Assembly (NCBI GenBank): GCA_030264375.1
Contig: JASCQW010000148.1
Location: 25,447,726 to 25,511,725 of the forward strand
Reading direction: 5' to 3'
Length of the DNA stretch: 64,000 nt
Source: Carcharhinus longimanus
Taxonomy: Eukaryota
The notes under the pieces are model-generated. The model had not been told where the DNA came from. It searched no databases and was given only the letters and a program-made list of their open reading frames with translations. Shown piece by piece: positions 1 through 64,000 of this stretch; the stretch's first letter is position 1, and every line of letters begins with the position of its first letter. Both the position numbers and the translations under genes were made by a program.

Positions 1-1560
1 AGTCCTAAAACCAAATGGGTGCCTATACATTTGCATTGACATGACCCAGTTTAACAAGACCATAGCCAGAGATTCATCCCATGTCCTTAGTGGAGGAAAG
101 TTTGATTAAACCTTCAAAAGCACGGTGTTTTCAAAACTAGACACAAACAGTGGAGATGGTGGCATAATGCTAATGTTGCCAGATTAGTAATCTATACACC
201 CAGGTTAATGCTCTGAGGGTAAGGTTCAAGTCCCACCACGAAAGCTGGTGGTATTTATGTTCAATTAATAAAATATGGAATTGAAAACTAGTCTCAACGA
301 TGGTGACCATGACAACTATCATCGATTGTTGTTAAAAACCCATCCGATTCACTAATGCCCTTTAGGGAAGGAAATCTGCTGTCCTTAACTGGTCTGGTCT
401 ACATGTGATGCCTAGCCTATGTCCTCTGAAATGGTGAAATTAGCCACTCAGTTCATGGGCAATTAGGAAAGGACTGAAAATGCTCACATCCCATGAAATA
501 ATAAATAAATGCTGGCACCTTACCCTTGATAAGGACTCCCAGCCTCTAACCACATTTATTACCTGCTTTGGCAGATTCTATCACCACTGCCTTCCCTTTG
601 GGATCATGTCAGAAATATTCTAATGCACAGTGTCAGACATTTTGCAGGTCCTTCAGGGAGTCATGTACCACGTAGACAATGTCTTGGTTCATGGGGCAAC
701 AGCGAAAGAGCACTATGAAAGGCTTACAGCAGATCTTGGATCGATTGCAGGAAGCAGGGCTGACACTGAATGATGAATGAAATTTTTCAAAAAGTCCATT
801 CAGTTCATCGTCAACAACAAAGGCACCGTGGTTGACAAACAAAAAACAATGGCTATCAGTCAGTTTTCTATCTCTTCCTCAGTCCCTGATCCCCATCATC
901 TCCTGGGGATAGTGAACCAGCAGGCATAGTTCTTGCCTAATTTGGCACAGGTCACAGAGCCTCTGGGATAGCTGCTCAAGAAAGACAAAGCATGGTACCG
1001 GGAACACATTGTAAGAACAAGCAGTCACTCGCATCAAGGTGATGCTGCTCTCCACTGATATACTGGTCCATTACGATCCAACCCTGGCTACCACCATAGC
1101 AGGAGCTGCTTCATCCACAGGCCTTGGGACAGTCCTCTTTCAGGAGCAACTGAATGGAAGTCAGCACCTGTCTCCTACGCTTCCAGAGGGTTGCTGAACA
1201 GAGACAAGATGCAGCCATCATAGAAAGGGAAGTCCTCGTGTTCACACAGGCACACGAGAAATTTTCCAACCTCAAGGTCACTATCGAGATAGACCATAAA
1301 CCACTGGGTTTCTTATTGGATGCGAAAAAGATCGCAAAGATCCCCTGCAGGATCCAGAAGTTTCACTTGCACCTCATGTGATCCTTCTACGAGATTGTGT
1401 ATGTCCAAGGAAAAATACCTGACGATGGCAGACATACTTTCGAGGGCCATGGTGAGCCTCCCACAAAAGAGGATGTCAGCTTCAGTGCAGAAGCGGAGGC
1501 CTGCTCCCTAGCAACAAGCAGACACCTGCCTGCAACCACAGCTGGATTCCAACGCTAAGA
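1..1560 (+). mobile_element. Degenerate Ty3/Gypsy LTR-retrotransposon pol (RT-RNase H), interrupted by a SINE at 151-510
   Basis: Frameshifted translation gives ICIDMTQFNKTI..TVFSKLDTNSG before the SINE. After it comes WHLTLDKDSQPLTTFITCFGRFY..LPFGI..YHVDNVLVHG (decayed YxDD), then IEIDHKPLGFLL and TMADILSRA (RNase H end). Multiple stops and frameshifts. Confidence 0.9.
151..510 (+). mobile_element. tRNA-derived SINE (family B; copies also at 3002, 44485, 54250)
   Basis: A-box-like tggcataatgcta, B-box ggttcaagtccc, shared body aaaacccatc..ttcactaatgccctttagggaaggaaatctgc and A-rich tail. It splits the Gypsy RT frame. Confidence 0.85.
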
Positions 1561-2092
1561 AAACGGGCAAGATTTACTCCCCTTTTCTCACGTGTTGGGA
1601 ACTTTGAATTTTTTTAGGAGAATTTCAGGCACGGTCTGTAACCAACACTCTCCCAACAACCATCTATATAAATACTGAATAGTCTCAGCGTGTTATATAT
1701 CTGTAATTTATTGATATATACAAATCATTGCTTGTATATTGCCTGTTCAGTCCATCGGTGAACATCTGTGAATATAACTTTTCATCACTGTGTAAATAAG
1801 CATATGTCAGTAATAAAGAAGAAGTGTTTACTTTTATTGCAACATCCTTGTTGTCAGCATGGACAAAAAGTTTGGTCCTTAATAATTAAGCCAACTGGCT
1901 CTCTGCCACATGTGAAGTTACAATCTTGCCTCCCTTCCCTATGGACTCGAGTCTGCATCCAAGAATCATTTAATGCAATGTTCTAAACTTTGTTGCAAAG
2001 GGAAAGGAACAGAGCTGCAATTCATCTTAGTTTAGACTTCCAATAAGTGCAGCAGTAGACTCGGACTGAAGCTTTCTTTCATTCTTAATACA

Positions 2093-2790
2093 AGGGGAAA
2101 ATTTCAACCATGTGTTTCCCATTTTCAGATTAGCCAATTGCCCTCGGCAGAAGCTGCGCCACACTTGCATGCAAATCTGATTAGTGCCAATGCTCTATGG
2201 AGAACGTTTTAAAACAAACGCCCAACATCTCGATATGCCAGCCACACTGATGGTTGCTCGTTATCTTTTGGAGCACTCAGTAAAATGTTCCATGAAAACA
2301 TATTGGAGTAAAGTTGTTCTCAGGCAGTGGCGAGAAACTGGTGCTTTCAGATCAACTGCCCATTATATGCAGCTTTTGCTATTTAATTCCATTCACTGCA
2401 ACAGAACTGAATATGAGACGCTGTCCCAAAGAGGCGCCTATCCCAAACTCACCCATTTTGCTCTCTTGTTCCCAGATGAATTTTGACCCCAGTCTCTCAA
2501 CTTGAGATGGAGAAAGTAATCGCAGCGAGACTCCTGCTGTTTCAACATAGGCTCATAGAGTTGTGACAACTCTGATCTACTGAAAAAAATGACTGAAAGA
2601 AATATAAGATTGAATAGATTTTCTTCAGAAAACCGCTTGTTACTTCGGAACATTTTAATTTGCCAAATGCCTGATCGAGTATAAATAAAACTGGGGCAAC
2701 ATTGATGAATTTTCGCAAAGGATTAGGATTTTAAAAAGTCTTGATGTAAAATCGGAAGAACTGTACCTGAATTTTGTTAAAATTGACCCA
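2093..2790. mobile_element. Possible old non-autonomous DNA transposon (MITE)
   Basis: Imperfect terminal inverted repeats ggggaaaatttcaac / gttaaaattgaccc, with no recognisable protein inside. Confidence 0.3.
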
Positions 2791-3001
2791 CTTATGGATC
2801 AATCTTCAAGGCATCTTAAAATTCTCATTCAATTCTTGAGTCATGTATGTGATATTTTTATAATTGTATGTTGGGCCTATCTCAGGATTCTTTATGCACC
2901 TTTGGTCCATAGGGGCATTCATAACATCTACTTCAAATGTACATGTTTAACATGGGATGTCAAGCTAGACTTTCAGATAAGCACAATCCAGAAAGGATTA
3001 A

Positions 3002-3388
3002 GGGAGACAGTGACGTAGTTAGAATATCACTGGACTAGGAATCCAGATGCCCAGGCTAATTCTCTGGGTACAAGAGTGCAAATCCCACCACGGCAAATGA
3101 TGGAAATTAAATTCAATTAATAATCTGGAATTGAAAAGTTAGCCTCAGGAATGTTATTGTCAAATATTGTAAACCTCATCTGGTTCACAAATGTTCTTTG
3201 GGGAAGGAAATCTGCTTTTCTTACCTGGTCTGCCCTAATATGAGTCCAAATCCACAGCAATGTGGTTGACTCTTAAATAGCCTCTCAAACAATTTGTCAA
3301 GCCACTAGGTTCAAAGGAAATTGGGGATGGACAACAAATGCTGGCCTTGCCAGTGACCCTCAGATCTCATTAAAGATCTTTTTTTTAA
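3002..3388 (+). mobile_element. tRNA-derived SINE (family B), near full length
   Basis: Collinear with 151-510 (cactggactaggaatccagatgcccaggctaat..catctggttcacaaatgttctttggggaaggaaatctgc..aaatgctggccttgccagtgac). Confidence 0.85.
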
Positions 3389-3509
3389 TTGTGGAAAAGA
3401 GTACATGTGTAGGAACAGAGACAATAAAACCCAGAAGTCCAGGATAAAAAGAGATATAGTCGACTCTCATTATTTACAACCCGTGTATGTACACCAAATT
3501 GCAGTTCAT

Positions 3510-3612
3510 ACATAGGAACATATATATAGAAAATAGAAGCAGGAGTAGGCCATTTGGCCCTTCAAGCCTACTCCGCCATTCATTTTCATCATAGCTGATC
3601 ATCAAATTCAAG
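3510..3612 (-). mobile_element. CR1/HER1-type LINE 3' end fragment
   Basis: agaagcaggagtaggccatttggcccttcaagcct is the reverse complement of the CR1 3' tail seen at about 16300-16350. Confidence 0.7.
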
Positions 3613-4519
3613 TGTCCCCAAAACTTTGCTCATCCATGATTTAGACTCTCACATTAAGCTATTATACTGTTAAACTCCCATCTTTCCAAGTCTGTCCCAT
3701 GTAGAAGGTACACACTGAGTATACACCACTTCATCATTTACAATTTCATCCATTGTGAGATCTCACAGGAGTTGACAGTATTGCTCATTTACAAAAAGGT
3801 GCCAGATTTTACTCTTTTGGAAAACTATTAGAACTTATTTACGAATGTTTTGAAAATCTCAGTTTCATGCACTCTGTGGCCAGAAATACATTAGTGTGTA
3901 ACAATCTTCACAGCAGAAATAGAGGAGGAAGTGGCTGGTCCCATTTATCATAGACTGATTACAGCAACAGGATGAAAAGTTTATCTCTTTGGAGTCTATA
4001 TTGAGTTAAGGGAGAATAAAGAATCTGTTAGTGTTTAAGAAGTAGATTACCAGCCATTGAATAATGGGAAATGAATTGAGCAATAGATTTGTCGGGAATT
4101 CAGAGGTTTGTAGTAGAACGAGTCATAATAAGGGATGATTTTAATTATCGAATTGTGATCCGGGATAAAACATCCTTTTGGCAGTCAAAATGAGAAGAGG
4201 TTCTTACAAAACATTAGGACCGTTTTTGTAATTGGTTTTCTGCCAGTCCAACAAAGAAAGATGTTTGGGTCAGATCATCATTGAGTAACAAAGCAGGAGA
4301 AATTTCTTGAAGGCGGCTGAGACTTGGAAAATACTAACTTAAACATGATTAGGTTAAGATTGAAAACAAATATCATCTTAAATTGGATTGGCTATTTCCA
4401 TGGAGTTGAAAAGGGGCTTAATCCAAACTATTGTTTGGAAAGCATTACAGAAAAATAAACTATGGGCCAGCAACAGGTGATAGCTTAATGTGAAATAGAT
4501 AAAGTATAGATGATATTCC

Positions 4520-4855
4520 ACAATGGCTTCAATATTCATATAGTGCCTTGAATGTAAGAAGGCGTGCCAGTGTGTTTCACAGGACAAGTAGAAACCATAA
4601 TTTCACATTAACCACATAATCAGACATTAGTGCAGATGACTAAAAGCTTGGTCAAAGGGGGAGATCTTAAGGAGTGTATTAGAGGAACTTGCCAAGGTAG
4701 AAAGGTGGAGAAATTTATGGAGGGAATTCCAGAGCTCAGGGACTTGACAAATGAAGGCAAGACCACCAATAGTGGAGCAATCAAAATTGGGGATGCTCAG
4801 GATGCCACAATTAAAGGAGTGCAGAGATCTTGAAAGGCTGTGTAGTTGGAATTCA
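4520..4855 (-). mobile_element. L2-type LINE 3' fragment
   Basis: aaaagcttggtcaaag..ggagggaattccagagctcaggg..gaaggcaagaccaccaat is homologous to 55585-55752, and the tail resembles the DeuSINE tail. Confidence 0.6.
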
Positions 4856-4879
4856 GGAAAAAAAAGCAAGAAACAAAAA

Positions 4880-5480
4880 TGGAGTTGCACATTTATATAT
4901 AGGGACAACAATGAATGTAAATCAAAAATATGATGTTGAGTTTGTGTAAAACATTGGTTAGTCTCCAGTTGGATTATTGTGTGCTGTATATCACCTCGTT
5001 GTTAAGCCAATGAAAAGATACCATGAGGGTTCTGTTGAATTATACCAGGAGGGAGAGGTTATAGTTCTGAAGGAAGGCTCCAAAGTGAAGCTTTCATCAC
5101 TACAGCAATGCAGGCTGTGGGAGAACCAAGCAGATTTTTCCAAAATTATGAAAGGTCTTAGATGTTATGAATGAAAGACTATTTTCATTGACTGATAGAC
5201 AAAGGAGCAGAAATGCAATGTTATCACAAATAAATAAAGAACTTGCATTTATCTTTGACCTTTCATAACCTCAGGGCATCACCAAGCACTTCAAGAAAAG
5301 AGGGCTTCCAAAGAATTTATCACACAGAGATCAAATAACCATGTGGCTATTAAGGCAGACACTAATGCTATTTAAAAAGGATTGGATGAATGTTAGAGCA
5401 TGGAAAAATATAAAAAGAATCTACAATGGTGAGAGCAATAAAATTGAACAGATAGCTTCAGTTAAGGAGTTTGCTCCACC
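4880..5480 (+). mobile_element. Highly decayed CR1 LINE RT C-terminus and 3' region
   Basis: ttgtgtaaaacattggttagtctccagttggattattgtgtg reads LCKTLVSLQLDYCV, a decayed CR1 LYKxLVRPxLEYCV motif. It probably continues upstream at about 4060-4520. Confidence 0.6.
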
Positions 5481-6559
5481 GGCTAGGCTGTCTGCATTTC
5501 AGCTTCAATTTTGATAACCACTGCAGAAAGTGCAGCTTCTCTATTTGTTATATTCTGCTATAAGTGGGCAACTTCCAGCAGTTTCAGTTGAGGGCTTGTT
5601 TCACTGCTTGCTACTTTAAGCTACTGCTGAATGCATTGCCTACTGAAAGGACAGCAAATTGCAATGACTGTGATGTTTTTCCTCCGAAAGTTACGAAGTC
5701 AATTCCTGGACCCAAACATTGGCATTATTATTAAGTTGAGCATTGTGGACAATAATTGGGAAAATGTAAATTTGGGAAAGTTCTGAGCAGCTTTGATTGC
5801 TGTAAATAGTCTTTTGTTCTTTTAAATTCAACATATTAGGAATAATGTCACTTATTCCTAATGGTATCATGAGACTTCCTGGCACCCCGTCAAACCACTG
5901 TATTTCTTTTTTTGCCTTTGCCACAAGCACGGATTGTTCACTGGTCCCTTCTGTGGATTGTATCTGCTAGTTGGGTCTTTAAAAGGAGCAGCTTTGTGTT
6001 CTTGAATGAACTGTATGTCACATCCTTCAGAGGAATAGAAACAGTGAACAGTATACTTTTTGTAATGTTTACAGGATGTGCTATGGTCTGCAGTCACATT
6101 AAAGCAGTCAGCAGAAGTGAATCAAACACTGTAGCATATGCTGAGGCAGCTCAAATTCAACAAGCAATTTGACGACAATTTGCTTTAAAACTTTGTTCCT
6201 TGGCAGCGACTGTCATTTGGGAGAATCTGACACAATGAATATTTATCCAGCATGTGACATTTGGAACAATTTGAAAACATTTCAATCAAGAAGTAGCATT
6301 ACTAAATTTTATTTCAGCACTTGCACCTTCTTACAGTGCCCATCATGTGGCAGATTTAAAGGGAGCTTCAATCAGCATGATAATCCAGCTATACCTATGT
6401 TAGTATTCCAAAACGTTAGTGTTTCATGGTAATTTCCAATTAATTAAATAAGTTACAGCCATTTTAAGCCACTTTATGCGAGATTCTCAACTCTAAAAGA
6501 GGATTTAGTTGGGTAGTGCAATTGCAAGGTGGCAAAATGAAGAACTGGCACTTTTCCGA

Positions 6560-7130
6560 ACAACTTTCACAAGCTGAGGTCCGTTGCAAAGCAATTTACA
6601 GCCAGCAAAATACTTCTAAAGTGTGGCCTCTTTTAAATTTTTTTATTTCAAAAAAAAATTCAAATTAAATCCAATTTATGGCCCCCACAGGAGAGACAAA
6701 CTAGATTTAAACCGACAGGATAAGGCATTGCACCCCATCTTGGGCTTGATCTAATGCTTCATCTTAACCAAAAGGTCGAGATGGCTTTGAAAAATTGCAT
6801 CAAGCGACGCTTTAGTTGAACCTCGTAGAATACCCTGATCATTGACTGTCCCCTAGCTTCGGATATCAAGCTGCCCGATCATTGACTCTCCTCTGCCAGG
6901 TAAGTATGTGGCCACTATTGTAATGTAGGAAACTTGGCAGCAAATTTGTCCACACCAAGTTCCTACAAACAATAGTGAGATAATGATCAAATCGTCACCT
7001 TGTGGTAATGTTGATTGAGGAATAAATATTGGCCAGGATGCCAGAGAGAATTCCCCTGATCCTCTTCAAAATTGTGCTTGTGGGATCTTCCTGAGAGGAC
7101 AGATGGTTTAACATCTTGACTGAAAGATAA
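6560..7130 (-). mobile_element. DeuSINE (SacSINE1/AmnSINE1-like), interrupted at 6629-6907
   Basis: Reverse complement carries Deu-domain-like aagatcccacaagcacaattttgaagagg..tcctggccaatatttattcctcaatcaacatt..tttcctacattacaatagtg. The sequence resumes in register across the insertion. Confidence 0.8.
6629..6907 (-). mobile_element. U1/U2 snRNA-derived chimeric retroposon (SINEU-like)
   Basis: 5' end ATACTTACCTGGCAGAGGAGAGTCAATGATC is 27/31 to human U1 nt 1-31. Internal TCTCGACCTTTTGGTTAAGATGAAG is 22/25 to the U2 5' end. A-rich tail. Flanking direct repeat GTGGCC at 6623-6628 and 6908-6913. Confidence 0.85.
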
Positions 7131-7294
7131 AGTTAAATTCACAACCAATCTATCTGCAGCATTCCCAATTGTGCAGGTTCTTTATACAATGGGTATTTTT
7201 TTTCTACAACTGCGGATAATCTGCTAAGCATATTTTGGTAAACATTGTTTAGCTCAGGCAAGAGACAAAGCTAATAGATTCACTAATTATTTCC

Positions 7295-7395
7295 AGTTCT
7301 CAAAAAAGATCAACATTTGAAATGTTGATTCCTCTAATCTTTCCACAGATGCTGAGCGACCTGCTCAGCGTTTCCAACATTTTGTTTACTTTTCA
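7295..7395 (+). mobile_element. Penelope-like element 3' terminal fragment
   Basis: tccacagatgctgagcgacctgctcagcgtttccaacattttg matches the tail at about 29280-29330. Confidence 0.55.
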
Positions 7396-10300
7396 TGTCT
7401 CTTATCAATTGTTTGTCATCGTCTGACTACAAATGTGACAATATGTGCAATTGCAGCAAGCACGGGGCAGAATGGTGACATAAATGGTCAGTTTATGGAA
7501 CTCTACCTTGGATGAGGCAGAGATTCCCAATGGTATTTGCAACCTTTTGCTGATTGGACTTTTGGTTATATATTGTCCCCCGCCTGGAAAGGAAATAGTA
7601 GTTTACATTTCTCACACTGTCTGATGGCATTTCCGTCTTGTTGCAATTTTATTGTGATCATGCACTCAAAATACATTTGACTTGATGCATTAATTAGACA
7701 TCCTGTACCTTGGGGACTGAACAAACATCAAATGACCAGAGCTGCAGGTAACACATACGCAGAACAAAAGCTTGCCCTATTACACTGATGAGGCCAATTA
7801 AGAGAATAGAAATTGAAGTAATCAGCTGAAAGGAAGGATGTTTTAAAAAAAAATACAAGGAGATCCAGTCTATATAGATGGTGGGGGTAAAGTGATGGAG
7901 TAGAGAGTTTTAAACGGTGGAGGTAAATTGAGTGAGTGGTCGACTATTCAATTTGTACTTAAAGCTGCTATTCAGTGCATGTGTAAGGACATGCACATTC
8001 ATAGTTGAAATATCACAAATAAACTTCAAAAATTATGTTAAATACCCTTTGGAATTAACAGAATGAGAAAATAACATTTTGCATTAATTTTTCAGGACCA
8101 GAGAGGTTCTTCAGGTGTAAATGTGATCTCACACTGTTAGAAACCTCATTTAACAATTAAACATTTTCAGGGGCTTTTTTTAAATATAACTTCAATATTA
8201 CAGTTTAACAGGAAACTCTCATCAGTTTGGTACTCTCCATTGATATGCACTTGGAGTTTTCAGCACGTCCTTTGGAGAAGCATAGAATCACTGCTGGTAC
8301 TTTTATAAATTGTGATTGTTCAATTCTGTATGTGCAGACTCCAGAAGTTGCTGTCAGTTTCAGGGGAGCACTAACATTGAATGCTGACAGTTTCAATATC
8401 ATTACCATCGCAAAACATGGGGCTTCCTTCCCTCAAAACAATTGATGCAGCCTGGGGCTCAGCTACAGTGAGCTTTGCCTGTTCTCCAAGCAGCTTTTAA
8501 AAATCCACAGAACTTCAAAGTGTGAAATGTTCATGCCATGTTCCATCATCAAGCTGTCATCCACAAACTTATTTTGCTCACTGCTTTCATTCGGACCGTC
8601 AGACTCTACACGTCAATCAATCAGAGTGCATCCCCCTCTTTTGATTCTGTTGTGTATCCAGCAGTCAGGAACCGAGTTGTCTTTTTATCTTTTTTGTCAG
8701 AATGAATTATAGATGCAAGCCCCTGCAGCATGAATATGCGAGGATCATGCTCAGAGCACCAGTGCCTGGTACATTAGTCGATTATGAATGACATATTTTG
8801 TGGAATAAGTATAACAAGACAAATTCTACAATAACAACATTTACAATGTAATATTTAAATTAACATCTGAAGAAACTATGAAGGAGGCAATTAAGAATCA
8901 CATTGTCTTCATTAAACAGCTAAGCTCTGCCACACGGAATATCTGAATGTTTAACTCACAGCATTAACCAAGAGACTTCAAATGTCCTGCTTACTCTACC
9001 CTCTCAGTGTGGGAACGTGATGTGTTCTGTAATTATGTATCTTCTCATAAAAATGAAGGTCTAACAAATTTAATGGCAAGCCAGTTGCACTGAAAGGCTG
9101 GATGCTGGAATACAAGAAGGTAGCACCAGGCAAAGAGGGAGGAACTTCAAGGGCTGAGGAGGACTTTGGGTGGATGCAACATATTGAATGGAAGGGTTGA
9201 TTGATCGTGGGGAGGAGGCTTGGTTCAATAATTGACAGGAAGTATACCAGTTCCTGCTGGCCCACAAGAGGTACTAGTAAGGCACTTAACTGCTGGATTT
9301 GAATCTTCTTGCCTTGGCTCAGCTGGACTCAGGAATCCTGGTCAACAAGAGTTAAAAATAAACTTGAGGTTGTATATGAGTTCTGCAACCTCATTACAAT
9401 ATCTTAAGCCATAGATCTGCCTCTGAAGAATTGATTATTTGTCTGTCCCCAAAGCAACTCAGTTAGAACTAGGGGCCACATTGGAGGCTCTCTGTGCTCA
9501 GCTTTCAGATTTTTCAAGTTTTACACCTCGTCTATATTGAGGGTTAACATATTCATCCCCCTCGCTGAATTGGTTCCAACTGCAATTTCTGCTGATGAAT
9601 TTACAGTATCTTTTTTCAAAAAATTAGAAAAGTTAGTTGATGATAAATCCTATCACAGGATCTCTTTGGATATATAACAACAAAGATTCATTTTACTCAT
9701 TAAACAGTGGACCATAATTCCTTGGTGTAGCAAACAGTGGTAGACTGCCACTCTGTGCTGACTATCTGTGCTTAGATTCTTAAGCACCTGACTTGCCCAT
9801 CCTTCCTGACTCAGGGTGGGTGAGATTCAGACAGCGCAGGGCACCCCTGACTCCTGGAATGAAGTGCAAATGAATTTGCCCTTTTTATCTAGTTGCTGTA
9901 AAGCAGGTGAGTTTAAATTTTGCATTGTATCAGGCCAGGGAGAAGGTAAGTGTCTATGCGATGTGGGGTTCAGACATCATGAGGGGAGTTGGATATGGGG
10001 GGAGGAGTTGAACATTGGAGGAGAGGTGTTGGACATTTGGGGGGGAGAAGAGTCAAATATTGTTAGGGGATGGGATGAGGTGTGGGGGGTGTCCTCTGCA
10101 GGGCTTTGTGTGGGTCTTTCAGATAGTTACACCCAAATTAGAAGTGTTTTTATTTCTTACACTTTCAAAGTAACGATCAGGATAATAGTTATCCTGATAG
10201 TTATTGATTTAAATCGCTTTGTTAGGTTGTTCCCAGCCTAGTGCAGTTGTCCAGGAAGGTTAGCCCTTCTGATCAATCGCTAGGTAAATCCTTACCTGGG

Positions 10301-11624
10301 CAATTCCAAGAGGGGAACCCCTCAAATCTGATGTTGGGGAGACAAGATGTTGCAAGCCACAGTATACTCCATGATTGTATTTTTCAAACTCTTCTGTCTT
10401 GAGAGCTCCTCCAAATGCACACTCCCAGAGACTTTCACATTCTGACAGCATCACAAGGGTTCCTTGTTCTCATGGCTAGAAGAATGAGCACTGTTCAGCT
10501 TGGGTAGCTAACAGTAAGTGGCAAAAGAAATTAATTTTCCCCTCACTTTGTGCATAGCAACAGATCTATATGCAAGTGAGTTAATGCCGCAGAACTTGAT
10601 TTCTGTAGACTTCTAGAAAGTCGCTGCTCTTGGCTTTTTGAATGTCTGGGCCTCTGACAGAGTGAAACCTGTTGTGTTTGCAGCTGCCCAACTCTATCCC
10701 CTACTGACCCAAAGTTATACCTTACACAATAGTTACAACTGTTAATATATAGATAAAAATGCAGATGATGAAAACTCATGACCCAGGACGTGATGTATGA
10801 AATAGTGCAAACTAACTCTCCCTGCAAAACTATTTCTGACTTGCATTTTGTGTTTTTCGTGTACCATTTAGGATGCAGAGAGAGGTTGTAGCGATTGTAC
10901 CCAAGGCAATGTATGTGATTAAAGACATTGGACCAGTTTTGTTCTCAGTGGAATCCATTGAGTTTCAGGCTGGAGGCAGCTCCACCTACTCATTATTAAT
11001 GGAGCTTTTTCTTGTTGCCCATCACAGATAGGTGAAATACCTTATCATGATGCTGCTCAGCTATGGATGAGTGAACATTGTATTGGGGGAGTTTGTCCTC
11101 AAAATTCCATAAGTCTATGTTAGTATTAAGATTGTGAAGACTGGGTTCTGACAGCCGATTTTGATATTATATCTTAACAGCTCTTCTGAGCTTTTGTCGT
11201 AGTAATGTAACATTACTGACATTTCCCAGATTTAAGGGAGCATACGTTTTCTTGCTAGTCTCTTTGCTATCATGTCAAAGTCTTGCTAACAGTTCCCACC
11301 CAGAAGTAAAAGAAACTCATTGTAGTCTTCATGTTGTAGCAGGCGCTTTATAAAATGTGGCCATGGATTTATATTTGGGATGGGACAGTGGGGAGGATGT
11401 AGCCACCATAGCTTCTTCCTCATGCAGTCCCTGACCTGGCAATATTTTGAGCAGCGGTTTAATATAAAATAGGAAATAATGTTCACCCCTATCTTTGCAA
11501 ACAAATGTCTGTATCCCAAAAACCAGAAACCAAAGGAGTTATCAAATTGCCTATTGAACTGTTCTATCGGGTTTTTGCAATCTAATTACAGTACCTAATT
11601 CTGATGTGGATTAAGCTGGGATTT

Positions 11625-12112
11625 CTATGGAGCTATGAGCAGGAGACCCATTCTATAAGATCATGGTAGATCTGATTATAATCTCAACTAGACATTCACG
11701 CCTAACCCCGATAAGCTATCAGCCCCTTGCTAGGCCTATAGGATGATTTAAAATCCTGAGGATTGTTGACGGGATGAATGTGGAGAGGATGTTCCTTTTT
11801 GTCGGAGAGCCTAGAACTAGGGGTCACCCTTTGAAAATAAGGAGTCGCTCGTTTAAGACAGATGAGAAGAAATGCTTTCTCACAGAAGTTTGTGAGTCTC
11901 TGGAACTCTCTTTCTCAAAAAGCAGTGGAAGCAGAGTTTTTGAATATTTTTAAGCCAGAGCTAGATAGATTCTTGATTGACAAGGGGATGAAAGATTATC
12001 AATAGGCAGGGATGTGGGGTTGAAGTTACAAGCAGATCAGGAATGATATTATTGAATGCTGGAGCAGGTTTGACGGGCTGAGTGACCTACTCCTAATTTG
12101 TTCATTTGTATG
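11625..12112 (+). mobile_element. CR1 LINE 3' end preceded by a short inverted CR1 piece
   Basis: ctagaactaggggtcac..tctctggaactctc..gagctagatagattcttgatt..gggctgagtgacctactcct is a typical CR1 3' region. 11625-11730 is in the opposite orientation. Confidence 0.8.
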
Positions 12113-12619
12113 AAACATCAAGAATATTCTGTATCAGGAAGTAACTTGTTGAGCATTTGTGACTGACTATTTCAGGAGAGGCATCTGCTTGACATCTGGT
12201 CAGGTATTACACCACTGTGGAAAAGCTGTGCCAGATTAGACTGTCGTTTTTGGTCACAGATACTCTTACTGCTCACTTCTTCAGCAACTGAAACCTGAGT
12301 GTGACTGCATACTTTGTGGCAAAGTGGTGTCATTGGTGATTATTTCTTATGTCCAAAGTGGAACGAACACTTTAAAATGTAATAAATTCAATTAGTGCAA
12401 GTAGGGACAAGCACTTAAGAATATGAATATCGGCATCTGTTCATCTGGGCAGCATATGCTGCTGCTTTTTATGAGCAGAAACATATGATCAGAATTTTAT
12501 AATAAAGGGCAGCAACTTCATCGTAATAATGTGAAATTTCATTTCATTTCATCGCAAGAGATAAGGTTATTGAAATTTCTCAGGAGAAAGTGGTTTCACT
12601 GCATGTGAATGCACCAAAA

Positions 12620-13520
12620 GAGTCATCAGCTGTCCCTCGATTAGAGGAAGATATTTACTCAAGGTCATGAGTCCCTGCTAAGGGTCTTCCTGTGACTGAA
12701 CAGGTTGATTCTTGACNNNNNNNNNNNNNNNNNNNNNNNNNNNNNNNNNNNNNNNNNNNNNNNNNNNNNNNNNNNNNNNNNNNNNNNNNNNNNNNNNNNN
12801 NNNNNNNNNNNNNNNNNNNNNNNNNNNNNNNNNNNNNNNNNNNNNNNNNNNNNNNNNNNNNNNNNNNNNNNNNATGAGTAGGAGCAAGTTCTTCCCAGTC
12901 ATTAATGTCAATGCTGCCCCACTTCAAAGAAAGCTTCAGAATGTCTTTGAAGCATTCATTTCAGCCATTCCAACACAGTGTCCAATCCATCAAAGTTGAT
13001 TTTGCAGGAAGGGGTCATTCCTGAATGCTTGTGGAGCTGGCTTCAAGAAGAATCCTAGCATTTATCGGACAGTGCTCCCATTGAATCCAGGGGACGAGGT
13101 GGAGGCATTGCTCATGGAATTTCTCAGGTGCTCTTATGTGTCGCTGATATACCGTCCAGGTCTCGCTGCACTACAGGAGTGTGGTGATGGCAACTGCTCT
13201 GTACATTAGGACTTGCTGTCCTTTGGAGCGTTGTTAAACGCTCACAGCCATAGTTTGTATTAGGCTGAGCTGGTGCAACCAACCCAGTGTTAAATCCCTT
13301 CATTAATGGTAGCCAAGCAGTGGAAAATGCTCAATACATTCCAGAGTCTCTCCTTCAGCATACATGGGAGGTGGAATATTTAGCTAACCAGATTTGGGTT
13401 GCCTGGAGTCTTGAAGTGAGCATAAGAGCTCCGGCTTTGCAAGCTTTGTTGTTCGTCCATTGATTGTTGTTGCAGCTCTCCCACTGATGTGGCTCACCCA
13501 TGTATTCTACCATGGGGTAC
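12620..13520 (-). mobile_element. Decayed RTE-clade LINE (RT C-terminus), contains gap
   Basis: Minus-strand peptides LMYRAVAITTLL*CSETWTVYQRHI and FKDILKLSLKWGSIDINDWEELA resemble RTE LLYGSETW and RFKDTLK..WESLA motifs. Confidence 0.8.
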
Positions 13521-14369
13521 AGGGGATATAGCCTTGACAGTATCAGCTATCACTGTGGATTTATAGTTGAGTTTTTGAAAGTATTCTTTCCAGTGTTGAC
13601 AATAACATTGACAGCCTGAAGAGAAACACCATCCTGTGAGCAAAATGGATTTTGTCCATTTGAACTTGGCCGATAGATGACCCTGCTGGCTTCTAAAAGA
13701 TTTTGCATATCATGATGCTCGGCACTCGGTGGATTGCTGAATGCACCAGCAGCAGGATTCAATGTTATATTACCACTCATGATGATATACTATCACCACA
13801 AGTGTGTTTTACATGTATGATGTTATAGTTAGTGTGACAATTAGCCATTCAGAAAGACATTTATCTTTTTCCTATACAAACCTCTTCCCTTCATCACGGG
13901 CAACATGTCTTCCTTTGGAAATATCAGACACGACCAAGGTTCTGCAAACCTGTGATGCACTATCACTATCCGTCATACTTTTTCATAGAAATTACAACAC
14001 AGAAACAGGCTCTTTAGCCTCACCATTCTGCGTTGACATTTACATCCACAAGCAGATTATTGCCACCTTTTCCCATAACCTTTTAATTCTTTTTCCTTTG
14101 TTCACCTATTCAATCCAATCTTTACTATGGCCTCGGGCATTTATTGCAGAGGCTATTTTCTTATTCCGATCAAGTGACAGGAATTTTCTTCTCCTTAAGG
14201 TAGTGGTTTCTCGCTGTAGCAGCAGTCACTCTTGGGTACCTCACAGTACTGGCTAATATTTCTATTGGAACAGCAAGAGTCACTGAATTTGATTATAGAC
14301 CTCAGTCTAGGGTTGTTAGACGAAGGGACACATGCATAAACTCACACCACTGCCTTGACTGAAGTTACA

Positions 14370-14465
14370 GTAAGAAGTCTCACAGCACTAACTTTTGCCT
14401 AGTGGCTTATGCTACCAAATAAACGTGTCGGACTTTAACCTGGTGTTGTGAGACTTCTTACACAT
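14370..14465. mobile_element. Mini Penelope pLTR derivative with inverted ends
   Basis: Arms gtaagaagtctcacagcac / gtgttgtgagacttcttac, flanked by direct repeat cttgactga at 14354-14362 and 14466-14474. Confidence 0.75.
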
Positions 14466-14469
14466 CTTG

Positions 14470-14850
14470 ACTGAGGTACAGTGTGAAGCAGGCAACAACA
14501 TTGGATCTCAGCATTAGCATCAAGTGAATGGAGCTCAAAGAGCTATAATGTGCCACAATTAAGTGCCTCAGCTCCATCCTAAGGAAAACACCACCAACCA
14601 CCCTCCATCCTCTGGCCAATGTGATAATCATCTACCATGTCCCACACCGGCTAGTTTGAGTCCACCAGCTATTTTAGTGCAAATTGGTGACGGTATTATG
14701 CTGCAGGCCCAGTCATTTGGATCAAGACTGTTGGAATTATTTCATGTCAGAACCTTTCAGACAGCGAAGAATTTCTCCCATTCTGTCTGGGCTGGATTTA
14801 AACCCAGAATCCAGAGGTCAAAGGATCCGTGTCTAATTCACTGCACTTCC
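14470..14850 (-). mobile_element. Ancient tRNA-SINE, LF-SINE-like
   Basis: Minus strand cctttgacctctggattctgggtttaaatccagcccag..tgaaata..caccaatttgcactaa..tgaggcac..ctgtacct is collinear with the LF-SINE consensus as recalled. Confidence 0.5.
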
Positions 14851-16109
14851 AGTTTCCCCGAGACTTGTTTTGACTTGCACATTAACACTGTTGAATTCCT
14901 GTGTGAGAAATTTGATGCTGATTACTGTGGCATCGCACCTCATTTATACTGAATGAATGTGTATGATAAGGCTTAAATCCAGCCTCAATAATCGAAAACA
15001 TGAAGTTCAATCAACCCGCCCAAGAGTTCTGCTCTTGGTAATGAGCATATATATAACATCAAGCCTCATGGAAGTAATTTTATGTCTTTCCCCTTCTATT
15101 AGTTTAATTGGTTTACACTAATGCTAATTGATAATTACAGCAACAATTTAAATTAGTCCAGTGCTGGTAAAGTAACGTATGGAATACGTATCAGCAGACC
15201 TGAAGGGTGAAAAAGTAGGCAGACAACGGAGTGGCCAACTGAAAATCCATAACTTGTTTATTTAATTTGGGAAAATGTCATCAGCTAATAGCAGCTCGAT
15301 GAAACTTTTTAATAATTACAATTTAATGCAATTAGTGCAATGAGAAAATCAATGTAAACATAAGACAAATCCCTTCAAGGTTCCTCTGTGAAGAACAGTG
15401 CCTCTTTCACTCATTACTGCATTCAGATGGGGGCAGGAGCATGCATGTTTGGCACAATCTTGCAGTCTTTTAGACTGTAGTATTTCATTTATCTGCTGAT
15501 CTGAATACAGGCAAAATTACTGCTCAATTTAGCCCCTTCCTGCTGCTTATCTCTCAAATTGGTTCGTTGTCCTGGGTAAATCATTGTGTTGGATTTTACT
15601 CACATCAAGATGGAAAGATCTCGTACTCCCTAAACACAGCGAAGTAAGAGCTAATTCAAAATGTATGAGATGGAGCAACCAAATGGCCCACGGGGATTAC
15701 TCATGCATCTCCCTGGACAAACACTAGAAGTCTCACAACACCAAGTTATCAACACCATGCATCTTCCTGTGCATGTAGAGATACACAGATGTTTTAAGGA
15801 AAAAATAAATAAAATCCATTATTTCTGCAAAGCTTTCTCCCCATCTGCCAAGATCTTTGAAATGGTGCTGTTGCTGCGGATATTAAAATGAATTGCCATC
15901 AGTAGCCACTGTAATCCAAACATTTTAACTTCTCAGATCCAGAGGTGATGGGAGAACAGACGTATCATGGAGTTGGCTTTTTGTAGAGGGAAAGCACGTA
16001 TACACCGTGCAGCATTGTATGCTCAGATCTACTGAATGGGAGAAGGACCTAGGGATTACTATGATTCACGAATCCAAGACCAGTGCTGTGAGGTTGTAGC
16101 AAAAGTAAA

Positions 16110-16352
16110 ATATGGAAGTGGTGGAGGCTGCCTCGCTAAATATTTTTAAGATGCGGGTTGATGGGTTTTTGATAAGCGAGGGGATTAAGGGNNNNNNNNN
16201 NNNNNNNNNNNNNNNNNNNNNNNNNNNNNNNNNNNNNNNNNNNNNNNNNNNNNNNNNNNNNNNNNNNNNNNNNNNNNNNNNNNNNNNNNNNTGGCGGGGC
16301 AGGCTCGAAGGGCTAGATGGCCTACTCCTGCTCCTATTTCTTATGTTCTTAT
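16110..16352 (+). mobile_element. CR1/HER1 3' end (gap inside)
   Basis: VVEAASLNIFKMRVDGFL, then ggcggggcaggctcgaagggctagatggcctactcctgctcctatttcttatgttcttatg. Confidence 0.85.
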
Positions 16353-18397
16353 GTTGCCAAGTCAATGAAATACAAAATGAGAAATATTGTGGAGAAACTG
16401 CTTCATGTTGTGCTGTTTCCAATGCTGCTATTCCACAGGGAGAAGTGGTGTTGTGGGCTGTTAGCTGTGTGGCGTTCTTCATTGCTAGAAGTGGCACTGA
16501 GTGAACAAATTTCATCTCTGTCATCCTTTACCTGTATGAAGTGTCGTCAGGCCACATCTAGCACACTCTGTTCAGTTACTGACTCTTCACAATGTAGATG
16601 AGAACCTTGTGAGAAAAATCTTCAATAGAGGGCAAGACAGTAGATTGAACACATTTCAAGGGGCCGCCATTGTGTGGAAAGGCTAAGAGAAATAGGGCTC
16701 TTTAACTTAAAGGCAACGACTTGTGTAAATTTGATTATGATCCAAAGAGTAGTAAAAAGATTACAGTTTGTCCACATGGAAAGGTTATACACACTAGAAA
16801 GCTTAGGGAGAATCAGGAGATGTAAGGAGAAATTATAAAAGCAAAGAACTATGCCATGGCTCGGAAATATTTGTTTTCACAGAGTATCAACCTGTAGAAT
16901 AAGCTGGCAACAAATTAAGTTGCCAACAAGTGTAATGAGAGCAGAATTTCTGCAAACTTCTAAAAAGGGAGTTGGACAAGGTCTGAGGCTGGCTGGCCTA
17001 TCAACATGACCTAAGAGGGGTCATTGGGCAGTGGCCATGGTCTCTTGGAGCTTGTTTGATCAGACAGTATTTTCCCAAAGCTGTTTTTCCCCATTTGCCA
17101 TAGGTTTTTTTTTCATCTTCTTTTACCTCTCCCAGGAGATTGTGTGGCACCATGCATGTCTGTGTGTGTGGGTGAACAGGGGAATGGGCACGTGGGGAGG
17201 GGATGCAATAGGATGATGATGAGCAGAAATCATACTATGCCAGCATGTTCCTGCCAATTCATGACCATATTACTGGGCACAGTCCAAAATAGAACAAGTT
17301 AGTGCAGCATTAATGACAGGGTCTTTACTTGTCTGGATGGCACATTGAGATAGAAAATTTAACGTTTGAAGAATCACAGACGCTGGTTTTTCTTGGAGAA
17401 GATAAGCATTCTTGTCAGTAGTTTAGTTTGCTGTAAATGTGTTCTTGAAATACAGAAAAATATTGCCCAATGAAAATAACCCTTCTGTAATTTCTTCCCC
17501 CTCACCATAACACGGAGTTCTGTGGTCCAGATGTGGTCATGCTATCAGCACCATGGATAACAAACAAAAGAAAACAAGCCAAATGTTAAGCTGGTCTTAC
17601 TTAGGATGTTTATATATTTTTGGCCTTGATTTACTGTTGTGCTGGTCTTTAGCCAGTATGAAAAATGACTATTTTTCAGACAGAGTTCTCAACTCCCAAA
17701 GTGAGTACTGGAGATCAAGGAAGCAAATTAAGTTTGCCACAAATCAAACATGAAACATGCTGTAGGGGATACTAAATAGCAGTAAAGTGAAAAAAAGTCA
17801 AAATACAAAAAAGGAAAACGAGATCAAGAGGGAAGAGTGATTAAAAACTAATGTTTAAACAATTTTATAATAAAATATTATTTGTTTATTTTAGTATTAT
17901 AATTCAATGATAAAATGGATATCAGATTAGTTTTTGAGATGATGTTTATTTCAGTGTCACAGTTGTTGGCCCAGAGAAAATGAAATTCCATTGATTTGCA
18001 ACCAGTCTATCTCGAAATATTATGCAGAACACTTCTCAGATCAGAAATTCAGACATACTGCATTAATCTTAATTAACTAGAAAATTTGAAGGCCCTCAAA
18101 TTTAATGACAGTATATCTCAAGATAAAATAGAACAGATTGGGGTTTAGTTCAATACTCATTGTACTCTGGAAATATAAAAATAACGACCAAAACGTGCTG
18201 ATGGAGATTGCAGTGGTAAACACGTTTTCACTTTCACATGGTAAAAGGTCAAAATTTAAAGAAGGAAAATGCGTGGCAAATATTAAAGTCTATCCGGATT
18301 GTGGTGCAAACATTTTAAATGTACTTTAAAATTTTCCACTAACATTGCATACATGAGTTGGAGTGCTACAGTACAGAACATGTGCACACAATGGATA

Positions 18398-19570
18398 TTG
18401 TTACAATCTCCTTAGAGACTAATTACTTTCAAAAGAAAGGGACCTTGACAAAACCAATGGAAAGAATACCGATGGACAAGATTTCACTTTTTAAACGTTT
18501 ACTGCAACAAATTAACTAAAATCAACATCATTTAAGCATGAATTAACAAGTGAAGCTTATATATTATAGCAAGATAAATTTCACTTTCAATCATCACTAC
18601 AACAGAAATATGCCTCGCATAGTTACAAACAGTTGCATTACTACCTGCATAAACGTAGGACCATGTGCAATCTCAGCCTTTCAAACTTAACCTCCACATT
18701 CACTAATGTGTTTCGCCCAAAATCCCCAGACATGGTTAACATTGATAAAGCACACGTCTATGGACCTTCTGTCATTCAAGTCACAACAGTCCTGATGGCA
18801 CAGGATCCCTTCCCTTCTTTAACCCCTCTAAACAGTCCGTTGGGCCCTGGCAACACTGGCATAGCAGCAATGGGTTTTGTCCAACCCACAATCCCTCTCT
18901 TTCTGTCATCAGTGTTCTGTTCTTTTCAACTGTAGAATACACACAGTAACACAGGCTCTGCTTTTTTTCTCAGAACCCTGCCTCAAAACCAGGATGTGTT
19001 GTGTGATAACCCCTACAATGTCCACGGGGAATCAGTGATTGATTTCCCTGTCGGGACTGTTGAGTATGAGTTCCCCTGGTAACAGGCAGCAGCTTGTCCA
19101 ACTGGAACTCTTTACCTCAGCCTTTTATAAGGCGCTTTGGACCTAGGCAGTGACTAGTGTGCATTCACCACAGTAGTGGTTTACTTTGCACTCTGTAATA
19201 AACTATGTCCCTTTCCAGTTGGGATTCTTGTGTCATTACAGTTTGTAAAATGTCTAATGTAAGACTGTTCAATTTAGAGAGAACCTTGCTTGTTTTCTAT
19301 TTATATTCATCCTCGGTGTGTTCTGAACTGTCAAATGAAAACAATCTGGCTGACACAGTGGGACTTCAATTAACTTTCTATTTACCCTTTGTTTCTTGGC
19401 TGTTCATCCCCATGACAACCACAGGTCACACAGATATTTTTTGGAACCTAATGATATCATAATCAGGAAACCAATTAACCCTCCTTCAGAATACTCTGTA
19501 GCCACTTTGATCTTAAAGTGACATTACACAAGAATAAAATGCACGTTTGCCAAAGCACGTGGGTCATCAC
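18398..19570. mobile_element. Possible solo LTR(s), perhaps nested
   Basis: Starts tgttaca and ends tcaca. An internal block at about 19000-19204 has TATA-like tttataag and aataaa. No clean target-site duplication. Confidence 0.3.
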
Positions 19571-20569
19571 AGCATATGTAGAGGAATGCACATACATTCG
19601 CATTGACAAATTAGCTGGATTTAAAACAGTCACCAGAAAAATAGCGGGGCAGCCAGTTATGCAGATACCACAAGATTTCCAAATGTTGTTATTTAAAATA
19701 AATGTACAGAAAATGTAATCAGGTTTGATTTAATAATGCTGTAATACTTTAAATCATGTCAGTTTGATAATCAAACTCTTCACTTCTAAGTGCAGCAAAA
19801 TTGGACCAAGCTTATTTATTTAGCAGATATTTTCCTTAGGCACAAATTACCTTTAAGAAGCCTGCCGTGTTCCAGATACCTTAATATACAACTTTCCTTC
19901 GTCTCAACATCCATTCAAATGCCTGGATTGCTAATCTAAGATCAAAGCAGCCAGCAAGGACCGGAGAATATCAGATCTCTAGTATACTATTCAGGAAGAA
20001 ACTTTAAATTAAAGAACATGTGTTATACATTTTGCATTTCCTCCTTAATTCACATAAGTGAATTGCACACAGTAGCGGTTTGTACTACCACTCTAGCATG
20101 TACCACAACCTCTAATACAAAAATTATTGACAGCTTCCATGTTCATAAACAAGCTGCATATATTATAGAGAAAGAATGGGAATTCACAATAATACTGCCT
20201 TTGTTGAACCTGATTTCTTTGTGGTTGCTTCTGCTATAAAAAGGCATTTGAGGTTGCAAAAAGTTGTGAAAGATACATTTTTGAGGAAACAATGTTCACT
20301 CAGTAGACGGCTAAATAAATGGAAACTTTGAAAAGGAAAAAAGACTGACCAAAACACAATTTTTTTTGCTTTCCTTCTTCGTACTGTTTGTTGAGCTTAT
20401 GGGTAACGTCCAAAGGAGTGAACTGTGGTTCTGTGTAGCTCTGTTTGCTGACACTGTTGCTCACTTTTTACTACTGGTGACGGATACCAAAATTGCAAAG
20501 AGATGTTCTACCTAAAACAGTTACATGCTTGTGTTCTACGAAGAATAGTATAACCACGTTGCCTTTCCA

Positions 20570-23345
20570 AAACACTGACAAGGACTTATAACGAACAGTG
20601 GTTTATTCACTAGTTTATTAGCTACTTCATGTTTCTCCACTGCCCTTGTTCACAGAGAGAACATCCATGCTGTCAACATGTTACGCTTTTTGTACACACA
20701 TCATCATGTGACCACTTGGTCTACATCTTCCCCATTTAGTTGGGACAACCGGTGGGATGAGATGTAGGAGTGTGTACATTTGGAAACTATGTACAGACCA
20801 TTTTGTAACATTAAACAGGCTAACAATACATATCAATTTACTTAGTGAGGCATAGATTAAACTGTTGCAGCTGGTGCACAGATCATTGCATTTTCACCCC
20901 CCCCCGCCCCCCTCCGCCACCAATCTTTTCATTGTAGAAAGATGAGATTCTAAAGCCAGTTCTAAACTAGGTGGTGATGTAGTTTTTGATGATGTAGTCT
21001 AGTATGGAGGGCATTAGCTATGAGGAGAGGTTGGAGAAACTTGGTTTGTTCTCACTGGAACGATGAAGGTTGAGGTAGTCTACAAGGTTATGAGGGGCAT
21101 GGACAGAGTGGATAGTCAGAAGCTTTTTCCCAGGGTGGAAGAGTCAATTACTANNNNNNNNNNNNNNNNNNNNNNNNNNNNNNNNNNNNNNNNNNNNNNN
21201 NNNNNNNNNNNNNNNNNNNNNNNNNNNNNNNNNNNNNNNNNNNNNNNNNNNNNGCATGGACAGAGTGGATAGTCAGAAGCTTTTTCCCAGGGTGGAAGAG
21301 TCAATTACTAGGGGGCACAGGATTAAGGTGCGAGGGGCAAGGTTTAAAGGAGATGTACGAGGCACGTTTTTTACATAGAGGATGGTGGCTGCCTGGAACT
21401 TGTTGCTGGGGGAGGTAGTGGAAGCAGATACGTTAGTGATTTTTAAGAGGCATCTTGACATATACATGAATAGGATGAAAATAGAGGGGTACGGTCCCCA
21501 GAAGGGTAGGGGGTTTTAGTTCAGTTGGGCAGCATAGTCAGTGGTGGCTTGGAGGGCCGAAGAGCCTGTTCCTGTGCTGTAATTTTTTTTTTGTTCCTTT
21601 TGAACTTATGTTTGGTTTGCCCAGACACCCTGAGTGTGTGATTATGCCGGTTGGTAGTATCTTTCTCAGGCTGGTGCTCAGTGTGGATGGCCAGAATGTT
21701 CCACCAGCATGTTCGGTGAGTTCAGGGCTCACTGCGTTGGCCTCTGGAGTAGTCTGCATGTCCACTGGTGTAGGGGACCTCTGCCACAGGCTGGATGACT
21801 GAAGTGCTACATCATCTGTTGGTTCTGATTCTGATTCCTGTAGGAGGTAATAATGGTTGCCCACATTGTGGCTATCTGAGGCTACCACTTGATTGTTCAG
21901 TTGTGAGGCATGGTTGTATATCATGCCAACTTGTCATGGCCAAGTGAGATCTGAGCCCGGATGATTTAATCATGTGTTAGATGGCTAAGTCTGTGGGCGT
22001 TTCAATTGCATTGTGCTTCCTTTCTCAATCAGCATTTCATGAGAGATCATTCGCATTGGTTTCAAGTTTAGGCTGCAGCTGAGCCTTAGTGAGAAGAATC
22101 GTGGTCCTGGTGCATCTGGAAAATAGTCGTTATGCTCATGAGGGCAAGCCCTGTCATGGTAAATTTTGTAGGCTGAGGAGTGCAGCATAGTCTACATGAC
22201 GCCTTGCACATTTCTCTGGAGGATGCTTGACTGAGCATATCAGACTTCTTGACTGGGGATATAGGAGCCTGCTCATGATATGCTCAAAGTCCCATGTGTC
22301 TGCAAAGTTCCTAAATTCCATGGAGACACATTGGCAAGCATTGTCTGTCATAAGCCTTTGTGGGATGCCGTGTGTTGCAAAGTGTCACTCTCCCAGTAGA
22401 GTGTTGTTGAGGATCTGCAGCTTCGCTCCTTTGGCTGAGCTCCAGTTTATTCACCTTGCCAATGCTCCTGTCAATGAAGGACTGAACAGCAGCCATGCTG
22501 CTGATGGCAGAAGAGGGCTGCGATGGTTTCCACCTGTGGCATTTAGGGAAGTAATTCCATTTTCTACATTTTTTTTGCATCTTTTATGTGCTGTTCTGAG
22601 GGTGCTGGCCACTGCAATTGGAGTGGGATGCCTGTATCATGAATACTTCTGTTTCCCACTTAAAATCACTGCTTTTTTCTGATTATTCATTTAATACACA
22701 GATACTAACAGCAGTTAGTAATGTTAAATGTTTCTCTCACAGCAGCTGCTCGCATACTAAATCGCTATGAAGTCCACAGATTATTCGATCCCTGATTATT
22801 TCAACAGTGATTGTCCCAAACTCACATTTCTTTGCCAGTATTTTCAAGGTGAATGTTTAAGTTTGCATTGACTCATCTGCTGTTTGGCTTGTTGAATTGA
22901 ATACATGTCTGTCAACAATTATATTTTTTTTACCTGAAGACAAATATTCTCGAACTCTTTTAGAATTATTTCGGGGTCCTTTTTTCCCTCCTCCAGCTGG
23001 AAAACAAAGGACTTGAATTTCTCAACGGCTTTGGGACCCACTATGTTTAGCAAGGTATAATAAGCCTGTACCTGTTTCGACTTGTCAGACAATGCAGCAT
23101 TGCAGTATATACACCATTCCTTTTCCCAACTGTATTCAATATTTCAACAAAGATGAGGGGGTTGATGCGGCAAAGTCCTGGCGCCACAAATACTGACAGT
23201 AAGGGCTTATAAGAACAATTGCTTACTCATGAGCTTAGCAGCTACTTCATGCTTATACGCTGCCTGTGCTCCTGGGGAAAGTCCAGTGCTGCAGACTGTG
23301 GTCCCTTTTTTGTAGCCGCATCATCACATGACCACTTGGTCTACA
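20570..23345 (-). mobile_element. Internally deleted Gypsy element: two related LTRs, PPT, gag zinc-knuckle and integrase remnants
   Basis: Same-orientation repeats at about 20570-20725 and 23163-23345 both end tgaccacttggtctaca on +. Minus-strand purine tract aaatggggaaga (20726-20737) abuts TGTAG. Integrase-like HGIPQRLMTDNACQCVSMEFRNFADTWDFEHI..YPQS and a knuckle-like KKCRKWNYFPKC lie between. Confidence 0.7.
21000..21600 (+). mobile_element. CR1/HER1 LINE 3' end, gap inside
   Basis: EVVYKVMRGMDRVDSQKLFPRVEESITRGH and tail ggagggccgaagagcctgttcctgtgctgtaattttt. Confidence 0.9.
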
Positions 23346-24068
23346 AATAGGTTTTTAAAAAAGGAAATTCTTACCACAGTCCAAATCACCTAAGCAGTCA
23401 GTGTAAAATTGAAATCTAAAAAGATTCAAGCAAAATATATAAAATTTAATGAGATTTCTAAAATTCATGATTCCTACCTAGTTCTTGTAGCCAGGTTTAT
23501 GACATGGTCCAATTAAGTACCATAAGTACACTTTGAGGAATAAACAAAGTTTTTATGAATATTCAAATCATTGGAGCATTCAACACTCTAGTCAACAATT
23601 GTGTGATTTTGACATTTAGTGTTATTGTGAATGTTTTATTTCTGTTTTTAGCACCATTGGCTTTTGCCACCACGTGATGGAAGACAAATGGGGTAATGTC
23701 CATGTACCTTTATTGTTGCATTTGTTTCGATGGTCTGTTACATGGCAAGAACAAAAGGATATAATTGAAATCACTTCACGGGGAAGTGAGATGAAAATAA
23801 CCATACTTATATTCCTGCAGTGAAAATACTAATGTAACCTACAAGTTAAATGGCTTATGGACAGTGCGACCAACCAGCAGTGCACTCCAGTAGAGTTCGT
23901 CATACACACAGATTCGCAGAATAATGCAAAAATGAAATAAGAGTGTCTGAATGTGACATTTTAATTTAGGGAAAGAATTATGCACAGCGAAATCTGACTA
24001 TCAGAATCTTCTGCTTGAATAATAACTGCAAACATGAAGTTCATCCTGCACCAGATCAGTGGGGAAGC

Positions 24069-24084
24069 TGTTTCCATGGAAACA
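24069..24084. promoter_or_regulatory. Perfect palindromic RFX X-box-like site
   Basis: TGTTTCCATGGAAACA is a perfect 16-bp palindrome fitting GTTNCCATGGNAAC. Function is untested. Confidence 0.35.
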
Positions 24085-24469
24085 AATGTGCTTTGTTGCA
24101 AATGTTTCTGAGATTGAACATAATGCTCTTTATTGAAATGGATGCCTTGGGAAGGGGTTTTACCAACTTATTTATTTGTTTAGCAGCTTGCAATACAAAT
24201 CAGCTGATAGGTGCTGCACTTCTTTAGCAACCAGTGTAAGATTCTTTACATACAAAATAAAATGATGAAACCACCCCCTCCAACAAAAAAAGCTGTTCTT
24301 GAAGTGAATTTTACATTGGATTTGCTGTAACGTGAAGTTTATCCAGGGCCCAACATAGTCAATTTAAGTGAGAATACCAAGAATAAATAAACTACTTCAA
24401 GAAAAGACAATAATAATCCTTCTTCAATCACTTTGGAAAGAAGCTCCTGAGTAACTGCCTCTCACCTCC

Positions 24470-24608
24470 TTCAGCAGCGCTCTGAAAGCTTGTGGTTTTT
24501 GCTACCAAATAAACCTGTTGGACTTTAATCTGGTGTTGTGAGACTTCTTACAATGCTTATCCCAGTCCAACGATGCTTATCCCAGTCCAATGCTGGCATC
24601 TCCACGTT
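24470..24608 (+). mobile_element. Penelope pLTR fragment
   Basis: gcagcgctctgaaagcttgtgg..ctaccaaataaacctgttggactttaatctggtgttgtgagacttcttac, with a small tandem duplication of atgcttatcccagtccaa. Confidence 0.8.
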
Positions 24609-24609
24609 A

Positions 24610-24740
24610 TCCCTGTAACCCCATACACCTATCCCACTAATCCCCCTAACCTACACATCTTGGGACACTAAGGGACAATTTAGCATGGCCAATCCACCTA
24701 TCTTGTGCATATTTGGACTGTGGGAGGAAACTAGAGCACG
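24610..24740 (-). mobile_element. HE1/V-SINE fragment running into gap
   Basis: acaatttagcatggccaatccacctatcttgtgcatatttggactgtgggaggaaact. Confidence 0.85.
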
Positions 24741-24840
24741 NNNNNNNNNNNNNNNNNNNNNNNNNNNNNNNNNNNNNNNNNNNNNNNNNNNNNNNNNNNN
24801 NNNNNNNNNNNNNNNNNNNNNNNNNNNNNNNNNNNNNNNN

Positions 24841-24918
24841 TCTTGGTGTCATCAGCAAATTTCGACACCCTACACTCGGTTCCCTCCTCCAGATCATCTA
24901 TATAAATGGTAAATAGAT
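24841..24918 (-). mobile_element. CR1 RT core fragment
   Basis: LFTIYIDDLEEGTECRVSKFADDTK (catalytic FADD). Confidence 0.9.
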
Positions 24919-24974
24919 ATGGGGAGAATATGCAAATTAGGTTGTAGTTGCACAATTTTTCATGCTGAACTTAG

Positions 24975-25530
24975 CCATGGAATACCCTGTTGTACAGTGT
25001 ACCCTGGCTTCCAAAAAGCTATTGATATAGTTTCACCTGAAAGACATTAGTTAATCTCAAGGCTGGGGAGATTCAGAGTAAATATTAGGAGTAGGTAAGG
25101 AATTGGCTGAAGAGAACAACAGTAAGTCTTTTCTTTAGAGGATTTGTATCATTATGGAGAAAGTATGCTCCATTGTTCAACACATGTAAAGGCTGGATAG
25201 GCAGCTATTTGGTCTTTCAGGGGATCCAGGGATATAGAGAACAAACAGGAAAATGTTGAAGCCCATGATTAGCCATGACTGTATTGAATGACAGAGCAGA
25301 CTCAATGAACCATGTTGTCTACTCCTGCTTCCAATTTCTTGTGTTCTTGTAACTTCTCTGTGGGATGACTCTAGCCTTTAAATTGGGATTAGTATTGTTT
25401 ATAAGTTACAGACATGAAACTGAGTTCAGAAACTTAATGCAATATGGCTGAATTTGCAGATAACAGCAAACTAGAAGAGTCAGTGAAATTGGGAAAGGTG
25501 GGATTGAAATTGCAGAATGATTTGAAGAGA
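24975..25530 (+). mobile_element. Decayed CR1 RT with a nested CR1 3' fragment
   Basis: ggcttccaaaaagctattgatatagtt is FQKAFDKV-like and gaatttgcagataacagcaaacta reads EFADNSKL. A 3' tail piece lies at about 25170-25350. Confidence 0.6.
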
Positions 25531-25914
25531 CCCAGCTCTTTTCAGATATTCAAGGAAATATCAGCTTTCTGAGGGAATGGAGGAAATAAACCTCAAATAT
25601 TCTGGATAGGTGAAGGTCGTGCTCATTGCCAATTTTTGATGGTCTGCCTCTTTGGGCAGAGAATCCCTTAACAGGTGATCATGCAGTGAGCTTAACAGCT
25701 ACACAATTCACTGTTAGTGGAAAAACATTCAAAGTCCTCAGTCAAAAATGGAACAAATCTGCTTTTGAAACATTCTCAGCAATTCTGTCCTGATCGACTG
25801 ATTAAAGACAAACCAGCCAAAGAGGGTGATCATGCAGTTTTTTAACTGACAAATGTTGGATTTGATTGAAAATCCAAAGGGTTTATTTTCTGTTTCAAAG
25901 TTCTACTTGTTTGT

Positions 25915-26328
25915 TTATACAGAGCGTGAATGTAGCTCAATCCATTATGCAAACCAGCCTTCCATCCATTGACTCTGTCTACACTTCCTGCTGCCTCGGA
26001 AAAGTTGCCAGCATAGTAATAGACCCCACGTACCCTGGACGTTCTCTCTTCCACCTTCTTCCTTCGGGAAAAAGATACAAAAGTCTGAGGTCACGTACCA
26101 ACCAACTCAAGAGCAGCTTTTTCCCTGGTGCTGTCAGACTTTTGAATGGACTGACTTGAATGCATTAAGTTGATTTTTCTCTACACCCTAGCTATTACTG
26201 TAATACTACATTCTGCACTCTCTCCTTTCCTTCTCTATGAACGGTATGTTTTGTCTGTATGGCATGCCAGAAACAGTACTTTTCACTGTATGTTAATACA
26301 TGTGACAATAATAAATCAAAATCAAAAT
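25915..26328 (+). mobile_element. Rex1/Babar LINE 3' end
   Basis: SLPSIDSVYTSCCLGK..LFHLLPSGKRYKSLRSRTNQLKSSFFPGAVRLLNG, then a 3' UTR ending gtgacaataataaatcaaaatcaaaa. Confidence 0.85.
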
Positions 26329-26441
26329 AGAGTAGAACAGGAAGAGACCGTTTGGGCTACCATATAATTTCTGATTACAATGGCAACACTTAACTGCAAA
26401 AAAAATTCCTATTGCCTGTCTTTTTTTTCCCATTTCCCCGA

Positions 26442-26782
26442 ATATCATAGAAACCCTACAGTGAAGGAGGCCATTCAGCCCATCAAGTCTGCACTGACCA
26501 CAATCCCACCAAGGCCCTACCCCCTATCCCTACATATTTACCCGCTAATCACTCTAACCTATGCATCTTAGGACTCTAAGGGGCAATTTTTTTAGCATGA
26601 CCAATCAACCTAACCCGCACACCTTTGGACTGTGTGAGGAAACCAGAGTGCCCAGAGAAAACCCACACCGACACAAGGAGAATAAGCAAAGTCCACACAG
26701 ACAGTGAGCTGAGCCAGGATTCAAACCCAGGTTCCTGGAGCTGTGAAGCAGCAGTGCTAACCACTGTGCTACCGTGCTGCCC
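26442..26782 (-). mobile_element. HE1 SINE (tRNA-derived V-SINE), full length
   Basis: Minus strand gggcagcacggtagcacagtggttagcactgctgcttcacagctccagg..ctgggtttgaatcc, a V-domain-like body and a HER1-like tail. Confidence 0.9.
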
Positions 26783-28609
26783 TTACTTTCTAAGTAAGGA
26801 TCCAACTCCCTATGAAACACTTCAAATAATTTTGCATCTGTGGGCTTCTGGGGGGAATGTGCTGTAGATTACCATAACCTTCAATATGAAAGATTTTAAA
26901 ATGCTCTGCATTTTCTACTAATCTTATTGACATCTTTTCCTCAGCTTTCAGTTGCACAACATATGGCATCCTCAATATTTTTGATAAATCCTAATCAGAT
27001 TTGGAAAGCTGCGGTGACAGTGAAAGTGACAACATAGGGACTTGTTTGTGACGTATGTGGATCCAAAATTTCCCTGCATAAATTTTACATGTGTAACGAA
27101 CACATGTCAAAATGCAGTTAAAAATTATTGTGACCCCTTACTTGTGGCTTTTCAATTCCTGGTACTAACTGTTGTGGTAAGATTAAATGAAGTAAAGATA
27201 CAAAATTAAAAAACATTCTCTGTGCAAATTCAATCTGCCAACACATGAAGACATCTAAAGATAACTCAGGTTCAGATAATTGCGGCGTGGGCAGTATGTG
27301 TTTGGACATCATGTATCTTAATGTTGCTAAGAGGCTTTGCTACATTTCAGGATGCAACTGGAAAAAAATGGGTAAATATATTTTGTTTTCTGTTTTCAGA
27401 GATGCAGATTTCATTTCAGTTGACTTTAAGAGGATGAAAAGCCAAATGTTAAATGATATGCAATGCAGATGAAAAATCTCCTTAGAATAGATGTTAGCCG
27501 ATTAGCAGACCGTTTTACCTACGTGAAACAGCATCAGCAACAATTGTAGCCATCCATCTCCCATTAGATTACTGAAGGTTTACTATGAAACCAATAGACG
27601 CTTCCTCAATAGGCAAAATGAACAGATGACCAGCATCTAATGCAATCTAAACTCAGGAAAGTATATCGTAATCACAAGGCTGTGAAGTAGGGATTTTGTA
27701 CTTACACTACTGTTTCATAGATTTAGCTCGAGATTGAATGGATTTATCACACGTGTGAATAATATTTGATGACGTAGAGATTCCCAATGTTCTCACAGAT
27801 CAGAATTTTGCCCCCGACCAGGAAGCCCATGGAATCGTGGGAGAAGACATCAGGCGGTCATGCTGGTGCATGAAAGTCAGAAGCATGCCGATCAGCAGGC
27901 AGTTTAGCCTATTAAAGGTCCAACTGAACACAATTTTACATGGCCTATCTGTTTTCAAGGTTGTCAGTTGGCTGTTAGGTTTTAGCTGTAACCTTGATCC
28001 AGGGCGGGATGAATTGTCAGGACTGAAATAAAATTAACAAATGTGTATGGGGACTGCGGTTGGTATATGATTGTGCAGTCTGGAACTTCTGGAATAGTAA
28101 ACATTGATATTTATTTTCTATGGGTCAGCAGCTCCCTGAGACAATTCCACGGTGGCTGCCCTCATGAGGGCGCACATTGAAAATACCAGCTTGCACCTTC
28201 TTTTCCTGTGCCTGCCCTCTTTGTGCTCTGCCCCACAGTGCTGAGCCTTTCCCAGCATACATTTCATACTTGCTGGCCTTGTATTGGCCAACCAGCATGA
28301 ATTTGCTCGACAGGGCTGACCACAGTTGGGAATGCATTTTGCACCTGTTTCCAGGATGAGAAGTGTGCGTATTGACAGGTGAAGCATTGTACCTGATGGT
28401 ACCTAATCCGTGAACTATCTACTTCGGTTTTACATCAGCACAAAATGAAAGTGAACAGTAATCTCTGCCATTTCAGCCATCTCTGTGTGATGCCATCTAA
28501 GACATCATTCACTCCTCGGGCTGGGATTCTGTGACCTCACCCGCAGCTGGGATTCTCCGGTCCTACTGAAGTGAATGGAGATTTGGCTGAGTGCCAAATT
28601 CTCCTTGCT

Positions 28610-29370
28610 TTCTGAAGGACTATTCCTGCTACAAAACCCTGGTCCATTCCACAGTCAACCACAACAACCTTCCCCTTCACATGCAAGCTCTCACCATCCA
28701 AGGCCCCAGTAATTTACTCATGTCTCTTAACATTGCACATCCTATTCACAGCTCATGAGCAGTCTCTACTTTGGGGAGACCATGGGTGACTGCTTTACAG
28801 AATAGTTCCATTTATTGTACAAGCCAATCCCCCAGCATCCAGTTACATGCCATCTTAATTTTCCATTGCACAGTCATTTTCAGCTCTCTCTCTGAGGCTT
28901 TTTCCGAAGCTTTACAAAAAGAACCTCATCTTGCAATGAGACCTTTCCAGCCTTTAGAACACAACAGTTTTAGATCACAACCTTTGCTCCCACTTTCTAT
29001 CGTTTCTGTACTTCTATGTTTTTGTTCTGAGATATTGGTGGTAATTCCGTCTTTCCTATTTACATTTCCATTAGGCTAGTTCTATCTTTTATTCTCTTGC
29101 TCCATTATCATCATCTTTTTGCCGTGCACCATCCTCTGTTTTATTACTTAACCCCTCGTGCCTCCCTTCCTTTTTATTCTTTCCCCACTGCCTCTGACTT
29201 GCTGCAACCCTGTTATATCTTTAACTTCTAGATCAGGTGAAAGTTCATCAACCTGAAATCTAAACTCTGACCCTCACTTCACAGATTCTGCCTGAGCTGC
29301 TGATTATTTCCAGCATTTTCTGTTTGATTCCAGATTTCCAGCACCTGTAATATTTTGCTGTTGTATTTTG
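28610..29370 (+). mobile_element. Decayed Penelope-like element (GIY-YIG region and 3' end)
   Basis: ctctactttggggagacc reads LYFGET (YIGET-like) and ccagttacatgccatcttaatt reads PVTCHLN. Tail cacagattctgcctgagctgctgattatttccagcattttctg. Confidence 0.7.
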
Positions 29371-29783
29371 AATGGGCTTTTGGTTTGAGATGTAGAGAGG
29401 GGAAAAAAATCCTGGTATCCAATAAAAAAAACAGATAGTTAGTTAGTTATTTTCAGGACTAGATTTTTCTTCATGCATGAACTGAACAACATTCTCCAAC
29501 CATATTGCGGTCTTATGATCAACTTAAGAAATTGGCTTAAAAACTGTCTCAAGACAAATTACCTTGAATGAAATAAATTCATTTCCTTGTTAATTTATTA
29601 TTCCACTTCTCTTCAATGTTAATTTGGGATGGAGGATTCTGTAGAACCTGATAAAGATTAAATTTGGTTAAGATTTTGTGATCTAATCTATTCCTTGTAC
29701 ATTTTTCGTAGTTCCTTTATCAACAAAAACTACACAATAGGATTTAAAACATCCTATCAGCTATACCAAAAATAATTTGTATT

Positions 29784-29893
29784 TCATGAGCAGTCTCTAC
29801 TTTGGGGAGACCATGGGTGACTGCTTTACAGAATAGTTCCATTATTGTACAAGCCAATCCCCCAGCATCCAGTTACATGCCATCTTAATTTTC
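29784..29893 (+). repeat. 110-bp near-exact copy of 28753-28863
   Basis: Identical except for a 1-nt indel. TTTCATGA occurs at both junctions (29782-29789, 29890-29897). Confidence 0.95.
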
Positions 29894-30325
29894 ATGAATT
29901 GCTATTTGTATTTTCTGATAAAAGACATGTGGCAAATTTTGGATCCAGTCAACTATAACATGTGTCTCAGCACATGTTCTGACATGAATAGGTCATATCT
30001 TTTGGTTTTTTTTAGATGTCAACTAATTTATTTTAAGAAACACAGGATGAAGGTTGTAAAATGTTATACTAATGATGTCAAGTAGCTTAAAAATCGCCCT
30101 GATAGACAAAAGCACGGGGATCCAATGCACTCAGATTGGCCCACACAGTTTCAGCTGAAAATGTCCATTATGTTGATAGTTTATCTTCTGTTAGTTTCAG
30201 CAAATCTTTTATTTGGAATTTGTAATGAATGGTCAAGCCATATATTGAAAGATATATGTAAAGCACAAAACAAGTGAGCAAAACTGTGTTCAGCTATGAA
30301 ACCTTGAATTGGTGATCTCACTTCA

Positions 30326-31436
30326 AGGGGGCGATTCTCCCATCCTGCTGCACTGCTTTTGTAGTGCAGCAGGCTAGGATTCTCAAGCTGAGGCTGTTTC
30401 AAGGCTTCTCGCTGGCAACACAACCTCCAGCTTCTCTGGCAGCTGGATTTCCGGCACTGTCAGCTCCACGCCAGAAACCGGCGTAGAGCTCCATAATGTC
30501 TGCAAATTCTAATTTGCATGTATTTTAAATAGCATTAGCAGACCTGGGACTGAAATCTCTGGGCCCGCCAGCAGCCCCCCCACCCCGCCACACCAGGGGC
30601 TGGCAGCCCAACCCCACGCCTCCCCTTCATTCAATCGAGGGTTGGGTGCTGGGCTATAGGGCGCTCCATTGGCAGTGCCAACCTGGGCCCCCTTACAGTG
30701 CCCAAGGTGCAAAGTGCCAATGCCTGGGGGGACATTGGCACTGCCCACCAGACACAGGGCAATGCCTGAGGGTGGGAGTGGGGTGTCCAGCTACCACTCT
30801 GCATTTCGGCTGAATGACAGAGCCAGCCATTGGGGTGGGAGCCTGGTTTTGGTGGGGGGAGGGGTGTCAAGGCTACTGGGCAGTTGAGAGGAGAGTGGAG
30901 GGTCAGGGCTGCCGGTGGGAAGGAGGGGAATTGGGGGTAGCAGGGATCAGGGGTGGAGGGCTCAAGACTGGCCTGTGCATGTTTGGGGGTCTAACGGTTG
31001 GGCTGTGAGAGGCTAGGAAGGCTGGCGATNNNNNNNNNNNNNNNNNNNNNNNNNNNNNNNNNNNNNNNNNNNNNNNNNNNNNNNNNNNNNNNNNNNNNNN
31101 NNNNNNNNNNNNNNNNNNNNNNNNNNNNNAGAACAGCGCATGCAGTGGCCTGCTTGGTGCTATGCTGCTGGCTTTTCCAGCAGGAGTAGGCCCATGCCCG
31201 CTGATTTTCAATGGGATTTATGCTAGTTCACCTCACCATCTGCTACACCCACTTACTCCTGAAACAAGAGGTGATCAGGGCATCCCTGCTCGAAGGCCCA
31301 TTCTGGCCCTGCCCACTGTCCAGTATTCTGCAGTGAACACTGTGGGAGATTCAATTTGCAACTCCCACTGAAAACCAGTGTGATTTACTCCAGATTTTAT
31401 GCGAATTTGACACTTTGAATTTTTTTGGGTGAATCT
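30326..31436. mobile_element. Non-autonomous DNA transposon (Harbinger-like MITE), GC-rich, gap inside
   Basis: Ends ggggcgattctccc and tttgggtgaatc. Internal ggcagtgcca/tggcac motifs are shared with 43690-44481 and 52017-52624. Confidence 0.55.
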
Positions 31437-31559
31437 AAAAGACTTTCAGTTAAAGTTCCACTTTTTCATAAAGAAAAAGGCCTTAGTCAAGCATTACTTG
31501 GCACCATTTTTAAAGCGACACAACGACCTTTCAGGGCCTTCAGGCAGGTTCAACTACTG

Positions 31560-31900
31560 CAGCAACAACTTACAGTTAAGAAGATTAAAAGGAAAGAAGT
31601 CAGGAAATTATAAGCTGGTTAGTTGTACTTCAACCCTTGGTTATCTGCGAGTATCTGTCATGCAGGATGGAGTTACTGAGTTCTCTGATAAACACAAGTT
31701 CCTTAGAAACTGATAGCGTGGATTTCAAAAGTGGCAGAGCCTGACTGACTAACCTGACAGAAAGCATTTTAATAGTAGCAAGACAGGAATGCAGTGATTG
31801 TGATTAGTATTGACTTTCAAAAAGTTTTTGACACGGATTGCATATAAAGATGAGTAACAAAGATTATATTTTGTCGAATCAAAGAAAAAGAATGGAAGTA
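31560..31900 (+). mobile_element. Decayed CR1 RT N-terminal fragment
   Basis: GNYKLVSCTSTLG (GNYRPVSLTS-like), followed by GFQK..LTNL and IDFQKVFDT. Confidence 0.75.
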
Positions 31901-32059
31901 ATATCAATTTGTTTATTTCAAATTAGAAAATGTGGTGAGTTGTGAATCAGACTGAGTGTCCTTGCTGCAAATCATCATAATTTTCCTGCAGATTCAGGCC
32001 AATGGCTGCATCCCTCTGACACTGAAAACATGCAACCTAACGAGAGCTTGTGCTGACAC

Positions 32060-33480
32060 TACATCATTGATTTGACTTCAGACCTCACCATTTGCCACAC
32101 CTGCTTATTCCCGATACGAGAGGCAATCAGGAATGGCTACTCGAAGGCTAATTCTGGCCCTGTCCACCACCCAGCGCTCGTCCTCCTCCCCCTCAGCACC
32201 ATCAGGCCCACCACCCTCTTCAATATCCTCCTCATCCAAAGCTACCTGGTACTCACCCATCTTCTCCAGGTCTAGATCTCCCCTTTGCAGGGCTACGTTG
32301 CAGAGAGTGCAGCAAAACACAATAATGCAGGATACCCTCTGGGGGCTGTATGGTAGGACACCCTGACTGGTCCAGACACCGGAATTGCATCTTCAACATT
32401 CCAGTCACCTGCTCCACCAACACGTGCATTGAAGCGTTAGCCTCATTGTATTGAATCTTCGCTGGTGTTTGTGGCCTCCACACTGACACCTCCTGAGTAG
32501 GTACCTCTTGTCCCTGAGGAGCCATCCCTCCTGCCACTGCTCTCCCTCAAAGACAGCTGGGATTTGTGCCCAAGATGTAACTGTCAGTGGGGCTCCCCTG
32601 GAAATGGGCACAAACCTGCATGATGCGCAGTGTGGTCGCAGACGATGTTAAGGAAATGGAATCCCTTGCAGTTCCTGAATGGTTGGACTTGTTTAAGGTT
32701 TACTTAGATAAACACATGAGCGAAACAAGGATGGAGGGTTATAGTAGGGGGTATTAAATAGGGTCAGAGCCTCGGGAGACACCGGAAANNNNNNNNNNNN
32801 NNNNNNNNNNNNNNNNNNNNNNNNNNNNNNNNNNNNNNNNNNNNNNNNNNNNNNNNNNNNNNNNNNNNNNNNNNNNNNNNNNNNNNNNAGGGTAGGTGTA
32901 GGAGGATGCGGCGGCGCGGGCTCGTTGGGCCGAAGGGCCTGTTTCCCGTGCTGGGTTGTTCTTTGGCACTGCATGCCACCATAGTGACTTAAGAACCACA
33001 TGGGTACAGCCTATCAGACCTTGTACTTGGGGTATCCCTGCTAGGTGGGCAAAACCAATGTCCCCAGTGATCTGGCTTGCCTGGTCCCGATCAAGGTTGA
33101 TAAATATTTCAGCCCTGGCATAAAGGGCATCTGTCACCCCTTCTGATTCATTTGCGAGTGGCAGACTGGGAGATGCTACAGGTATCCCTTGGGCGGCCCT
33201 GGAACGAATTGCTCGCATAAAAGTTCAGAGCGGCTGTACATTTCAGGGCTGTGGGCATTGGTTGTCCTCCAGTTCCAGCCCATGTAGTATGTGATAGAGG
33301 TGATCCACCGTCCCCCTGGACAGATATAGTCTTCTCTGGCACTGCAGCTCGGACAACTGAAGGTAGGAACGTCAGAAGATTCTTGGCCACTACTGTCTCC
33401 AGTATTGCTCCTCCATGTGTGGCCCTGCTCCCAGAGCAGCTCCAGGCCACTGGTTCTGGCCACGTGGAGCAGTGCGCTAT
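32060..33480 (-). mobile_element. PIF/Harbinger DDE transposase pseudogene, interrupted by CR1
   Basis: AALNFYASNSFQG..VTDALYARA..GFAHLAGIPQVQGLIGCTHV..FRNCKGFHFLNIVCDH..GWLLRDKRY..YNEANA..GMLKMQFRCLD..CCTLCN, in several frames. Confidence 0.9.
32686..32962 (+). mobile_element. CR1/HER1 3' end inserted in the Harbinger ORF (gap inside)
   Basis: tttaaggtttacttagataaacacatgag..ggctcgttgggccgaagggcctgtttcccgtgctg. It separates HAVP from FRNCKG. Confidence 0.8.
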
Positions 33481-33569
33481 TGTCTCTGCTGTTAGTCGAT
33501 CCTAATCAGTAAAAAGGCCAATTCAACAGGCTCTTTGATTCTGATGATTCATGTACTGAAAGATTGAGA

Positions 33570-34050
33570 ACACCACTGTGAGCATTGAGGAGTCGTCTCG
33601 CAGCAATACTCCATGTGTCTGTGCTTCTGCATTCTTTGGGCGTGGTGTCCCAATGGGTTAAGCTCTGTTCCCAGGCCGTGCAACTAGATCCACTGCTAGA
33701 TATTAAACTGGTATGCTGGACTCCTCAAAAAATTATCAGTTTATCGCTCTGGCAACCACGTTCATCCTGACGAGATGTGGCTGAATCTTGAGAGAATCTT
33801 GAACTTTCCAAGCAATTCTCTTTTCAGGGTCTTTAATGCCGCGAAGTTATGGAGCTTTGCCCGAGAGCAAGCAATACACCCTCACTGCCGTACCTGACAG
33901 TCAGAACTCGCAGAGAAGTGGATTTGAACTTCCTGTCCAGTAAGCCCCTCTGGTCTACACCATTGACAGAGTGAGGGTTCACTACGTTAGGCCTGCCCCA
34001 ATTGAGAGGGTCTCTGTGCCTCATGAGGCAGGGTATCTTTCCATCACTGA
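33570..34050 (-). mobile_element. Possible decayed Gypsy gag fragment
   Basis: Weak frameshifted resemblance (KGLTGQEVQIHFSA..ELLGKFKILS..QWI) to Gmr1/SCAN-associated gag. Confidence 0.3.
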
Positions 34051-34991
34051 TACCCCCCACCCCACTGCCCTTGCTGCTTTGCCTCTCCCAAAGGATCCTA
34101 GGACCTCATATCACATCATTACTGCCCCCCTGTTGTATATCATAGTATCATAGAATTGCTACAGTGCAACAGGAGGCCATTCAGTCCATCGAGTCTGCAC
34201 CGACCACAATCCTAGCATTCTCCCTTGTGCCCCTTGCTGTTGGACTGCTCGAGAAATAATGGCCTTGATGTTGGACTGCTCGAGAAGCGCTTAGCTCTGA
34301 TATCCTCCTTGGAGGTGATGGTGCCAGGTTCACTGTTATGAAGACCTGTTGTAAATGGCATTGGAATGACATTACACTGGTGCCAGTTGAATAATCAGAA
34401 CAACTTCAATAGCTGGAGTGCGTGTTCACTAATGATATGCTGATGTATTCGAATTAGTTTTGTGCCCTTCCCTGGCATGTTCTACATCGCTCTGCCAGTG
34501 AGGTTAGCTCAGAATGAGAAAATACAATCTTTTCAATGAGAATCACACAATCAATCACAACGAGTTCCAAACTCTCCGCATTTTGAGCCTGTGCCACTGT
34601 TCCTGCAGACAGAGAATAGGCTCATGATCCTGCCCACTAACTTCAGTTTATTTGATGGCACTTCCATGAAGCGTCTTAAGACACCTTTTTTTTGTTCATT
34701 TTGTGGGATATTTCTGGGTTAAAGATGTAACTGTAAATATTAAGTCAATGTTATCCATGAAGCTTGCAAATATCAGCAAAAAGCTTGATGTAAACATCTT
34801 TTCATCTTGTAGTTGGGGAAGTGTTCATGTTTAGCACAATTAACGGAAGAAATTCTGTAACTGGATTCTGATTTATTTGTTTCAAACATCTATTAGACTG
34901 GATATTTCTTCTTAATGAGTTCCTAAAATATGAATTATTTCAAATTGGTAAAGACAAATTATTTTGCACAGTTATTGCATCACTGCAGCTT

Positions 34992-35250
34992 TAAGTTAAT
35001 TAATAGCGTCACAAGTAGGCTTACATTTACACTGCAATGAAGTTACTGTGAAAATCCCCTCGTTGCCATACTCTGGTGCTTGTTCAGGTACACTGAGGGA
35101 GAATTTAGCATTGGCAATTCATCTAACCAACATGTTTTTCAGACTAAGAAGAAACCTACACAGAGAACGTGCAGAATCCACACTGACAGTAAATAGAACC
35201 CAGGTCCCTGGCTCTGTGAAGCAGCAGTACTAACCAGTGTGCCACGGTGT
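34992..35250 (-). mobile_element. V-SINE variant with a different tail
   Basis: HE1-type head (gaacccaggtccctggctctgtgaagcagcagtactaaccagtgtgccac on +) joined to tail gtcacaagtaggcttacatttacactgcaatgaagttactgtg. Confidence 0.75.
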
Positions 35251-36362
35251 CTTAAAGATAATTCATCATGAGTCATTTGATATCACATAAAAGCAGAATA
35301 ACAAAACTTCTAGTTATTCAATTAAAAATAGCCAACACACATATAGTCCAACAATACCACCCGTAGTTACCAAAATGCAGAGAAGTACATTTATTAATAA
35401 TTCATTGTGCCCTTCTGTTGAAAGATAATGTCACATACTGAGAATTCCTTCAATGCAGAATATATATACACAGATATATTCACTGCTGCTCTTGCGCACT
35501 GGGAACTAGCTACAGACTACTGGTCTCCTGGCTCCCACTGTTGTCATAGTAATGTCTAAAGTAGGCAACTAGTGAATAAATTAAATCCAGTCCTGTTATA
35601 AAGTTAAGAACATACTTACCAGGCTGATAAATCATTAGAGGTCACTGGGCTTTAGTGGGCAGGATTGAAGAACATGTTCAATAATTAGCAGCTGGAAAAA
35701 GAATTAATATCAGTCATTAAGTAAAAATACAGCTTTGGTTTTTTTGCATTCCCAAGCAGGCTACAAACAGCAACAATGCAGGAGACCAATAAATCAAAGG
35801 TGGTTTTGAATTCTTAGAAATTTGAATAATTATAAAGCCATGCGTTCATTCAGGGAGTTTTCCTCCCTTCCCTTCTGGGATAGAAATATTTGCCTTGTTT
35901 AAATTATGGAGCCACTTCTACTTAAACTGCTGCTGCATTGCATTGACTTTTTAACACTTTGCAGTCCTTTAATTGGTTCCTAATATGGAGTAGGAGTCAT
36001 AAAAGTGCAATTTTAATTTTCTGACAGCAATTTTTAACATTGTACAGCTGCACGTGAACTTGAAGTCTTGCTGCTGTGCAAAGCAGTGCCAATTATTGTT
36101 TTTGCAGTGTCTTGTCTTAGATTTCAGTATACCTCTGCGTTCCAACTTTGTGTCTTAACCTTTCACTGAACCATGCTGGATAATGTTTTAATACTGATTT
36201 TGAAATGCTGGGGATCATTAGATGCACAAAAAGGAATGGAATCATTCTGTAACCACAAGCTGCTCCAATCTTCTCATCTAAGTTCTTAAAGCTGATGATT
36301 CAACTCTGAAATTTTCAAGTTCTATGTGTAATTAGCACAGCATCTGCATTTCAGTGTTGACA

Positions 36363-36477
36363 CAGTAAGAAGTCTCACAACACCAGGTTAAAGTCCAAGT
36401 TAAAGTTGGACTTTAACCTAATGTTGTGAGACTTCTTACTGCGTTTACCCCAGTCCAACGCAGGCATCTCCACATCA
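36363..36477. mobile_element. Mini Penelope derivative forming a 36-bp-stem hairpin
   Basis: Arms 36363-36398 and 36406-36441 pair 34/36 with a 7-nt loop. Flanking repeat catttc(a/t)gtgtt at 36347-36358 and 36476-36487. Confidence 0.85.
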
Positions 36478-37444
36478 TTTCTGTGTTACCAGGGAGACTG
36501 AAGGGAACTTCATTCTCCATGGACTGTTATGGGTGATTGACCAAAATTGTCAGTTTGCCTTTGCTCTGGACGGAAGTACTTCAGTTCAACCGAATAGAAC
36601 CGAAAACCGCAAGGTATTACATGAAACCCCAATTATTACTTTACTCAGATTTAATTGTTTGCAGCTAAGCAGCAATCGAAAACATTCGGCACTCTGGTGC
36701 TGGAAGAAAGTGCGACAACTCAGGTGGCTGTCAAGTGACCCCTGTTGTGCTTATCAAAGAAAGGCTTGCATTTATACAGTGTTTTTCACAACTACTGAAT
36801 GTCTCAGTGCATAGAAATGTGGTAATGATGTGAATTTTCTGGTTTTCAATTGTCAGAGGACACTGCAATATGCAAGGCAGCACTCTGCAGAAGTCCTGAC
36901 CCTAGGCATATACAGGAGGTTTAAACTTCTGACTGACTGATTTCCTACTGCCTGGAACTCTCTGCCAAGGTCTCCAAGCTGTGCTTAGGGAGGAGACTTT
37001 GGCCAGATATGTGGGACTTGCCTTGACATTTAGTGCTAGGCAATATAATACCTGGTCAAGCATCTCTGTTACTCAACTTTGCATTAAAATCGACTCCTCA
37101 ATCATCCAGCCCCAACCTAACTGTCATCCCAGAGCCTACCCAACTACCCATCCTCCTCCCACTCATCCTTTCACTAACCCACACTCAAAAGATTGGACCT
37201 TTCAAATGTACTTAAATATGGCAGCTACTGCTGTAAAAAAAAAAGTTGTGTCCCCTTTTTCCCGAGATTCTAATATACTCACTGGACTACCCATCTCTGC
37301 TTCATCAGGGATTGGAAGATCCCAGAACACATGGACAGTATTGTCAGGTCAGAAAAAGCTTTGTGGGTAGCGGCAGTGTCAACTGGAAGGTCAAAGCCAA
37401 TCTGTTTTTGTGATATGGTTTGGCAGATTGTGATATAGACACCG

Positions 37445-37680
37445 GCGGTAACTCATTTTCTCTTCTTCAACGTAATACCATGGGATTGTGTACATTCACC
37501 TGAATGAGGGGATGAGGCTTTGGTTTAATGTCTTATCCAAAAAACAGCCCCTGCTACATTGCATTGTTTCGTACAGCATTTGATTGTCAGCTTTGCTTTT
37601 TGTACTCAAGCCGTGATGTGGGAATTGAACTCAAAACTTTGTGACTCAAGAGTGCTGCCGATTTGAGCCACAGCTGACAC
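37445..37680 (-). mobile_element. DeuSINE 5' half with tRNA-like head
   Basis: Minus gtcagctgtggctcaaatcggcagcactcttgagtcacaaagttttgagttcaattcccac..ggataagacattaaacc..aatcccatggtatt. Confidence 0.65.
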
Positions 37681-40456
37681 ATTTGGGTGAAGTATCTGAC
37701 CAAACAGTCATTGCTCTCCTTAGTCAAACAAGCTGGCAACGTTGTGCAAATAGACAAAGAATGTCAATACTTTTGCTCAATTTTTAAGGGAACAATACCC
37801 TGGAGGATGGAAGAGCTAAATAAGGAAACAGCCATGGGATTCAAAGCTCTCAGATTTTCTTTCTTATTTTTGAATAAAATTTAGCGACAATAAAACTGCA
37901 TATACATTTGTCTATTGTTCTCACAGAGCCCTTTTCCTTATGGAGCCATTTAACTAATAACATGTTTTAAACATCTCATAATGAAGTAGGTTGTTTATTG
38001 GAGCAACCTCATTGATCTGGGTGGTGAAAGTTAAGCTCCTGTTTAAAGTGACCTTTTGCTTCTAGTCACTTAGTTACAAGCACCAAGAGGCAGCCAACAG
38101 AGAAATGGGGGGTGAAAAAGGTCCTTGCTGAGTAATTGTGAAGTAATCAAGAAAGACATCAGTGTGCTTAGCAGACTGTTGTTTTGAGGACCAGTACATG
38201 TAAAGAGTTATATTTTATTGTAGTAATACTGTTAATGTCATCTGACAAAAATGATGATGCACCATCAACATACGTTGTATCATAACAAATGATTAAGGCA
38301 AAGATATGAGTTAACTGCATATTTCACTACTCTAACAAAACTTTACTGTGTTCCCAAGTTTTGCCTCATCTGCACACTTTGAAATTGCATGTATGAATCT
38401 TTGTATCCAAACCAAGTCATTCATTTCAACCAAGAAAAGCAATGATTCTAATATAGACATTTGGGTAAAACTAACTTCTCTGCAGTCAGAAAAACATTGG
38501 TTAATCATTACTCTCTGCTTCCTAACCCTTAGCCAATTTCATACTCAAGTCACCACTATTCCTGCAAATATCATGTGCTTCTATTTTCCGAATATGGCTC
38601 TTTTTGAATCATCTGAGAGGACCTCCTCTCCTTTCTGCTAAATGGGATTAAGGAAAGCATCAGTGGTGGCACCTCACTTAAGAGCCCATGAAAATGCATG
38701 ATTCCTGTGAATGCTGTTGGAGCTTTATTAGCATATAGCANNNNNNNNNNNNNNNNNNNNNNNNNNNNNNNNNNNNNNNNNNNNNNNNNNNNNNNNNNNN
38801 NNNNNNNNNNNNNNNNNNNNNNNNNNNNNNNNNNNNNNNNTATAGCAATGAAGCTCTCTGCCAGAGTTCCTAGTGAGGATGTCAGCTACCTAAATAAATA
38901 GGGGCCTAGTTATGATGACAGTGGCCAGGAATTGAGACCTTGCACTCACCTTGTCTCACTGCATGTTGGCCACAGTCCTGCTGGGCGAGATGAGTTCTAA
39001 CTGCCCCTTTGGTGCTTTGTAATTCTTGGCAAGAAATGCCATTCCATAAATTGCAATATTTTTCATATCCAGCTATTTTCCAACTATTACATTCCAATTA
39101 ATAGAGTTATTAACAAAAGCAAAATATTCACACTGCGCATAATTCCATTTTTCATCATTTCAAATCATATGTTGATATCGTTGGTACACAGTTTTAAAGT
39201 AAAAACACTTCTGTGTTTCCAAATGTGCAGGTTGTTCCTGTCTGACATTATAGGAGAAAACCAAGCTTTCCATGAAATTGGGAGCTATTAGATCCCAGTT
39301 GAAGTGTTCTGCTCATCTCTCAAGGTCAAGCTTTTAAAACACACAAACAAGCAATCATATGAACAAGTCCAACTGCTTGCAAAAGAAAATGAGATGGTTG
39401 TGTTGGCCCTTATTGAATGACAGAACTACTTCAACTCTACTTATTAGTTATATTTAGAAATGGTCTCAGCTATTGAGCTGTGGCTTGAGGGCTCAGGTGG
39501 TGTCAAACCAAGGGCTTAAGTTTTTGACGGGTTGCAACCATGATTCCAACCCATATGATGGTGCCTTATATTTATTTCCTGGTGTCAATTATTTCAGGAT
39601 ATGGAGAGGAGGGTCGAAGGCTGCTCTAACTTCAATCCATTCTTTTCTATGCAGCAGTCCTTAGTGAGGGCATATAGAATGTCAACATGTTTCACAAACT
39701 TAATTGGAAATAGCGATGGTCATGGGCAGATTAAAGATTTGATTTTAATGCATTTTGTAAAGCACAACATTTTGTGGGCACGGTTATGCATGTATGGAGC
39801 TGTATGTATGGGGCTACTTGCAGTATTAACTCTGGCATATTTATCTTTGACTTTGAATATAGAGCATAATAGAATATTATGAATGAAATGACCAAATGTC
39901 CATTTAAGTTAGTTGGGCTGATTTGGGAACGTAATGTTTACAAGGTAGTAGTTGGGAAATACTTATTTTAAATTATGCTTTAAATTTGATAATTAAATGA
40001 CCAACAGAAAAGGTAAAATGGAAAGAGTAGAGCATGAAGTGAAAATATGAAGTCATATAAATTGATCGGAGAGTTTAATCACAATGTTAGATATATAAGC
40101 ATCTTTAAATTGCTGGCTTAGATATTGGCTCAAAAGTTGCATATTAATCCCTCTACTTCTCACATTTTTAGAATCCTGCTCCATCTGAGCAGGTGGCTGG
40201 GTTCAATGAACCATAGCCCTCCTCTTTAAAGACATTCAAATTTTAATGAAGGGGAGGTGAGAGATTGGCTGTTTTTTCTCTTAGGTTTCCCACATTCACA
40301 GCTCCTTCATCTATCCTGGGAATGCAGACAAAATTGACAGCTCCTATCCTCAGAGGGTTAAAAATACTTAAAGCTAGAAGACTTTAAAGATACTTTTATA
40401 TTCTAACACTCAGCGTTAAATTGATAAACTTATCTTGTCCCACTACAGCAGATAAA

Positions 40457-40775
40457 ATCATTAGAAACCTTACAGTGCAGAAGGAGGCCATTCAGTCCAT
40501 TGAGCCTGCACTGACAATATTCCCACCCAGGCCCTGTCCCTGTAACCCTAAACACTTACAATGTTAATCCCCTGACACTCAGTTGCAACTTAGCATGGCC
40601 AATCTACCCAATCCAACTATCTTTGGATGTGGGAGGAAGCCACAACACCTGAAGGAAACCCAGATAGACACGGGGAGAATATGCAAACTCCACACAGACA
40701 GTTATCCGAGGTCGGAATTGAACCCAGGTCCCTGGCACTGTGAGGCAGCAGTGCTAACCACAGTGTCATCGTGTC
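40457..40775 (-). mobile_element. HE1 SINE
   Basis: Collinear with 26442-26782. Confidence 0.9.
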
Positions 40776-41149
40776 ATCACGAGTGTTATAACTTGCCAAC
40801 AGATTCTCGGATCCTACTTGTGCTGCATAACATAATGAAAGGGTATAGTGATGCCAGAGCTGATTGAAACTGGCACTACAGTGTAAAAAATGCGTTGATG
40901 ACAATCTTGCTGGATAATTCTGTTCTATAAACACAATCATTGGTTTCTTTCAACCTTTCACTCAACACATTTCCATCAAATTATTCAGCGGCACAATCAT
41001 TTGGACAAAAATATCTCTCTCTTTGACCTTGTATTTTTCTCCGCAAATACCCATTTCTTTCACATCATATCATTAGAAGCCATTTCTATCACATCTAAGC
41101 TACATAAAATCTGTTATTCTACAGCATTTTTTAAAGGGTGTGCTGCAGG

Positions 41150-42150
41150 ATCATGGCTATGAAAAGGAACAAAAAGCTGAGAATATTGATGCACGATTGT
41201 TTTTTGTATGGGAGGGAAGCATCCCTCAGAGGTCACTGCTGTTTTTGATAAATACTGATGATCTGCATTTGGGTAGGCAGCATAATATCAAAGTTTGCAG
41301 ATGACACGAAACATAGAATGTAGTAAATACTGAGGAAGATAGATAGATTTCATAAGGACCTAGATGTATTGTCAAAATTGGTAGATGAAGCGTTTGCAGA
41401 AAAATGTGCAATGATACATTTTGCTAGGAAGATAAACAGAGGCAGTGAATACTAAATGATACAATTTTAAGGGAGGTACAGGAAAAAGGAGACATGGGGG
41501 TCTATATATTCAAACTGTTAACCTGGCATGACAGTTGTTAAACATGCATGTGGTATCCTTGACTTTATCAATGGGAGCGTAGAGTACAAAAATGAGTAAA
41601 GTTAAACTTTGACAAAACATTAATTAGGCCAATCTGTATCTCAGTAAATATCCCAGTATTGTATTCAGCTCTGGTCACTACATTTTAGGAAGGATGTCAA
41701 GTCCTTAGAGAAAGAATGATGGTTCTGGGCATGAAGGAGGTCATGGAAGAAATGACTAAGCTGGGTTCATTGTCCACAGAGCAGAGAAGGTCAAGGGGAG
41801 ATTTAATTGAGGTATTCAGCATCTTGAAGGGCTTGGATAGAGAAATAAGGAGGAACTGTTTCCAATTACAGGAGGGATGGTAACCAGAGCCAGAAGTGAG
41901 ATGAGGGGAATATTTTTTACAGAGTGATTTGACGTGATCAGGAACACATTGCCTCAAAGGATGGTGGAGGAAAATTCAATTATAACTTTCAAAAGGGAAT
42001 TAGAAGAATACTTGAAAGGTAACAATTTGCAGGGCAATGAGGGAAAATGAAATCAGGGGAAATTGGGGACTGATAGATACCTCTTTTTTTTAAAAAAATG
42101 GCACATGCACGATAGGCCACAAAGCTACCTCTTTTGATGGACCATTTTGT
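41150..42150 (+). mobile_element. Decayed CR1 LINE, RT through 3' end
   Basis: LLFLINTDDL..caaagtttgcagatgacacgaaac (KFADDTK), then the C-terminal region aggggagatttaattgaggtattc (RGDLIEVF). Confidence 0.85.
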
Positions 42151-43689
42151 GATATAATTGCAAATTGTTATTTTGCTAGTTCATTTGCAACTGAATGGAA
42201 TCCACAGAAAAATCACCACAAAGCTGAATGTATTTAAGAATTGATCAGCTAGACTAGAAACAGGATTTATTTTTGGAATAAATCTGTACCCTCACATTAT
42301 CTGCTTTTACATAAATACTGAAAACAATATGTAGCCAAATTGCACCTTGGTGCAGTTTGTGTATTGAGTAAAGCAATGGAATTCAAATTAAAAATAAAGA
42401 CTGACCTGAAACACAAACAAGCTGGAACCAATTTTCAACATGGGTAAACATCTCTGGGCAAAATGTACTCACTGCAAGGTGGAAATATGACTTGAAAGAC
42501 AAAAACAGGAAACCTCTTTGGTGTATCAGAGAACAAAGACTGAACTTTGGTCCCAGAATTTCCAAATCTTTCTCCAAAATGTTACTGTAGGCTTGCTTAA
42601 CTCATCAACTTTATGCTTGTAATAGGAAAGGTTAAACTGAATAAAACCCTGAAGCCATTCAGTGAAAAACAGAAGTGGATGCTTTGAAGTACTTTTATTG
42701 GCTTGTAGTAGACTGGTGTTGTGTTTTCAATTATTCTAAACAGTCCCTGCAGCAATAAGGATTAGGTTATGTCGTCCAGTTTTGTGAATCATTCTGCTGG
42801 ATAGACCCAGAGAATATTTCATTTGATTCATTCAATTGTTGGTATTCGAATGGAAGAATTTGTCAACTATACACCAGCAGTGCCTGTGGTAATTGTTTAA
42901 CTTATTTATCAGTAGTCTTGAACAATCTCATGGGTGCAAAGCTTCTTAAACTGTTTCAAACATTGTTGTGTTGAAACTGACTTTACTGTGTGGCAGTGTC
43001 CTCTGGCCCCTTCCATTTAAACACCCATTATTTGACTTTGGGATGGAATTGCAGCTATGCATTGTTGATAACTACCATCAAATATACCACCATTTTTTAA
43101 ATAGTTCATATAAATTACTCACTTGAAAAGTACATTGGAATTGATCAGAGTCAATGAAGTTTGTAACATGTGGGTGTTCAATATAATGCTGCTAACAACA
43201 GACTGCAGGGATGAATAGCAAAGCAACCTTGTTACGTGACCATGGATATAACCCGAGAGCTGTTATTCCACTCTGGGACTAATCACACTCTAGAGAACGG
43301 TGCTTTTCAAGCTCTGTGAAATTAACACAGCACTTAATAGCAGTGCATTCTCACAGTGCCCTAAGTTACTGCCAGGAGACAATTGAACCAAAAACTAATT
43401 TAATCCTGGAAAAAACTGTTTACAAAACCGGAAAGAAGCCACATTGGTCCTTGGAAAAATTCAAAATGAAGATGCTGTAAAATCGTGCGTCAAGCCTGTT
43501 GACCACAACAGCTTCATGTAATTTTCCTAAAGCTTGTTCTTCTTTGTCTCATGTTGCATTGAAGTTATGCACAGTTTTCAAATACTTATTACTAAAGTTT
43601 GGCACAGTACTTAATGATTGAATAATAATCCAGTTGAAAAAAATGGTTGAGAGTTGACATTTGGGAATAACCTAGATTTCATAAAACCT

Positions 43690-44481
43690 TTGACATTTTT
43701 GTGTGTGAAATTCTGTTTTGTGTGTGTTTAGGGAGCCTGGCACTTGAACGTCCTTTATGGCCTCACTTGGAGAGGTTCTCTCTGACTGGGAAAACACCTG
43801 CTGTCCATGAACAGGGAACAGTTCTGTTGGTCTCGCAGGTAGAACTGGAGGCCATCGTGGTCCCCCTGGGGAGGCTGAGGGCAAGTGGGTAGACCATCCT
43901 GGCACCTGGGCAATGCCTAGCGGGCACTTTGGCACAGCTCAGTGGGCCGAGCCAGGGAATGGGGCATGAAGGGGTGACCTGATTGGGTGGAGCCCACTGC
44001 ACACTCTGCAATGGGATTGGATTGGGGCAGAGAGGGCCTGCTGCCACTCTGCAGTTGTGATCGGCTAGGGTGAAGCGGGGCCCTATAGGTTTGGGTGTGG
44101 GGCGGTCAGTGGGGGCTAGATGCCCATGCATTGTGGGGCTTGCAATTGGCTGTGGGCCCCTGCAATTGTGGGGGGTGAGGAACTGGCTGAGGTTGCCAGC
44201 AGTGGCAGGGACCTTATAGCTCTTTCTCTGCCAGACCACTGCAGTTGCTATTGAGCATGATCAGAATCAGAGGTCTGCCCATGTGCAGTAGCTTCCTCTA
44301 CGAGCTGGTTGTGAATTAGGCCCAGCCCACTGCCTGCAGCAGCTAGAAACAGTCTGCACTATTTTTTCAATGACTAAATGCATAAGGTTGGGCATAAAAA
44401 CTTGCCCAAAAATGGACCACAAACTCTTCAATTTTCATGTTAGCTGGACAATTCAAATCAATCTTGTAAAATTCCACCCCT
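43690..44481. mobile_element. Non-autonomous GC-rich DNA transposon remnant
   Basis: Ends gtaaaattccacccc and shares tggcac/gtgcca-rich internal motifs with 30326-31436. Confidence 0.45.
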
Positions 44482-44484
44482 CAA

Positions 44485-44670
44485 GTTCAAATTCAATAAA
44501 TCTGACGCACACCACTGAAAGAATGACCAGATTATTGTAGAATTCCATTCCTTTCACAATGTATTTTAAGAAGGGAACCTGCTACTCCTATCATGTCACT
44601 TATATATGACTCAGAGCCCTCTGAAATGGCCAAGAGAGCGATTCATTGATACCAAGGATGCAACCTTATC
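44485..44670 (+). mobile_element. SINE family B fragment
   Basis: aaattcaataaatctg..ttcacaatgtattttaagaagggaacctgc..ccctctgaaatggcc. Confidence 0.6.
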
Positions 44671-46461
44671 AATATGTCCCATGTTGAAATAACCCTCAGA
44701 AATTGGACTTATTTTACAAGCAAGGTCTCTGCTCCATCTAATATTGATAGATTTTAGACTCAACAATTGGTGTTGGTTTGAAGTCATGTGACTCTGTACC
44801 ACTCCTACCTTTTTGCTTCTGCATTGATGTCTTGCAACTGAGTGGGAAGATTAGCTTGAGCTGTACAAAATTTCAGTCAACAGGAGGGGTATTTTCAAGA
44901 TGCAATTAGTTCTCCCAGACATGCTTTCTCTCAATNNNNNNNNNNCCTGAGATGGGTTAATAGCTAACTGCAATCAAACCAATCAACGACGTTACCTAAG
45001 ATCTAGTCAATGTGCCTATTTGTAAGGAAATCTGTACGAGTGCACATTCTGAAAACAAACAGAATTCTACAAGTACAAAAGGACACATACTGTGACTTTC
45101 CCCCGCTATGCACCAATAACCTAGATGGTAAAATATACAAGTGAGATCACAGAGATTTACCACATACAAATCACAGACTGCCTTCTGTGCACTCAGCCCT
45201 TTTACCTATTAAAACATGGGATACAGCCTCTTGTAAAGCTGCTGTTTCTAGATCTTTTAACAAGTAGGGAAGACAGGCACTTCCCTTACAGCTTACTACC
45301 GCACTGCTGCCAAATTCTCATGAGGTCAGTGTAGGCTGGTTGGCGCGAGACAGCATTGAGTTCTAAGAAAGAATTTTTTTAATGGAATTTACTGTGGCAG
45401 AGAAAGTGCTGCATCTCTGGAATTGAATGCTTAAGCAACTGTAACCCAGAGAGAGTGTTTTTTTCCTGCCATTACAGATGGTGAATAAACGAGACAAATT
45501 TGACAGCACAGAGAATGACCATTTTGAAAACTAGGACATCTTTCTCACATAGGATACATTATATTGTGCAATCACTTAACATTGGCCAAAAGGTGGATCT
45601 CGGGGAACTTTTATGATACCTGTTCCAAGTTGAGAAACCATGCATTGATCTTCCAGTCAAACTTATATCTGACTTCGTCAATGAAACTTTGATTGTTGTA
45701 TATCAGTCATTCCTTTTGTGTGTGCACTGGTTCAGAGAAAGATCTCATACATTGCTGAGAGCACCAGACACTAAAATGAATAGCAAAACGTGTAAAATCC
45801 TGAAACCCTGACCCTAAATAACAGACTTAAGTCCTCGCTTTGAAAGAATAAATTGAAACAAAATCTGAAAGGCATATAAATTTCATAGAAGCCGACAAAG
45901 AAAATCTGAAGAGAGGTAATTCAATAATTGCTGAAAGAAATTTTGTTTAAAAAATAAGTCGTACCAAGTGAACTTCAAGGAAATTGTCACTGTGGAAGGT
46001 ACTGAAACAAGCTTACGTGGAAAGGTATTCATTTACTATGATTACACATCTTGATAGGGATGAAACAGTGCCAAATGCCACGTTAAACAGAGTTTGTTGC
46101 AGATGCGTTTACCCAGGCCTCAGATTGCCTTTAGATTAAGCTGTGTGCCTGTACTTTTATGTAAATTTTTTTCATTGTTGCTTTGATGCCCCTTACTGTT
46201 CAGCAGCAGCTCTCCTGCAGAATAATGGAAGGTTTTTAATGAAACCCAAGTATGTAATTAATCAGTAATGGAAGAGAAGGCCTGCACATATTTAGCTTTT
46301 ACCATGTTAATGATCTATCACATTGTGCAAGATTACCAGCATGCTCGCCACCCCCACATAGATAGGCATTTGAGTTTGTTGTTGTCAGTAATCATGTCAG
46401 TTGTTTCTAAAAATAGACAAATCTCTGATAGTCAGTTCTCCACAATGTTACCTTGGAATTA

Positions 46462-46594
46462 CAGTAAGAAGTCTCACCAGGTTAAAGTCCAACAGATTTA
46501 TTTGGTAGCACAAGCCACTAGCTTTTGAGCACTGCCCCTTCATCAGGTGAGTGGGAGTTTTGTTCACAAACAGGGCATATAAAGACACAAGCTG
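46462..46594 (-). mobile_element. Penelope pLTR fragment with hammerhead-like motif, runs into gap
   Basis: Homologous to about 52890-53000. Minus strand cac-CTGATGA-aggggcagtgctc-AAAA-gcta-gtg. Confidence 0.8.
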
Positions 46595-47514
46595 NNNNNN
46601 NNNNNNNNNNNNNNNNNNNNNNNNNNNNNNNNNNNNNNNNNNNNNNNNNNNNNNNNNNNNNNNNNNNNNNNNNNNNNNNNNNNNNNNNNNNNNNTTTGCC
46701 TTCTTTACCGCCTGCTGTGTGGAAGTTAAAATGTTCAGATTGAAGTTTCATAGTTTGGAAGTTAAATTGTGTGGAGGTTAGTGTTCAAATTAAAATTTCA
46801 TGCTTTCTATGCATAGTTGTGGAAAATGTTTATCAGCTTACTGGCCTTCAAAATGAGTCAGCCTCTGCTATTTCTTTTTCAAAGACCCCATAACATTTTT
46901 CTTTTGGCCTGCACCAGTAGGTGAGCAAGACCTGATTTTTCCAGAACAAATACCAAAGGCAAGATATGGGGATATGTGTGCAAATGAAGGATTATCAGAA
47001 GTTGATTTTTCATCAAATGGGTGTGAAAAACCAGGATTTAATTGGCAAACAAATGTCAATGAAAGATGTGAAAAATCAGTTTGATTTGTTGAAATTGACT
47101 ACTGAGCAGTTCTGCAAACAGCTGTGACCATCCCGTGGATGGAGGGAGTTCTTGTGCACAAGCAGAGCTTACATTGGATGCATGATGCCCAGTGTCTGTA
47201 TTAAGTTGACTGAGTGCCTTTAGATTGCTGTTACCAGAAAACTCTGACATGTATGTCAAGAAAAGGAAGAGTGAATGATTGCTGATGCTTTATCACAACC
47301 TTGATGAAAGATGGAATATTTGATATTGGAAGAGAAACACCGAACTAGAGTATTTTTGCATGTTTAGATATAGTAAAATATGTGCATCTATATTAGAGTA
47401 CTAAAAGTGAAAAGAGTTTTTGAAAAATTGAATCTTTTTGCTTTTTAAAAGGTGATGGTACTGTGCCTTTAAGAAATGTATTTGTTTCTTGTAAGGGGTA
47501 TGTTTAAAATTTAG

Positions 47515-48780
47515 CTTTTTTATTTGATTTAGTATTGTCATGTATTGGGATACAGCAAAAAGTATTGCATGCTATATAGACAAAACACAGTACACGGGAG
47601 AAGGAGAGGGTGCAGCCTGTAGTGTTAGTCATAGCTAGAGTGTAGAGAAAAATCAGTTCAATATGGTAGATCCATTCAAAAGTCTGATGGCAGCAGGAAA
47701 TAAGCTATCCTTCAGTCTGTTGCTGTGTTCTCAATCTTTTGTATCTTTTTCACTGACAGAAGGTGGAAGTATGTACGTCTGGGGTGTGTGCAGTCCTTGA
47801 TTATGCCGGCTATCTTTCCAAGGCCCCTGGAAGTGTAGACAATGAATGGGAGACTGGTTTGCATGACAGACTGGGCTACATTTGCAACTCTTTGTAGTTT
47901 CTTGTGGTCCTGGTCAGAGCAGGAGCCAAGCTGTAATACATCCAGAAAGGATGCTTTCTATTGTGCATCTGTAAAATTGGTGAGACTCATAACAGACATG
48001 CTGAATTTCCTTAGTTTCCTGAGAAAGGTGCTGGTGTGTTTTTAACTATAGCATTGATGTGAATGGATGAAGACAGATTCTGTCTGTGATCTGAACACCT
48101 AAACTTGAACCTCTTGCCCATTTCCACGTCATCACCAGTGATGTAGACAATCATGTCCTCCACTACATTTCCATGAAAACAACACCATAGACACCATTTA
48201 GGGCCTACAGTCAGAAATTGTCTTTCTAAAGTGGCACTACAGAGCTGCATGGCCCTCAGTGCAGTGTGTGTGTGCCTGGCAGTCAATACAAACGTTGAAG
48301 GAGACAGTGTCGTCACAATTTCACCAGATTCTATTTCTTGTGCTCCATCAGAGCATTGTTTGAGATCTGACTCACTATGGTGGTGTTATCAGCAAACTTG
48401 AAAATGGAGTTGGAGCAGAATTTAGCCTCCTAGTCATAAGTGTACAAGGAGTATAGTCAGGAGCTGAGAATGCAGCCTTGCAAGGCACCAGTATTGAAGA
48501 TAATCATGGAGTTATCATTGCCTATCCTGATTGCAGTGTGTTGCAAAGTTTCTAATCCAATATTAGAGATGAGCCAAGCCCTAGGCCATGGGGTTTGAAG
48601 ATGACTTTCGTTGGGATAATGCTGTTGAAGGCTGAGCTATAGTTAATAAATTAGACACTGGCATAAGTGTCCTTGGTTGAGTGTAGAGCCAGGGAGGTGG
48701 TGTCTGCTATGCTCCTGTTGCAGTGAAGTGAACTGTACTGGATCCAGGCAATCTTGGAGACTGTGCCATGACTAACCTCA
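47515..48780 (-). mobile_element. Rex1/Babar LINE, decayed RT to 3' end
   Basis: Reverse homology to 25915-26328, with minus-strand KFADN and NLSSSIHINAIVK. Confidence 0.8.
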
Positions 48781-49772
48781 TAGTGCAGATTTGTCTGGGT
48801 GTCAGGCAGCTTATACTGGAATGCAGGTTGATTGATTTTTAGCTAAGGATGGCTGTTTTTAATTCAAGTTAACACATTTCTATGTTTGAGAAGCATTGAA
48901 CTGGACTATACAATTATTTGCATGCTTGGGTATAGTGAAATGCTATACATATCCCCTGGGGTTTCATAACAGCTGCTTAGGTTGATTGACAAAGTCATGT
49001 GATTAAGGGGAGGAGCTAAGCTTAGAAATACAGCCAGTTACTGCTGGGTTCTATAAGATGGCACTCAGTTCATTTTCATTAAATTGGCTTCCTTTTAGCT
49101 TTGACACTAGTGATTTAGCCAATGTTATAGATAATTTAGCTGTAGAATTACCCCACATTCTTCCTTGTCAGGTGACATTTCTTTTACAGAGACTGAGGTA
49201 GAAATGGTGAATTTAGTTAAAACCTCCATAAGTCCAAAGTCAAATGTGTGGCTTTTGATTTCCTATTGTAGGAAGGTGTTGCTGCATTCCAAAGGACACA
49301 ACAGATTCCCCAAATATTTCTTGGCATTGTAAGGTTTAAGGTTTACTGAATTCCAATATCTGGAAGAAAGAATAGGAACAAAGGCCCTTAACTTCCTCAG
49401 CGTGCAATCAGTGGTGGAGTGCCATTATGTAAGGATTCAATGTTTGAAATGCAAACCCCTGCCAAAACTCCATTGGGGAGCCATGTGGTTATGGCCCAAA
49501 GTTTCAGTTCTAGTGACTAATCAAAAGCCACATGAGCCAACAAGAGCAAGTGGTCAGTTTGGCAGTGACTCAACATCAATGTTTAATTTGTGACTGACCA
49601 TATTGACCTTGACTACTTTAGGACATACTTTGAATACCTTTAATGTTACCCACCTTTGATGAGATTTTAGTGCCTTTTGCTCATTCCTTCTGTCTTTGAT
49701 TAACCAGGACATTATCTCTTCTTTCCTTATCCCATACTACACTTACCCATGATCAGTTCCACAGATGCTTTC

Positions 49773-50030
49773 AATCATAGAATCATACAGCGCAGAAGAG
49801 GCCCTTTGGGCCAAAACACCTTAACTCACACTTAATCACATCAGCCAGCAGTTGGCCCATAGCCCTGAATGTTATGTGCAAACTGGTCATCTGGAGTTTA
49901 AGGATGTGAGGAACTCTGTCTGTACCAGCCTCCCAGCCAGCACATTCCACACCAGCACCACCCACTAGGTAAAATGTTTCCTCACCCCCAAACCTCCTGC
50001 CCAACATCCTATTTCCAGCCCTCAAACTCA
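49773..50030 (-). mobile_element. CR1/HER1 3' end
   Basis: aatcatagaatcatacagcgcagaagaggccctttgggcc..cacattccacaccagcaccacccact. Confidence 0.75.
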
Positions 50031-50984
50031 ACTTCAGATTTACTGAGTTTTTGCTGTTTAGTGGTTCTCCAAATGGCTATCTGCTCCAATCCTTGCATGG
50101 CATCAGTAACTTCCGCATTCCAGAATTAGAAAGTTCTTTTTCCTCTGTAACTCATCAATCACTCATTCCATTAGGATCAAAACTGAACACAATGTGATCT
50201 GGAGATGCTTATATTTTTCATAATTTCCAATAGTTCATCCCTGCCCAGAGCTTTCCTTGTCTATGGAAAAACGGGTCACAACATTCAGTTACATTTTACT
50301 TTGCCATTTAGATAAATTAAGGTCAATTCTTAGGATTTGTCAAATTACAGCAAAATGTCAGTAATCTGAATATTAAGTGTGAAAGGCAGGTAGAAAGACA
50401 ACCTTGTTCTGTTACCAAGGTGATTGGATACAATTTTAAATTAGGAAGTGATGGGAGAGGACAAACAGGCTGCAGATGCTGAGGGAACATTGAGATGTTA
50501 AATTGGAGAGACTGGGACAAGAATAGGAGAAACATTATACACAAGAATGCATGTATTTGGAATTTTTTCTAAATACTGTCCCAAATAAGGGTCAACTCAT
50601 TGGGCTCTTGGCATTTTTCAATGGTGGGGCAGATCTGCATCCTGTGAGGAGCCACCAGTTAATTGGAGGTGACCAGCATATGACTAACAGGGGGATAGCA
50701 CAGTGAGACTGGGGACACAGGTAGGGAAGATCCACATTTAAAGTATTTTATAGTTTGCAGCCCAGTTCCTGAGGTTCCTTCCTGGCTGAGCAGTGATAAT
50801 GTCTTCCAATGGAGTGACAGAGTGGCGGCAGCACCAGGAGCCTGGTTTAGAGTATTGAAAACACCAGTGACCAATTAGGGTCTGACACCCAGCCTGTTTA
50901 TCATTTGAGAAGTAGAATCCTTATCATCCTTGTCAATCATTTCTGCATCCTCATGCTCCTGCATATTTTTTAATGTAACCAGAA

Positions 50985-51315
50985 CCATACACAGCTCCAT
51001 GTAGTCTGACCATGGGTCAACCATAGATTTAACTGCAATTCTCTAATTAAATACAAAGGGTTTGCGCCTGTAACAGCCTTAATACCTTGGTCACCAATAA
51101 TCTGAGATCTCTTTGAATCTCTGCCTCATTTTAGAATCTTTTTTCCATCTTTTATAGGATCTTATTCTGAGCAAAGTGTAATGCCTCACGCTTATCAGTG
51201 TTGAAATTAGTTTAAAATGCCTCTAATGTTTTTTTTATTTGTTGCAGTCCCCCCTCAGTATCGACAATGCTCCTCAATATTGTCATTGACAAATGTGGAA
51301 ATTGCGTTTAGTTTT
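50985..51315 (-). mobile_element. Highly decayed CR1 RT fragment
   Basis: accagaaccatacacagctccatgtagtctgacc..cacgcttatcagtgttgaaatt..tgtcattgacaaat resembles an antisense CR1 RT. Confidence 0.5.
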
Positions 51316-52016
51316 ACCCACATTACACTCTCACCTCAGTTTGTTCTTTGCTCCCAATTCATATTAACAACATGAACAATATTCAACATTCCAGCATGAT
51401 CATTGTGGGAGCCACTTTCCACTTCCCTGCCAACCTGAACAGCTACACTTTACCCCACTCCCAGTTTCCTGTCTTGCAGTCAGCTCTCTGTCCATTCCAC
51501 ATTGCCAGAGAAATATACCATGTAGAACACAGCAATATTTGATTAGTGGCTGAAGGAGGAGAGATAGGGGACAGCAGAAACACGAGTGATGACGATGGGT
51601 TATTGAATGAACTGAATGGGGCTGTACAAGTTCTGAATGTTCAAACTCCATTTTCTAAATCTAGTACAAGTGAGATGGTTCAAAGTCTCCTTTCCCAAAG
51701 CAGTTTGTTATCCCCAGGTTGATTCAGCAATGTACCTGCTTTCCAGGAGTTTTCAATTTGACATTCTAAATTCCTCAAGATTTCACTTTCCCTGAAAAGG
51801 CAATTTTTGAATAATTTTCATTCAGTTCTCAACAATAACAATCTTTTCTACCCGCTTCTTCAATTTTTCTGCTTCTCACTGAATCAGTTGTTTCCATTCC
51901 TTTCCAGTGCTCAGTATTTGAGTTGTGGCGTTCGTGAGAAGGAAATCTGTCATTTGAATCTTGCCTTTGACTTGTCAAAAATGTCTTAATTATAACAATA
52001 TCTCATTTAAACTTTG

Positions 52017-52624
52017 TGGGCCCGTTTTTACCATTGTCACAGGTGCGAAAATGGGGTAAAGTCAGGCATTAGGCCATTAACACGATCCATGCTCAAATTT
52101 TGAGGCCCAAAAATGGCTATGATCCAATTCATGCCATCCCAACAATCCCTAATATAGAATGAGCAGTGGGCACCTCTCCCACCATTACCAGTCAGCTCAC
52201 TTGGTTGGCCCCATACCATTGGGTTAAATCCCCTTGGCATTACCTAATGAACAATGCCAGGGTGACTTGTGGACAGTGCTAGTGTGCCAGGCTGGCAGTG
52301 TCAAATTGGCACTGTCCAAGGGACAATCTGCACCCAGATGTCCCAGTGTGTGGGGGATGGGTGGGGCTGGTGGGCTGCAGCCAAATGGTCTCTGTCCCCA
52401 CCAGCAGGGTGATCATGCCTGGTCCTTGTGGATGGGACCACTTTAATTCCTGCTGGGGAGATAAGTGAGTTTGAGGAATACCAGCCCAAGCTTGCAAATC
52501 ATATGGAAATTCACATTTTCCAGCACAAGGCTGATTGTGAGGCTCCCAGGCCCTTTTTTGACATCAGCTGGATGCTGGTTGCAAGTCCTGCTATAGGCCC
52601 CCAGGTTAAGAGAATCACCCCCCA
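52017..52624. mobile_element. Non-autonomous Harbinger-like MITE
   Basis: Ends gggcccgtttttacc and gagaatcacccccc. Internal gtgccaggctggcagtgtc motifs are shared with 30326-31436. Confidence 0.5.
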
Positions 52625-52887
52625 TCTTCTCATACTATGCCTCAGTCAACCATCACCCCTGTGCTCTGATTCACATTGGGTCCTGCTCTGACACTGCCTC
52701 ATTTTATAACACATTCTACTTTGTGCTCAGATTCCCTCCATGGTCTTCACTTTATTCAATTTTTTTAAAGTTCCCCCCAACACTACAACCCTGAGATATT
52801 CCTTCCAGAATTCTGACATGTTGAACTTTTTCATCACCACAATGTTGTCAGCATTGGATTGAGATTGCCTAGGCTCTGGACAGTACC

Positions 52888-53738
52888 AAGTCTCTCAGCA
52901 CCAGATTAAAGTCCAACAGGTTTAGTTGGCAACACAAGCTTTTGGAGTCTTGCTCCATCAGTTGAGTGAGGGCTTGTGTTCACAATAGGGCATATACAGA
53001 CACAATCTCAAATTACAAGATAATGGTTGGAATGCGAGTCTTTACAGGTAATGAGTGGAGAGAGGGCCAAGCACAAGTTAGAGGTGTGTATTGTCTCCAA
53101 CCAGGATAGTTAGTGAGATTTTGCAAGCCCAGGCAATTCATGGGGGTTAAAGATAATATGACATGAACCTAAGATCCCAGTTGAAACCATTCTCGTGTGA
53201 GTGGAACTTGGCTATCAGTTTCTGCTCACTGATTTTGCATTGTCGTGTGCATGAAGGCTGCTTTGGAGAATGCTTACCCAAAGATCAGAGGCTGAATGCC
53301 TGTGACTGTTGAAGTGTTCCCTGACTGGGAGGGAACACTCTTGTCTGGTGATTGGCGAGTGCTGCTCATTCATCCATTGCTGTACTGTCTGCATGGACTC
53401 CCCATTGTACTATGCCTTGGGATATCCTTTCTGTATCAGGTTGATAACATTGGCCAAGTTGCAAGAGTATGTACTGTATATCTGGTGAATGGTGTTGTCA
53501 TGTGAGATGATGGCACCTGTGTCAATGATCTGGCACATCCTGCAGAGGTTGCTGTGGCAGGGTTGTGTGGTGTCATGGTCAATGTCCCCCTGAAGGCTGG
53601 GTAGTTTGCAGCGGACAATGGTCTGTTTGAGGTTGTGTGGTTGTTTGAAGCAAGAAGTGAGGGTGGGGAATGGCCTTGGCGAGATGTTTGTCTTCATCAA
53701 TGACATGTTGAAGGCTCGGGAGAAGATGTTGTAGCTTC
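52888..53738 (-). mobile_element. Penelope-like retroelement 3' part (GIY-YIG endonuclease plus pLTR)
   Basis: FKQPHNLKQTIVRCKL..PCHSNLCRMCQII..YSCNLANVINLI..KA*YNGESMQTVQQWMNEQHS, followed by the pLTR shared with 46462, 36363, 24470 and 14370. Confidence 0.9.
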
Positions 53739-54249
53739 ACTTCATTATTTTTCTCCATTAATGGCTTTAGTAGACGTCTTATTTAACCACCTGTAGCACT
53801 GATTCAAAGTAATGGATAGGGTAACAGTACTAAATGAATTCTGCCACTGTTTCGCGTTTAAAGATTTTCTGTATATTTTGGGAAAACTCTAGTCTTGAAA
53901 AGCAATATAATCTTTGAAGGAGCTAAGCCACCACAGATTCACTTCAAAACTTATTTAAAATAACAGTTTAAAATTTATTACAGCATCTTTAAGATTTATG
54001 GGAGAAACCTCTCTTAAATCACTTGGATAAATGCCTGTCAGAGTCCAATGCATCTCCTTACTTTCAACAAAATCACACATTCAGAGGATGAAACGTATGA
54101 AAAAAACTTCAGAACATGTGGAATTGAAATGTTAGGGAATAACGAATGATTGCTAAAATGTTCTTCAACCTGCGTTCTAAAATTTAGTTCGGTCAATAAG
54201 TGACTGGAGCCCACAGAAAATTAAATTACTCATCAGGAGAGGTGAAAAC

Positions 54250-54541
54250 CTGGTGATATCGTTGTCTATCAATCTAGAAATTCAGCTAATGTTCTGGGTA
54301 CCCGGATTCGAATCTTGCCATGGCAGATGGTGGATTCGATTTAAAAAAAAGTGGAATGTAAGAATCTACTGATGACCATGAAACCATTGTCAATTGTTCG
54401 AAAAGCCCATCTGGTTCACTAATGTCCTTTAGGGAAGGACATGTGCCGTCCTTACCTGGTCTAGCCTACAAATAACACATTCAGCTGCCCTCCGAGGGCA
54501 ACTAGGAGCGATATCAATGTCCCATGAATTAATAAAAAAAA
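54250..54541 (+). mobile_element. tRNA-derived SINE (family B)
   Basis: B-box ggattcgaatct, body catctggttcactaatgtcctttagggaagga..gccgtccttacctggtct and A tail. Confidence 0.85.
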
Positions 54542-54795
54542 GCTGTATAACTAGAAATGGTGGACCAAATGCACATTGCTGTGCCTAAGTGGGTAATTAT
54601 ATAATTGTTCATAGCAAACCTAGGGCTCTATGTAAATGCAGCACATTTAAACAGGTTTTTTATGTTGAAAGGAGTTGTTTAATATTAATTAAATTAGATT
54701 TCTGTAAAAGGCAGTAGATTTAAAACACCATAATAAGTTATATGCATTTCCCCATGACTGATCTGCTCACATTGTTCTTTATTTCCCTCCAACAG

Positions 54796-54935
54796 CACTG
54801 GAAAATGCCATTGCAAAGAAGGGGTGTCCGGTCTGAAATGTAACCAGTGTCAGACCTTGCATTACAAGTTCACTGAAACTGGATGTAGGCCCTGTCAATG
54901 TAACAACCTCTCAAACTCATGCGACCATATAACTG
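54796..54935 (+). CDS. MEGF9: Internal coding exon with laminin-type EGF repeats, multiple EGF-like domains protein 9 (or MEGF9-like paralog)
   Basis: Acceptor ttctttatttccctccaacAG and donor G|GTAAGC. The 140 nt are 1 + 46 codons + 1: TGKCHCKEGVSGLKCNQCQTLHYKFTETGCRPCQCNNLSNSCDHIT(G). This aligns without gaps to human MEGF9 [47 protein letters not shown] as recalled, with all 8 Cys and the NxS sequon kept. Confidence 0.85.
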
Positions 54936-55584
54936 GTAAGCACTTGAAAATTCTCAACAGTGAATGACGTTTTGATGGTTGATACAAGATGAGATGTTGT
55001 GTATTACCAGAAAACATTACCTGTCATTCATATGTATAAATGTATTGCTTCTAAGCATTTAACGTATTCAGTTTTGTTAGCTGATGCATCTGTTGTGACA
55101 TTATTGGTATAAAAGAAAACAGCTGGCAGAATGAACTGCTTTATCATTGTGGAGTGCCCCAGAGTTACTTTGATTCAGTCTAAATATCTTAGCGGTGTAA
55201 CACTAATTGCTATCACCAGGCTTGTTCAGCACACTTAGGCCAATATACAATGAGAAAAATCACACTTGTTCAATATTTGAACCAACAATTGAACCACCAG
55301 TGAATTTATACAATCCAAAATGTTCTTTACAATCACACCCCAATTTAAGAGGGGGAGAAAAGCTCATAATTTTACTAATAGCTATTTTCCCTCAACAGAT
55401 CATGTATTATTCAACTTGATTGAAATTTCAGTAATCAAAATTGGATTTGCAAAGCTGAAGAGACCTTCTGCAAGATGCATAGCGAATACCAGAGAGTTAG
55501 GGGATAAATGCTTCATGTGATTTGGAGAAAAAGCAATCTTTGAAAGAGTAGTGACTTAAAGCTCTGTGACAGTCTTTTTGTTAT

Positions 55585-55752
55585 TTCAACAGCAACTTAT
55601 GTTTATTGGCACTAAAAAAGATATTAGGATGGATGATAGGGTTTTAGACTTCAGGAATGACCTTAAGAGGAGGAGAGCAAGTTGGAGATGTTTAGGATAG
55701 AAATTCCAGGTCTTGGGATGACACAGCTGATGGCATGGTTGCCAATGCTGGG
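55585..55752 (-). mobile_element. L2-type LINE 3' fragment
   Basis: gaaattccaggtcttggg..cagctgatggcatggttgccaatgctgg is homologous to about 4720-4780. Confidence 0.6.
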
Positions 55753-55754
55753 AC

Positions 55755-55960
55755 CCAGTTTTTTGGTTAAGATCAAGCATGGGTTCAAGGATGTGATTAG
55801 GTGGAAAGCCTGTTCCTGTCAGCTTGGAACTAATATGTCTCTTCTGTGGGGAACATGAATTGGATTAAATTTGAATTGGTATTTGAGCAAACAAGAGATG
55901 GATTAAGGGCTTACCTTACCCACTCTGCACATTGGCTTTGTAACTCGGGAAAGGATTTAA
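55755..55960 (+). mobile_element. U2 snRNA-derived repeat, same family as 6629-6907
   Basis: TTTTGGTTAAGATCAAG, CTGTTCCTGTCAGCTT and a 48-nt block (32/48 ungapped) follow U2 in order. 90/117 ungapped identity to 6773-6657. Confidence 0.8.
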
Positions 55961-56507
55961 AAATGGAGTGGAAAATCATATCATCAGTATGATTTTAAAC
56001 TTTCCCTTATGGTGGAATGTCTATTGTCTCAGGTTGTCATGTTTATTTAATTGCCCAGGAATATGGGATGATCTAAAATTTATCTTTGGCAGCACTGCAT
56101 GATTGTTAGCTCGAACAATAATCCACTGAGTTTTCTTTTTGCAGTAAAACTTTCTCCTACAGAGCGTGCTATCCCACAACTCAACCAAATCCAGTCTAAT
56201 TTTCAGAGATCAGGCAATTTTAACTAGCGTGGTGGTCAGGTTTTGGAACTACAGGCTATGCTCCTGTCCTGGCGTGCTGCACTAATAACATTACAGTAAA
56301 ATTAAATGAAGCTGTCAAGGAGTTAAATTCACAGCATAACAGGACTGAGAAATGCAAATTACAATTCAGGTAAAGTATCTGAATCAGGGCAGCAGAAATT
56401 AGTTTAGATATTCCCAAACAAAACATAAGGAAAGCAAATTTTATTATTGTTTTATAATGTTTTTGGACTGTTTTATGCTTCAGGTAAATAGATATATTTA
56501 CAATGTG

Positions 56508-57319
56508 TTGTGACCACGTGAAGAGGGATGAAGTGACCTTCCTATTCTTCTATTCCAGGTTTGATTATAACAGGGTTTAATATGAATCTGTAAGGATGTG
56601 CTTTGCCAATTCTATAAGAGTCCCATCATTTACCCTTTCCAATAGTAAAGAATTAGCCAGATATATTTTCTTTCTTTTAACAAAGAACAAGATAAGTTCA
56701 TTGAAACTATTTCCTGAACTTAAAAAGATTCTAAGTAAACCACAACCATCATTCATCAAACATATTCAGCTGGGCCATAAATACAGTTGGCAGAGTAAGA
56801 GGATTGGCTTATAAGATTTTTATAGTTTATGAAAACTAAATCAGAGGGACATACAGCTAGCTGTTCCTTGGCTGGTCTCAATGCATTCCACGTTGTAACT
56901 GTTTTGTTCACTTGCCTTCCTGGATGTCGTTGTATGGAGAAAACCTTCATCTTTTATTCCAAAGAGTCACCATTCACAGTAGATTTCTCTTTTCGGGATG
57001 GCTACTTTGCAAAACTGGGCACAATACGTCTGAGAGAGAGGCAGAGGATGCACACAGCTTCAAATCTATGTTCAGAACAGCATTGTCTTTTAACCTCTCT
57101 CTCCCAATTGGCAGGCAGTCCTCAATAGTACCTTGCAGGCTGTATACTCCAGAGAAATTCTATTAGTTTGTGTTTGCTGCAGTTACTGTTTCCAAACAGG
57201 TAATTTAGTTTTGATGTCTTATCTCAAACATTTTATAAAATCTCAGGCTGGTGCAAAGCTGATAGGAGATGGGGCTCTTTCATGCTCCTTAGGGAATTGA
57301 GTGTCTGTTACACCTCACA
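56508..57319. mobile_element. Possible solo LTR
   Basis: tgtgac...ctcaca termini about 0.8 kb apart, no clear target-site duplication. Confidence 0.3.
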
Positions 57320-58872
57320 TCCCACTAAGTAGAATATGTGTGTGTGTGTATTCTCACTGCATAGCATTTTCCAGTGTTTTATTTTTGAAAGTCCAACCAG
57401 AGAAAAGAATATTTGCAAGATCAGCTGTTTTGTTGGTTGCTGACATTTCGGTCACATGTACATTCATTTTCTAAAGTTACATTGTGATTTAGATTCAAAG
57501 GCGTACAAGCATTCACCAATAGCAGAATACAAAATAGTGCCATGGATTTAAGTTGTTTATAATATGGTGAACATTTTTGACTAGTAGTCTGATTCTTTCA
57601 TAACCTGAAATATAATTTAAGATAATTGTCAAAATAGCCAGAGGCAGAATGAGGAGTTTTTAAATTTGTAAACACAGCAATTTATTGTGGGCTGGAATAC
57701 ACTGCTTGAAAACATGTTGGAAGTGAACAAATATTTGCCAAGGGGTAAATCTTTCAAAGAGCCAAATATGAGCAGAATGGGTTTCTGAGCTCCTTCTATG
57801 TTGTATCATTTTATATTGAATTGTAAGGGAAGATAGCATAGAAGGCAAAACTGCTGCCCAAGGTTATTTACTATGAATGACTAATGTTGCTGCTCAGATG
57901 CAGATCTAGAACAACCAGAAAATATGAGTTCAGAATAACATACACAAAACAAACGTAAATCAAGATTGCTATTGAGGATGCCAGCTTAATTCTGGCTTTG
58001 GATCAATGCATTTGGTCAAACTGTTTTGGATATGATATTTCAGTTGGATCTGAATAGACTGACCTGCTATTTCCTAACTATCTGCTTGTCCAATCTTTCT
58101 TAATCCCTGCCAATGGACTCTATGCCCTACTGCACTATAATACTGCCAATTTACAAGCACCTTGTAAAAAGCTACTCAACTCCTAAGAACAGCCTAAAGT
58201 CAAGTAAGGGTCACTATATTGGCAGAAGTTCCACTGGAGTTAAAAGAAAGCTCATTACCAAATAGCTTGCGTATTGGAATTTCAGTGAAAGCCCTGTTTG
58301 AGTCAGATAAATACAAAGCACACAATTGGAAGTCATTGTAATGCATACTTTTAGAATGACTCTGGTGCTGCAGAGATGCTTAATCAAAGTTGCAAACAAA
58401 GAGCTGCTGGAAGCTGAAGTACATGCAGAGGAGGGAGAGAGACAGCAACAACACGATAGCTTCAATCTGTAGCTTGTCGCCCAGTTTTAAGGAAGCCAGT
58501 TTTAACACAAGTGCCTTAGCAATTCAAGAGGCATTAGAAGCTTATAAAGGAAGAAGCAACTAAATCACGATGAAATTTCCAAAGAAAAGTTAGATTCTAT
58601 TGCTGCCTAGAATATTATGACAATACTACTTTTGCTTTTGAAATATTCCTATGAACAATTGATGCAACTCTTATATTGTTTTGAAGAGAAGCTGTATGAT
58701 CTGAATCTGAGCACTAATGACTGTACATCCTGGCTGTCTGGATTTAATAATTCACTGTGATCTCCATAAATTCCGTTAATCAGGTACCAAGGATCCAAAA
58801 TGACAAAGTATTACTTCATTATACTGAAGACTAGTGAAGTTTTCAGGACCTCAAAAGTCCCTTAAATAATTT

Positions 58873-59180
58873 GGCATGGTGGCACAGTGATCAGAATTGC
58901 TGCCTCACAGTGTCAGGGACCAGGATTCTGGCCTTGGGTGACAGTGTGAAGTTTGTGCTTTCTCCCTTTCTTTGAACGGGTTTCCTCTGGGTGCTCCGGT
59001 TTCCTCCCGTGGTCCAAAGATGTGCAGGTCAGGTGAATTGGCAATGCCAAATTGCCCCTTAGCGTCCCAAGATTAGGGGGATTAGCAGGATAAATAGTAA
59101 GATAAGCATGGGTAAGAGTCGGTGCAGACTTGATGGGCCAAATGGCGGCCTTCTGCACAGAAGGGATTCTATGATTCTAT
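58873..59180 (+). mobile_element. HE1 SINE
   Basis: ggcatggtggcacagtg..gggtgctccggtttcctccc..gggattctatgattctat. Confidence 0.9.
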
Positions 59181-59555
59181 AAATTATTAGATATCTGAAA
59201 ATTAGACATGAAGACCTGAATGGATTTGGATACGGAATCCTGAATTTAACAGCCATAGGAACAAAGTGTAGCATCTCAAGTATCATTTTAGCCATAATTT
59301 CTAAATACATGTGAGGCATACCATCGGTTAATGTGAGTATGTCCCAGTTTTTATAATCGATATTTTCTGCGTTTTAATATCACCGACCACTCCACTTTGT
59401 GTCTCCTACAAAGTTCCTTTCTTTGTCGCATATCTGGGTGTTTGATCTTGGGGATTACAATAGATTTATTTTATTTCCCAGCTTTTGACTGCTATCATAT
59501 ACTGCCATATCACATATTCTTCTCTCCCAATATTCATTCCATCCATCCTCCATTT

Positions 59556-59690
59556 CAGCTATGGCTCAATTGGTAGTACTCTCACCTCTCAATCCGAAGG
59601 TCACGAGTTCAAATTGGAGTCTCACTCTGGTGCAGTAGTGAGGGAGTGCTTTTTTTAGATGAGATGTGCTGACCTTCTTCTCTCCTGAGG
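59556..59690 (+). mobile_element. DeuSINE tRNA-like head fragment
   Basis: cagctatggctcaattggtagtactctcacctct..gagttcaaat..gtgcagtagtgagggagtgct..agatgagatg. Confidence 0.6.
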
Positions 59691-60307
59691 GCGTTAGCTA
59701 TTTAGTTTCTAATCATCGTATCGGACAGAGACCTCAGGCTATAAACTGGTTGAACTTGCACTATATTTGTTAGTAATATTGGAGCACACAAAACACACAA
59801 GTGGGCCAGAATCCATTGCTAATCTCCAAGGCAGTAACATACCATGCTTGTGGGCTTGCTTCATCATGATCTCCAGGGCTGGTCATAACTGTGGGTGCGG
59901 TTAATGAGGTAACTTTGTTTAATTCTCAATAATCAATCGTTAATCGCCAGGAACTGTCAGGCTTCCTGATCGGCCAGACACATTGATGCCACAAGTTGCG
60001 ATACTTCCTGCTAGAACAGACTTATTACTTGCAAAATTTTGTTTTTGTTTGTTTGGGAAACCTATCCTGTTTCTGTGGTTTTGGGTTGGGGCTATTTATG
60101 ACCACCTCACCCATTGTTGCCCACATTTATGCTCAAAGTCATGTTTATGCTTGGCAAAGACAAATGTATGCTGTTTGATAATTTCCTGCAATTCCAAATT
60201 GTCAAACACATCTAAGGATTTTACCCACAACTGATCAATCGTATAAATTCTTTCAGAGTATGTTCCAGCAGGAACCTCTATCGGGGCCTCAGCTATTTCC
60301 CCCGTGT

Positions 60308-60638
60308 GGGCGACATGGTAGCACAATGGTTAGCACTGCTGCTTCACAGCTCCAGGGGTCTGGGTTCAATTCCTGACTTGGGCCACTGTCTGTGTGGAGT
60401 TTGCACATTTTACTCCTGTCTGCGTGGGTTTTCTCCAGATGCTGTAGTTTCCTCCCACAGTGCAAAGATGTGCAGGTTAGGTTGATTGGCCATGCTAAAT
60501 TGCCCCTTAGTGTCCTGAAACGCATAGATTAGAGGGATTAGCGGGTAGACTATGTAGGGATATGGGAGTAGGGCCTGGGTGGGATTGTGGTCGGTGCTGA
60601 CTCGATGGCCTCTTTCTGCACTATAGGGATTCTATGAT
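60308..60638 (+). mobile_element. HE1 SINE, full length
   Basis: gggcgacatggtagcacaatggttagcactgctgcttcacagctccagg..gggttcaattcc..gggattctatgat. Confidence 0.9.
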
Positions 60639-61289
60639 CTGCCAAATGCAGTAGTTCACTGGGTCAAATGACAAGTTACATTTCCTCATCAGGTCAGTGC
60701 CAAGAATATGTTCGACTTCAGGATGTAACTAATATTGCCGGGTGATAACAGACAAGGCCCCCCAGCCTAAAGTCTAAAAGGCTAGTTTGAAATCTCTCTT
60801 GAGAATGGCCTGTAAATTTGCTTAATATAATGGTTCTTTTAATGCACTGAGATAGATTCATTTCTCTGGATATGTTAAGGGTGGTGCAGGATCCCCAAGT
60901 GCCCCATAAAAATTTGGTGGGGTGGCCTCCTATCTCACCGTCTACTAGTGGTTGCCCCACACCATCCCATTTGGTATTACGCACCTATACCAGAGAGGCC
61001 CAACACCATCGTGCGGTAATACTTTATCTCGAAAGTTGAGGCTACGAGGAGTGTTATGGTAATTGGTTATGGGTGAATGCCTGTGCTTGTCCCTGGGGTC
61101 CCTCCAGCAGCAGGGTCCAGGCTGCAGCTCCTGAGGGAATGAGCAAGGTGCTCAGCATTCCCTGGCACAGTGATCTGGATGGCACAGTGATTANNNNNNN
61201 NNNNNNNNNNNNNNNNNNNNNNNNNNNNNNNNNNNNNNNNNNNNNNNNNNNNNNNNNNNNCTGTGGGGATGTTCCCCCCTGGCTCGAGT

Positions 61290-62200
61290 TACACCCCCCT
61301 ACCCCTTTCTCCTGGGTCTGCCCTGTTATTACCTCCTGCAGTCAATATGGTGCCCTTCATTTCCTGAAGGATTCCACCTCCAGTGTTCTGAGATCAAGTG
61401 ATGTTGAATGGACCGAGACATTTAAACACATCAGCAGGAGTTTCTTTCTCTTCTGCATTGTCAAGCCCATGCAAGGCTCTTCACTGATGAACGCGATCAA
61501 GAAGATTGTGTGAGAATTGGAAGAGGGTTTGAACACAAGGATCATTTTCAATATCTCTAACAACTTAGCGACTTTAAATGGCGTAGTATAGGTTCCAGGG
61601 TGTTGATTATTCTCTGGGCTTGTATCTGTTCGTGATTGGTTTATGGGAATGGGTTCTGATGTTGCTGAGGGCATTGGACTCTCTGTCCGGGGGGAGGAGG
61701 TACCCACTCCCATTCCTGATCTCCCTCTCTTTCCCTATAACTCTGTGCTGCCTTCTCTAATTCTCCTCAATCAACCTTGTCATTCTCCTCATTATGTTCA
61801 TTTGGTGCTGCATCACGGAATGCACAAATCATACCTTTCTGAATTAGTAGTTGTGACTTAAGTTTGTCAGTGTCCTGTGACCTTTTGAATGGTTTACAGT
61901 TTCATATTTGTCTTCCCTATTTGTTTTATGGCAGACTTCAACTGCTGCCTGTAGACTGACGCATTTATCGATGAGTTTAACAATATCCTGATTGGCAGAA
62001 TCGTGTTCACTAATGGCTCTTTTTCCTGATAAACTCTTTCGCACTGGGCTTGAAACTGATTCATATGCACTAAGTTTTTTCGAACTTTCTACTTCCCCAC
62101 AAGCACTCTCTGGCTTAATTCCAACTTTTCTTGTTTCAGGACTTGTACTTCCTGTTTTAATTTGCTGTTCTCTATTTTGACTTCATTTAATTGTCATCAA
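61290..62200 (-). mobile_element. Decayed gag-like ORF of an LTR retroelement or endogenous retrovirus-like element
   Basis: Frameshift-corrected reading gives coiled-coil-like DIVKLIDKCVSLQAAVEVCH, a Pro/Ser linker, then YTTPFKVAKLLEILK..FLDRVHQ*RALHGLDNAEE..KKLLLMCL..QNTGGGILQEMKGTIL. Assigned from recalled shark LTR-element proteins. Confidence 0.5.
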
Positions 62201-62204
62201 CAAC

Positions 62205-62288
62205 TCAAAGAACAAAGAAAATTACAGCACAGGAACAGGCCCTTCAGCCCTCCAAGCCTGCACTGACCATGCTGCCCAGCTTAACTAA
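62205..62288 (-). mobile_element. CR1/HER1 3' end running into gap
   Basis: aaagaacaaagaaaattacagcacaggaacaggcccttcagccctccaagcc is the reverse complement of about 21545-21600. Confidence 0.85.
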
Positions 62289-63634
62289 NNNNNNNNNNNN
62301 NNNNNNNNNNNNNNNNNNNNNNNNNNNNNNNNNNNNNNNNNNNNNNNNNNNNNNNNNNNNNNNNNNNNNNNNNNNNNNNNNNNNNNNNGGTGCTAGGGAT
62401 GTGCTTTGGAAGGACTGGGGCGTACAAGAAAACTGGAAGGTGTGATTTGCCATGCTAAATAAAAACTGAGCTTGTGGGAGCGACTCTCGCTCATTATTTC
62501 AGCTAATAACCTGGACATTAGGCACGTGACACTCTTGGCAGGTCTGGCCCATTCCTTATTCCTGTGCTGCAGTGATCACCTGTAAGAAGGATGTAGAATA
62601 ACTTGAGATTAAAGGGCTAATAGATCAGGATAGATTAGATCAGACTGAATAGAATATTAAAAGTCACAAAGTGCCTGGAATATAATTTACAAAGGTACTA
62701 TTTGTATAGAGACATATAACCACTGTTAGAGAATTTAGACATGTATTTTTGAAAACATCTTATATTCTGTATTAAAAGCATGCACCTTGGCTAATGACAT
62801 GATGTTTAAGGCATGTTGAGCTGTAATCAAGTAAAAAGAACCACCTTTCTCAGAACAATGCAGCTACTAAGCTAAGGGATGAGCAATTCTTATCAGTGTC
62901 TCTTTAGTCTGCATATTCACTCACTGAGGACAATGCCAGAGGTTTCAGTCAATCCCAGAAGTCTCAGGCAGTTTAATGAATAGGTCATACATTACACAAA
63001 ATAAGACGGTCTGGGAAGAGTGTCAGGTGACTGTGAGAAAGACTCACATAGTTAAATGTTGTCAGAGGGTACATGTTATTGGTCAAGGTAAATAATCAAT
63101 ACTAATAATGATTGACTCATACTTGGCTTGGGTGAGCAAAGGGTGGGCAAATGACTTTCAAAAATTATACAATTGTAATATAGAGAGTGATGTAATTTCA
63201 GAGAGATTTGGAATGTCCCAAATCTGTCTCCCTTGGATGTTGAACCAGCTTGGAAAATAAAGATACATCTTTAACCAGAGTACTGTCTCCGCAATTCTTT
63301 GTGTAAGCTGATCGTAAGCGAGTGAAAACCAGCAGAATACACTGTCTCTGAAAACCACTCCTACATGACCCAAGCCATCTTCTATTTTATCCAGGGGTCA
63401 AAAATGGACTGTGTTCACAGGGATACAATGCACAAACTTCAAAAATATACACATCCTGAAGGCCACCTGTGTGTGCAGCTGTGTCAAGCTGTGCATGGAC
63501 CTTCAATAAACAATCAAGTGTCACTATGTTCTGAGTTTCTATCTGTTCTCAGTGTTGCAAAGGATAGGTCTGACCACATTACCACAAAAGGCTCTAAGCA
63601 GATGGACCATCCCAAAAGAAGAATTAAATTTTAT

Positions 63635-63719
63635 TGCACATTTTGTTGTTTACAATTTGAAATATTTTGTAACATAGTTTTGCAAATTTTATGAATAAAA
63701 TATATTTTTGGAATAAAAC
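63635..63719 (+). mobile_element. Possible L1/Tx1 3' tail remnant
   Basis: T-rich stretch ending ttttatgaataaaatatatttttggaataaaa (polyA signal plus A tail). Family assignment is from memory. Confidence 0.3.
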
Positions 63720-64000
63720 AGTTATGTTCCACAAGGTTGCTCACAGAAGTGCTCACATGTGAATCTTTTTTCAGTCTAGGACACACAACAAGAACCTTCT
63801 GATGTGATGAATGTGTAATTCCTGCAGATTTAGGTAAGGTATAATTACATACCAGCACAACATCAATTTTGTTTCTCTCTCCACAAATGGTTCGGATTGC
63901 CGGTGGTTACATATTGGTAACATCATCATGCGCTGGATGACGTTATCATGTAGTCAAATGAAATCACCACACATGGGGTGACATCATCACATTTGGGGAT

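Follow-up and report, generated by a model that had tools for sequence, protein, structure and literature searches.

Anatomy of the element and its insertion site

The window, by which we mean the whole 64,000-nucleotide stretch of Carcharhinus longimanus DNA analysed here, carries a short retroposon on its minus strand, inserted into a dispersed repeat, and a second member of the same family on the plus strand. We compared the anatomy of the first element with snRNA genes of the same genome, using a column majority of 30 copies alongside the window copy, and assigned the following features.

6908..7080, minus strand: 5' part of the host dispersed repeat, which resumes at ~6628-6520; three paralogues are continuous over the empty site
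6908..6916, minus strand: 5' copy of the target-site duplication (GGCCAC exact, 8/9 over nine bases)
6857..6907, minus strand: outer head, U1 nt 1-51 (5' end and stem-loop I), from a U1 paralogue of the same genome; majority 51/51 to L035, window copy 30/31 over the first 31 nt
6834..6854, minus strand: second U1 piece, U1 nt 14-34; 20/21 to own-genome U1
6809..6833, minus strand: U4 nt 23-47, taking in the kink-turn of the 5' stem-loop; majority 25/25 to the own U4 gene L055, window copy 17/25
6782..6808, minus strand: linker with an Sm-site-like AATTTTT run, possibly a U4 3' end (a weak match)
6757..6781, minus strand: U2 nt 7-31 (stem-loop I); majority 24/25, window copy 22/25 to own-genome U2
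6658..6742, minus strand: diverged U2 core, alignment above all 1000 shuffles, with two hairpins predicted by folding at 6716-6742 (U2 nt 23-47) and ~6681-6697 (U2 stem IIb)
6629..6657, minus strand: T run, AATAAA and A-rich tail, read from the sequence
6623..6631, minus strand: 3' copy of the target-site duplication (GGCCAC exact, 8/9 over nine bases)
55754..55945, plus strand: second family member, of the U2-only subfamily C, reaching U2 stem-loop III; 79% to the C majority over nt 12-198

The earlier note had placed the start of the insert at U1 nt 1 on the minus strand, and inspection of the sequence puts it there, at position 6907. The second partial U1 piece, the U2 5' segment, the further U2-like sequence and the A-rich tail that closes the insert at its 6629 end are likewise present. 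The makeup proposed at that time, U1-U1-U2, was right as to these three pieces but missed the U4 segment lying between the U1 and U2 parts. The majority of subfamily A, to which the window copy belongs, reads U1 1-51, U1 14-34, U4 23-47, linker, U2 7-31, diverged U2 core, AATAAA and A tail; it ends in a match to U2 nt 115-123 followed by A's. None of 2000 shuffles reached the score of its U4 segment, while 5 of 2000 reached that of the linker against the U4 3' part, and the linker might possibly come from there. In U4, the kink-turn (residues G26-G45) is bound by 15.5K/Snu13, according to the available part of PMC2952850. The first 31 nt of the window copy match the U1 paralogues L035 and L031 at 30 and 27 positions, respectively, and the copy is 87% identical to the family majority. 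With Rfam, the expected snRNA likeness was found for U1 (31.9 bits, E 1.1e-5; gathering score 69.5) but U2 was not significant alone (21.8 bits, E 0.13, under its gathering score), and the gathering score was reached nowhere in the window. Matches to miRNA and snoRNA models near the locus (E 0.68-9.8) were taken as chance.

GTGGCC had been reported at both ends of the insert. The 3' flank in fact reads GAGGCC, yet a duplication exists, either GGCCAC exactly or AG[T/A]GGCCAC at 8/9 positions. The host repeat, which we take to be of the DeuSINE/SacSINE1 type, resumes past the insert as described before, and all three paralogues that reach the site run continuously across it. A compensatory pair in U2 stem I, ACC-TTTT-GGT, does not hold up as a family feature: it is private to the window copy (1 of 85 stem-loops, with GCC-TTTT-GGC in 75) and thus represents decay after insertion rather than covariation. 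A contig of another organism, X12, spans the 5' junction of the insert (covering 6773-7034, with 24 differences), and pieces similar to it occur in the organisms X6 and X8. Since it is also present in contigs of other organisms, the insertion is old and not an assembly artefact. The window element, now decayed, belongs to a short retroposon that is present in many copies and built from U1, U4 and U2 pieces.

Family size, architectures and RNA folding

A search of the same genome returned 3,480 first-look candidates. Scoring 40 of them gave 46 matches, and the best 39 other loci among the 3,480 are 75-83% identical to the window copy over most of the length. One linker 21-mer has 172 exact matches in the genome (control 0), so the junction is not single-copy, and the reading of the insert as one of many copies of a SINEU-type family, with snRNA heads, poly(A) tails and repeated addition of heads at the 5' end, is borne out. 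In a sample of 75 evenly spaced 10-kb stretches (657 kb without N) we found five clear copies and one weak one, against none in a reversed control, and no U1-headed copy. Scaled up, this corresponds to ~18,000 copies of all subfamilies (95% range 5,800-42,000); the U1-headed types likely number in the low thousands, judging from the genome search and the 21-mer counts.

After removal of eight duplicates and one short contig, the 110 distinct copies show four architectures, C (U2 only), A and B (both U1-headed) and D (U2-headed), as sorted by a rough classifier that left 10 of the 110 copies unclassified and misplaced some. All four share the U2-derived core and have a 3' poly(A) tail, and their majorities are short (216-358 nt, thus <500 bp). 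Within-subfamily identities among these similarity-selected copies are 0.887 (A), 0.869 (B), 0.893 (C) and 0.952 (D). The C majority matches U2 nt 21-169 at 105/147 positions and that of A, the window type, matches U2 nt 23-123 at 66/92, both above all 1000 shuffles; the internal junctions of A are fixed across 31 copies. In subfamily B the U1 head is longer and rearranged, one hairpin is duplicated and the tail is different, and D combines a U2 1-40 head with a decayed U4-like middle. Because its copies are 95% identical, D is the youngest subfamily sampled; copies of A lie ~11% from their majority, suggesting that this type stopped spreading long ago.

Today's snRNAs are matched best at the 5' end of the elements and worst in their core, as would be expected if heads joined a C-like founder later on. 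Among copies chosen by full-length queries, 19 of 31 A copies and 17 of 29 D copies start within 5 nt of snRNA nt 1. Recurrent addition of snRNA pieces at the 5' end is seen in the series of C, single-U1 (L014), double-U1 and arrayed forms, in B and D, and in the individual copies L191 and L394. In the arrayed forms the 40-nt unit made of the outer U1 head and the second U1 piece is repeated in tandem. Such arrays of U1 stem-loop I stand at the 5' end of A copies at L004:1116-1540 and L011:1135-1540 (reverse strand), the latter VNTR-like with ~10 units. Apart from these arrays, no 5' extension is shared among 54 A and D copies; in one D copy (L259), 16 nt are duplicated 55 nt ahead of the head, which suggests a co-carried 5' extension. 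Copies of different subfamilies also form head-to-tail clusters (L253, L209, L191, L014, L186, L189, L236), and at L253 a repeated short spacer separates them, as in repeated insertion at one site. BLAST found a second 3' module within ~3 kb at 11 of 110 loci; a count of tandem copies by a loose regular expression was dropped, as the expression fired all over a random sample.

The predicted folds of the four majorities are stronger than those of shuffles (z -2.8 to -5.4), and the master RNAs look structured. In the main hairpin, which covers U2 23-47, presumably the branch-point stem-loop, two mismatches have been closed and one pair is flipped, and the branch-point word is gone. Two stem pairs changed on both sides between A and D, and one D stem pair is T-A in 13 cases, T-G in 5, C-G in 4 and C-A in none (Fisher p 0.017, for copies that are not independent). 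The absence of GTAGTA noted in the window copy extends to subfamilies A, B and C; the word is intact in D, where it is predicted to be paired within a long stem. Splice-recognition sequences would seem, on these predicted folds, to be lost or folded away in the family RNA, whose remaining modules (U1 stem-loop I, the kink-turn of U4 and Sm-like runs) may allow it to be taken for an snRNP. All four subfamilies have internal T4-T7 runs, no box A and only one-mismatch box-B-like words; the T runs and the lack of box A would argue against transcription by Pol III.

A likely partner LINE and its insertion sites in U2 and U1

A search for the zf-RVT domain led to one LINE family. Queried with the homologue P0001, it has relatives in sharks and rays (~60-75%), as fits a cartilaginous fish, and in amphibians (~42%), none of whose names carries the label Tx1. 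The copies in this genome have the zf-RVT domain and an ORF1 with ZCCHC3-type RNA-binding and CCHC domains; such an ORF1 would mark a Tx1 element. Reverse transcriptase and endonuclease domains were scored in the homologues P0001 and P0015 only, and the endonuclease and reverse transcriptase fragments of the own copies gave no Pfam match. By domain content and target site this LINE is likely of the Tx1/Keno type, and the link to Tx1 LINEs that the earlier note cited for crocodilian SINEU has a counterpart here in the ORF domains and the U2 and U1 junctions described below. In five loci its 5' end consists of U1(1-51)+GCTA, the same junction as that of the A outer head, followed by ORF1. Another repeat, without a U1 head, opens with 45-50 nt that also occur in the LINE 5' UTR (L376, L382, L383, L385, L387, L392, L398).

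Beside one LINE copy, a U2 sequence is broken by poly(A) at nt 38/39. We searched the whole genome for this pattern (A5 plus U2 nt 39-52, at most one mismatch) and obtained 26 matches, compared with one in the control. Element tails account for most of them: 7 belong to the LINE, 10 to D-type copies, 1 to a C copy and 1 probably to a D-type copy; the remainder are a bare poly(A) inside U2, 2 LINE 5' ends and 4 unrelated sequences. The corresponding U1 pattern (A5 plus U1 nt 37-51) has five matches (control 0), all of which follow element tails, four of the LINE and one of a complete D copy, and all of which continue as U1 to nt 162-164 before reaching differing 3' flanks. The D-U1 junction is also spanned by a contig of the organism X12. 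Downstream of one B copy (L140) comes U1 nt 36-99, inserts at L334 and L350 are flanked by both U2 halves, and at L352 the U2 5' half lies ahead of a LINE piece. Subfamilies C and D and one B copy thus share the target preference of the LINE, and the use of the same exact bases in U1 and U2 makes it likely that the SINE moves with LINE enzymes.

The snRNA pieces of the heads end at or near these sites (D at U2 1-40, a D variant at 1-37, the first piece of B at U1 nt 37, the inner piece of A at nt 34), so that their lengths fit the U2 and U1 targets. The outer head of A ends at U1 nt 51, not at 36, and the genome-wide junction patterns show no A-type tail at U2 nt 39 or U1 nt 37. Most copies of both SINE and LINE lie outside snRNA genes. 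At several of the D+U2 junctions the sequence finishes in an A-rich tail, and 3' transduction from a few masters may account for them; for this reason they are not all independent, and such transduction would itself place a master inside U2. Target duplications with a score of at least 9 are rarer in the SINE (A 2/28, D 3/25) than in the LINE (9/23; controls 1-2%). The only 3' tail homology between SINE and LINE is a GAATAAAGTA-like stretch, which some B and D copies have. LINE tails abutted a D head in 3 of 16 cases in one sample and in 0 of 30 in a second, and this unreplicated enrichment was discarded.

For the LINE, insertion at the DNA level into promoter-bearing U1 genes follows from three loci. 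L362 consists of a U1 promoter, U1 nt 1-21, the LINE, poly(A) and U1 37-162, with a 3-kb assembly gap inside; at L372 a U1 promoter block stands directly ahead of a U1(1-51)-headed LINE 5' end, with a U1 gene 1.8 kb away; and at L269 a U1-variant gene is cut at nt 46 by a 5'-inverted LINE. Poly(A)-tailed LINE copies at U1 nt 36/37 and behind U1 promoters were recorded at L329-L333, L362, L269 and L372. No promoter block lies upstream of the SINE in any of the 110 copies or among 10, 2 and 3 promoter matches. A single fuzzy promoter match at L005 has the wrong spacing and no octamer, and a further search for snRNA promoters ahead of the SINE gave six matches, five of them U1 genes already found. 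Such an absence would be expected for masters that are old and for snRNA arrays with gaps. From the shared sites and the head lengths ending at or near them, we infer that the SINE, too, inserted into promoter-bearing snRNA genes.

Some further features were observed around the U2 sites. The LINE-hit loci L334 and L352 have closely spaced U2 copies with a ~220-nt spacer that is homologous between the two contigs, and the sequence directly upstream of the U2 5' half at one D insertion (L336:1000-1055, oriented) is, we assume, 5S rRNA-like.

Origin of the heads and relation to known elements

Our preferred account, which we consider probable, is that a Tx1/Keno-type LINE mobilises the SINE and that landing in snRNA genes likely supplies both new heads and an upstream Pol II promoter. 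Subfamily C consists of a diverged, near-full-length U2, whose core recurs in all subfamilies, and on this core U4 and then U1 or U2 5' pieces are stacked at fixed junctions. Tails of LINE and SINE adjoin the same U2 and U1 bases, and in the case of the LINE there are copies behind U1 promoter blocks. A SINE inserted in a true snRNA gene would be transcribed from +1 by the snRNA promoter and polyadenylated at AATAAA, and could so become a new master; capture of promoter and head in this way would explain heads that have nt 1 as their first base and stop close to the target site. Type A would have used the same LINE by descent. The donor of its head is a class of U1 paralogues (L035, L037, L039, L042, L264, L265), and L035 itself has an upstream promoter block.

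Alternatively, heads could arise when the reverse transcriptase switches template onto free U1, U2 and U4 RNAs, with masters read through from unrelated flanking promoters, a model put forward by Kojima in 2015 (PMC4494074, as far as the available part sets it out). We regard this as unlikely, though it has observations on its side: in L394, a lone D copy has gained a U1(1-48) head but has no promoter, the outer junction of A at nt 51 is off the target site, the mixed tandem arrays at L014, L191, L209 and L253 could be template jumps, and promoter-bearing SINEs were found neither among the 110 copies nor among the promoter matches. It leaves unexplained, however, the single-base junctions common to LINE and SINE, the U1 3' flanks that extend beyond the mature RNA end, and the loci with the order promoter, U1, LINE and U1; the 54 A and D copies that, arrays aside, have no 5' extension in common also speak against it.

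A considerably less probable alternative is that another LINE (L1, L2, CR1 or RTE) moved the SINE, or at least type A, and that only C and D used the Tx1-type element. The lack of A tails at the U1 and U2 sites, a rate of target-site duplication below that of the LINE and the lack of extended tail homology would agree with this. But type A has its core in common with C and D, the U1(1-51)+(G)CTA junction of its head is also that of the LINE, and B, its closest type, has one copy at the U1 site. SINEs that depend on L2 and CR1 end in short tandem repeats, while A ends in AATAAA and A's.

We next compared the family with known snRNA-related elements. The crocodilian SINEU-1, -2 and -3, as described in the accessible part of PMC4494074, have the same U1/U2 heads, poly(A) tails, lengths <500 bp and repeated 5' addition, the same internal T runs and tandem copies, and mixed target-site duplications or none; they, too, share a target with Tx1 LINEs that themselves bear U1 or U2 heads. 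Subfamily C resembles SINEU-3, and the types with U1 and U2 resemble SINEU-2. SINEU differs in its crocodilian host and in using U1 and U2 only, whereas the shark family includes the U4 kink-turn segment. The shared target there is Mariner-N4, and here it is U1 and U2 themselves. In addition, promoter-bearing loci of the partner LINE are seen here, while the same part of PMC4494074 leaves SINEU transcription open. The family therefore works like SINEU and is set apart from SINEU-1, -2 and -3, on that description, by its host and its U4 segment. Descent of both from a common source, by deep ancestry or horizontal transfer, seems to us very improbable. The construction logic is the same, and the crocodilian Tx1-Mar clusters with Keno and includes some families with U1 or U2 heads, but what is available of PMC4494074 finds SINEU in crocodilians only and describes no U4 part, and the outer head of the shark element is identical to a local U1 paralogue. 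Still more remote is a one-off chimeric snRNA retrocopy or a sum of independent pseudogenes, with which the below-gathering Rfam scores of the window copy would agree but which the genome search, the 172 exact junction matches, the junctions fixed in 31 A copies and the four subfamilies with diagnostic changes refute.

Keno (Tx1 clade) and Utopia are LINEs inserted before U2 nt 39, according to the part of PMC4640811 at hand, the very site abutted by the tails of the partner LINE and of the SINE. The strict U2 specificity of Keno is not seen in the partner LINE, for which none of 30 sampled tails lies at U2 nt 39 and the genome-wide U1 pattern shows four tails at U1 nt 37. The only U1-targeting element in the same part of PMC4640811 is the DNA transposon Dada-U1, which likewise inserts specifically in U1 genes and differs in being a DNA transposon without poly(A) tail or reverse transcriptase (PMC8869645, available part). 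SacSINE1 and the CmiSINEs come from the same host group, cartilaginous fish, and differ in their tRNA heads, Deu or CORE domains and L2 tails (PMC5499810, available part); they are unrelated to the element described here. Within the accessible literature that was searched (including parts of PMC7245038, PMC5381603 and PMC4758252, with subscription journals, Repbase and Dfam lying outside the search), we found no U4-containing SINE and no U1-targeting non-LTR retrotransposon, and SINEU in crocodilians only. It is quite possible that Repbase has an entry for the shark family.

The fullest reading of these results is an independently evolved mosaic SINE superfamily in cartilaginous fish, the first with U4, whose LINE targets both U1 and U2 genes, whose heads and Pol II promoters were captured there and whose RNA may pass as an snRNP. 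We put it forward tentatively, at somewhat less than even chances. If it is true, promoter capture by insertion would answer how SINEU-type elements are transcribed. The genome of Carcharhinus longimanus shows a second, larger radiation of snRNA-headed SINEs, with a third snRNA donor. The loci described here make targeted insertion into snRNA genes, followed by capture of promoter and head, testable. Related species have insertions in common, so that their presence or absence could be scored as a marker in the phylogeny of sharks or rays. Annotation can also mistake copies for snRNA genes where their U1 or U2 5' ends are intact. The U1 paralogues of this genome (L031-L042, L263-L272) fall into several divergent classes with different upstream blocks, and a tandem unit at L046:1500-2600 combines a U2 gene with a U5-like sequence, presumably U5.
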